This document shows, in pieces, positions 1 through 64,000 of a DNA stretch of 64,000 bases. The notes under the pieces are model-generated. The model was not told the DNA's origin. It ran no database searches and worked only from the letters and a program-made list of their open reading frames with translations. Within the stretch, counting starts at the first letter, position 1, and every line of letters begins with the position of its first letter. The translations under genes and the position numbers were made by a program. This DNA is from Octopus sinensis (lineage: Eukaryota), in assembly GCF_006345805.1 (NCBI RefSeq), contig NC_043010.1, forward strand, positions 65,410,001 through 65,474,000, written 5' to 3'.

Positions 1-125
1 TATGAAATAAGGGGTTATCACGGCAGGGAAGCCTTTGTTCATACGGCTGCTCGTTGAGGGTCTGACCTGAGGATAAACATGAGGATAGCTACAACAGCAA
101 CAACAACTTTATTATCACAACTACT

Positions 126-635
126 TCAACATTTAAGTTCAGTTCAACATTTAAATTTAATTTGTCAAAATATTTTCGTCGCTTTGAGACCCCGACCTGT
201 TCACTGACAAAAATCCGTAACAAAATATTTTCGTCGCTTTGAGACCCCGACCTGTTCACTGACAAAAATCCGTAACAAAATATTTTCGTCGCTTTGAGAC
301 CCCCGACCTGTTCACTGACAAAAATCCGTGACAAAATATTTTCGTCGCTTTGAGACTCCGACCTGTTCACTGACAAAAATCCGCGACAAAATATTTTCGT
401 CGCTTTGAGACCCCGACCTGTTCACTGACAAAAATCCGTGCTGCACGGATTTTTGTCAGTGAACAGGTCGGGGTCTCAAAGCGCCGAAAACATTTTGAGA
501 AATTAAATTTTTAAATTTAAATGTTGAAGTGAATCTAACGGATTTTGTGTGTTTTTTAAATGGTTAATAAATACCTTCCACGCTGCAATTATTTTCGTTC
601 CAGCACACGATCACAGATCAGGTCACTTGCTATGC
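126..635. repeat. Foldback element: five tandem 55-bp units plus one inverted unit, within a MITE-like repeat
   Basis: Units start at 166, 221, 276, 332, 387; 3-nt loop 441-443; inverted unit 444-497; end sequence 599-635 is the reverse complement of 45266-45302. Confidence 0.85.
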
Positions 636-1217
636 AACTACATCTCCGTAATATATATATACATATATATATATGTATGTGTGTGTGTGTGTGTGTGTCT
701 GTCTGTCTGTGTGTCTGTGTGTGTATGTATGTATGTATGTATGTATGTATATATGTATGTATGTATAATTTTAAAAGATTGAAAGCGAGTTCGTCCTTTT
801 GTGGAGTAATTTCCAAAAGATTTCTAACATTGTTTCTCCATACTTTACTTTTGAATATACTAGTGTAACTCAGTGTTGATATGAAAGCTTATATATAAAA
901 TACTAAGTATATGAATCAACTTCTTCAGCAAATTGATTCATAATTATGTAATATGGAGGAGATTAGATGTCAAAATAGATTATAGTTTATTTTTCCGCAT
1001 GTAGCTATACAATTTAGCCTCCTACACATTCGTAATAGAAAAATCTGAGTTGTCAGAAAGTACTCGTCGGTAGCCGAGATAAAAAAAAAACTCAAGTACA
1101 TTGGTATGGTGTTGTTTATTGTTCTTGGAGTCATGTCTATTTTAAACAGGATTCATATACTTAATAGTTATACATACATACATACATACATACACACACA
1201 GATAGATAGATAGATAA

Positions 1218-1299
<82 letters not shown>

Positions 1300-1300
<1 letters not shown>

Positions 1301-1527
1301 CTCTTTTACTCTTTTACTTGTTTCAGTCATTTGACTTTGGCTATGCTGGAACACCGCCTTTAGTCGAGCCAATCAACCCCAGGACTTATTTTTGTAAGCC
1401 TAGTACTTATTGTATTGGTCTTTTTTGCCGAACTGCTAAGTTATGGGACGTAAACACACCAGCATTGGTTGTCAAGCGATGTTGGTGGGACAAACACAGA
1501 CACACACACACACGCACATATATATAT

Positions 1528-1572
<45 letters not shown>

Positions 1573-1750
1573 GTGTGTGTGTATACGACGGGCTTCTGTC
1601 AAGTTTCCGTCTACCAAATCCACTCACAAAGCTTTGGTCGGCCCGAGGCTATAGTAGAAGACACTTGCCCAAGGTGCCACGCTGTGGGACTGAACTCGAA
1701 ACAATGTGGTTCGTAAGCAAGCTACTTACCACACACAGCCACTCCTACGC
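1300..1750 (-). mobile_element. tRNA-derived SINE family A, full length
   Basis: Head ggcgcaggagtggctgtgtggtaag...ggttcagtccc (A/B-box-like), ttgggcaagtgtcttc core, internal microsatellite, (AAAAGAGT)n tail. Other copies at about 13229-13560(+), 21335-21772(+), 29050-29500(-), 32632-32715, 34518-34690(+), 36738-37288(-), 41325-41440(+), 43145-43305(-), 53432-53596(-). Confidence 0.9.
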
Positions 1751-2630
1751 ACATATATATATATATATAAGAGTCAAGGATCTAATTGTGGGAAGATAGT
1801 AAGCTTCGAGAAGTCCCTGTTAGATATAAAAAAACAATGTTCAGGGAGAATAATATTTTATTAGCATCGAAGATTGTCAGCTTTTCCTATATCGAAGTTC
1901 GAAAAGCTGAAAACATTTTTTTATACCTCAAAATTGCCATCTTGAGTTGCTGAGGGAATGGAGCAGGTAAAATTCAAACTACTCATGCTTCCTAGCAAGA
2001 AGATTCTCTGATATGATAATTACTCAACGAGGGGTACTCAGACAGGTACACATGTGTAATTAAGGTATCTTTGGCCTGGTGAGTCGCTGGCTGAGTAACC
2101 CTCGTTGAATGATACTAACATCAGGGGATCTGCTAGCAACGAAACATATGTAGTCTGAATGTTACCGGCACCACTCCCACTACCTGGATTTATATATATC
2201 AATTATAGTGAGGAAAATAAATTAAATATGCCCATTTATCCTACAAAGGTGGATTGGACTCTGATCTGCGGAGATCCAGAAGATTGATAAGTCTGATAGA
2301 AAGACGTGATGCATGTTGATTCATTGAGTGTGTGGAAAAAATTGGTACCAACTTTCTGGTCTTAACGTTTCCCCAAAAATGCAGCTGTCCCAACAAAAGC
2401 CTTCACCATAGAAGACAAATCATCTTTATGCTACAACCATCAAAATATTGGTTGCTGGGCCGTCAAACGCCGAGGTCAACAAGAGAATCCATTATGAAAA
2501 CATTTTTGTGTGAAAACGTATCTTTTTGTTTTTATTTTTGAGGAACACACGCTTGCGTTAAAAAGTTAAACTGTTTTAGTTACACAATATATATATACAT
2601 ATATATATATAAATATATGTATATATATGT

Positions 2631-2688
<58 letters not shown>

Positions 2689-2919
2689 TATTAAAATAAT
2701 TTAAACTTATAAATTTTAAAATATATACACAAATATATATATATGTATGTATATTATTTTATATTTATATATTATTTTGTTTATTAATTAATTAATTAAT
2801 TTATTTATTTATTTATTTTTATTTATTTATTTATTTTTTTTTTAAATAAATATCAAAAGTATTAAAAGTTTAATAAAAGATATATATACTTGCATATACA
2901 TACACACACATACACAGAC

Positions 2920-2956
<37 letters not shown>

Positions 2957-3315
2957 GAGAGGGGAAGAGAACAGACTGAGATAAACAGATTCATTAAGGA
3001 AGGTGTCTTTCATTATTTTCTGTTGTTATTGTAATGTAATTTAATTTTTATAAATTCTAGTCATGGAAACTCTTTATTCCTTGCCGACAAATGCCATGTT
3101 GTTTTCCAGCCCTCGAACTTCTGGTCAGGGGTCAGTTTGCAATGACCTGCCGAGGGTGTGTCTTCCATGGATTTCAACACGGATGTCTCTCCTGTACGTG
3201 ATTAGAATTGAACGTCATTTCCCCGTACTCAACGCACGGCTACTTCACCAATCGTCCTCTTTCCCACGGTTGTCCCTCACTTTAAAATGCTGTAATTCCA
3301 AGACTTTTGCATTTC

Positions 3316-3346
<31 letters not shown>

Positions 3347-3428
3347 CTCTCTCTCTCTCTTTCTCTCTCTCTCCCTTTATATATATATATATATATATTT
3401 GATTTGCCAAATAGTGGTTTTATCTCTA

Positions 3429-3477
<49 letters not shown>

Positions 3478-3808
3478 CACATATATACATACAGATATGC
3501 ACACACAAATATATTATATATGGCATACATGCATACATATTCACTTATATATATATATACACACACACACAGACGCACGCACACACACACACACACGTAC
3601 ACACACATATATATATATATATAATATGGAATTCATATGTATGCTTATATGGTGTATATATACTCATATTCATCTATATATATATATACATATGCGTGTA
3701 TAAAATATGTGTTTGTGTGTTTATGTATGTATTATATGTATATATGTATGTATATGCTTATATGCATGTATAAATTGCTTTGTCTCACTTTCGCCCTCCC
3801 CTCCCTCC

Positions 3809-3840
<32 letters not shown>

Positions 3841-4125
3841 GACACACACATTAGTATGCCTTGATAGTTGTCAATATGGATGCGCGTGTCTTTATATGAG
3901 GGAGTTTACACACGAATGTGTCAGAATATCTCTCTGCATCGATTTATATGCATCTGCATGTGTGTGTGAGTGCTGGCACGTGTGTGCATGTGTATATATG
4001 CGTGTCTGTGTAGGTGCCAGTTAATAAGTATGAATATATGTATGCCTGTGTACATTTATATGTCTCTGTGGGTGTATGTTACATGCACCGGAATACATGA
4101 GTTCCAATATATGGCCATCCGTTTA

Positions 4126-4172
<47 letters not shown>

Positions 4173-4198
4173 AGTTATATATACATATATATATATAT

Positions 4199-4250
<52 letters not shown>

Positions 4251-4324
4251 CATATATATATATACATACATATATATACATACACACGCACATATATATA
4301 TTATACATACACACACACACATAC

Positions 4325-4357
<33 letters not shown>

Positions 4358-4498
4358 CACACACGCTCATATAGTTACACAAATTCATATGACTATATAT
4401 GTGACAATATGAGCGTGTGTGTGTATATGTGTGTGTATTTATGTGTGTGTGTTTATGTGTGTGTGTGTATGTGTGTGTGTATGTGTATATGTGTGTGT

Positions 4499-4538
<40 letters not shown>

Positions 4539-5619
4539 GCATACACATGACTGATTATCAATAAGGTGTTTTGTTTCTAATTTGTCAGTCAATGCACGTA
4601 AATATGTAGCCATTGTGCGGCAGCATCTTCTCACCTAGAACCATCCCCCCTCCCGCCCCGCATTCCTGGTTCTCCCACCACCTTTGAGCCACAGAACTCA
4701 ACTAGTAAAGATGGCGTTTTAGCATAAGTGCTTCCACTGTCTTCTTTCGTTCATTCCTTTGTCTTTTTTTCTTTCTTTTCCTTTTCTTTTTGTTTCTATT
4801 TCTTCTTCTCCAACATTACTTCCCCGTCAACATTAACACCACCGCCACCACCACCACGACTCTACTGTCATAACACAATGCGACAATACGAAACTGACTC
4901 AACGCTATAACAACAGTTTATAATAACACTTTGTACAACATCCTCAAACCGTACGCAGCGTAGGAGGGGACCAACCCCTACAAATATACAGCAACTCCAG
5001 TCTGCACAGGATCCTTAAACTCAACGGAGTGGAATGCATGGAAAATTAACCGATTGTACTGACCGCAAAATCATAATTGTTATACTTATTCTAACCAATG
5101 AAATGGTGTACTTTGACTAATAGAAGTTGAGGCAAAAGCTTTCTTTGATTCACGCCCTATTATCAGAAATTGTGAGTACATGGGATTACGTAGATGTTCT
5201 ATACTGTTCTGTATTTTAGAGATGAGGAATTCTGTACGTTATTTACATTATTTACATTGGACGGATATGTGTAGAATATGGGAAATGGTATTAAGGAAGG
5301 ATGCAAAAATATTAGGTTTATAAACCCTAAAATTCACTCTATATTGCCCACGGGCATATAGCGTAATGAAGGTTGGAGAGTAAATCCGCCGAAACATTTT
5401 TGTCCAATGTAAATAATGTAAATATATGTTCTATGCCTGAAAATATACACTTTGGTTGCGGTTAGAGCTTATAACATTGTAGATCTGCTCTATCACATCT
5501 GATCTTCTCAACAACCAGAGCAACAGCAATAACTGCTACTTATTGATAGTGGTAACTTCACTGGCATTCGAACTCAGAACGCAAAGAGGGGGTAATAAAT
5601 ATATGATGTATGTCTGATG

Positions 5620-6300
5620 TTCGAGAACAACAGAAAAAATGGAGCGGGTCATTGAGAAGATCATACGTGGATACTTGGCCCGAAAAACACAAGCGATAGA
5701 AGGGATTGATCATGCTGGAGTACCAACAAGATTATGGCATCCCACTTTCAGGGTTACACCCATACAATCCATCCAATCCAGGAATAAGCGATCGCCGCCC
5801 CAAGTATCTACATCATAAAAAGACAGAAAACGTTGACAGACTGAAGACATCGACCACATTACTGACAATTGCGAAAGATTGTCTTCCTGATCTAATCTTC
5901 CCATGAGGCAAAATGCGGTGACCAAACGGTCTGGAACAGAATAACAAAAGAGAAGATAGATAGAAACGAATTTGACGATATTGAGAACGATAGATCAAAA
6001 GAATATTGGTGGAACTTAAACAGACCAAGTTAAAACATAACCGCCCAGAAAGTGTTGTATAGAACCACAAAGATATGTTCTGTTGTGGAAATTAGCTGCC
6101 TTCTGGACACGAATGTGGTAAGAAAAATACAAGAGAAAGAGGATATCTATGGACCCAAGAAACACTTTCAGCTTCATACCAACTATTACTGGAGCCAGAA
6201 GATACATGCTAACACGTCTAGAGCAAAATATGGCTGTAGTTGGGATCTTGGGGGAGACGATGCAAATCCTTAATTCATACGTTACAAATGATCACGATAT
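5620..6300 (+). mobile_element. RLE-type (R4/NeSL-like) LINE, 3' relic
   Basis: TEDIDHITDNC zinc-knuckle-like motif, YWWNL...LKHNRP, VVEISCLLDTNVVRKIQEKEDIYGP (PD-(D/E)xK restriction-like endonuclease). Confidence 0.7.
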
Positions 6301-6439
6301 CTGGGGCTAAGAAATCTGCAAGACCTCCTTAAGATTTAACGTATGTATGAAAACTATCGATGTCAGATTACAGACTCATACGCAGACAAAGACAGGATGT
6401 ATGTGTGCGTGTAGCCAAGCACAGACATACACACACACA

Positions 6440-6494
<55 letters not shown>

Positions 6495-6592
6495 TCATAC
6501 ACACACACATATGTGCATCTAGGATTACTTGTTGTAGCCCGATTTTATGATTCTTTTTCTTTTCCAACAGTCTAATCTGTTGAGTATAGATG

Positions 6593-6715
<123 letters not shown>

Positions 6716-7345
6716 GGAGTGCTAGCCTTGAAAGCGGCTGGACGTATTCTTCTCTGCCCTAACCAGTCAGCAGCCGAAGACCTAGAAACACTAATACAAC
6801 CCAGCAGAACAACTGAAAAATAACTGCCAAAACCTGGAATATCTACAATTTCTTGTATTTTAATTTTCCTTCAAAATAGGTTTAAAAACTTGCGTATATA
6901 CAGGTTTTTCTGGCCGAACACACAAATGATCATCTTTAGAAATTTTTAAACGCTAATATCTACAAATTTCTGTGGACATCTATCCTTTCCTTTCTCCCTG
7001 AGTATTCGAAAATGTAACATCCTTTTTATTGCAAGAACACTACAGTTTTCTCTGGTCGGACATGCAAACGATCATCTTCAGAAAAGTTTAAAAATTTAGT
7101 ATCTAAAATTTTCTCCGAAAATTTTTCCCTTAATTTCTCCCTGACAATGTTAGCATACATTTTATTACAACAACACTATTGAACGCATGATAAAAAATTA
7201 AGATTAGCAACTGCCAGTATACGCAAGCTGAGCAATTACGAAAACTGTATACCACAGCAAAACCTATTGGAAGAAAAGAAAAATTCAGTTATGTAAATAT
7301 CTGCATGTGTGTGCGCGCGTGTGTGTGAGTGTGTGCATATATATA

Positions 7346-7448
<103 letters not shown>

Positions 7449-7609
7449 TCTATCAGTAATTAGAACAGATCAAGAGGCGTTGGTTCTTCCCAAGGCCAAG
7501 TTCAGCGCTCTCATTGATCGCTAGTAGTAGTAAGCAAATTTGATCTCTGCTGACTGAAAATGTGTGACGCTTCTTTCGTTTCCTGTTACCTATAAATTAC
7601 TTAGTAGAT

Positions 7610-8356
7610 CCGGTTGTTAATTACAGTTTCAATGTGTTGAAAGGGAATATGAGCGAAATAAGGACGATTGACAGGAAAATATGTAAACTGCTGACTTGCA
7701 ATAAAATGCACCACCCATAGGCATATACAGGTCATCTTAACCTACCCAGAGCTCAAGGAGGTCGAGGCTTGATCCAATTTGAAGTCTCTTACAAAGCCAC
7801 AACAATTAGACTGGCACAATATCTTGAAACATCTAATGACTAAATGCTAAATCTCGTTGAAAACTAGGAGCAACGTAAGAAGCTTCATTCTGTTATGAAG
7901 GAGAGCAAAAAATTTGCTACTGAGTTTATGCATAATACACAGGTTGAACAGCATAAAGGAAGTGCAGCAACTGTAGTTGCAAAGTAGGTGAAATCAATAG
8001 CAAAGCAAAATGCGTTTGAACAATTGGGAACAAAACCTCTCTATGGCAAATATGTGGTCCGTTGCAAGCAAGCTGATGTGGACCAGAAGCACACCCGTCA
8101 CTGAATACGGAGCTCAGGACTAAAGGCAGAGAGTGAAAGCTTTATCTTGGCTGCTCAAGATCTGAGCTTGATAAGCTCAGAAAAAATTATAGATTTCCCA
8201 ATTGAAATCGAAATTATTGTAGGAGCACATGGAATGATCAACAAAGGAACTGAAAATTATTTAAGAATGATCCTTGGCTTACCATCCGTGCAAGAAGTGC
8301 AAAAGATTGTTTCGACTGGTTCGTCACACGTATTGAAAGGATCATTATCGCTGTGA
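7610..8356 (+). mobile_element. R4/Dong-like LINE relic between (TTA)n and (AAT)n tracts
   Basis: IRTIDRKICKLLTCNKMHHP, LPRAQGGRGL, GLKAESESFILAAQD, IVGAHGMI...SVQEVQKIV; 3' UTR runs into (AAT)n at about 8570. Confidence 0.8.
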
Positions 8357-8568
8357 ATTTTCTTTCCTTTTTTCCCCTTTGATTTTCTTTGCCTACATTT
8401 TTTTTTTATTTTGTCTTTCTTCCCCTTCTACTCTATCACATCACTTTGTAAAGGAACAATCTAGGGTCTTTATCTTAATTGCCTACCAGTTTATACAATG
8501 AGTTTCTCTGCCCTATGTGTCAAGAAGACACTCGGAAACAAATGGAAACGGAATTAAAAGAAGATGAA

Positions 8569-8637
<69 letters not shown>

Positions 8638-8787
8638 TTGATTTCTCCGTTAAGAAATCTCTTAATTCCTATTGAAACCTACTTCATATATGTGCGTGTG
8701 TGCATGTGCGTAAGTGTGTATAATTTTATGTATGAGTATCGTTATTCATTTTTGTGTGTATATACGTACGCGCGCACACACACACAC

Positions 8788-8857
<70 letters not shown>

Positions 8858-9780
8858 GCTACATACGTATACACGTACATAACATATTTCAATATAAAGT
8901 TACCGCATTCCTTTAATCGTATTAGCGTATTAATGACAGTTCAATATATGGTGTTGATAAGAGCCATGCTATTGATATGTAATAATCTCAGCTAAAGTGC
9001 CGTAACATCTTCGATTAAACAGTTTGAAGAACTTCAACTGAATGAGTTTCCCTTGAAGGCGATCCAATTCCTGTTATCAAAGGATCATTAGGAAAAGCTA
9101 CAAATTGAAAATCTATTTAGACATGCAAACACCTCGTCAGTTCCAACCTACAGAACAATTCCTCAACAAATTTGTAACAGACTTTAGCATCATGTAACTT
9201 TGGAAAAAGCATCCTTCAGAATAATTATTCTCCTTCTGTTAGAATATTCCTGGATTTAACCCTTACGCACCACTTCTTGAAAGTGGCAATCCGTCAGTTA
9301 CGACATTAAGGGTTCCTGCTAATCCGAACAAAATAACAGCCTGCTCGTGAAATTAACGTACAAGTGGCTGAGTACTCCAAATCTGAGAACCACGTTGAGT
9401 GTACGTGTGTCTCAAAGACACACGTACCCTTTGAGACACACGTACCCTTTGAGACACACGTACCCTCAACGTAGTTCTCAGAGAGATTCAGTGTGATACA
9501 AAATGTGACAAGGCTGTTAGTATTTTATTGACATTGTAATTTACAATTTATAATTTCATTCTGTCTTTACATTCTGAGTTCAAATTCTGCCGAGGTCGAC
9601 CTTGCCTTTCAACCTTTCGGGGTCGATAAATTAAGTACCATTTGCGTAATGGAGTCGATCTAATCGACTGGCCTCCTCCCCCAAAATTTCGGGCCTTGTA
9701 CCTAAAGTAGAAAAGATTGTAATTTACAATTTGTACACAGATCCCATTATAGATGTTTAAGAACCAGCCGTGGACAGATT

Positions 9781-9965
9781 CGTGGTTACAGTCTCTTTAA
9801 CATGGCCATCAATAAGAGCGAGGGAGAGACTCTCACGGTTGCTGGAGTTGAACTGGCAAATAAAGTGTTTGTCTCATGATCAGCTGCATGTTGAGTCAAG
9901 AAAACATCTTTTCATCGGAGAACTGCAGAGCAAGAAAAGTTGTGTACTCCAGAGATCTTAATAAA
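9781..9965 (+). mobile_element. Helitron/PIF1-type helicase C-terminal relic
   Basis: MAINKSEGETLTVAGVEL / CLSHDQLHVESR match TINKSQGQTL...CFSHGQLYV, with one frameshift. Confidence 0.7.
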
Positions 9966-10290
9966 CAAAATGTTTCTCTCAGAATTGTTTCTTTTTATGT
10001 TGAAAATCAGTTTAGAATTACTAGAAAATATATTAAGAAAGTATTTCCGTGAGTCATACCATTAAAATTATCAATAAATAGAATCTCAAATGTCCCACGC
10101 TTTCTATAAGCTAAAGGATTCCAACGTTAAACTAGCATCTACTTGGCAACAGAAATAATACAAAATCACTTGGAAAAAATAAAACGTAAAAACTTGCAGT
10201 AAGTTAAGTCAGATTAACAAACAAAAACTGTTCATATCTATCTAGCAACGGCAAATGTCAAGTCCTTGAGATAATACATACACGCATACA

Positions 10291-10321
<31 letters not shown>

Positions 10322-10341
10322 TATATACATACATATATATA

Positions 10342-10395
<54 letters not shown>

Positions 10396-10678
10396 AGAGG
10401 TTACGAAAAAACACAAAAGACGAAGACAGGTGGTGTACAAAACAAACAGATGTATTAGTATAAAGCTCGGGAATAGGAAAAGTCTTTTACGTTTCGAGCC
10501 TACGCTCTTTACAGAAGGGGACACAGACAAAATACATATATACAAAATGGGATAAGAACGCAAAACATCCGGACAGGTCATAAAGAAAGGGACAACAAAA
10601 CATCTAGCTAGACGATAAAAAGAAAACAAGGACGGGCGTTCTTGTCCCATTTTGTATTTTTCACACACACATACACAC

Positions 10679-10759
<81 letters not shown>

Positions 10760-11456
10760 TATGTATCGTATCTGTTGTGTTTAACGGATCCAGTTTTACA
10801 ATTTGGGGATGTAACAGACTGAATAATAATAATGATTTCAAATTTTGGCTCAAAGCCAGCAATTCTAAGGGAGGGATAAGTCTATTCATCAACCTCAGTG
10901 CGTGATTGGTACTTATTTTATCGATTCCAAAGGAATGAAAGGCAAAGTCGACCTTGTTGAAATTTGCTCTCAACACGTAAGGACGGACGAAATGCCGCAA
11001 AGCATTTTGATCCGGCGCGCTAACGATTCTGGTAGCTCGCCGTGTTCAGACTGACAACAATGATGCTAGATATCAATGACTAAGAATTCTAGAAAATTAA
11101 TAATTGCCTGAACAGAGTGAAGCAGCAAAATACACTTAGGAGAAAGTGAAAGCGTGAAAGAGAAAAAAGAGAGGTTGTGTGAAAGAGAGAGAAAGAGATA
11201 AAGAGGAAGAGAAAGAGAGAGAGAGAAAGAGGAAGAAAACCTCTATAAAAGCCATGGTTCCCAAGCTGACAAGTATCACACCTTCGCAAATAAGAAGTGA
11301 CATTTGTTATTGCCATAGCCTTTACGATAGAATTTACATCCATAATTTTTTTTCATTCTTCCCCAAGTTTATTGAAACTATGAATTTCATTAGACATGTA
11401 TTTTTGTCTGACCCCGTTCCAATCCTTAAACATGGATACACACACACATACGCACA

Positions 11457-11492
<36 letters not shown>

Positions 11493-11594
11493 CAGACATA
11501 CGTACATGCATACATATGTGTGTGTGTTTTAAAAAATGAGACAACAAAACTAAGGCTGTGTAGAATTTATAGAACATTTATAAAGAGAAAGGTA

Positions 11595-11642
11595 GTCTTA
11601 CAGCTGTTTCCGAGATATTAGGAATATCCCTTCATCAGGGGC
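11595..11642 (-). ncRNA. Minimal hammerhead-like motif (CAGCUG helix III family), stem I degenerate
   Basis: GCCC CUGAUGA A-GGGAUAUU-CCU-AAUAUCUC-G GAAA CAGCUG UA AGAC. Confidence 0.5.
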
Positions 11643-11826
11643 GATATGAGAGAAGTAGTAAAGTTCAATATAAGGAGTTATTTTGGAAAAGGATTGATAT
11701 AGGAAGTATAAAGGTAAATAAAAGAATAAAAATAAAGTAAAAATATATGTTAGGTGTTTCAGTTGCAGTTCCATTATCCAAGGAAAGTGTTGTGTAGATT
11801 GGGTAGAAATGCTTCTTATCCATGAT

Positions 11827-11867
<41 letters not shown>

Positions 11868-12090
11868 TTAAAAACGTATAGTAAGTAAATGCGTAAACGA
11901 AAAACAGACACAAAAGGTCCCCAGCTCATCATCAGTTATCGACCAGAGAGTCAAACAGTTTCGCACCAGGGTTTGCCTGATTGTGCATAAAAGCATATAT
12001 TAACCAATGAAATTCCAACCTAATTTGATTTCCATGTTTTATTATTTACAATTTCACAATTATATTATAACAGAATATATATTTGTCGTG

Positions 12091-12133
12091 ATAAAACTAG
12101 TACTTTCGTGCGTTACGCAATCATCAGGTTTAT
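12091..12133 (-). ncRNA. Minimal type-I hammerhead-like ribozyme, canonical core
   Basis: Minus strand AUAAAC CUGAUGA U-UGCG-UAA-CGCA-C GAAA GUAC UA GUUUUAU: stems I and II pair, helix III is the palindrome AGUACU, CUA triplet. Confidence 0.65.
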
Positions 12134-13058
12134 GCAGTAGTTGTGACAGTCGTGTTCCACAATTGACAACGCTAGTGAAATGATTCACTTGACCTTTAAA
12201 TAACTTCCGATTGGCTCCAGCAGACTGAATCTTACGAACTGTGTTTTGACCAATCAGTAACCAGCTAAGATATCATTGTTTAATGAGTGCACAACTAAGT
12301 ATTAGCTGTATTTCGATCAATCAGTATGTGGCTTAGATGTCATGGTTTAGTAGATGTGCCAAATTGGTTAGCAGTTATCCCGCTTTATTCATTGAAATAT
12401 TTTCGGCAATTGGTGAGCGCCTTAGTCGTCTCGGTATGGTGGGCACGTCAAGATTTCCTTATTTTGACCGCAATTAAAGAAATAATTGTGTGGCTATATT
12501 GAAGAATGTTGTCAATAACCTTCCTCTTTTCATTGAATTCTATTGCTACTATTCCTACAATTTTCCAGAAATTTTAGATTTCAATCAAATCAATGTTAAT
12601 ATACGTAACACTGCCAACATCATTACCGTCTCATCTATTATTGTTGTTGTTAGTGGTGGTCATGGTAGAAAGTAGTAGTGATGCAGTAGTACTTGTTTTA
12701 TTATTATCATCATTATTGCCATAATTATTTTATGTTCTCTCAAAAGTCCACAAAATACGCACACACACACACAAACACACACACACAAACACATACATGC
12801 ACACCACGCGCGTGCGCGCGCACACATATTTATATTCGGAACGCATAAAGGCAGTTTTATTCTTGAAGTGTTTAAGACTGTCTCTTCGTGTGTAAGAGAT
12901 GAAGTGCTTCGCATTAACGGAACGAAAACATGGTACGGATCTCTGTAGCCTCTGGACACTCAACACATCAATATACACATATATGCGTATAGATCGCCAT
13001 GATAGTTCACTAGCCACTACACATTCTTTATTTTCTCTCCTTGTTTCTTCCTGTGTTC

Positions 13059-13094
13059 CTTTCTGTGGAAGAGCGTAGGCTCGAAACGTTAAAG
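13059..13094 (+). ncRNA. Minimal hammerhead-like motif with A6U core
   Basis: CUUU CUGUGGA A GAGC-GUAG-GCUC GAAA CG UU AAAG; more decayed sister copy at 10484-10518 on the minus strand. Confidence 0.4.
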
Positions 13095-13188
13095 ACTTTT
13101 TCACTGCCCGAGCGTAATACTAATACATCTGTTTGTTGCCTACACCACTTGCTTTCGTTTGTTTGTTTTTTTTGTGAATTCTCCCCCT

Positions 13189-13231
<43 letters not shown>

Positions 13232-13385
13232 TAGGAAGCTTGCTTACCAACCACGTGGTTCCGAGTTCGTTCCTTACTGTGTAGCACTTGGGCAAGTGTC
13301 TTCTGCTATAGCCTCGGGCCGACCAAAGCCTTGTGACTGGATTTGGTAGACAGAAACTGAAAGATGCCTGTCGTATATATATATA

Positions 13386-13423
<38 letters not shown>

Positions 13424-15869
13424 GTGTGTTTATGTTTGTCTCCCTCTCCGTCGCTTGACAACCGATGCTGGCGTGTTTATATACCCGTAAGTAAGCGACT
13501 TGGCTAAAGAGACCGATAGAATAAGTACTAGGCTTACAAAGAATAGGTTCTGGGGTCGATGTATTCGACGTATCCCCTCCTCCGAATTGCTGGCCTTGTG
13601 CCGAAATTTGAAACCAGTATTAAACGATTGAAAATTCATTAAATGGGAGCAAGGACAAGAAGAGGAACGTGGAAGTTGTGTTTTGCTGCAGCTTCAACAA
13701 CGAACAGCAACTCTCATAAACAACGCGAGCAACGATGCTAACAATAACAACAATACTAACAGCAACAACATCGTTCACAATAGGCGCACAACAGTACTAT
13801 GAACAACGACACTGACAACAATATTAACAATAACAAGAACCCTCACAACAGTACTAATAAAATACAACATTAACAACACTCACAACATTACCAACAACAA
13901 AAATAGCAGCAACACTGGCGATAATACTAACAATAATAACATTAACAACAGGCATTGCAACAGCAACATCAACTTTAAGAAGATATATGTAACAAGTAGG
14001 GTCCCCATGTGACCACTCGACCAGTATGAAATGTCTGTTAAATCTTCCTCAAATAATACGAAAAGAACCAGTGGTTAATATAGTCCTTGATGTGCTGTCG
14101 GAAATAAAATAAAAGAATGGCATGGTCTGCTCATTAGTCCCAGGTGAGTATGGACTCACCTGGGACTAAACAGCAGCAACATTAAAAACTCAAACTTCGA
14201 GACCTGTGGCAACTTTATCAAAAACGATATTGAATATAATCACATGGGTACAAGACTTTTTATTCTTTTCTACTCTAGACGCAAGGCCCGAAATTTTGGG
14301 GGAAGGGACCAGCCGATTAGATCGATCCCAGTACGCAACTAGTACTTAATTTATCGACCCCGAAAGGATGAAAGGCAAAGTCGACCTCGGCGGAATTTGA
14401 ATTCAGAACGTAGAGACACACGAAATAGCTATTTCTTTACTACCCACAAGGGGCTGAACACAGAGTGGACAAACAAGGAAGACAAACGGATTAAGTCGAT
14501 TATATCGAACCCAGTGCATAACTGGTACTTATTTAATCGACTCCGAAAGGATGAAAGGCAAAGTCGACCTCGGCGGAATTTGAACTCTGAAAGTAACGGC
14601 AGACGAAATAGTGCTAAGTATTTCGCCCGGCGTGCTAACGTTTCTGCCAGATCGCCGCCTTAGGGCACAATGCTTGAAGGAGGGAACAGCTGATAATGTC
14701 AACTCTGATATGTATTTACTGGTGATTTATTTTATCTAACCTGAGTAAATAAATGACAACTTTGCGCTCAGAACATAAAGGGCCGTTACTGAATAACTTA
14801 TTGCTGGGCATTTTGTCCAACGTTCAATAACATTTTCTCGAACCAAGAAGATATTACCAACAATATTAATAACGGTTTCAAGTCTTGGCACAGGGCCAGC
14901 AATTTTTTAGGGCAGGGGTAAGTCGACTACAGTGACCTCAATACTTGACCGGTATGTATTCTATTGACCCCGAAAGAATGAAAAGTAAAGTCAACCGTGG
15001 CAGAATTTGAACTCAGAATGTTAACTCACTGCCTTACTAACGATATTAATAACAAACATAAATTAATAACATCAACGACTGCCACAGCAACAGCAGCTGT
15101 TCAAGAATTTGGACCTGGAGATCTCCATTTCCAGCGACTTCGAGGGCCACCTCCCAGTGGTGTCGGGTGTCAACGAAGAGCCCTCGACTACAACAAGACG
15201 GCCAAAGTTTTTTTCCAAGGTCTGGGATCTCCCGCCCCTAAGCCCTAGACCATCACCTAATCACCCTTAGCCGTCTTGTTGCTTTAACAACAACAACAGC
15301 AGCAACAGCACGAATAACAAATTCACAAAGTAAGTTAATTCTGCAGGGGATAGCAACAAAATATCCCTCTATTTCACAACCTAGCTTCTGTAAGCGTTCA
15401 GGTTTGTATTTGATGATGTGGTGTTGGTTATGCAAAGACAAGCTGGAAAGAGAGTCAACGAGAGAACGTCCTCGACTATAAACTTCCTCGATCTTAGGTG
15501 TCCTGGGTCTAAATGATTTCCAGTAATGATTTCCAGATTAGGTACGAGACCAGTAGTTCTAAAGGGAAGAGGTTATTCGATTATATTGATGCAAGTACTT
15601 GAATATTTCAGTATTATATCAAACCCGAATGATGAAAAGCAAAGCTGACCTGGTTTGGATTTGAACCCGTAATGCAAATAGGGCGGAAAAAATACTATGA
15701 AGTATTTCGCAACCTAAGCGGTTCTATCAATCCATCATCCAACAAAACAAAAAAATATTTACAACAAAAACCGTCGCAGTAGCAAACAGGATAACAGCAC
15801 CAAGCTGACGGTGGAAGCGGTATGGATATTCTCACTCCATCGATTCTCGTAAACAATGGAAACAAACAT

Positions 15870-16140
15870 TGATACAATATGTCATGGGAACACACTGGAT
15901 AATAAGTCCTAGATACACTCTGCCAGATGGACACATTAAATAATATAGTCCTAGACACACGATGCAGGAAAGACACGTTAGATGATGTAGTCCTGTCGGG
16001 TGAGCACAATTGATAATGTAGTCCTACTTGCACTGTGTGATGTACTGATTGGATGACGCAACCCAAGATATACAACCTCAGATGCACGTATTACACAATG
16101 TAGGTCTAGAAACACCATGTCAGGTAAACACACTGGATAA
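15870..16140 (+). repeat. Degenerate ~40-45-bp tandem amplification of a dispersed-repeat segment
   Basis: Repeated gtcctagatacac...ggataatgta motif; single relatives near 16660-16690 and 18660-18690. Confidence 0.55.
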
Positions 16141-16977
16141 GGTTTTCTTATAAATGTGGAGGCGCGCGGCTTCGTGTTTAATATTTTCGTTTCGATTCCT
16201 AGAACGGACGATGAGTTGTGCTCAGGAGCAAACCACTTCATTTCCTGCTGCTCCAGTTCAATCAGCTGGCAAAAATGAGTGATCCCGACTCGTCCCCCGT
16301 CCAAGGATGAACAATATACATACCACATAATCCTGGTAACAGGCCTTATCAGCCTTTAGCGTGCGAAGAACCTTTGCTCTTTTATATACTTTGCCTGTAG
16401 AACACATTGCATAATCTATTCCTAGATACGTTGTCCGAAACGAAACAAAAGGGTTGGTCGATACTTTTCAGCGGAACAGGTCTAGCTACCATAAGGATGA
16501 ATGCTAACGTGGAGTTATACAACAAACATAACTCAAGTTGCAGCTAAGGGAGCTTCTACATGGTAGCTATACATGCTGGATATAGCAGCCGAATCTCTTT
16601 TAAGACATGTCTTACAGTGTCCAAAATTACGCAAAAGCATTGATACAGTAAAACTTTATGGAATAAAGTCATATTGGATACATTGAGCTGTTGGAGAAAG
16701 ACGAGATAGTCGTAGCATTGAGTCCTTTTATCTGTGTGTCGACCAATAACGAAACTATAACAATAACATTGAGCACGGCAATAACAACAACATCAGCACA
16801 AAACTGTACTCTTCATTGAGAGAGAGTTGTAAGATAATTCTATCGCCAAAATCTTAATGACAGTTAAAGCTGTAACGAGATGCACAGAGCACGAAAGGGG
16901 GTTATATACATTGTGAGAGATATACACAAATCCGATGGTAATTTCAAACTGATGTACACAAGATTATTGTTATTAAA

Positions 16978-17026
<49 letters not shown>

Positions 17027-17040
17027 ACGCGTGTGTGTGT

Positions 17041-17084
<44 letters not shown>

Positions 17085-17130
17085 ACGCGTGTGTGTATAC
17101 TACCATATATATATATATATATATATATAT

Positions 17131-17708
17131 ACTTTTATTCTTTGATTCATTTATTTGTTTCAGTCATCTGATTGCGATCATGCTGGAGCACCGCCTTTAG
17201 ACAAAGAAATTGACCCCAGGAATTATTCTTTGTACGCCTAGTACTTATTCTGTCGGTATCTTTTGCCGAACCGCTATGTTATGGGGATTTAAACACACTA
17301 ACATCGGTTGTGAAGCGATGGTGGGGGGATAAACTCACGCACAACTTTCACACACACGGCGTTAGGAAGGGCAACCAACTATAGAAACTTTGCCAGATCA
17401 GACTGGAGCCTGGTGCAGCCTTCTAGATTGTCAGCTCTCAGTCAAAACGGCCAACCCATGCCAGCATGGAAAATGGACGTTATACGACGACGATGATTAT
17501 GATATTGATATATATATATATATATATCCATATATACGACGGGCTTCTTTCAGTTCCCGTCTGCCAAATCCATACACAAGGATTTGGTCAACCCAAGGCT
17601 ATAGTAGAAGACACTTGCCCAAGCTGCCACGCACTGGGACTGAACCCTAAACCTTGAACCATGTGGTTAGGAAGCAAGCTTCTTACGATACACCCACGCC
17701 TGCGCCTA
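17131..17708 (-). mobile_element. SINE family A with a different retroposon 3' tail nested inside (about 17358-17510)
   Basis: Family A halves flank ggcgttaggaagggc...ccatgccagcatggaaaatggacgtt(atg)n on the opposite strand. Confidence 0.75.
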
Positions 17709-17751
17709 TACATACACACACACACACACACATACACACACACACACACAC

Positions 17752-17820
<69 letters not shown>

Positions 17821-20293
17821 CAGCGGTATAAACAAAATTAATGTACACACTACCATTGTTAATGCCAGAGGAACCGCTTGTAAAACATTAGAACATTGCC
17901 TACAACTGTACAGTAACTAAAGAATATAGGAAATATTAGTCTAGATTATCGCATAGCACTTTGAATGATACGAGTCAAAGTTTGATGTTGGTCCTGTACT
18001 CAGTAGAAGTATCGTACCTCTGGGGCAGTTGGATCCCATCGAGCAGTTTGATTCAGTACCTACATATCACGTACCTGCTTGATCAGGCTTTACTTGGGGG
18101 TTATATAGTTTACCGCTATCTAACATCAGTATGAACGTACACGGGAGCCTATCTGTAGTCTCGTGAACTGCTAGGAATGGCAACCAATCTTTATCAAATC
18201 AAGCCCTTCTGTTTTAAGAAAGACAGTGCTGACGACTATAATAGTTAAAGTAGTATAGGATATAGTATGCTGGTAAAAAGTTGGCGTGGTGATGACTTGA
18301 AGAACTAAACTACAACAATAACCTACGTTACCAATGCTGAACATAACAGCAAGATCATCACTTCCTGCGACAATAGCAACGATACATCTGACATAAACAG
18401 GGGCCAGGAGAACTAATAGTAAAATCTCCAAAAAATTTCAGACTGTCATTTTAAAAGAAGTCATATTGGATCCCGTATTTCTATTGAGACGATGCCTGGG
18501 GTAAAATAGAGGTTGGACATGTCTAGAAAGCCTTTCCTTATAATTCTGCTCTAAGTTTAAACAACAGCAACAATACAAAATCTGACTTAACAATGATGGA
18601 TTGGTCTGTAAGAAATAGCAGCTAGATCTTCTTCAAATTACACCATACTGTCTTAAACATGGACTGATGTGTAGTCCTAGATAGAATGAGCCTGTTTAAT
18701 GATGACGAGATAGAGAAATAGCTGGGACGTCTTTGATGATAAATCTACTGGATCGGATCTGATCTGGATACCAGCATCAACAAGAATAGCGAAAAGAGCA
18801 ACAAAATCAAGCCCAATGGGTCGTTTGGTCCGTTAGAAATAGTAGTCAAACATCACTCAAATCGGATCCAATGGAAAGAAGACATGGAAGCATATTCGAT
18901 AATGTTGTCATGACAACGACAACCCGTAAGGAGATAAGGCACGGCTACATAATATCACAGCAATGAAAACAACAAGAAATTTAAAAGAATGTTTCACCTA
19001 CCTTGAGTGTGTATGTGTATGTGTGTCTGTGTGTGTGTGTGTGTGTGGCGTGCGCGTGTGCGTGTGTGTGCGTGTGTGTGTGTGTGTGTGTGTTTGTATG
19101 AATGTTTAAGGATACGTGTGTGAAAGTATGTGTGTGTGTGTATGTGAATGTATATCGTCTTCTATTCTGATTCTTTGATTATTTTTCTGAATTCTCTTTT
19201 CTTTTGGAAACTTCCTCCTCGGCTGTTATGAATTATAACAAGAGTTCCATAAACCGTACTGCCTAAGTACAGTCTATAGAATAGTCAAAGAAAAATCATA
19301 TTGAATGTTTTAAAAAATAACAACACAAACACCAATGACCCCGCCCCCAAGAAACAATAATAATAACAATAATAATAATAAATAATAATAATAATAATAA
19401 TAATAATATAATAATAATAATAATAATGGTAGCTCTACAGAAATTAGGGAAGCAGGATAGAACAGCACAGCAAAATCCTTGTTTCCGAATTCTTCAAAGA
19501 TCCGAAAAACAAAATGTTTGTCCTAAGCAGCTGTGTTGAGTTGTGGTTGTGGTGAGTGTTTGGGTTTGCAACAAACTTTTATCGTGTGATACTCTGGGGG
19601 TGAATATTTAATGTATTAAACACTGTTGTGCAAATAAATAAGTTAGTCAAGAGAAATTCTGTGATTAATATTTTGTGTTTTAAGCAATTATGTGATACGT
19701 TGTGGTGGTAACTTCAAATGACACTTGGAGTGAACGGCGTCAAAATTGAAATGGCAATTTGTGTTGGGATGGAAGCACCGACAGTAGCAGCAACAACAAT
19801 AACAATGGCAACAACAACAACAACAGCAACAGACAGACAGAGAAAGACGAACAGCGACAGCTGCAGTTACAGCAACAGCAGCAGAAGTGACAGCAACTGC
19901 AGCAACAACAACAACAGTATATGGAGCAGCCCCAACGAGAGAAGTAGTAGCAGTGACAGCATCGAAAATACAGCAGCCAGCAGCAGCAGCAACCAAACTA
20001 CCGAAACAAAAGCAACAACAACAACAACAACAACAACATCTTCAACCGGTGTAAGTGCAATGACAGTAATAAAGAGTAAGAAACAGCAATAGCAACAACA
20101 CGAATGTGAAAGAAATCAACAACTGCAGCAGTTCGGGAAAAGAAGAGCACTGATTCAGCAGCATGAAGATGAGGATGGACAGCAGCATCAGGAATGCCGT
20201 GTGTGTGTGTGTGTATGTGTATGTGTGTGCGTGTGTGTATGTACATACATAAATGCATTTGTACATAATATAAATGTATATATATATATATGC

Positions 20294-20354
<61 letters not shown>

Positions 20355-21230
20355 CATTTATATAATACATATAAATGCATGTATGTACATAGATATATAA
20401 ATATGTGGGGGGAATTCATATACATATATATGTGTGTGTGTGTGTGTTAGTGTGTATGTATGTGTATATATGCCTTTATGTATGTACATATATTTAAATA
20501 TGTAAGCATATATATACATATATATTAAATTAGAGATAAAGCTCCCTAATATTATTATTATATATACATATATGCATATATGTATATATATATATAATGG
20601 TTTTACTTATTATATTATATTAAACATTTTAATACTTTTTGATAGTTATAAAAAAAATTAATAAATTAATAAATTAAAAAATTAAAAAATTAAAAGTTTA
20701 AGAATTTATAAATTTAAAATTTAAAAATATATAAAAAGATATAAAATTTATAAATATAAATTAAAAATCTTTAATTTAAATAATTTAAATTTAAAATTTT
20801 ATATTATATATATTTTGTATATTATATTAATTATATTTATTTTTATGTTTTGGTTTATGATTTTCACTGTTTGATTTGCCTAATAGTGGTTTTTATCTCT
20901 AATTAAATTTATATATATATATATTTCTTTCCTGGGCAACACCAAATAGCCACAAGTTTGCATATACTTAGATGTGTGTTTGTGTGTATGTCGGTAGTTA
21001 GTTACATACATATATAGCTATATTCATGTGTAGATACATACATACATACATACATACATACATGTGCTGCCCCTTTGTCATTGACTGGGGCCATACTGGA
21101 GCACGGCTGCTGAAGACAGTGGATTTTATGAACGGATTTATTTTATTCTGCTGGGTAATTATTTCAGTAATTTTTTTTCAGTAATGCAGAACGTAACGGG
21201 TATACAAGCTTACAGCTTACGCAACGTAAG

Positions 21231-21277
<47 letters not shown>

Positions 21278-21443
21278 TTTGAGACTTTTTGTTAGGTGAG
21301 GGGCAGTTATGGCCGTCCTAGATTATTGTCTCAACTACATGGTTCCGGGTTCAGTCCCACTGCGTGGCACATTGGACAAGTGTCTTCTACTATAGTCTCG
21401 GGCCGAGTAGATTTGCTCGACGGAAACTGAAAGAAACCCATTG

Positions 21444-21519
<76 letters not shown>

Positions 21520-22087
21520 TATGTGTGTATGTACTTACGTGTGTCTTTGTGTTTGTCTCCCTCCATCGCTTGACAACCGATGTTTGTGTGTTTATGTTCA
21601 CGTAGTTTAGCGGTTCGGCAAAAATGACCGACAGAATATGTACTGGGCTTACAAAGAATAAGTCCTGGGGTCTATTTCTTCGACTAAAAAAAAAAAAACC
21701 TTTTGCGCGGTGCTCCAGCATGGCCGCAGTCAAATGGCTGAAACGTGTGAAAGAATTTAAAAAATGAAAAGAATACATTGTATAAGCTGATCTACCAACT
21801 TTTTACTCTAGATTAAAAGAGGCGGCTGTAACAGTATTTTGAACACAGCCTACTAGACACTTCTCGTCACAGCTGACGATCTTGCAGAATGCAGTCGAGA
21901 CGTGAAGATAATATGAAAGTATGCTGTGCAATAAAATCTTGTCTTACCCTTTTCGATACCAACCCAGCTGAAACTGCCTCTGGCCCTGTAATACAAATGT
22001 CTCATTTTCGTAAGTTTTGAATTAAAATCTTCCGTCAGATTTCAGTCACAATTTATGTTTCTAACACTAGCTTAATGATAATCAAGT

Positions 22088-22835
22088 TATTTTACTAAAT
22101 TCTTTGATATATTTAAAATAAATGAAAGAAACACAGAGCATTGGGCAAAAACGCAACAGAAACGTCTGAAATTTTACTAAATTCTTTGATATATTTAAAA
22201 TAATTGAAAGAAACACAGAGCATTACTCTTACTCTTTACTTGTTTCAGTCATTTGACTGCGGCCATGCTGGAGCACCGCCTTTTAATCGAGCAACTTGAC
22301 CCCGGGACTTATTCTTTTGTAAGCCCAGTACTTATTCTATCGGTCTCTTTTGCCGAACCGCTAAGTGACGGGGGACGTAAACACACCAGCATCGGTTGTC
22401 AAGCAATGCTAGAGAGACAAACACAGACACACAAACATATACACACACATATATATATACATATATACGACAGGCTTCTTTCAGTTTCCGTCTACCAAAT
22501 CCACTCACAAGGCATTGGTTGGCCCGGGGCTATAGCAGAAGACACTTGCCCAAGATGCCGCGCAGTGGGACTGAACCCGGAACCATGTGGCTGGTTAGCA
22601 AGCTACTTACCACACAGCCACTCCTGCGCCTACATTGCATTGGGCAAAAACGCAACAGAAACGTCTGAAATTTTACTAAATTCTTTGATATATTTAAAAT
22701 AATTGAAAGAAACACAGAGCATTGGGCAAAAATGCAGCAGAAACGTCTGAAATTTTACTAAATTCTTTGATATATTTAAAATAATTGAAAGAAACACAGA
22801 GCATTGGACAAAAACGCAGCAGAAACGTCTGAAAT
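22088..22835 (+). repeat. 82-bp minisatellite split by a SINE
   Basis: Units start at 22138, 22637, 22719, 22801 (partial), with a half unit at 22088-22137. Confidence 0.9.
22225..22632 (-). mobile_element. SINE family A, full length, inserted into an 82-bp minisatellite
   Basis: Consensus-like copy flanked by GCATT on both sides. Confidence 0.9.
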
Positions 22836-23340
22836 GCCTCCAAACTGTTTATGGATTTACTTGAGTGAGCTGAGAATCTGTTTTTCGCTGACACAAGAAA
22901 CTAGACAAAACAATTCCACCAGGAAGTTCACGATGATTCCTTTTATCGGCACAAATGCATCATGTACATTCACGGGATTTCCTTTTGTCAGGCGAGTAAC
23001 ATAGAGTACTTTATTGCTGTTTCGAGTGTGACTCGGGAAAAGATTTCGTTGCAAAATTCCACAACACTTGTAGTAGGACGATGCGGCAGTTTTTAATTCA
23101 ATCCAGATCAGCAACTACTTGACAGAGATGGACATCACGACTGTCCCTTACCCTCCCTACAATCCACATCTTGCTCCCGGCAGCTTTTGGTTCCGGCCCA
23201 AACTGAGCGAGAAGATGATGAAGGAATCCGTTACAAGGATCTTGGATGCATTTATTTTAGGAAGCTTCCATGCAGCTTCACAATGTGGCAGGAGTACTAC
23301 AACAGGTGCATTGAAGTTAGAGGACTTCTCTGAAATTGAA
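22836..23340 (+). mobile_element. Mariner transposase C-terminal relic
   Basis: YPPYNPHLAPGSFWFRPKL matches HPPYSPDLAPxDF; ends with a ...YNRCIEVRG-like motif. Confidence 0.75.
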
Positions 23341-23517
23341 AAAAAATGTCTCTCTTGGAAACATCGCAAAATTTCCAGAATGCATTTTGTATGTATATGT
23401 CTGTCTGTCTGTCTGTCTGTATGTATGTAAGTATGTATGTATGTGTATGTATGTATGTATGTATGTATGTATGTATGTATGTATGTATGTATGTATGCAT
23501 GTATGTATGTATGTATG

Positions 23518-23551
<34 letters not shown>

Positions 23552-23689
23552 TGTGTATATATAGTCAGGTATTTATGAATTGAAGTTAGGAGAACTCGTC
23601 ACTAACGTAAATTTATTGTGAATATCAATTACTGCCGTTTTACATTTTCTCATTGAGAGTTTGAAACCGGAGGGCAAATATCTGATTGA

Positions 23690-23900
23690 AGGGGCTGGTG
23701 GTGAGAGGCCACTGCTTTAGGGTGATACAGTCTGTACTGCTTTGGGTTGATATCTGTCTGTATTGATCTACCTGTCGGATGTGTCATCACCAGACACATC
23801 CGACATATTTCAAACCAGCTCTAGATTTTCAGAGACGCAAAACTCCAAAATCATTGTAAAACTGTGAAAAAAACTGATGACAAACTCACTTCACATGTTC
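23690..23900 (+). mobile_element. Probable mariner 5' fragment with 13-bp hairpin (23773-23805)
   Basis: tgtcggatgtgtc-atcacca-gacacatccgaca, then a decayed VKLxKK N-terminus. Confidence 0.35.
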
Positions 23901-23986
23901 TCTCTCCTCCGTTTTCTCCTATCATATTTAACATTGAACACAAACTCTTTTAATGCATTGTAATAAACTATTCTCCACTATTTGCA

Positions 23987-24256
23987 ATGCAGTTGTGGGT
24001 ATATTTGAATTTGACAAATTCGGTTTCTGTTTCTGTTTGTAACGGTAACGAGGTCTGAAGTTGGTTACTTGAATATGAAACATTCCATCCAGATGATATT
24101 ACTCCTTCATCTAAATCAAATACACGTTTGCAAAACTTTACTGTCGGAAATGCCGTCTTTGTTGAAATTATCGACTTTCAAAGCATAAACATAAGTACTT
24201 TGCACGCATGATCTAGTAACGCATTATTATATAAGAGACTTATACTGAGTTCAGGT
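23987..24256 (+). pseudogene. Possible further decayed LRR N-terminal fragment
   Basis: VCNGNEV*...VGNAVFVEIIDFQSINISTLHA* resembles TCTGNNL...FGNVIVERLYFEKSRIKRFK; weak. Confidence 0.25.
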
Positions 24257-24741
24257 GTCGTGTCCATGAAATAAATAAATAAATAAATAAATAAATAGAA
24301 AAAGGATAACAAAGAAATCATTTCTAATTAGAGAGAATTACAGTTCGATATGCATCAGGTTTTAACTTCTAAGAAACTTCGTTTCTTTCAAACGATTATG
24401 AGAATTACCAAGCTATTCACTTGTTTTGAATAAACTATTTATAATCTCGTCATCCTACACAACATTTGTATTATTTTTTATTGTATTAATTCTAAAATCC
24501 GAACCTGAAAAAAGATTTTATTTATTTTTAATTATGGTTACTCGTTGCCTGATGTAATTTTGTGGAAGAATATAAACATGATGGGATGGTTTTACTCTTA
24601 TTCTTTATTTAAAGGTTGGCTTCTGTTGTCATGTGGTGGAACCATAGACTTAAACTGCAAACGTTAGGCATTTAACAATTTATTGAGGTTCTATGAAAGA
24701 TGTTTCACAAGTGCTGTATCAACATTAAAAAGCATATCAAC

Positions 24742-25544
24742 AATAAATGTTGCCCTATTCAGTGTTATTGTCTTGAATCTATTGTGATTGAACAATTCCC
24801 TACTGATACGAAATTCAAATCTCTTTCATTATCAAACATAAGTGAGAAATAAAGAGCAAAACGTATAGGGTTTTCTATTATTACTCACATCGAAACATCC
24901 AGTTGATTACTCACCTGACATAACTTCAATTCATGAAAAGAACTAATAACATTTAATATATTATGAAGGACCTTGAATTTTGTAGTACTTTCCATAGAGA
25001 CCCTTGAGATAGTGAATGTTTTCATCAGGCTCATAAAACAATGAACAATTTCTGAATTCTCTCCCGTATCTTTTCTATAGATTATGCCAAATCGGTCGCT
25101 TCTCTGCCTGACCTAAAGTCACATAAAGATTCATGGTAAATGTTTTCTGATGGTTGAGTAATCAATCTGTTCAGGATAAGACGGGCCAGGATTTTACTGA
25201 TAGATATCACAAATCGGTATAGTACATTTGTATTTAAAAATTTATTTCGTGCGGCCAATGGAGACAGAATAGTGACAAAAATTTCAAAAGTTTATGACTC
25301 AATCACCAGCTTCCATTTTTATAGATTTTTAAAGGAGCCAAAGATTTTCCAGTCTCTGTTTGTTTTACTGTAGCATGGAGTTCATTAAGCAAAGGTTTGT
25401 TTGTGTCAGATTTCTACTATTTCGGCGTTTTGTGGAACTGATGAAAGAATGTCTTTGTTGATTGATGAAACAGTAACCAAAGTTGTCTGGTAGTGTTTCC
25501 TTCCAGAAGTGTAAAATAGAAATTATTCCAGTCAGCAGTTTTGT
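24742..25544 (+). pseudogene. Decayed LRR cassette A resembling the downstream gene (LRRNT to LRRCT), apparently intronless
   Basis: KCCPIQCYCLESIV...KFKSLSLSNIS (LRRNT-like); LSIETLEIVNVFIRLIK; SSLSKGLFVSDFY versus STLEPGLFSGDDY; FCGTDERMSLL...CFLPE...IIPVS versus ICNKRLSWL...CYLLSE...EIPVN. Many stops and frameshifts; aligned by eye. Confidence 0.45.
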
Positions 25545-25716
25545 ACCTTCAGTAGTCAAGACAGGATATGAACCAGAAGTCTGCTATCATTGATTTTTTT
25601 TTTTTTCAGAACAATCATAGAATGTATTAATGTCTTTCCTATCTACTGCACATTGACTCTCATTTGCTTCCAGTCTCCCATCTTATGTTTGTATCTTTAA
25701 AAGACTTTTGCACCGA

Positions 25717-25747
<31 letters not shown>

Positions 25748-25915
25748 TATTATTATGATTATTATTATTATTATTATTATTATTTGCTCAAAGAATATCT
25801 TTTTGCTTGAAATCTTTTTCCCCTCTGATATCCAGTTCTTGTTTGTCGTATGCATTCAATTTAATTAAAATTTAAATGTTCTTTTTTACTTATCGAACTA
25901 ATCCTTTTACTTACG

Positions 25916-26417
25916 ATGGGCAAACTGAATATTCCGCAATATCTCAAAAGAAGCAAAATATGTTGATGCTTTGGGGCCACTGGAGGATTCTTCAGCACTT
26001 TTCGTTGTTTATAATTGTCAGAGTTACATCTAATTTATCTCAGAGCTCACGTTTCTTCACAACCTTGAGTGACAAAATATTTATACATCTGGGAGATTTG
26101 ATATTTTCATCTCACTATTTAATACGAAATTCTGAAAGGCAGTTTGAATCGCAACAAAGTCTGATTCAACAGTCAAGAAGCTGTATGAAATGAACGAGTG
26201 GGAAAAGAATATCTTCCTTTATCCAGTTTTCAGACGATTCTAAGACCAGCAAAAAAATTCTCAGATCGAGATAATATTCTGTTGCTTTACGGTTTTGGAC
26301 GTCAAATTCATTAAAAAGAAAAGCACATGTAATCCATTGCTAGAGTCAGATGTTTGCCTAACATTGAAGTCACCAGACAGTCATAAAGTCAGTCGTCCTT
26401 ATGACTGACTTTATGAC
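25916..26417 (+). pseudogene. Decayed LRR cassette B resembling the exon 1-3 product
   Basis: KLNIPQYLKRSKIC*CFG versus RLNITFLNLKTTSMTDCFFG; TFRCL*LSEL...AHV versus RFKCASFSTSEL...GHI; EI*YFHLT versus SIRYFTIS; KFIKKKSTCNPLL...C versus SFIENRLICNKRL...C. Confidence 0.4.
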
Positions 26418-28620
26418 GGCAGAACGTAAATTATCAACACAAAATGTGTCGTTTTCATGTTCATTGTGCAACATTGTCAGACAATAGCAACTTATTACGT
26501 ATGCTAAGTTACACCCACCATCTTTTATATTTACAGTTAGTGACATAAGAGCTTTTACTTTAAGCGCGAGGCCAGCAATTTTGGGGAGGGGTAGTCTATA
26601 CCAGTACGTACTGGTATTTTATTTTATCAATCTCGAAAGGATGAAAGGCAAAGATGATCTCAAAAATATTCCAACGCAGAACATAACAATCCCTTTAACA
26701 TGAGGAAGTAATGGAAGCTGTGTAGCAATGGTGGCTTTTATTGCAAACCTAACACCAAGTAAACTAGCTTAAATATCTTCCTTATCTATCCTATAAAAAT
26801 TATAACCTATTATTTCTTCCACTTGGCCTACCCCTGAAAAACAAGATTTTCTAAGAACAGCGATCTCGATGTTCGCATTTGTTTAAAACTCGCGAGACAA
26901 AAACTGTCTGTCTCGCATAACATCTTCAAGAGTTTGCATATTCCAAGATCCAAACACGGGAGTCTACTGTTTCGAGTTTTTTTTTTTTTTTAGAAGATTT
27001 CTTGAAATCAGTATTTATGTTTTGACTGCTACTATGAGATGCCCGGTCAGATGCTGTAATCTAATAGGCTAGATGATTAACATATAATGTTGGAGTAACC
27101 TTTAATCGCCCTTCCACGCTTGAGGAAAGCAGCACTGAAAAGAAGCCTGCTTTGTAATCAACGGAAGACATGGACTGAATAAATACGCGTTACTGTTTTA
27201 GTTTGTTTTTTTTTGTTTTTGTTTTTTTAACCAAGACCGTCATCATCCAGACGTCTTTATGGCTAATATCATATGTTCTCATGTTCTCTTTCGCATTTTT
27301 TCATAATGTTTAAAGTATTATTAAGGGAAATACTTGACTTCTGTTGCTTGTAGACAGCCACAAACGGAATTCCATTTGTTGCTGTAACAGAAAACAAAAG
27401 ACACAATGAAAATGAATACAAAGTGCGAGATGTTAGAAAGATTCCTTTCAAACCACATTCGTCATTTTTCAGAAGAAAAAAAAGCAAAACCGAGGACGAA
27501 TACAATATAATTTCACTGCAATCTTAAGAATGAAATACAGGGTGGGCATGAATGGCACTGGCTTGATCGAGAAATTTCTTGATCAGGGCAGACCAAGGGT
27601 TACAACAACAACAACAACAACAAAAACAACTGCAACACTACAAAAAAATAACGAGAATATTAGTAAATTATGAGTGTCCTCGCCAAAAACTGCGCAGAAG
27701 AGATTCTGGGAAGCGTTAGTGAGGGAGATGGAATAAAGGTGAGAAATTAAAGCTAAGATGGGTGTGGCATAGATGACATCAAAGTGAAAGTAAAAACTGG
27801 TTTTGAGTGAAAATAGGCGAGGCATTCTCTGCAAGTGTCTATAGATTAATCCTAGCAATTGACAGCCTCCGTTTACAAAAATCCCTGTTGAGTTATATTC
27901 ATATACATATATGTATGAATGCATGTATGTGTGAATATATATTCAGATAAATATGTGTGTGTGTATGTGTGTGAGTGTGTATGTGTGTGTGTCTGTATGT
28001 ATGTATATATATATATATTATATATCTATATATATATGTATATGTATATATATGTATGTATGTATATATGTATATATGTATATACCATATATACATGCAT
28101 ATATATATGTTTGTGTGTATGTGTGTATATATATGTGTGTATGTGTGTGTGTATGTATATATATATGTATGTATATATATATATATAGACACAGACGTTC
28201 CATTTCATATATATACGTACGTATCTCTCTCTCTCTCCCTCTCTCTTTCCCTCTCTCTCTCCCTCCCTCTCTCTCTCCTTCCGCCTCTCTCTCCCTTCTC
28301 TTATCTCTCTTTCTCTTTCTCTCTCTCACTCTCTGCATATATATATATATATATATATAAATGCATATATGTGTGCTTTGGATATTTGTGCATATGGCGA
28401 CAAACGTGTGTACATACGCATACACCCATGCTTATTTATACACACAAATATTCACACACACATACACAAGCACATGCCCACATACACCCGCACACACATG
28501 CACGCACGCACGCATCTGTTTGAGTGTGTTCGTGAGTCTCACTGTTGGTAACTATAGATGAAAGCATATCTATGAACGTGAACTTGGAAGTGCTTTGGTA
28601 TATAAGAATATATATATATG

Positions 28621-29030
28621 CTCTTTTACTCTTTTTCTTGTTTCAGTCATTTGACTGCGGCCATGCTGGAGTACCGCCTTTAATTGAGCAACTCGACCCC
28701 GGGACTTATTCTTTTTGTAACCCCAGTAATTATTCTGTCGGTCTCTTTTGCCGAACCGCTAAGTAACGGGGACATAAACACACCAGCATCGGTTGCCAAG
28801 CAATGCTAGGGGGACAAACACAGGCACACAAACACACACATACATATATATATATACATATATACAACAGGCTTCTTTCAGTTTCCGTCTACCAAATCCA
28901 CTCACAATGCATTGGTCGGCCCGGGGCTATAGTAGAAGACACTTGCCCAAGGTGCCACGCAGTGGGACTGAACCCGGAACCATGTGGTTGGTTAGCAAGC
29001 TACTTACCACACAGCCACTCCTGCGCCTAT
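28621..29030 (-). mobile_element. SINE family A, full length
   Basis: Near-identical to 22225-22632 and 43962-44381. Confidence 0.9.
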
Positions 29031-29258
29031 GTATATTATTTTTTTTTTATATTCTTTTACTTGTCTTAGTCATTTGACTGCGGGTCATGCACGAGCGCCG
29101 CCTTTTAGTCGAACAACCTGACCCCGTGACGTATTCTTTACAAGCCCAGAACTTATTCTATCGGTGTCTTCTGCCTGAGCGCTACGTGAAGGGGACACCA
29201 ACATTGTGTGCCAATTATGGTGGGTAAGACAAACACAGACACACAAATACGCACATAC

Positions 29259-29332
<74 letters not shown>

Positions 29333-29642
29333 TATATACGACAGGCTTCTTTCAATTTCCATCTACCCAGATCCACTCACAAGGTTTCGGTCGGACCGAG
29401 ACTATAGTAGAAAACGCTTGCCCAAGGTGCCACGCAGTGGGACCGAACCCGGAGCTGTGTGATTGGGAACCAAGCTTCTTAGCACATAGCTTCGCCTGAT
29501 ATATATATATATATATATATGTGTATATATATATAAATATATATGTATGTATGTATGCATGTATGTATGTATGTATGTATGTATGTATGTGTATGTATGC
29601 GTTTGCACACACACACACATATATATATATATGTATGTATAC

Positions 29643-29676
<34 letters not shown>

Positions 29677-30029
29677 GCATATATGTATATGTGTGTGTGT
29701 GTATGTGTAGAAATATACATTCATATGCAAATATATACAACTCTGTACATTGATATACATGCATACGCCCCTACACATAGTGAGCATATTTGTCTCCACA
29801 CGTATATTTACAAAATTCTTACATATTCGCGCCTGTGTACATGTTTGCCTGCGCGAGTGTACATTATGGATGTCCCTATCAATTATGCACATATCTGTAT
29901 ACACATGCAAATAAATTCATGCACATGCACCTCAACATATGTAGTTTTCTTTTTTGCATACACATACACACACAAGGAAAGAAAAATGTAATCTATTAGC
30001 ATAAACAACCAAACGCATGTAGGCATTAG

Positions 30030-30071
<42 letters not shown>

Positions 30072-30104
<33 letters not shown>

Positions 30105-30240
30105 GAGATGCATATATATATGTATATATATACATACATATATATATAGATATATACATACATATATATAATACATACATATAGATACATCTATATATAT
30201 AGATATATATTTTTTTGCTTATATATATATATATATATAA

Positions 30241-30271
<31 letters not shown>

Positions 30272-30401
30272 GATGCATATATATATGTATATATATAATA
30301 CATATATATATAGATATACATACATACATATATATAATACATACATATAGATACATCTATATATATAGATATATTTTTTTACTTATATATATAATATATA
30401 T

Positions 30402-30434
<33 letters not shown>

Positions 30435-30540
30435 TAGATGCATTATTATATGTATATATTACATACATATATATATAGAATACATACTACATATATATAA
30501 TACATACATATAGAATATATATATTTTTTTACTTATATTT
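30072..30540. repeat. Higher-order repeat of a compound microsatellite block (about 167 bp x 2.7)
   Basis: aaagagagagag-(acag)n-atgcatata...tatttttttgcttat block starts at about 30072, 30239 and 30401. Confidence 0.75.
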
Positions 30541-31151
30541 ATATATATATAGATATATTTATATACATGTATACTTATGTGTGTTATATAATAAATATAT
30601 ATATATATACATATATATGTGCATGTATTTATATCAGTGTATAAAATTATATTTTAGTGTGTATACGCGTATATGTACATAACAAGTAGCATCTGTCTGT
30701 TCTTACAATTATATGCATGCAGAGAGCATGCGTGTGTCTGTCTTGGCTGTAATGGAGAAACAGGTTTGCAAGGGAACAGAATCCACTTCTTGACATGAAA
30801 ACAAATGCAGGGCAAGTTGTGTTAATTGCCCTTGCCATGAACACAATACAATGCCTGCAGCGGGACGGGAGTTCCCCGTCCATAAGCCTCGAATGCATTA
30901 TCGAACGAGGTCGAACATTGCGTCTTTGGAATACACAAACATACACATTGATGCATACACACACACACACTGACACACACAAACACACACACATACAAAC
31001 ACTGACACACACACACAGATACATACGTGCGGATATATATGTATGTGTGTATGTAAGGTATATATTTACATGCATAAGTACATTTATATATATATATATA
31101 TATAAATATATGCATATATATAGAGAGAGGCATAAATACATAAATACATAG

Positions 31152-31190
<39 letters not shown>

Positions 31191-31204
31191 CATAAATATA
31201 TATA

Positions 31205-31262
<58 letters not shown>

Positions 31263-31957
31263 TACGATATGATTTAACAATATATATGTGCATATGTATG
31301 TCAATATGTGTGTATGTATTTCTGTCTATGCCTATGTCAGTATGAGAGAAAGAGAGTGTGTGTCTGCGTTTATATATATGTGTGTATGTGTGTGCGCGTG
31401 TGCATCTATATATGCTTCAAATTTTCCCATCTAATTCAATTTAGACGTCGTCCAAAACTTGATCAGAACATAATGGCTGCACTCGTGTTCTTATCTTATA
31501 GTTTTCCCATTACGTGTGTTTCACGAAAAACACATTCCAGCCGCGTGCTGCGTTCCCCAGTTAATTTCGGAACAAAGCATGATACGTGAAGCTTAATTGA
31601 AGTCAAAATATGATTTATACCACAAGATCATAAAAATATCTGTGGCTGAGGGCTTTGTTTTGTTCGGTGCTTTTTCCTTTGTCCTTTTAAAAATATTTTT
31701 GACCTCCTGGAAGATCAGATAATAAATACGCGCGCGTTTCACGTGAGAGTTAGTTTTCGGAAAAATATTACATTTTGAAAATGAATAAAGTATAGGGAGA
31801 AATATAATGGACTTTTGCTTAGTTTTTTTTTTTTTGTTATATTGGAACAAGCAGCAATTTTATCGACCCACTGCTTAACTGGTGCTTATTTTATCCTATT
31901 AAAAACCCTGCTTTTCTAATAGAATCCAATATCAGAATGGGGCTTGTAAATATATCA

Positions 31958-32388
31958 CAGGAGTGGCTGTGTGGTAAGTAGCTTACCAACCACATGGTTC
32001 TGGGTTCAGTCCCACTGTGTGGCACCTTGGGCAAGTTTCTTCCACTATAGCCTCGGGCCGACCAAAGTCTTGTGAGTGGATTTGGTAAACGGAAACGAAA
32101 AGAAGCTTGTCGTATATGTTTGTGTGCGTGTGTGTGTGTGTGTATGTGTATGTGTGCATATGTTTTTGTGTGTGTTTGTGTATTGTTCCCCCGCCATCGC
32201 TTGACAACCGATGCTGGTGTGTTTACGTCCCTGTAACTAAGCGGTTCGGCAAAAAGAGACCTATAGAATAAGTACTAGGCTTACAAACAATAAGTCCTGA
32301 GATCGATTTGCTCGACTAAAGGTGGTGCTCCAGCACGGCCATAGTCAAATGACTGAAACATGTAAAAGAATAAAAGAATAAAAGAATT
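31958..32388 (+). mobile_element. SINE family A, full length
   Basis: Head to (AAAAGAAT)n tail. Confidence 0.9.
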
Positions 32389-33445
32389 ACTTGAAACACG
32401 GGTGGATCTTGAAACAAATTCACCTATAATTATAATTACTAGTATGTAGTATATACTGGTTAAGAAGACCCTTGACTAAAAAGAATATGGAAAATTATCA
32501 GCGGACTCCAAGAATGTATCTTCTGCCACGCGGAAAGACGACCAACCAATTATACTAATGCAACTCCACTTTTGCCTTTTCATCTAATACCACTTTTAAT
32601 CTCGCCAGCGAGGAATTATTAGTATACTATTTTACTCTTTTACTTGTTTCAGTCATTTGACTGTGGCCATGCTGGAGCACCGCCTTTAGTCGAGCAAATC
32701 GACCCCAGGACTTATATATATATAAAATGCTTAATGTTCGTCTTTATGTTCTGAGTTCAAATTCCGCCGAAGTTGACTTGTGCTTTCATTCTTTCAGGGT
32801 CGATTATAAAAGTACCAGTTAAACACTCCCGCTCCTAAAAATTGTTGGCCCTTTACCAAAATTTAAAACCATTATTATACTATGAATATTTTTGTTATAT
32901 TCTCATATATTATAGTGATATTACCGTTTTTATATTTTAACACAACAGATATATTTAGATAACGTTGTATCAGGCCGCCTTTCAAGATTTCTTAAATTAT
33001 ATCTATGTTGGTGAGATCTAATTATAAAACAATTTTTAGTCTAACCAATATAATCTTTACAAAATGAATTAGCTGTGACTTCAAAAAAGAAATGGTATCC
33101 TAAAGCCATAATGCTTTTAAAGGACAATTAGGGAATTTCATTATCGAGAAAGATTAAATAAGGAAAAAAGTCTACGTTTTTTTTTTGTTTTTTTTTTGGC
33201 TGTTATTTGTTTCTATATTCTAATAATATTTGCTGTTTCTGTGGGAAAATTATGTCTTCATCTAAAACATAGTTTAGCTTTGCGCGTATCGAAGAGTCAT
33301 ATAATATCAATGATCTTTCGGAAATATTTATCAAACAAATGAAAGAAAATTCTTATATGAACCGGAACGGTTGAGTGGAATCATAAGAACTTTCAGTTTC
33401 TATTTTCCGCATATAATGATGATAATAATAGTAATAATAATAATA

Positions 33446-33477
<32 letters not shown>

Positions 33478-33478
33478 C

Positions 33479-33519
<41 letters not shown>

Positions 33520-34387
33520 CAGTAGTAGTAGTAGTAGTAGTAGTAGTGAAGCGGCGTCCTGGTAGGACACCGAGGAAATTGCTTAGCGACATTTCGTCCG
33601 CCTATAGTACAGGGCAGTGTCAAGCAGTGTGGTTCATTGTGGCGCATGTATTTTTGAGTTGTGTATTTTGGCGTGAACCATGCACTTGTACTTCGGAGGG
33701 ACCGCGTTGGTACACACTGTGTCGTACTAATTCTGTCTCAGAAATACATAAATCGTTTACGTCTGAAGTATATTCAGCCACATATACAATGATTTTAGTA
33801 GTCTCGTTGGTCGAACAATTGGATTACGCTTCGTAGAAACTGACGAAGATCCAGTTTCCTAGACCTTCATTATTAACAATAAAGGGTTGATGTGTTTTTG
33901 TAGGAACCTGTGAGTGGCTATGTGCATGTGTGTTAACACCAACACATTTGTGCTTGTGTGTGCGCATGCGTGTCTGTATGTGGGCCATTAAAGCAATATG
34001 CTTCCAAAGGCGTTCGTGAACGTGTACGTGCGTATAAACAACATGACTATGCATGCGTACACCTATATATACACTAACAGCAGCGTTTATAAATATATAT
34101 ATACATGCAGGCACGTTAACTGCAATGTTCTGTGCGTTAAGCGTGGTGTATGCGTGTATGTATTAACATCAATGTTCTCTCTCTCTCTCTCTCGTTTTCC
34201 TTCACGTTCTCACTACACATGTCCCTTCTCCAAATTCGGATGTGCGTCGGAGGTTGACTCTTCTTGTTTAGTAATCATCTTTCAGTCTCGCACGTGGGGT
34301 ACAAGGCCTACTCGTCATTGCAGCAGCGATCACGTTTCTTACAGCTGAAGCTACTTCATGCAACGGAGAAGTAACGCTTCTTACACG

Positions 34388-34426
<39 letters not shown>

Positions 34427-34457
34427 ACACGCACACATACACGCACATATATATTAC

Positions 34458-34515
<58 letters not shown>

Positions 34516-34741
34516 ACGTAGGAGTGACTGTTTGGAAAGTAGCTTGCATACAAACCCCATGGTTCTGGGTTCAATACCACTTCGTGGCACCTTGGGCAAG
34601 TGTCTTCTACTATAGCCTCGGGCCGACCAAACCTTGTGAGTGGATTTGGTAGACGGAAAGTGAAAAAAGCCCGTCGTATATATGTATATATATATGTGTG
34701 TGTGCATGTGCGTGTGTGTGTGTGTGAGAGCGTATGTGTGT

Positions 34742-34791
<50 letters not shown>

Positions 34792-35189
34792 GGTACACCG
34801 GTAGAATCCACACAGCTCGAAGTAAATTGAATAATATCAAAATAAGTAACAGGATATCAAGTAGTAATACGGTGAGTCCATTTAATTGAACAATACAATT
34901 ACATCAATTCTTGTTCTTATATTAATATTTTTCTGTTACTTATATTTACACTAAATAATTATACTATACTCCTTACTTAAGCGTATATATATATGCCTAT
35001 TCAGCCGAAATTGCGAGGATGATCCGGTTCTTGACTGAAGATAAAAATTTCGAATGACCCGTCCGTGTTTTTTTTGGGTGTTTTTGTATCGTCTATATGG
35101 ATGTTTTATTGTCCCGTTTTGCGTTCTTGTCCCATTTTGTATTTATATATATACATATATATATAATATTATATATATTATAATATATA

Positions 35190-35220
<31 letters not shown>

Positions 35221-36059
35221 ATAATATATATATATGTATGTATGTATGTATATGAAAATGATGTGTTATAATACTATTCATCAGCCATACCAACAATCCA
35301 ACATACCTCCATCATGAGCTGCCCCACGGATATCATTATAGTTTCGACACCTGACCAGTACCATTCAATCCGCCGGTGTCAACAGCACTAAAATAAGTGT
35401 TGTTTTGGAAGAAACAAACCAAAGAAACCACAACTTTCAAACACATTTACCCAATGTACAACCGTATCAATAAATAAATTCCATAATCAAATTACAACCA
35501 CTCTTAAATACCTAACTAAACAGCGACAACTCTATTAAGCCATACACAATTATAATCCCTACCGTCTTCCGTAGTGTAATATAAAAGTAAAAGCTTAATA
35601 ACCGCATAATTCCAATTAATCAATATATAAACAGGAGTAAACTTTACTAAAACAACAACAACAAGAGACATATAAACCAATGTACATTGTATCGGTATTA
35701 ATAGTAAACTGCCATAACTAAATTATATGCTATATTGCGATCAATATAAATAATTATCCCCACCGGTCTTCCATAGATACTACTATAATGGAAGTTCAAG
35801 CCTTGTAAAAAATTTTCCAAAGCGAAGCGCGATTGAAATGAATTTAACTAACATGAGTGAAATACATAATTTCACTGAATGAAGCCTGTTGTTTTTGTAC
35901 GTTAGTCTCTCATCTCATTACGTAATTGTTAGAAACAAATGTCGCTTCTTTCCAATATTTTGCAAAGTCTGGCCGTTGGGGCAATATACCTTATTTGTAA
36001 AGAAGTGAGGTTTGAGGATAGGAAGAGTATCTAGCCATAAGAAACTCTCTCTTAACACT

Positions 36060-36159
36060 NNNNNNNNNNNNNNNNNNNNNNNNNNNNNNNNNNNNNNNNN
36101 NNNNNNNNNNNNNNNNNNNNNNNNNNNNNNNNNNNNNNNNNNNNNNNNNNNNNNNNNNN
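36060..36159. other. Assembly gap (100 N)
   Basis: Run of N; contiguity across it is not guaranteed. Confidence 1.
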
Positions 36160-36221
<62 letters not shown>

Positions 36222-37092
36222 ATAGATTGATTGAGTGAGTGAGTGATTGATTGATTGAGTGATTGATTGATTGATTTAGTGATACATACATACATACACA
36301 ACTTTCAACCTTTTCTCTTTTTTTTTTGTTTTTGTGTTTTTTGTTCTAATCAATTATATTTGGTCAGCTACCACATATCTAACTTGACACTACCAATTTT
36401 GGTGTCAATCTCTTTGGCAGCCCAGTTCGACTACCTACGATTCCGATTAGCAGATTATATTTCTGTCAACTTCCATATTCGAACTGTTTGCATTGCTCGC
36501 TATGGATGTTCATATGCTGTTGGGCTTTAAAATTTGACAGCATAACCAATTATTTGCTTACCTGCATTACGGTGGCGTCTGAAGAGTTGAGAGACTCATT
36601 GTAATGCATTGCATAATCTCATAGTTGACGCACGTCGAACATAGCTGCATATACGATGTTATATCACCATAGAATTGTTAAATGAAATATGCTAGCGCTC
36701 ACAGATAACCCATTCGTCTGCTTTTATAAGACATTTCTCTTTGAACTGTTTCAATCATTAGACTGCGGTGATGCTGGGGCACCACCTTGAAGAATTTTAA
36801 TCAAACGAATCAACACAGCTCTTATAGTTTTTTTAAAGCCTGGTACTTAGTCTGTCGGTTACTTTTGCCGAAAAGTAATTTTACCGAGGACGTAAACACA
36901 CCAGCACTGGTTGTCAAGCGTTGGTGCGGCACAAACACACACACATACACACATGTATATATTTATACACGTACACACACACACACACACACACACAACA
37001 CACACACACACAACAAGAGGTAAAACGGATTAATAAATCTAGGCAGATGCTGTAATCATTAAAGATGTCATTTTCTCTATTCTTGTTCAGGT

Positions 37093-37188
<96 letters not shown>

Positions 37189-37285
37189 ATATATACGGCA
37201 AGCTTCTTTCAGTTTCCGTCTACCAAATCCACTCACAAGGCTTTGTCGGCCCGAGCCTATAGTAAAAGACACTTGCTCAAGGTGC

Positions 37286-37325
<40 letters not shown>

Positions 37326-37356
37326 TATATATATAATAAATACACACATGTATATT

Positions 37357-37388
<32 letters not shown>

Positions 37389-37998
37389 TGTATTATTCAT
37401 TTTCATAATCCAAGTCCACAACTGCCTATCCTCTACTTTTTTTTTGAACACTTTAAGAAAACAACTAAAATGCCCATCCGGGACAGATTCCCAACGCTAA
37501 TGATCTCTATGTACTATAAACTTCATCGTTGTTTAAACGGTTTAGAATTTCGGTGAGGAAACCAGAGACGTAGCTAAGGGACGTAATACTGATAACATGC
37601 GAAGTGTTGTGAATTATACCGCTTGCACCATACACAGCGACTATCAACTGAAATCATATCAAAGTGACATTATTAAATAGTGTCATATAAATAGCGTCAA
37701 ATAGTGTCTAGCTAAAACTGCTGTTGGTATGGAGTCTTTGAGATATCGATACCATCACATGGTGCAATACATAGATGCATACACACTCGCACACACACAT
37801 ACAAGTACATATAAATAAATACTTATAATTTCATACATATGTGTGTATGCGTATACATATATATATATATATATCACGTGATCACGTGACCGACCAGGCC
37901 ATCAGATGTTGCTACACATCGCTGGTCACAATGCGTTCACATTGTTTTAGCCTTCGAATGACGCTAAGCGAATGACGCTAAGCGAGCAGGCTAATATA

Positions 37999-38041
<43 letters not shown>

Positions 38042-38176
38042 CAGCCGAAATTGCTAAGATGATCTGGTTCTTGACTGATGACTGAGGGCTTCGAATGTCC
38101 CGTCCTGTGGTTCTTGTGTCGTCTCTGTGGTGTTTCATGTTCTTGTCCATGTCTGTAATTATTTTTACTGTTTACC

Positions 38177-38250
<74 letters not shown>

Positions 38251-38603
38251 TGTGTGTGTGTGTGTGTTGTGTGTGTGTGTGTATATAATGATTGCTTCAT
38301 CTTGACAGATGGTATCCATCCCATCAACACACACACCACCACCCCATCACAGTGTACAATCACTCCGTTGATGAGCCCTTAGATGACTTTTAAGACCAGC
38401 TGCTGACTGACAAGGTTTAAAACATTCTCGAGCGCTACTGGTAACATGTAACCCAGTACAACCTGTCGCACAGTCGACTCGTTGGCGACTGAACTGGCAA
38501 CCCCATCAAGCTTGTTTGGTAAGGAGGGTGATAGTTGAACACCCTGCAGGACGAAAAATAAGACCTGTCAAAGAGTGGAAGTTTAAATGATGCATATATG
38601 AAT

Positions 38604-38678
<75 letters not shown>

Positions 38679-38725
38679 CATATATATATACATATATATA
38701 ATATATATAATATATATTATGTATA

Positions 38726-38797
<72 letters not shown>

Positions 38798-40162
38798 CAT
38801 GTGTTTGCGCGCGCGTCTGTGTGTGTAAATACTTACATGCGTTTTTTTGTGGAGGGCATCTGCCACCACACCAAATTCCTTTCACATATTTAGTTCTGCT
38901 GAAAGAGTATTGTGTCTTCTTTTCTCAAAATCAATAGAATCTGTTGTTTGTTAATAACCCTAATCTGTTGCTAAGTTTTAAAAGTCATCCTCTTGTACCA
39001 GGTTCCGCCCCCAGTTTGAAGTGAACTTATTAACCCCACACCCAAGTTTTGTTTAAACCCCTTCCTCGTGCATCCCTTTTAAAAGTTGTTTAATTGGTGA
39101 TATCGTGCCAAGAGCCTATTTCATTTTGCTTACTTGATATATTTCTATTTACTTATACTTTCCTAAAGCAGCATACACTAAAATTTAACCCCGAACCACG
39201 TAGTTACGAGGCAAACCTCTTAACCACACAGCTATTAAACTCTGCTATTAGTTATTCCCTTTGATTGATTAATAACCGAGTCTAATGGCCGGTTTCTATT
39301 CCCTACCTGTAAGAATTAGGTCTTTACGCGGTGGCACAACCTGCTATAAAGACAGACAAATTGCCCCCAGATCATTCCCTGTCGTTAGTTTTGAAGAGAA
39401 GAAGAACTAGATTTTTAATTCCATGTCTGTGTAGGTGCCGTTGGTTGTTTTGGAATCGAAATTTGTTCAGCTACATCCACAAAAAGAATGCTTTGTACAC
39501 ATGTTCCATGTTCATATATAAATGGATTAAAAGTAGTAGAAATATATAAATTCCAAACGAACATTTTGGGGAGGAGGAAAACTTCTTGAAAGGCTAAGCT
39601 ATGAAATGGTTCCCTTTTTAGAGGTTAAATTCCCGAAAAGGCAAGTGTATGAAGCGGGTTCAAATCCTTGTGTATTACGCTTCCAGAATGCTGCCCAACT
39701 CTTTGCCTTTTATACTTTCGAAGTCGATAAAATACGTGAAAGTGAAGCACTGCTGTCGATGGAATCGATTTACCCCTGCCCTTAAAAACGGCTGTTGTGT
39801 CAAATTCAGAAAAAAATATGCTTGCAGAATGTTGAGTTTGTGAAGCTGGTTCGATTACTTTTTGAGCTATTTCACTATACTCAATCATTCTTCCTGTGAT
39901 TTCTCATTGTAATCCATATTCTGGAAGAGAGAGAGAGAACAAGAGAGAAAGAATGAAATACAGAGAGATATGGAGTGAAAGAGTGAGAAACTGAGTCTTT
40001 GAAGCTTAATTATCTTGGACACATTGCATAAAATAAGATGTCTTCAATGGTGACCAAATGACTAATGAAATGTTAAGAAAGACCTCCATTTCATAGAAGC
40101 GTTCTTCTGAAGAAATTAGCGAAGATTATGTTTTTCTAAGTTTGAACCAATTATCTCTTGGT

Positions 40163-40188
40163 AACTTTTTGCTTTTATTCACTTTCAG
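40163..40188 (+). promoter_or_regulatory. 3' splice acceptor 9 nt upstream of the ATG (implies an upstream exon)
   Basis: aactttttgcttttattcactttcAG|actacaaatATG: pyrimidine tract plus CAG. Confidence 0.55.
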
Positions 40189-40197
40189 ACTACAAAT

Positions 40198-40557
40198 ATG
40201 CAAAGTAAAATATCCGCCATAATTTTGTTCTGGTTGTTGCAATCGTCTGGGCAGGAAACATTGAAAGCAGTGTCAACAGTGGAAACACCCTGCAGTTCAG
40301 ACTGCGAATGTTCTTTAATAGAAATGACTTGTACAGGCAACAACTTAACTTTTCCTTTACTCGTACCACCAAACATTACATCGGTAGTTATCGCTAATTT
40401 GTCACGACCGTATCTGCCATGTGAAGGATTTAATACTTCGAACCGTCTCAACATAACCTTTTTGAACCTGAAGACGACTTCAATGACAGATTGCTTTTTC
40501 GGAAACGTAATAGTTGAGAGACTTTACTTCGAAAAAAGTCGAATTAAAAGGTTTAAG
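40198..40557 (+). CDS. Secreted LRR protein, coding exon 1 (signal peptide, LRRNT, first LRRs)
   Basis: ATG 40198; MQSKISAIILFWLLQSSG|QE reads as a signal peptide; PCSSDCECSLIEMTCTGNNL is an LRRNT CxxxCxC...C cap; N-glycosylation sequons NLT, NIT, NLS, NTS; ends at donor AAG|GTAATC after exactly 120 codons (phase 0). Confidence 0.85.
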
Positions 40558-40593
40558 GTAATCTATTTGAAGCATATTAATATATATATGAAA

Positions 40594-40800
40594 GCGACGA
40601 GCTGGCAGAATCGTGAACACGCCGGAGAAAATGCTTAGCAGCATTTCGTCCGGCCTTAGGTTCTGAGTTAAAATTCTGCTGAGGTCGATTTTGCCTTTCA
40701 TCATTTCGGAGTCGATAAAATAAGTACCAGTCATGTACTGAGGTCGACGTAATCGACTTGACAACCGCCACCCATCCTTATGTCATTGCTGGCCTTGTGC
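40594..40800 (+). mobile_element. SINE family B in intron 1
   Basis: gcgacgagctggcagaatcg... starts about 36 bp after the exon 1 donor. Confidence 0.85.
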
Positions 40801-41436
40801 CAATATGTATATTTATATAAGTGTATGTGTGCGTATGTGTGAATGTGTGCTACACGCATATGTGTGCTGAATGACTGTGTGTGCGTGTGTGTGTTTTGGG
40901 TGTGTATGTATGTGTATGTGTGTACATATGGTGTGCATCTATGTGTGTATTAATGAGAGTAATTATTTAGTTCCGCTGAAAAAGTATTGTCTTCTTCTCT
41001 CAAAGTCAATAGAATTTGTTGTTTGTTAATAACCCTAATCTATTGCTAAGTTTTAAAAGCTTCACCTGACCCTTCAGATTCTTTGACTGAGTCCACACTT
41101 TTGCAAATGTTCGCATCATATATTTCGTCTGAGAATATCTCGATATCCTGATGTGCTACTTCTTACTTCCCTTTTTCTTGTAGTGACAAAGTTTGCTAGA
41201 GAGTAAAATGAGCAGTGGTTTTCCAGCGGAGTCCTACGGGTATCTGTACAAGCGATTCTCGGCCCCGCTTGGGTAAAGCTTCAAGAGGCTCTCTATTTTC
41301 TAGCACATGATATAGGAACAGGCGTGGCCGTGTGGTAGGAAGTCTACTTCCCAACCACATGCTTCCGGGTTCATTCCCACCGCGTAGCACTTTGGTCAAG
41401 TGTCTGTTACTATAGCCTTGGGCCGGCCAAAACCAC

Positions 41437-41468
<32 letters not shown>

Positions 41469-41537
41469 GTTAAATAAAATGAGACAACAAGGCCAAGGTA
41501 GTGTGAAATTTCTAGGACATTTCTAAAGAGAAAAGTA

Positions 41538-41585
41538 GCCTTACAGCTGTTTCAGGAATATGAAGGATATCCCATCATAAGAGGC
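41538..41585 (-). ncRNA. Second copy of the CAGCUG-family hammerhead motif (core G5U), antisense in intron 1
   Basis: GCCU CUUAUGA U-GGGAUAU-CCUUC-AUAUUCC-U GAAA CAGCUG UA AGGC; flank homologous to 11530-11650. Confidence 0.45.
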
Positions 41586-41623
41586 GATATGAGACACTCA
41601 CACACACAGAGGCACACACCCAA

Positions 41624-41655
<32 letters not shown>

Positions 41656-41656
41656 G

Positions 41657-41708
<52 letters not shown>

Positions 41709-41836
41709 TTGCGAGAAAGAGAGCGAAAGTGTGTTTATGTGCATGCATGTATGCGTAGTACCCGCGCTCGCGCATATGTGTACTGACTTATTAAGCCGTG
41801 TGACAAACTGTCCTTTGTATATGTTGTCTACTTCAG

Positions 41837-41981
41837 TGTGCGTCATTCTCGACATCTGAACTGGAATCGTTCCACTTCCACCAAGGACATATTTGGTTTA
41901 TTGAGAGATTTGCTTTCTTCTCTACGTCAATCCGTTATTTTACAATCAGCCAATCGAACATCAAACTCCTGGAAAGCCAAG
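41837..41981 (+). CDS. Secreted LRR protein, coding exon 2 (not in the ORF track in this frame)
   Basis: Acceptor tgtctacttcAG|, donor CAAG|GTAAGT; 145 nt, phase 0 in and phase 1 out; open translation CASFSTSELESFHFHQGHIWFIERFAFFSTSIRYFTISQSNIKLLESQ has LRR periodicity and bridges the phases of exons 1 and 3. Confidence 0.85.
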
Positions 41982-42081
41982 GTAAGTAGCTTAATTCAAA
42001 TAAATATGTATATACGTGTGTGTGTGTGTGTGTTGTGTGTGTGTGTGTGTCTTCCAGCGTGTGACCGTATCTATAAATGTA

Positions 42082-42645
42082 TTGGGTTATCCGGAAAGTT
42101 CGTGCCGATTTATAGTAGCTTATCTTTCGACTTATTTTAGAATATGCTTGAGTCCATAAAATAGGATTTGACTACACCTCCAGTTAGAGCACAGTTTAAC
42201 CTATCTTTTCGTGGAAGAAGGTTTATGTTCCTATAACTTGTTTTAATTCTGTAACCCTTTAAAATGGAAGTTCATTTTCGGTACTTGTTGCTTTTCTTTT
42301 TCCGTAAAGGGAAAAATGTCTCACAAGCAATCAAAGAAATATGCGCAGTTTACGGTGATGTTTCTTTATCCGAAAAAACTGTACGGAAGTGGTTCGCAAG
42401 GTTCCGAGCTGGAGATTGTAGCCTTATTGATAAAGAGCGATCAGGCAGACCATCCACTACAGACGATGACCAAATCAAGTTATTAATTGAGAATAACCCA
42501 CATTGCACAACCCGAGAATTGGCAGAAAGCCTCAACCTATCAAAATCCGTCGTTCATGAGCACCTGGTAAAGCTTGGGTAAGGCAAGTATTTATTGACCT
42601 TTTTCTTTCCTTTAAAAATCGGTACGAACTTTCCGGACAAGTCAA
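42082..42645 (+). mobile_element. Internally deleted mariner with both 30-bp TIRs and TA target duplication
   Basis: TIRs 42082-42111 and 42616-42645 (26/30 identical), TA on both sides; ORF 42264-42581 is a mariner N-terminal HTH region (TVRKWFARFRAGDCSLIDKERSGRP); catalytic domain absent. Confidence 0.9.
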
Positions 42646-43428
42646 TATATATGTGTGCGTATCTGTATTTCTGCTATAATGATGTCTGTGTATGGTTAAT
42701 TGAGTTTGCATGTATTCAGATGTGTTAGCATCCAGGATACTATTTCTTCTGATTGGCTGCAAATAGTGACAAGACCGGTAACTCTGTCTGTGGGGCGCAT
42801 AAGCACTTCATCGATACTATCAATGGTTGCCTAAAAAGCATGTATATCAAACCATTCGTGGTAGTATATTGGAATTGAGAGACCCAGCTAGCACAAGGTG
42901 TACCAAACCGTTTAAGAAAACAAAGATCAGTCAAGCTAAGCAGAAGAAGGAGCTATGGAAGTCCAGATCCGCAAACTCATAGAGTTCAAACTACGTTTGT
43001 TCAATTGATGGTTTCGCTCTCCAAACACATCGTCAGCATTCTTTGAACCTATCAGCGATGCCATGAGTATTATCGTGTGGATTGGCGAACAAGAAACTAT
43101 TCGTATCAACAAACCTGTGCTGCGCTGAGTCCAAGACCAAATCATGCGGAGTCGAGTTTCTTTCAATTTCTGTCTACCAAATCTACTAACAAAACTTTGA
43201 ATGGCTCGAAGCTATAAGACATTTGCCCAAAGTGCAACGCAGTAGAACTGAACCCGAAACCAAATGGTTAGGAAGCAAACTTCTTACCACTGAGACACGC
43301 CTGTACTTATCAATATTATTTTCTATTTCCTTTTATTTATTATATTTACGTTTTTTACTGTACTCATTTATTTATTCGCTATCATTATTTTTGTTCCTGT
43401 TATTATTCATTCTTGTTACAAATAAATG

Positions 43429-43462
<34 letters not shown>

Positions 43463-43477
43463 TATTATTATTATTAT

Positions 43478-43659
43478 TTACTTTTTATCTGCATGTTTGT
43501 TACAATCTCTCGCCGAGACACACACCCAACGTCCTGGTGTGAGTGAAGAACAAGAGATTGTTATTATTATTATTATTATTTACTTTTTATCTGCATGTTT
43601 GTTACAATCTCTCGCCGAGACACACACCCAACGTCCTGGTGTGAGTGAAGAACAAGAGA

Positions 43660-43660
<1 letters not shown>
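43478..43660. repeat. Exact tandem duplication, 102-bp period, embedded in (TTA)n
   Basis: Cores 43478-43558 and 43580-43660 identical. Confidence 0.9.
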
Positions 43661-43728
<68 letters not shown>

Positions 43729-43961
43729 GACGATACACTGACATTTCATCCGATTAGTTTTGTTCTGAGTTCAATCCCGCCTGGTTCAACTTTGCCCGTC
43801 GTTTTCCAGGGGTGATAAAATAAAGCAACTAACCCCTTCCCTCAAAATTGCTATCCTTGTATCAAAATTAGAAAGAGTTACTACAAATTTAAGCCATTTG
43901 CCTTTTTTTTATTCATTTTATATAATTCTCATTTATTTGTAAAACAAATTCATCTACTTAT

Positions 43962-44192
43962 TTTAGTTTACTCTCTCTTTTACTTGTTTCAGTCATTTCA
44001 CTGCGGCCATGCTGGAGCACCGCCTTTAGTCGAGCAAATCGACCCCGGGACTTATTCTTTGCAAGCCCAGTACTTATTCTATCGGTCTCTTTTGCCGAAC
44101 CACTAAGTGACGGGGACGTTAACACACCAGCATCGGTTGTCAAGCAATGCTAGGGGGACAAACACAGGCACACAAACATATACACACACACG

Positions 44193-44232
<40 letters not shown>

Positions 44233-45038
44233 TATATACGACAGGCTTCTTTCAGTTTCTGTCTACCAAATCCACTCACAAGGCATTGGTCGGCCCGGGG
44301 CAATAGCAGAAGACACTTGCCCAAGATGCCACGCAGTGGGACTGAACCCGGAACCATGTGGTTGGTTAGCAAGCTACTTGTTTAATTTATATTTATTAAT
44401 TTTTTTTTTTATCTTTTATATTTATTAATTTCAAATTTTGGCACATGGTCAAACATTTCGGGAGAAGGCTCAAGTCGATTACATCGACCCCCAGTGCCCA
44501 ACCGCTACTTATTTTATCGACCCCGAAAGGATGAAGGACAAAGTCGATTTTCACAGAATTTGAACTCAGAAAACAACGACAAACGAAAATACCGCAAAGC
44601 ATTTTGTCCGCGGGCAAACGATTCTGCCAGCTCCCTGCTTTATTTATTATATTACTCTTTTAATTGTTTCAGTCATTTGACTGCGGCCATGCTGGAGCAC
44701 CGCCTTTAGTCGATCAAATCGACCCCAGGACTTATTCTTTGTAAGCCTCGTACTTATTCTATCGGTCTATTTTGCCGAACCGCTAAGTTACGGGGACGTA
44801 ACCACATCAGCATCGCTTGTCAAGCGATGCTGGGGGGACAAACACGGAGACACAAACATGTATATATATATACGACGGGCTTCTTTCAGTTTCCGTCTAC
44901 TAAATCCACTTACAAGGCTTTGGTCGGCCCGAGGCTATAGTAGAAGACACTTGCCCAAGGTGCTACGCAGTGGGACTGAACCCAGAACCATGTGATTGGT
45001 ACGCAAGCTACTTACTACACAGCCACTCCTGCGCCTAT
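43962..45038 (-). mobile_element. SINE cluster in intron 2: family A (43962-44381), family B (44445-44635), family A (44650-45038)
   Basis: Direct match to the family consensus seen elsewhere in the window. Confidence 0.9.
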
Positions 45039-45061
45039 TATTATTAATAATTATTTCACCA

Positions 45062-45255
45062 ACCGTATTTTCCGCCATACAAGTCGACGTATTCCATAGC
45101 GTATACGTGCAGCATACCATTCAAACATTGTCACTATCTTTCCAAATCCTACTGCAATTTCACATGGAATTTTTCGTCCTTCAAAGTCGTCTCAGAGTAT
45201 AAGTCGACCAAGCTTTTTTAGCTGTAAATTTCGGCTTGAAAAATTCGACTTACGG
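45062..45255. mobile_element. Pogo/Tigger-like non-autonomous DNA transposon fragment
   Basis: accgtattttccgccatacaagtcgac end resembles pogo-type TIRs; internal repeat gtataagtcgac. Confidence 0.4.
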
Positions 45256-45265
45256 AGATGTACTC

Positions 45266-45446
45266 GCATAGCAAGTGATTTGATCCGAGATCGTGTGCTG
45301 GATGAGATGCAGCACGGATTCTTGTCAGTGAACAGGTCGCGGATTTTAGCGACGAAAATATTTTGACAAATTAAACTTAAATGTTGAAGTTAATCGAATG
45401 GCTTTTGTATGTTTCTTAAATGGCTTACAAACACCTACCACGCTGC
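45266..45446. mobile_element. Single-unit relative of the 126-635 element (probable non-autonomous DNA element) just 5' of exon 3
   Basis: Shares cacggatt..gtcagtgaacaggtcg, aaatattttgacaaatt and ccacgctgcaa blocks with 444-585. Confidence 0.6.
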
Positions 45447-45538
45447 AAAATTCGACTTGTATACCGGAAAATACGCTACATTATCTATTGTATATATATA
45501 TATATCTTACCTATATTTTTACTTACATATCTCCACAG

Positions 45539-45836
45539 CTTTCCACCAAGCAAACATAGAGGTATTTCAGCTGATTCATTGCAATGTGTCCACCTTGGAA
45601 CCGGGTTTGTTTTCGGGCGATGATTACCTCAGTAAGAATGTGGTCTTCCAAGGAAATACAATCGCCGATTTGGGATGTCAGGAGAAACCTGTATTCTCCT
45701 TTATCGAGAATCGGCTGATATGTAACAAAAGATTGTCTTGGCTTTCTGCGCACAATATTTCAAACAACAGGTGCTACCTTCTGTCTGAATCACGTGAAAT
45801 ACCTGTCAATAGGAGATATCTGAAGAGCATCTGCCG
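45539..45836 (+). CDS. Secreted LRR protein, coding exon 3 (LRRs plus LRRCT-like cap)
   Basis: Acceptor acatatctccacAG| (phase 1, G+CT=Ala); (A)FHQANIEVFQLIHCNVSTLEPGLF...FIENRLICNKRLSWL...RCYLL...SIC; donor CG|GTAGGA (phase 2) just before the in-frame TAG. Confidence 0.8.
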
Positions 45837-46479
45837 GTAGGATATTACTCTTAGTTCTCCTGTGTTTCCTTGAAGTCTTTAACGACGACCACGACGACGA
45901 CGGCCGCCACCACCACCACCACCACCATCATCACTGCGATGATGACTATGCTGATGATGATGATGATGATGATGACTATGATGATGATGGTGATGGTGAC
46001 GATGAGGACAACAATGATAATGATTATCCAGCTATGTTTTACTTAATGTATGTGTGTGTGTGTGTGCCCGAATATGTATGCGTGTGTATGGAGCCAAATG
46101 TATACGCATGCGCATGTCAATGTATACCTACATGCATATATTGTTGTTACTGCTGTTGTTATTGTTGTTGCAGTAGTTCACGCCGCCATCGTCGTCGACG
46201 TCGTCAATGATGTTGTTGTTGTTGTTGTTGCTTAGTCCCAGGTCAGCCTTTTCGTACAAACACCTACGACCAAAAGAATACGAACCAGACCCCACCCTGT
46301 CATTTTTTTTTTCAGCATCACATACAGTCTTTTCTACTCTAGGCACAAGGCCAAAAATTTTGGTGGGAGGTGCTATTTGATTAGATCGACCCCAGTACGC
46401 AACTGGTACTTAATTTATCGACCTGACCGCATAACAAACTTGTTAACAACACTGTCATGTTGCATTTGTCCATATTTTA

Positions 46480-46672
46480 CATCGGTTGAGACTTGAGTCT
46501 GATCTCTGTCTTACACCTCCACCTAGCAATAAAATACAAACCATTATATAGGGATACCAGTGGCCTGTCTGAATAAATGAGTCCCGCGACGTGGAGAGGC
46601 TTCTACGGCGAGTGTCACTAGCCATTCTCCGTGGCAACGCCGTCGCGGTCATGACCGACGGGTCCGGTTAGG
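46480..46672 (+). mobile_element. CRE-clade-like RLE LINE C-terminal relic in intron 3
   Basis: ERLLRRVSLAILRGNAVAVM* matches the LxQRLSxAIQRGNA terminal motif; decayed FTSVET upstream. Confidence 0.55.
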
Positions 46673-47938
46673 CACACCATTTGATGCGGGGAGTTGTGAG
46701 TTCAAATTCCGCCGAGGTCGACTATGCCTTTCATCCTTTCGGGGTCGATAAATTAAGTACCAGTTACGCACTGGGGTCGATGTAATCGACTTAATACCTA
46801 TGTCTGTCCTTGTTTGTCCCCTCTGTGTTTAGCCCCTTGTGGGTAATAAAGAAATAGGTATGTGGCCCGTATGTGTTCCATCGCTCCCTCCAACTCCATC
46901 TTCTGCTGCTTTACCCCCCCCCGCCATTTTATTTATTTTTTCCTTGTATTTCTTTTCCTTTTTATCACTCGGTTTTTCTTTTCTTGTCTTTTTGTAATTA
47001 AATGTTATAAATAAATTTTTTTTTCGGTGTCCACAAAGAGAACTGTTCGCGGTCTTATAAATTCAATGGATTGTATTAGCTTACAGAATTATTAGGGCGT
47101 CAGGAAAAAAAGGGATTCGCAGTATCTCTTCTGGTTCTTTACATTCTAAGTTCAAATCCCCTCGAGGCTAACTTTTATCCCCCCCCCCTCACACCGTGGC
47201 AGATAAAATAACGTACCAGTTTCCCACCGAGTTTAATGGTACTGAATGACCCCACTCCTCCCTTCAAGATTACTGGAAATGTGACTAAATCAGAAAGGAA
47301 GGGGTTTATTAAACAGATAGTGGATATTTTTTTGTTGCTGTCCAGAAAACCTTGTTTGTTTTTAGGTATATATCTTAGGAGAGCATCACAGCTCACCAAG
47401 CAAAAACTCAACAGGTAACATTCCAGCAAATGCCACAAATTAGCAACTGCTAACATTCACGCAAACACACATACACACATACACACACACACACTCACAT
47501 ACATACTCACACATATATATACACACATATATATATACACAGAAACATATACATATATATATATATATATATACACGCACACATAAACACACGCATATAT
47601 ATACAAACATATACACATACACACACATATACTCACACATCTATACATATACACACTCACACATATATACACACATATACACGCACATATAATACACATA
47701 TACACGCATATATATATATATATATACACAAACATATATGCACGCATATACACACATCTATATATATATATTATATATATATATATACATGTATACAAAC
47801 ACATATATAAACATATATACACACACACATTCACATACACACCTACATGCACACATATATATACACAAACATATATATACACAGACATATACACACACAT
47901 GCACGCACACACATACACACACATATATATACACATTA

Positions 47939-48171
47939 TTTTTCTTTACTACCCACAAGGGGCTAAACACAGAGAGGACAAACAAGGAGAGACAAAGAGA
48001 TTAAGTCAATTATATCGACCCCAGTGCGTACCTGGTATTTATTTAATCGACCCCGAAAGGATTAAAGGCAAAGTCGACCACGGCGGAATTTGAACTCGGA
48101 ACGTAACGGCAGACGAAATACCGCTAAGCATTTCGCCCAGCATGCTAACGTTTCTGCCAGCTCGCCGCCTT
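47939..48171 (-). mobile_element. tRNA-derived SINE family B (MetaSINE/Sauria-like central domain), full length
   Basis: Head ggcggcgagctggcagaa...gagttcaaattcc, then gccgaggtcgactttgcctttcatcctttcggggtcgataaattaagtaccag, which resembles the Meta/Sauria SINE core as I recall it. Other copies at about 9570-9712(+), 10826-11045(-), 14260-14662(-, two), 46340-46425(-), 46696-46858(+), 51441-51620(+). Confidence 0.85.
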
Positions 48172-48316
48172 ATATACACATTTATACACATTCATCCACA
48201 TATATATATATACACACACACACATGTACACATTCACATTGATATACACACACACGCACGCTCACATACACACACACACATACACATTTAGTTCGTACTT
48301 GCTATATTAATACTTA

Positions 48317-48536
48317 CTGGCAGAGACGTTAGCACGCCGGGCGAAGTGCTTCGTGGTATTTCGCCCGTCGCTACGTTCTGAGTTCAAATTCCGCCGAGAT
48401 CGACTTTTCTTTCATCCTTTCGGGGTCGATCAATTAAGTACCAGTTACGCACTGGGGTCGATGTAATCGACTTAATCCGTCTGTCTGTCCTTGTTTGTCC
48501 CCTCTATGTTTAGCCCCTTGTGGGTAATAAAGAAAC
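48317..48536 (+). mobile_element. SINE family B, inverted relative to 47939-48171
   Basis: Head-to-head with the preceding copy, about 145 bp apart. Confidence 0.9.
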
Positions 48537-48688
48537 ATATAATACTTGCTATGTTGTGACACTTGGTGAAAATGTCACTTATTGAGCTTTTACTTGCCGG
48601 GGTTAAGGTGAAATCCTATTCCAGATATATTTTGATGTTTCTTGACTATAATCTTCCTTTTTTATTTTATTTTATTTTATCTTCTCAG

Positions 48689-50318
48689 TCCTCGCGGTAG
48701 TTGCCATGTTTGTCCAGTGAAAAACGTATTTTTGTCTAAAAGTGGCTGTCGTGCTGTACCCCGAAATATGATTGAAAAATTTGAACAGCTGTCTCTGTGG
48801 CGAGAAATCTTACGGAAGAATAACATCACAGCAGAAAATTTACAGTGTGTACAACATCCATCTAGCAAATGTGCTGGTGAAAGAAAGTACCAAAATCTTC
48901 AACAGTTTTTCATGCATTACAACGGTTTGAAGAAAAAAATCACATACTTCCGGGACAGAAGTATTCGGAAGGCTTCAAAGTTTTTGAGAAGTGGAAAGAA
49001 TAGTAACGTGACGTCGATTAACAATAAAACTATTGTTACTAATCCCAATGTTACTGATTCGCTTTCTACGAGAAAGAGGAAACAGTTTAGCAAAATTATT
49101 CCTACTACGACAGGTAGGAGAATAAATAATATCCCTTTGGAACCACTGTTGAAGTTATTGAGAAAACCCTTACCGAAAAAGATCAAGGTTACTAAACAAA
49201 AGGAAGCCGTTGACGATATCAAAGCTGCTTATAGAAGAGGATTACCTCGACGAAAGAGTTCCCATCCTCGGCCTCAGAAAGTATTGAGAAAACCCTTACC
49301 GAAAAAGATCAAGGTTACTAAACACAAGGAAGCTGTTGACGATATCAAAGCCGCTTATAGAAAAGGATTACCTCAACGAAAGAGTTCCCATCCTCGGCCT
49401 CAGAAAGTAAACTTTCCATGGAGAAATATTCAAATTCGAGTGCAACAACAGCATCGCATGCAATATTTGCTTCAAGCTGAACAAACCTGGAAACATGCTC
49501 AGCCAAATAGAATTGATACACCATCTCAAAAATCTAAAAGATTAAAACGTCAACAAGCGGACTGGAAACAGACATCGAATTGGTTGACGAAATACGCCGC
49601 CACACAAGCCCCCAACATTCAAAATTATGTTCAACTGAAATTAATATCACAAAATAAACGTTTGGAGAATAGTTCCGCAATTCCCCTTCCCGAGTCATGT
49701 GAAGTTGCGTTTTTCTTGCCTTTTTCTTCAAAAAGATTTGGAATTTGCGAAGACTTTTCAGACGGAACATCAAATATTATTTATCCGGAAACACTTCAAG
49801 ATTATGAGTACAAGGTATATTTAGAAACCCTTAAAGATAGACTAAGGACTAACATATCTTCCCCTTATCCAAAATTGAAACTGATCAAACGAAGTGGAGT
49901 CAATGCTGCTCAAAGCCAGCCAAAATCCCAGCAAACGAACAGTCCTTCTGCCTTACAGCATGGGAAAAAGAATATGAAAACACCAAAACATTTGAAAAAG
50001 ACAGCCAAACTATTTTTATTAAATTTGGGGTCTAAATTAAGCAGTAAGAACAACAGCAGTCTTTTTTCACTTTTGGCATCATTTCTGCACAAGATGAATA
50101 ACCTGAATAACACGAGTAATGAAACTTTAAAGAATAATTTTGATTTGAAAAAATCAGTGTCATGGATAAAAATGTCGTCTGCAAATAAGCTTAATTCCTC
50201 TCAGAAAAATAAGAAACAGAACGAAGTTAAGAGACAAAAGTGGGGAGGCATATTATCGAAGTTGAGCGGATACTTTAAGCAGTCGCAAGGTAATTTGACT
50301 TCAGCTAATCGCCAATGA
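48689..50318 (+). CDS. Secreted LRR protein, terminal exon 4 (Cys-containing linker plus long basic low-complexity tail)
   Basis: Long T-rich tract and cttctcAG| acceptor (phase 2, CG+T=Arg) fits the exon 3 donor; 1630 nt open to TGA 50316-50318; free of microsatellites and SINEs in a window otherwise saturated with them; AATAAA at 50355-50360. Confidence 0.85.
49158..49409 (+). repeat. Coding tandem duplication, 2 x 126 bp (42 aa)
   Basis: LRKPLPKKIKVTK(Q/H)KEAVDDIKAAYR(R/K)GLP(R/Q)RKSSHPRPQKV; copies at 49158-49283 and 49284-49409 differ at 5 nt. Confidence 0.95.
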
Positions 50319-50354
50319 TATTTTATTGGAGAACGAAACCCATTCAGAAATGAA

Positions 50355-50360
50355 AATAAA
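50355..50360 (+). terminator. Candidate polyadenylation signal of the LRR gene
   Basis: AATAAA 37 nt after the stop; repeat-free sequence continues to about 51430, so a longer 3' UTR using a later signal is possible. Confidence 0.4.
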
Positions 50361-52287
50361 CATTCGTGATTTTTGGCTCATCCTTTATACACGGTAGAAG
50401 CAAACTAAACGTAATATAGATGCAAGAAAGATTTGAAAAACAATAACTAGCGACGGCTTTTAGAATACTTGTATACTAAAAATTTATCTGTACATTCGTC
50501 CGATAAAACTTTTAAAGTTAACCATACAAGATCTAGTTGACACTTAGGTGACAATAATAGTTATTTAGATAAATATCCAAGTAGTGTGAGTATAGAAAAC
50601 ACTTCATTGGTCCCTTTTTCTGAGAACCTCCCACTTGATACACTTAAAGCTAGGAGACAAAATGAGTGGGTAAACTTGAAGGGCAGAATCAGCAAGTCTA
50701 TTACAAGTTGTAATGGAGTTAACAGCGATTTGCAGCAGAAACAACTACAACAATAGTTCCATTTTAGTCAGATATTAACCGACTCAAAGGAAAAGCCGAT
50801 AATCATTTGTTTCAGTCAAAACGAATGAAGCACAAGAGCATTTACAAGAAGACTAACTAAACAAAAATTGCAGAAGAAAACTCGAATATATCGAAGAAGA
50901 CTAAATATGTAGAAACTTTAAGTGATTAAAAGCTAAGAAAGTCTGAAAGTAGAGTGAAATTCTACTATAACATACATAGGAATAAACGTATGATATATAT
51001 TATTTGCAACTGGTAATTAAACTTCTTATAATCTTAAAACTTAAGAGGAATACGAATAAAATGGTTACTGATATCTCTATTGATGACAACGTCTGTAGCA
51101 TTTAAGACAAAATTAACATCTATTTTAAGTCTATTCCTGATTCACCATAACTTTTGTCATACAGATATTACATAAATTTTATCTTACAGATATAACTGAC
51201 ATAGCATGCAATCATGCGATAATAATGGCATAAAATTTAGCATATTTGGGACTGACACAAATTCTTATACTTCCCAGCAAATATTATAGCAGCAGGACAG
51301 GCAGTGATATCATGTACAAAACAAAATAATATTATGCGAGAAAAATCTTAATTATTGATGGCTAACAAAAGAAATTGAATTTAACAGATTAAGAAAATCG
51401 CAAAATACAAGGAGTAACAATATTTGCCTGTGAAAGGCGGCGAGCTGGCAGAAGCGTTAGCACTCCGGGCGAAATGCTCACCAGTATTTCGTCTGTCTTA
51501 ATGTTCTGAGTTCAAATTCCGCTGAGGTCGACTTTGCCTTTCATCCTTTCGAAGTCGATAAATTAAGTACCAATTGCACACCAATTGCACACTCGGGCCT
51601 TGTGCCTAGATTAGGAAAGAATATTTGCCACTGAGACAAAGACAGAAATCATTGCCGGATTTATTGGTTAATGTAACGAGTCGATCGAATGTGCTGGACA
51701 TTTGCTAAACTGGTAAATAAGTTACGTAATGAAGAGATATCTATACTACAATAAACAATAAAGAAGAGAGATAAGAAAAGATACAAAATATAGTAAAGAC
51801 ACTCCAAGTCACCCAAGATGTCATATAGAACTTGAACATAAATATCCTGGATAATTACTTCGGTAATGTGGTATAAACTGGTAAATAAATGCAAATGGTG
51901 ATCCACCCTAAATCTTGCCGACTTCTTTCTTCTATCTATTTCGTTATTCTTACATAACTGTGTTCGTATATTAATGTTGATACATACACACACGCGCGCA
52001 CACCGACAAATGCATTCATGCGTGTGTACGTGTGCGTGTGCATGTCTATATGTGATTCTGTGTTTGCATATACATATATATATATATATATACAACTTAT
52101 ATGCAACTTTTATGCTGCGACATTTTCTGATGAAATTTTTTTCTGTAAAAAAGCTCTTCATACTATATTAGTAGTATATATATATATATATATATATTAT
52201 AGGAATGTAAACACACCAACACCGGTTGTCAAGCAATGATGGAAGATACACATAAAAAAAACACGCACACACACATATATATATATA

Positions 52288-53419
52288 TAGGGGTTGGACA
52301 AAATAATGGAAACACCTTAAAATTTCAAACAAATTTATTTTAATGCGGGATAGGACCGCCTTTGGCAGTAATTACTGCTTCAATTCTACGAGGTACGGAC
52401 TCCGTACAAAGTTTGAATTGTTTCCAAAGGATTTTGTCCATTCTTCAACTAAAACAGTCTCCAGTTCTTGTAATGAGGATGATAGAGGATATCGACTCCT
52501 TACTTGTTTTTCTAAAATGCACCATAAATGTTCAATAATATTGAGTTCTGGGGACTGTGGTGGTAAGATAAGATACTGAACTTCACTAGAATGTTCTTCG
52601 TGTTCAGATAAAATGCTTAAATAGTCTAGACTATAAATTCTGCCAAGAAGGGAAACCATTGGGCCGGCGGATTTCCATGATATAGCCCCGCCCAGATCAT
52701 CACAGACCCTCCTCCATATTTAACAGTTGGAAGAAGGCAGTCTGGGTCAAATGATTCTTTCGGCTGTCTCCACACGTATACTTGGCCGGTTGTCGGAAAT
52801 AAGGTAAAGGATGACACCCCGAGAAAATAACTTTCTTCCACGGCTCTAGGGACCAATTCTGTGAGTTTTTACTCCACTCTAAACGCTTTGCAACATCTGT
52901 TTTTGAATGTAGTCGTTTTCTGATTGCAGCTCTCATGTGAAATCCAACTTTGTGCAGCTCCCGGCGACCAATTTTTGTGGAAACCGGGTTCTCGAGGTCA
53001 TTAAGCTCCGCAGTAATTTTGGAAGCTGTACTTTTGTGATCCTTTCTAACAATTCGCGTAAGAGACCGACGGTCCCTATCTGAAAATTTTGGTTTTCTTT
53101 CGGAGTTTTGTTTCGACAAGGAGGTTTTTCCTTATTTCCCAAAGGCTGTCATTACTTTCGAGACAGTACTTCTAGTGTCTGCCATACGAGCGCCAACAAT
53201 TTGACCTCTTTGAAAGTCCGATAGATCTGTCATTTTAATGAATTTTAATTACCTATTTCTGATATCTGAAAAGAAAAAGCAATTTTAGCAAAACATATTA
53301 AGCAACACTAATAATAGATCAAAAAACATAAAAATAAACAAGCTTTTGACGGTTTAATAGATATTTCAAAATTATGATGCTATGATGCTAGGTGTTTCCA
53401 TTATTTTGTCCAATTCTTG
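52288..53419 (-). mobile_element. Tc1-like DNA transposon, frameshifted
   Basis: TIR core ttggacaaaataatggaaacacct at both ends within TA runs; WKKVIFS, ESSFTLF, TVKYGGGSVMIW and PPQSPELNIIEHLW motifs across three frames. Confidence 0.9.
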
Positions 53420-53624
53420 TATATATATATATATACGACAGGCTGCTTTCAGTTTCCGTCAACCAAATCCACTCATAAGGCATTGGTTGGTCCGAGGGTA
53501 TATTAGAAGAGACATGCCTAATGTGCGACGCATTGGGACAGAACCAGGAACTATGTGGTTGGTGGACAAGCTTCTTACCACACAGCCGCGCCTATATAAA
53601 AGTAAAAAATTTAATATCTGGTCA

Positions 53625-53687
53625 TAGAGTGACCAATGGTTTTGCATCAAAAAGGACGTAGCTACGTGGACAACTCATCAGACTCTA
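53625..53687 (-). ncRNA. Type-I hammerhead-like motif with G12A substitution
   Basis: UAGAGU CUGAUGA G...C AAAA CCA-U-UGG UC ACUCUA: perfect 6-bp stem I, GUC triplet, AAAA in place of GAAA. Confidence 0.45.
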
Positions 53688-53855
53688 GTCCGAGGACAAA
53701 AATATTAATTTTGTCCTCGGACATTATTTTTTTTTTTTACTTTAATACTCTATTACCTTAGAGATTGCTTTTTATTCAAATATTTGAATCATTGACAATC
53801 ATTATATGTATATATGATTGTATATATGTATATATGATTCCATATGTATATATGG

Positions 53856-54090
53856 AAGGTGGCGAGCTGGCAGAAACGGTAGCACGCCGGGCGAAATGCG
53901 TAGCCGTATTTCGTCTGCCGTTACATTCTGAGTTCAAATTCCGCCGAGGTTGACTTTGCCTTTCATCCTTTCGGGGTCGATAAATTAAGTACCAGTTACG
54001 CACTGGGGTCGATGGAATCGACTTAATCCCTTTGTCTGTCCTCCTTGTTTGTCCCCTCTATGTTTAGCCCCTTGTGGGTAGTAAAGAAAT
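53856..54090 (+). mobile_element. SINE family B, full length
   Basis: Consensus-like, ends gtgggtagtaaagaaata. Confidence 0.9.
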
Positions 54091-54150
54091 AAATATATGT
54101 ATATATGTATGTATGTATGTATGAATAGACAGATAGAGAGAGAGAGAGAA

Positions 54151-54183
<33 letters not shown>

Positions 54184-54605
54184 TATGTGCGTGTGTGTGT
54201 GTGTTTGTGACTAAGTGTGTGTGAATGGGCGACGGTGTATATATGAATGCGTGTGTGTGAACAAAGTAAAAAAAAGTTCTCTTTCCACAAACCACATCTA
54301 CCCTGCTCCATCACTCCCCCTCACCCGAACGTCTACGACCACGCTGTGATCACGTGCTGAACGTTCATCACACAAAAACCCTAATCTCAACTTTTGATAG
54401 CTACCTTTGATTAGGAACATGATTACTTTGGTGATGATGATGATGATGATGATCATCATCATCATCATCATCGGGAAATTAGTCATTTACTTTTGCTCGT
54501 GTTCGTATTAATGTGTGTATGTAAGAATGTATGTATGCATGTAAGCATATATGCAAATATGTACGCTTCTATGAATGTATGTATGTATATATGCATCAAA
54601 TACGT

Positions 54606-54777
<172 letters not shown>

Positions 54778-55066
54778 ACGAAAGAGAGAGAGATACAGGT
54801 AGGTAGATATTTATATATAAATAGAAAATAAAAACTGTTGAAGTCAAAAGGAGGTACACAGCAAATGTGTTAGGTTGACGTTCAGTTTAAGTCAGAAGAG
54901 AGAGGTAAAATGTAACGTTTCGAGCCTTGTTCATCGTCAGAAAGAGGAGAAAGGAAAGGTCCAGAGAGGAAGCAAAATAGTCTACGAAAAGCAAGTTACA
55001 TGGCTGAAGTGACATACACATACATCCATATATACGCTATATTATATATACATACCTACATATATA

Positions 55067-55097
<31 letters not shown>

Positions 55098-55233
55098 TAT
55101 TTATTTTATAGAAGGAGCTTCTACAGGACTAGAACTGTGTTTCATTCAAATGAAATCATCAGGAAGCTTCCTGATGATTTCATTTGAATGAAACAGTTCT
55201 AGTCCTGTAGAAGCTCCTTCTATAAAATAAATA
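55098..55233. repeat. 136-bp spacer-free palindrome
   Basis: Arms 55098-55166 and 55167-55233 centred on GGAAG|CTTCC; identical apart from a 2-bp insertion in the left arm. Confidence 0.95.
55165..55215 (+). ncRNA. Type-I hammerhead-like ribozyme motif (right arm of palindrome)
   Basis: Stem I AGCUUC/GAAGCU; core CUGAUGA; stem II U-UUC-AUUU-GAA-U; GAAA; stem III CAG/CUG with 8-nt loop; GUA cleavage triplet (after 55209). Confidence 0.6.
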
Positions 55234-55300
55234 AATTTACTCTGCTATGTATTGAGTACCTTATTTACTGTGGTTAACTCCGACTCAACCCGGGACCTAC

Positions 55301-55346
<46 letters not shown>

Positions 55347-55724
55347 CATAAGTGTGTTTGTGTGTGTGCTTGTATGCATATATGTTTGTTTGTATGTTTC
55401 ATACATGTCTGAACGCATCTGATTTTCTTGTTAGGATGTCGGTCTCTCAATCATCAACTCGCACGTTCGATTCCTAGACTGGGTACCATATTTTGTCTTT
55501 GGGCAATGCACATTATTTCATGATGCTACTCGACTTAAAATGAGTACCAGCTAGGTCCTGATGATATAGCTCTCGCTCTCGCACTCTCTCTCTCTCTCTC
55601 TCTCTCACTTTCTCCAACTCTCCCTCTCTCTCTCTTGCACTCTCTCTCTTCTCTCTCTCTCTCTCTCCCCCTCTCTTTCTCTCTCTCCCCTCTATCTTCT
55701 CTCTCTTCTCTTCTCCTCTCTTTC

Positions 55725-55768
<44 letters not shown>

Positions 55769-56643
55769 GCTGTCATACTCTCGATGTTTCGTTGAGTCAA
55801 GTGTTAGAAAGCTGAGGTGAAGGTTGTGTCGGCTTGTGGATATATAAAAACCCTAAAGTTATTAGTGAAAACGTGGTAAAATCAACCATACTCACCAGTG
55901 AGTAACGGCTAAACATGTATGTATGTATGGATGGATGGATGGATGGATGGATGGATGGATGGATAGATCAGGCACGTGCCGTCAGTAATTACTCTGGTGG
56001 GCAGTTGGTAACGTTGACAGGCGAAACATAGGCGCGCGACTGAGTTGTTGGCAGATTTACTTCTGCCTTTATAGCACGTAAAGGAAACGTTGTTGTAGGA
56101 ATGTACGCAGCACGTGTACTACAGCAGAACTATGCGTAGCTTAAATACCGAGATTGAAAAACAGAGGCAAATTATGCCAAAACCTAATCTAGAAAACAAT
56201 AAAATATTTTGTATTTTATGCATAGTAATCAGAGTAACCTTCATGATTTTATTGAATTAACTGTCTATTTTGCAATAAAAGGAAAATATCATTATCGATC
56301 TATTTCATTCAGAAAGGCGCGGAGGTTGGGCGTTCTAAGCGGGAAGAGAAAGGGTGGAAGGAAGAGGAAGGAAAAACAAAACAGGCGGCAAAGAGAGAGA
56401 GAGAGAGAGAGAGTGCGGGAAGAAGAGAGATAAAAAGAGTAAATATGTGCGTTTGTATATACATCATTATATATGCGCCTGTGTATGCTCAGGTACACAT
56501 GTATGCAAGCCTATAGTCATTAATGTATATGTATATAAGCATGCATGCAGGTATGTATACATAAGTATAGAGAGAGAGGGAGATATAGACAGAGAGAGAG
56601 AATGAGAGAAGGGAGAGAAAAACATTAATAGGCAGACAGATAA

Positions 56644-56702
<59 letters not shown>

Positions 56703-56816
56703 TGTGTCTAATTATGTGTGCATGTGTATATATGCATGCATGTATGTATGTATGTATGTATGTATGTATGTATGTATGTATGTGTGTATGTATGTATGTA
56801 TGTATGTGTATATATT

Positions 56817-56859
<43 letters not shown>

Positions 56860-57231
56860 AATATATAAAGGAATACAAAAAATGGGGCAAGAACGCAAAA
56901 CATCTAGACAGACGAAACAAAAAGGGACAAGAAAAAACAAGGACTGGTCATTCGGTGTTTTTTTTCCTCAGTCGAGTTCCAGATTATCTTTGCAATTTCG
57001 GCTGGTTATACTCGAGATTACTCCTATTTGACCAGCCCCAAGGAAAAACTAAGCTAAGAGCAGTAGATTCCCAGGAAGAAAGCAGTGAATGTATACGAAA
57101 ACAAGGACGGAAAAAAATGGAGAAATGGTACACAAACACACATGCAAATAACAGGACATAACAACAGGTCTCTTTCGACTAAGGACGAATTAAATTATAT
57201 ATATATATACATATATATGTATGTATGTTTG

Positions 57232-57265
<34 letters not shown>

Positions 57266-57439
57266 TGTATGTATGTATGTATGTATGTATGTATGTATGT
57301 ATGCATGTATGTATATTTATATAATTAAAAAACCGTGTTGTAAATAAATAAACGTGTACTAAATAGAAAGGCGAACAGAAAACAGAAAATCGCCAACTCT
57401 TCAACAGTTACCGGCCAGAGGGTCAAACGCAATTGAGGC

Positions 57440-57592
57440 CGTTATCGGCATACATACATGCATACATACATACATACATACATACATACATACATACATA
57501 CATACATACATACACATACATACATATACATATAACATGCATATATGTATGCAAGCATAGATATATATATACATACATATACATGCATAATG

Positions 57593-57623
<31 letters not shown>

Positions 57624-57861
57624 CCTCGTGTATATACGTATATATACATACACATGTTTATGCATGTTTGTGTGTGTATATATATATATATATATACGTA
57701 CGTATGTACGTACATACATACAAACATACAAACATACATACATACATACATACATACATACATACATACATACATACTTACATACATATATACATACATA
57801 CATACTTACATACATACATATATACATACATACATACATACATACATACATACATACATAC

Positions 57862-57892
<31 letters not shown>

Positions 57893-58000
57893 CAGACAGA
57901 CAAACATACATACATACATACATACATACATACATACATACATACATACATACATACATACAATCATACATACATACATACATTCATGCGTACATATAAT
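57440..58000. repeat. Compound (TACA)n/(TA)n microsatellite, representative of dozens in the window
   Basis: Direct inspection; also (GATA)n 1200-1300, (TAGG)n 58460-58580, (AAT)n 6592-6715, (TTA)n 7350-7447, (AGT)n 33478-33547, (CT)n 55570-55770. Confidence 0.95.
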
Positions 58001-58196
58001 TATATCGAATTCCAAGGAATTGATAAGCTAATTAGGTTTTTTGTTTCGCTCTTTTATCAGTTTTCTGTTTAATTTTACATTTCTTTTCGTCTTCTTTCCC
58101 TTCTCATCTCCCTTTCTCTCCCGTTCTCTCTCTTTCTTTTTGTGCATGTTTGTGTAAGTGTGTGTGAGTGTGCAAGTGTGTGTGAGTGTGTGAGTT

Positions 58197-58227
<31 letters not shown>

Positions 58228-58640
58228 TATCGTTGTACTAACATAACTCAAGTACGATAAGTGATATGCATACATGCGTACCCACACACAATTTTACGTA
58301 TATAACTAAACTTCCTGACAGTTTACAACCATATACACTTATGTGTATGCATTTGCATGTGTATTTGTTTATGTATATGTATTACATGTATGTATGTATA
58401 TATTATATATATTATATATAGATAGATAGATATAGATATATTATAAATATTTATGTATGTAGGTAAGTAGGTAAGTAGGTAGGTAGGTAGGTAGGTAGGT
58501 AGGTAGGTAGGTAGGTAGGTAGGTAGGTAGGTAGGTAGGTAAGTAGGTAGGTAGGTAGGTAGGTAGGTAGGTATGTAGGTAGAATATGTGGTGTTTAGTT
58601 TACTGGTGATCTAAATGCTGTGTGAGTGTTATAATTGATC

Positions 58641-58732
<92 letters not shown>

Positions 58733-59084
58733 TAGCGACAGGTATTCTCTGTATAGAATATACCTCGTACTGTTTGTGCAGGTAGGGGAGTAAATGTAAG
58801 GACAAGCAAGTTAGGCAGGTCAGTATTCAAAAAGTGTTAAATACATTTAATACAAAGCAGCTACTTATGCATATATATAAAAGAAATGCGACTTATACAG
58901 AATGGAAACGATTATGATTCTGTGGTGTTATTTATTCTTGTAAACACAGGTACTATTCATATTTCACGCACTTCGCCAAATGTATATAATCCTATAATAA
59001 GTTTGCATATCTCCCAAAAACACTTTAATCCAAGACAATGTCAGCCTTGCAACCTACTACTTAAAAATTACTAACCCTGTCTCC

Positions 59085-59122
<38 letters not shown>

Positions 59123-59145
59123 ATACACACATCTCCAATTTCTTC

Positions 59146-59190
<45 letters not shown>

Positions 59191-60249
59191 CTAAAGTGAC
59201 AGAACAGATGGTACTAAGTAGTACCAGTATTGCTAGAAATAAGAGTCAAAACAACTCAATAGCCATAGAACTACCTTAATGATTGACAAGGGAGCTAAGC
59301 TCCCTACAACAGCAGATATAGCCAGATCACCGGTAATTTCGAATTTTGATGCTGGAGCTTCTTAATTCTCATCGGTGATTCTTACCGCGCTCTTCATTGC
59401 AATTTATATATTTTTGCTGTTGTTATTTAGCGAGTGTTGTCTGTGAGAGACTATAGGACATTTCAAGGCTGTTTACACTGATTTCAGATCTCCAACTCCT
59501 TTATCTTTTCTTCCATATTTCTAGAGATTTCTAGTTGATATCGGAATCTTGAGGATTTTAACGCCTATGTAGTGGTTTACTTTTATATATGTATGTATGC
59601 AAGCATGTATGTATGTATGTATGTATGCATGTAGCTATCTATTTAACTATACACACATACATATATCTATGCATATATATATGTGTGTGTGTGTATATGT
59701 ATGTAGACAGACATATATGTATATATACATATACATGCACATGCGTATATAAATATGTATATGCATGTGCCTATATATATATACATACATGCATGCATGC
59801 ATACATACATACATACATACATACATACATACATACATACATACATACATACATACATACATACGTGATAGCAGTATGTATTCGAAATGCAATGATGGTG
59901 TGTCAACGCTGAGCTTTATTCTTTGGAGTTGATGCGTCTGGTTTAGCATTAGAATAGCTTGATAGTAATTGCATAAATGACGTCAGTCTGTAAGGTGCCA
60001 TTACGTCTTCTTCTCCTTATTACTTAGATTGACGAGGTAGGTCACTGCTCAAAGCATTCCTGAAGCTGGGATGCGTGTAGGAGATGTTTGGCTGAAGTTT
60101 ATGAATTAATGATAATAAGTATAGTAATTACAATAATATTCCATTTGTTTTCTTTCGTAGAAGTGATTGAAGACAAAATATAGGCATTTATCAATAAATA
60201 GAAATGACTAAAGGCTAGAAGACATTAAACCTTCACTCACCTCATAGGT

Positions 60250-60450
60250 GTGGAAGCGCATGTCTTAGTGGTTAGGATGTTAGACTCATCATCGTAAGAT
60301 TGCGGTTTCGATCCCTGGACCGGGTGATTCGTTTTGTTCTTGAGCAAACACTTAATTTCACATTACGCTAGTTTACTCAGCTGACAAAAATGAATAATCC
60401 TGTAACAGGCCGGAGTCCTGTCCAGGAGGAATATATATCCACCAAAGAAA
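60250..60450 (+). mobile_element. Third tRNA-derived SINE family (decayed)
   Basis: gcgcatgtcttagtggttagg...ggtttcgatccc head plus ttcttgagcaaacac core; relatives at about 16158-16320 and 55436-55560. Confidence 0.6.
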
Positions 60451-60477
60451 CTAGAACACTGGCCCCTAATTAGTAGT

Positions 60478-60920
60478 AAGCCTTCCCTCACCTGGTGAGA
60501 GACAAACCTTAATTCACCTTGTAGACAGCAAACCTTCATTTGACCAATGAATATTGAGGATCCTTTCACCTCGTAGGTGTTAAACTTCGTAGGGGATAAC
60601 CTTCACTAACCAAGTGAGAGCTCTTAACTCATCTAGGAAGAGATAGACTATCATTCATCTAATAAACGGTAAACTTTCACTCACCTTGTGAAAGATGAAC
60701 GTTCACTCCCCAGATGAGAGATAAGCCTTCACTCACCTTGTGAAACATAAGCCTTCCCTCACCTAGTAAGAGACAGAGCTTTATTACAGAGTGTAATTTA
60801 AGCTTTCACACACACAATGAGAGATAACCTTCACTCATCTAGTGACAAGTATTCCTTCACTCACCTAGTTAGATTTAAACTTTCGCTCATCTAACGTAAC
60901 GCAAACATTCACTTATATAG
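60478..60920. repeat. Degenerate ~26-bp tandem array (aagccttcactcacctagtgagagat-like)
   Basis: Recurrent ccttcactcacct core about every 26 bp; an isolated unit at 60227-60247 lies on the other side of a SINE. Confidence 0.7.
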
Positions 60921-62452
60921 GATGTTCAAAAAGTCTCTCCGCAGAGAATTTTTTTAGAAGAGTTAACCTAAGTATTTTAGAAGAGTCAACTTTTTTTAGA
61001 TGAGTCATCTTATGTAATGAAAATAAAGGACGATACTTTCAACACTTCTTATAAAGTTTTTTAAAGTTTTGTAAAGTATAATATATTTTTTTTTCGTCTT
61101 ATACCATCTTATAAATATTTATTTGCCGAAGAAAATACTTACAGCGGAGAGACCTTTTGAACACCCTGTATAACAGAAGGTAAATCTTCACCCTGTTACA
61201 GACTGCAGCCTCGTGCTGCTGCGTCTTTCCGTCTTCTGCCTTTATACAGCGGTTCCTGTTTCTGTGGAGTAGAAAGTTTTGTATTACCTTCACCTAGTAC
61301 CTCTGTGTCACCCCGAACCCAAACCCTATACAAAGTACATATTTAACCCAATCCTTTTCACTCGATTCCCTACGACTACTATCTAGTTCAGTGGTTCTCC
61401 TATAAACCCTTTTGATTCCTATTTTATTCCTGTGGACCCTAGTAGCCATTTGATGCTTTAAAAAATCCCATTTTTATCATTAAATATTATTAGGAATTGT
61501 ATTAAAAATAATTCAAATATCTCTTCTGAAGTATAACCAGTTTATTGTACATAAATTTTAACAACAAGATCTTATGTAGACCCGTAAGCGTCATGTTGGC
61601 CCCGATTGTGAACGACTAGCTGAAGTTCAAGATGATCAACATTCAATTGCCTGAACAGTACCAACCTGTGAAACCTATGAGCACCACTTTGTGCTTTTCT
61701 GTCTAAATAATACAAAAGTGTGAGGAGAGACAGGGTGAGAGCAATGGAACATGGCCACACTTGTTTGCGGTTTAATAAAACATGTTCAGATGTGAAGGGA
61801 TTGACGTAGAAGTTGTGTATAAAGCTGTGGTAGGATAGAAGTAGACTGCAGACCAGACTTGCAAAGGTCGTAATCATTTTGTAGTTTCGATCAAGCGGAC
61901 CTAGAACCAAAGGTATTCCAACAATGGCCATTTTACCTTTTTCAACCATTGGGCTACATTGTCTAATTTGTTTTTCACTTTTTAAGACAGTAGGGTGGGA
62001 TTTGACGGAGATTTTGCTGCTGCTTCTAGCAGGTCAAATGATCAGATACAGTCTTCTACGCTGGCCTCTGATCGGTCACGTTGTTGGAGCAAAGATAATT
62101 TATGTGTACAGTAATTGTCAGCGTGTTACATGACTGGTGTCTATTACGTCAGAGGTCACAGTACGGCAAGTGTTAGTAAGTCGAAGTCAAATGACATCAT
62201 CTTCAGCTAATCACATCAATTTCCGGAGATGTTAAGTGAAGGTCAACATTTAAGCTTTTTAATCAAACATGATTAAAGCCATAATGAAGAGAAAAATCTA
62301 TTAAAGATTATTCTTTAATGATTATTCTTGCCATGAAAGGATAAGAACAAAAGTTCAATAACTAAAGTACCCCTCCCGTTGTGTTTATTCAATTGGAATT
62401 TTGCAGTTGCCCCCCACCCTTTGCATTACAAACACACACACCACACACACAC

Positions 62453-62519
<67 letters not shown>

Positions 62520-63032
62520 GATGGGCTTCTTTCAGCTCCGTCTAGCAAATCCACTCACAAAGCTTTGGTCGACCACACAGCCATACGTAAATATGTTTAC
62601 AGACTTGTATCTGTGTGCAAGTGTAATGACTATATCCTTATGCTCTTGCTTGTGTGTTCATATATTTTTTCATATATATGTCAATCCGTATTTCTATTGC
62701 CTATGTGTATATCCTTATGAGTGTTTATGCTGTTTGATATCACTACATGTTATAATGTATTCCATTTTCCCCTTAAATCTCTCTTGATTTAGCTGACAGA
62801 TTTTAAATTTTATTATCACCCACACTCCAGTTATTATTTTTGATCAATGATTTCAGAAAAACAGAAATGCGCACCAACCGGAGCATCAAGTTCCAGATAG
62901 GATAGTGTGCAAGACATTGATAAGGTGAGGTACAAGGCTGCATAATGTTTCTTCAGCAACTGTGTAATCATTTCGGCATTTTGTTGAAACGCGTGTATGT
63001 CCAATAAAACATTGAATGGCATACCTCTTTCC

Positions 63033-63362
63033 ACATGCTTCCCAACCACATGGTTCCGAGTTCAGTTCCACTGCGTCGGGCCGACCAAAGCCTTGTGATT
63101 GAATTTGGTAGACGGAAACTGAAAGAAGCCCGTCGTATATATATATATGAATATATTTGTGTGTTTGTGTCTGTTTGTCCCCCACCATCGCTTGACAACC
63201 GATGTTGGTGTGTTATGTACCCATAACTTAGTGGTTCAGCAAAAGAGATCCGATGGAATAAATACTAGGCTTACAAACAATAAGTCATGGGATCAATGTG
63301 TTCGACTAAAGGCGGTACTCCAGTATGGCCACGGTCAAATGGCCGAAAGAAGTAAAAGAAAA
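63033..63362 (+). mobile_element. SINE family A
   Basis: ccacatggttccgagttcagttcc head to aaaagaa tail. Confidence 0.85.
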
Positions 63363-63456
63363 TATATCTATATACATGCACAAATATATTTATTTGACCC
63401 TCACCGGAGAGACGAGTTTCAGAGAGCACAACTATATCAAGGGAATATTATTTTAA

Positions 63457-63784
63457 TTCACATGTAATAAGTGCAGAAAGGCCTTTCTGACCTCTTCTTA
63501 AAATTGGCATCTGGGGTGTGCGCACATTCTCATTTGCGACCCATGAAAAACGAACCCCCACCAACTACTTTGCCTAAATATATGTGCACACCTTTCAACG
63601 CCATGTATACCATAAGGTCTGTAAATCTAACAGTCCCCAAAAGACATTTTACGATCCGCAAAGATCAGAACTTAACTGCAGCTCTTGGTGGTCCAAATCA
63701 GATATGGAATTTATGAGGTTGTCTTTTCAATACAAGGTTTCGTTAAAAAGCCACATTAGACGCCACGATGGATCTAAGGCATAA
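63457..63784 (+). pseudogene. Degenerate C2H2 zinc-finger coding relic
   Basis: FTCNKCRKAFLTSS*NWHLGCAH (63457-63525) and ...SFQYKVSLKSHIRRH (F-x5-L-x2-H-x3-H) ending at TAA 63782-63784; frames disrupted. Confidence 0.4.
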
Positions 63785-63829
63785 GTACAAGAATGGTCAG
63801 ACTCTACATAAGGAGTAGACAACCAACAC

Positions 63830-63895
<66 letters not shown>

Positions 63896-64000
63896 AAATA
63901 GAAAGTGAATAATCTTGTAGTAGATTAATCAAAAGTTTAACCGATACCTTGGTAGCAAAAATCACAGCAGTAAACAGCACGGTGGAGGTACAACCATATG

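What the first reader, a model, noticed from the sequence alone, without database searches (positions are those of the whole stretch)
40198..50318. Four-exon, 810-aa secreted LRR protein with a 540-aa cationic tail and no membrane anchor
Seen: four exons join with GT-AG sites and matching phases (0, 1, 2) into one 2433-nt frame; exon 2 is invisible in the ORF track. Architecture is signal peptide, LRRNT, about six non-canonical LRRs rich in F/I/V, an LRRCT-like cap, a Cys-rich linker (CHVC...C...C...C), and a long K/R/S/N/Q-rich tail. I see no hydrophobic transmembrane, GPI, TIR, Ig or kinase segment. Known: LRRNT-LRR-LRRCT ectodomains bind ligands in receptors and matrix proteins. Inferred: a soluble LRR module fused to a basic, probably disordered effector; I do not recognise this architecture, so it may be lineage-restricted (gland secretion, egg coat, skin or immune).
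Basis: partly seen in the sequence, partly recalled or inferred. Interest (0 to 1): 0.75.

Follow-up and report, generated by a model that had tools for sequence, protein, structure and literature searches.

The report
Octopus LRR protein with cationic tail
This is a real octopus gene, already in RefSeq as an uncharacterised protein, that joins an ordinary extracellular leucine-rich-repeat binding domain to a long, fast-evolving, strongly positive tail found only in Octopus; it is a modest curiosity, not a new kind of system.

Summary
The four exons, GT-AG junctions, phases and 810-aa frame are exactly as described. They match residues 41-850 of Octopus sinensis RefSeq XP_036365303.1 (LOC118766127, 850 aa). 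The window is 100% identical to that assembly. RefSeq adds two small coding exons about 50 kb upstream, outside the window, so the start codon is uncertain.

No Pfam LRR model detects residues 30-290. Even so, they are a divergent member of a mollusc family of capped LRR ectodomains (hhalign probability 99%, E 2.7e-18). With that family as the alignment, AlphaFold2 gives a 23-residue-period solenoid (pLDDT above 90 across both internal junctions). Its best structural match is the Nogo receptor ectodomain.

Five of the six relatives scored end in a hydrophobic GPI/TM-like segment after an acidic or neutral stalk. The octopus protein instead has a roughly 515-aa tail (pI about 10.6, net charge +78) with no anchor and no homologue outside three Octopus species.

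The tail changes at a near-neutral rate (dN/dS 0.86; LRR domain 0.45). Its frame is nevertheless kept open: 9.6 stops are expected, none is observed, and the only indels are in-frame.

Most likely it is a secreted LRR binder held on polyanionic material by its tail; this function is inferred, not tested.

The parts
40189..40557 (+). An acceptor at 40188/40189 is followed by 9 nt (TTN) and the ATG at 40198. It encodes the signal-like segment (aa 1-19, 40198-40254), the LRRNT Cys cluster (aa 32-45, 40291-40332) and LRR1 to the first half of LRR3.
   Evidence: The acceptor and its polypyrimidine tract are conserved in O. vulgaris and O. bimaculoides. The exon is 100% and 87% identical in amino acids to those species. 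dN/dS against O. bimaculoides is 0.39.
41837..41981 (+). Coding exon of 145 nt (phase 0 in, phase 1 out). It encodes the second half of LRR3 to the first half of LRR5.
   Evidence: The exon is present in O. vulgaris at 99.5% nt identity. In O. bimaculoides its position falls in an assembly gap. Both of its junctions are collinear, without gaps, with uninterrupted gastropod homologues. Both lie in AlphaFold2 blocks with pLDDT 85-97.
45539..45836 (+). Coding exon of 298 nt. It encodes the second half of LRR5 to LRR7 and the LRRCT-like cap (C215, C230, C247, C267).
   Evidence: The O. bimaculoides copy is 301 nt (one extra codon) with AG/GT kept. dN/dS is 0.53.
48689..50318 (+). Last coding exon of 1630 nt. 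It encodes the post-cap Cys linker (aa 269-329, 48690-48872), the polybasic tail and the stop codon (50316-50318).
   Evidence: The O. bimaculoides RefSeq protein XP_014772096.1 uses the same exon 3/exon 4 junction. Tail dN/dS is 0.86 (95% bootstrap interval 0.59-1.29). None of 5000 neutral simulations keeps the frame open. The only indels against O. bimaculoides are 3 and 126 nt.
49156..49409 (+). Two tandem in-frame copies of a 126-nt unit. Each encodes the 42-aa repeat LRKPLPKKIKVTK...HPRPQKV.
   Evidence: Tandem Repeats Finder: period 126, 2.0 copies, 96% matches. Both copies are present in O. vulgaris; O. bimaculoides has one.
49608..49835 (+). Best-conserved island of the tail (aa 575-650). 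It is locally acidic or neutral and contains C605 and C621.
   Evidence: Identity to O. bimaculoides is 90% in the 30-residue windows starting at 575-605, falling to 77-83% in the windows starting at 620-635. On the charge-hydropathy plot, aa 591-660 falls on the folded side.
48888..48980 (+). Most variable stretch of the tail (aa 335-365), about 50% identical to O. bimaculoides.
   Evidence: The overlapping 60-codon block has 26.5 nonsynonymous and 1.5 synonymous differences. This is not significant once nine blocks are allowed for.
50355..50360 (+). AATAAA 37 nt after the stop codon, a candidate polyadenylation signal.
   Evidence: The evidence is weak, because the hexamer occurs 163 times in the window.

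Best explanation
Shown. This is gene LOC118766127 of Octopus sinensis. Its product has two parts that evolve differently.
- Part 1 (aa about 30-290) is a disulfide-capped extracellular LRR solenoid of about seven 23-residue repeats. It is a divergent member of a mollusc family whose members mostly carry a short stalk and a C-terminal hydrophobic GPI/TM-like signal.
- Part 2 (aa about 295-810) is an Octopus-restricted tail with net charge +78. Its sequence changes at a near-neutral rate, but its reading frame is maintained.

Inferred. The protein enters the secretory pathway and is released, because it has no anchor. The concave face of the LRR binds a protein or glycan ligand. The polycationic tail replaces the lost lipid anchor with an electrostatic tether, holding the LRR module on polyanionic material such as sulfated mucus or matrix glycans, egg-coat or gland secretions, or microbial surfaces. 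On this view selection acts on the tail's length, openness and charge rather than on its exact sequence.
For: Gene model:
- It is identical to the RefSeq protein.
- The full CDS is intact in O. vulgaris. Exons 1, 3 and 4, with their splice sites, are intact in O. bimaculoides.

LRR module:
- HMMER gives E 3e-6 to 1e-3 against Haliotis, Aplysia and Lymnaea proteins.
- Profile-profile comparison gives probability 99.0%, E 2.7e-18, over 222 columns.
- The cap cysteines are invariant in the family alignment.
- AlphaFold2 with that alignment gives pTM 0.70, with pLDDT above 90 over mature residues 21-170 and two strands every 23 residues.
- The best Foldseek hits are the Nogo receptor, LRRTM2, biglycan, SALM and Slitrk ectodomains.

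Loss of the anchor and change of charge:
- Five of six relatives have a C-terminal 15-residue Kyte-Doolittle mean above 2.0 and stalks with pI 4.1-6.0.
- The octopus C-terminus scores -0.15 and its tail has pI 10.7.

Tail is coding but loosely constrained:
- 9.6 stops are expected under neutral change; 0 of 5000 simulations stay open.
- Indels are in-frame only, against 5-12 per kb in the flanks.
- dN/dS is 0.86 for the tail and 0.45 for the LRR domain.
- Net charge is +65 versus +66 over 473 aligned residues despite 108 replacements.

Extracellular location: disulfide caps and 20 N-x-S/T sequons.

Precedent: PRELP is an LRR protein with a basic glycosaminoglycan-binding end that acts as an anchor protein (PMC2806584).
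Against: - No expression, secretion or binding data could be reached. No paper mentions the gene.
- The signal peptide was judged from hydropathy and the small residues at -3/-1 only. RefSeq starts 40 residues upstream at an ATG in a strong context, which would make that hydrophobic segment internal.
- Conservation of charge is not significantly better than neutral simulation predicts (58.7 +/- 6.7; P = 0.14).
- Substitutions in the tail are spread evenly over codon positions (54/56/49). That is also what a sequence of little functional importance would show.
- The tail contains few classical heparin-binding motifs (three XBBXBX, one XBBBXXBX).
Confidence: 0.45

Rival explanations
1. Humoral immune molecule. 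The LRR module recognises microbial patterns, as mollusc LRR-only proteins do. The cationic tail binds or damages negatively charged microbial envelopes. Fast change in the tail would reflect an arms race.
For: - Scallop LRR-only proteins bind LPS, peptidoglycan, glucan and poly I:C (PMC5877582).
- The tail's nonsynonymous rate (0.109) exceeds that of the flanking non-coding DNA (0.081; Fisher P = 0.010).
- One 60-codon block has dN/dS of 4.7.
- There are basic, helix-compatible stretches near the C-terminus.
Against: - No homology to the scallop proteins was tested.
- dS in the tail is also high (0.137), so overall dN/dS is 0.86, with an interval that includes 1.
- The high-dN/dS block is not significant after correction for nine blocks.
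- The strongest 18-residue amphipathic windows are hydrophilic and often contain proline.
- There are no expression or induction data.
Confidence: 0.2
2. The tail has little function. An ancestral stalk-plus-anchor exon lost its anchor signal and grew by drift and duplication. Only the LRR module matters, and the long open frame is a young, tolerated extension.
For: - dN/dS is near 1, and substitutions are even across codon positions.
- Nucleotide identity of exon 4 (89.2%) is no higher than that of the intron and 3' flank (92.1% and 91.8%).
- There is a recent 126-nt duplication.
- Stalk length and composition vary widely among relatives.
Against: - The frame has stayed open in three species, although 9.6 stops are expected from the observed divergence (0 of 5000 simulations).
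- All indels are multiples of three.
- Conserved islands reach 90% identity.
- Base composition differs by codon position (P = 8e-6).
Confidence: 0.1
3. Precursor that is cut at basic sites into smaller secreted peptides, for example a C-terminal peptide after the conserved KR at aa 784-785.
For: - Basic sites are conserved between O. sinensis and O. bimaculoides: RKRK at aa 396-399, RLKR/RFKR at 552-555 and KR at 784-785.
- The last 40 residues are 87% conserved.
Against: - Basic doublets are expected by chance in a sequence with 20% K+R.
- Only one R-x-K/R-R site lies in the tail.
- An LRR domain is not a usual part of peptide precursors (established knowledge).
- No repeated peptide units flanked by cleavage sites were found.
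Confidence: 0.05
4. Not secreted. Translation from the upstream RefSeq ATG buries the hydrophobic segment, and the K/R-rich protein stays in the cytosol or nucleus.
For: - The upstream ATG has A at -3 and G at +4, and extends the frame by 40 codons.
- The tail is rich in basic clusters that resemble nuclear-localisation signals.
Against: - LRRNT- and LRRCT-type cysteine caps are features of extracellular LRR proteins (established knowledge). They are conserved here and in relatives that have N-terminal signals.
- There are 20 N-glycosylation sequons.
- The 40-residue extension itself begins with a hydrophobic, signal-like stretch.
- All homologues start directly with the signal sequence.
Confidence: 0.05

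Closest known systems
Unnamed mollusc family of capped LRR proteins: Haliotis cracherodii XP_071102431.1 ('LRRC15-like'), Haliotis rubra XP_046551556.1 ('slit homolog 3-like'), Aplysia californica XP_035829740.1 ('slit homolog 2'), Lymnaea stagnalis CAL1528216.1
   Same: - Signal sequence and a C-x3-C-x-C-x6-7-C N-cap.
- About seven 23-24-residue repeats with the I-x-x-I-x-x-x-A-F core.
- A C-cap followed by one more cysteine pair.
- The alignment is collinear, and profile comparison gives probability 99%.
   Different: - Identity is only 20-28%.
- The relatives are detected by Pfam LRR_5 and LRR_8; the octopus protein is not.
- Five of six relatives end in a hydrophobic GPI/TM-like segment after an acidic or neutral stalk. 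The octopus protein has a basic tail of about 515 aa and no such ending.
- The Haliotis and Aplysia genes hold almost the whole CDS in one exon, whereas the octopus LRR domain is split by three introns.
Nogo receptor (RTN4R) and similar vertebrate LRRNT-LRR-LRRCT ectodomains (LRRTM2, Slitrk, SALM, LGR4)
   Same: - Best structural matches to the predicted model: 5o0m_B with E 3.3e-4 and probability 1.00.
- Same capped-solenoid plan, followed by an unstructured stalk.
   Different: - TM-scores are only 0.37-0.45 and sequence identity 10-17%.
- The sequence E-value is 0.29, which is not significant.
- There are fewer and shorter repeats.
- There is no GPI signal, transmembrane segment or Ig domain.
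PRELP and chondroadherin (small leucine-rich repeat proteins with a basic glycosaminoglycan-binding end)
   Same: - A secreted LRR domain with an N-terminal cysteine cluster, joined to a basic extension that binds polyanions and anchors the protein in matrix (PMC2806584). This is the working analogy for the mechanism.
- Biglycan and chondroadherin appear among the structural hits.
   Different: - The vertebrate basic ends are short (tens of residues; from established knowledge), against about 515 aa here.
- No sequence homology was found.
- The number and type of repeats differ.
- Binding was not tested for the octopus protein.
Scallop LRR-only pattern-recognition proteins (CfLRRop-1 to -6)
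   Same: Mollusc proteins that contain LRRs and no other known domain; most of the recombinant proteins bind microbial polymers (PMC5877582).
   Different: - Their sequences were not compared here.
- They are described as having 1-4 LRR domains and no long tail.

Membership tests
Mollusc capped LRR family (Haliotis, Aplysia and Lymnaea relatives) | N-terminal signal sequence followed by the cap C-x3-C-x-C-x6-7-C | tested here: met
   C32, C36, C38 and C45 are invariant columns in the 7-sequence alignment A1.
Mollusc capped LRR family (Haliotis, Aplysia and Lymnaea relatives) | About seven 23-24-residue repeats with an I-x-x-I-x-x-x-A-F core, collinear over the whole domain | tested here: met
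   hhalign gives probability 99.0%, E 2.7e-18, over 222 aligned columns. F101, F124, I142, A146 and F147 are invariant. The AlphaFold2 model has a 23-residue strand periodicity.
Mollusc capped LRR family (Haliotis, Aplysia and Lymnaea relatives) | C-terminal cap cysteines plus a further Cys pair just after the cap | tested here: met
   C230 and C288 are invariant, and C247 and C267 align with family cysteines. Confidence in the model of this part is only pLDDT 51-77.
Mollusc capped LRR family (Haliotis, Aplysia and Lymnaea relatives) | Acidic or neutral stalk ending in a hydrophobic C-terminal (GPI/TM-like) segment | tested here: not met
   Relatives have a C-terminal KD15 of 2.0-2.4 and stalk pI of 4.1-6.0. 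The octopus values are KD15 -0.15 and pI 10.7. One relative (P0003) also lacks this segment, so it is typical of the family but not universal.
Pfam LRR models (LRR_8, LRR_5, LRR_4, LRRNT, LRRCT) | A match at or above the gathering score | tested here: not met
   No LRR model matches, even at E up to 10. The relatives match LRR_8 and LRR_5 at 1e-11 to 1e-27.
Nogo receptor (RTN4R) family | Significant sequence similarity to the RTN4R ectodomain | tested here: inconclusive
   phmmer against PDB gives E 0.29-0.41. Foldseek gives E 3.3e-4 with TM 0.40-0.44.
Nogo receptor (RTN4R) family | C-terminal GPI-anchor signal | tested here: not met
   The C-terminus is hydrophilic. No dedicated GPI predictor was available.
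Small leucine-rich repeat proteins (PRELP, chondroadherin, biglycan) | Sequence homology and the 10-12-repeat domain typical of the class | tested here: not met
   There is no significant sequence hit. The model has about seven repeats. These proteins resemble it only in fold.
Small leucine-rich repeat proteins (PRELP, chondroadherin, biglycan) | Basic end that binds heparin or heparan sulfate | not testable with these tools
   Only composition is known: net charge +78 and pI 10.6. A binding assay is needed.
Toll-like receptors | Transmembrane segment and cytoplasmic TIR domain | tested here: not met
   No TIR domain in Pfam. The highest 19-residue hydropathy mean is 1.44.
Slit (the automatic name given to two relatives) | Four LRR modules followed by EGF, laminin-G and a cystine knot | tested here: not met
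   One LRR module only, and Pfam finds no other domain.

The most novel reading that the evidence does not exclude
The roughly 515-residue tail is a coding sequence that arose within the Octopus lineage. Selection keeps only its openness, length and positive charge. It converted a GPI-anchored cell-surface LRR protein into a secreted one that tethers itself electrostatically to polyanions, or attacks them, in mucus, an egg coat, a gland secretion or a microbial surface. Parts of it would be under positive selection.
Probability: 0.15. Interest if true: 0.55.

Novelty: new variant of a known kind. Interest (0 to 1): 0.3.

Why it matters
The practical gain is in annotation. The same gene is truncated in two of the three octopus genome annotations: an assembly gap hides exon 2 in O. 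bimaculoides, and only the last 468 codons were called in O. vulgaris. In all three the LRR domain is invisible to Pfam. Two things are now clear:
- The domain belongs to a mollusc-wide family.
- The octopus protein differs from that family by exchanging the membrane anchor for a long polycation.

If the tail proves functional, the gene would be a clean small example of a lineage-specific, loosely constrained extension changing where a conserved binding module acts. It would also be a candidate component of an octopus secretion. It does not bear on any long-standing open question.

Tried and rejected
- **Pfam.** Scanning the whole product and the tail gave nothing above noise: DUF2540 at E 0.067 and Tox-URI2 at E 0.072, both far below their cut-offs.
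- **PDB sequence search of the tail.** No hit at E up to 10.
- **Single-sequence AlphaFold2.** Unusable, with pLDDT 37.6.
- **Word-indexed search with the family alignment.** It returned only generic LRR proteins and missed even its own input sequences.
- **Word-indexed search with the 294-aa N-terminal part.** No hit.
- **First full-length search.** It hid the identical RefSeq protein, because that protein sits inside a 90% cluster represented by the shorter O. vulgaris protein. It surfaced only when the cluster members were listed.
- **Paralogues in the window.** None.
- **tRNA-derived elements.** None called.
- **Literature search by gene and protein identifiers.** Nothing.
- **Charge conservation against neutral simulation.** Not significant, P = 0.14.
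- **Positive selection.** Suggested by one block and by dN exceeding the flank rate. I do not claim it, because dS is also high and only two divergent sequences are available.
- **AATAAA after the stop codon.** Too common in this AT-rich DNA to count as evidence.
- **Shared intron positions with the Haliotis and Aplysia relatives.** None; those genes are essentially single-exon.

Full report
**1.

The four segments 40198-40557, 41837-41981, 45539-45836 and 48689-50318 each have an AG before them and a GT after them; the first starts at an ATG and the last ends at a stop. They join in phases 0, 1 and 2 into 2433 nt, encoding 810 residues with no internal stop. The last exon lies in by far the longest open frame of the window. 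A 543-codon open frame at this base composition has a chance probability of about 8e-18.

**2. The gene is already modelled in RefSeq, with two more exons**

The first protein search returned only two truncated octopus proteins:
- CAI9733291.1 of O. vulgaris, 468 aa, covering part of exon 4 only.
- XP_014772096.1 of O. bimaculoides, 522 aa, covering the end of exon 3 plus exon 4.

Listing the members of the first cluster revealed XP_036365303.1, 'uncharacterized protein LOC118766127 [Octopus sinensis]', 850 aa.

The window is 100% identical to that assembly (GCA_006345805.1, CM016872.1) over the 52,318 nt held. The window therefore comes from O. sinensis.

The RefSeq CDS has six coding exons. 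Two small exons (49 and 62 nt, with proper splice sites) lie about 10 kb and 7.6 kb upstream of the window start.

The upstream ATG has a strong context (A at -3, G at +4). Which ATG is used therefore remains open.

**3. Independent support for the junctions**

- O. vulgaris carries the same intact 2433-nt CDS with every splice site preserved.
- O. bimaculoides keeps exons 1, 3 and 4 with their splice sites. Exon 3 has one extra codon, and its RefSeq protein uses the same exon 3/exon 4 junction.
- Exon 2 of O. bimaculoides falls exactly in a 318-N assembly gap just after a microsatellite. That explains why its model is truncated.
- In the alignment with gastropod homologues, the sequence runs through all three junctions. 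The first two are crossed without any gap. The Haliotis and Aplysia homologues hold nearly their whole coding sequence in one exon.
- The AlphaFold2 model is confident (pLDDT 85-97) across the first two junctions.
- The family-conserved cysteines after the C-cap lie in exon 4, which ties exon 4 to exon 3.

**4. The N-terminal module**

Pfam finds no LRR model, even at E up to 10. Sequence search of PDB gives only E 0.2-0.4 against a lamprey variable lymphocyte receptor and the Nogo receptor.

A full HMMER search of 1.84 billion representative proteins gave 12 hits to residues 22-290, at E 3e-6 to 9e-4. The best are from Haliotis, Aplysia and Lymnaea. These proteins match Pfam LRR_5 and LRR_8. 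They share the following plan with the octopus protein:
- a signal sequence;
- a C-x3-C-x-C-x6-7-C cap;
- about seven 23-24-residue repeats with an I-x-x-I-x-x-x-A-F core;
- a C-cap, and one further cysteine pair.

Comparison of the octopus profile with the mollusc profile gives probability 99.0%, E 2.7e-18, over 222 columns.

With this family as the alignment, AlphaFold2 gives pTM 0.70, with pLDDT above 90 for mature residues 21-170. The model has two strands every 23 residues, and confidence is lower in the C-cap. A single-sequence run failed.

The best Foldseek matches are the Nogo receptor (E 3.3e-4), LRRTM2, biglycan, SALM, Slitrk1, LGR4 and chondroadherin. All are capped extracellular LRR domains, with TM-scores of about 0.4.

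The module, however, is not lineage-restricted.

**5. The tail**

Residues from about 295 to 810 have no match in Pfam, in PDB, or in the representative library outside the Octopus cluster.

Composition:
- From residue 271 on, the sequence is 13.5% K, 10% S, 8% N, 7% Q and 7% R.
- Net charge is +78 and pI is 10.6.

There is no hydrophobic segment. The highest 19-residue hydropathy mean in the whole protein is 1.44 and lies in the LRR region. The last 40 residues reach only -0.15.

Five of the six relatives scored end in a hydrophobic segment (2.0-2.4) after stalks with pI 4.1-6.0. One of these is a 330-residue acidic stalk in Lymnaea. The octopus protein thus looks like the family plan with three changes: the variable stalk is enlarged, it has turned basic, and the anchor signal is gone.

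The tail is not uniform:
- Residues 575-635 are 90% identical to O. bimaculoides, contain two cysteines and fall on the folded side of a charge-hydropathy plot.
- Residues 335-365 and 530-560 are only about 50% identical.
- A 126-nt in-frame tandem duplication (49156-49409) is present in O. sinensis and O. vulgaris but single in O. bimaculoides.

**6. Two evolutionary regimes**

| Comparison | LRR domain | Tail |
|---|---|---|
| dN/dS against O. bimaculoides | 0.45 (bootstrap 0.26-0.87) | 0.86 (0.59-1.29) |
| Nonsynonymous / synonymous differences against O. vulgaris | 1 / 5 | 8 / 2 |

- Tail substitutions are spread evenly over codon positions (54/56/49).
- Exon 4 is no more conserved at the nucleotide level (89.2%) than intron 1 (92.1%) or the 3' flank (91.8%).
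- The frame is nevertheless protected. With the observed number and spectrum of substitutions, 9.6 stop codons are expected, and none of 5000 simulations stays open.
- The only indels in exon 4 are 3 and 126 nt, while the flanks carry 5-12 indels per kb, mostly not multiples of three.
- Net charge is +65 against +66 over 473 aligned residues despite 108 replacements. This is not significantly better than neutral expectation (P = 0.14).
- The nonsynonymous rate in the tail exceeds the flanking non-coding rate (P = 0.010). Because dS is also high, I do not claim positive selection.

**7. Mechanism**

Shown: a capped extracellular-type LRR domain; no detectable anchor or other domain; and a polybasic tail that is kept open but only loosely constrained in sequence.

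Inferred: the protein is secreted, the LRR binds a ligand, and the tail holds the protein on polyanionic material in place of the lipid anchor its relatives use. The working analogy is PRELP, an LRR protein whose basic end binds glycosaminoglycans and anchors it in matrix (PMC2806584).

The main rival is an immune role, with recognition by the LRR, as for scallop LRR-only proteins (PMC5877582), and a cationic tail acting on microbes. Lesser rivals are a functionless tail, a peptide precursor and an intracellular protein. None of these can be settled without expression and binding data, which these tools do not provide. No paper mentions the gene.

**8. Verdict**

Three corrections apply:
- The gene is already a RefSeq model with two further 5' exons.
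- The LRR module belongs to a mollusc-wide family.
- The tail has conserved islands.

It is a new variant of a well-known kind of protein and is of modest interest. Its main immediate value is in correcting and explaining three inconsistent annotations.

Noticed in passing
L001 8502-8819 (O. bimaculoides CM046614.1); corresponds to window about 41660-43460: A 318-N assembly gap directly after an (AT)n microsatellite covers the place where exon 2 should be. That is why RefSeq XP_014772096.1 starts at a Met inside exon 3.
   Followed up: yes
L002 2338-11407 (O. vulgaris OX597827.1): The complete four-exon 2433-nt CDS is intact in O. vulgaris, but the deposited annotation (CAI9733291.1) calls only the last 468 codons, starting at an internal Met.
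   Followed up: yes
L006 2001-2049 and 4577-4638 (upstream of the window start): Two small RefSeq coding exons about 50 kb 5' of the LRR exons add 40 residues. The added stretch is itself hydrophobic and signal-like. Its conservation in other octopuses could not be checked.
   Followed up: partly
window 42264-42581 (+), inside intron 2: A fragment of a mariner/Mos1-type transposase (Pfam HTH_48, E 1.2e-20).
   Followed up: partly
window 52700-53119 (-): A fragment of a Tc1/Tc3-type transposase (Pfam HTH_Tnp_Tc3_2, E 9.8e-10), downstream of the gene.
   Followed up: partly
window 40591-40758, 46693-46791, 48317-48472: A short interspersed repeat of about 100-170 nt occurs in introns 1 and 3. 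It has several further copies (80-92% identity) elsewhere in the O. vulgaris and O. bimaculoides loci. ARAGORN calls no tRNA in it.
   Followed up: partly
L004 and L005 (Haliotis cracherodii and Aplysia californica loci): These two gastropod relatives have almost their whole CDS in one exon, while three introns interrupt the octopus LRR domain. The introns were therefore either gained in the octopus line or lost in gastropods.
   Followed up: partly
P0006 (Logan assembly, organism unknown): One relative carries two complete cap-LRR-cap modules in tandem before its stalk and hydrophobic end.
   Followed up: no
window 36060-36159: A run of 100 N (scaffold gap) next to a (GATA)n-type microsatellite.
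   Followed up: no
whole window: AATAAA occurs 163 times against 117 +/- 10 expected from shuffles, largely inside (AATA)n-type simple repeats. Much of the window is microsatellite-rich, with many spurious C/Y/I/H-rich ORFs.
   Followed up: no
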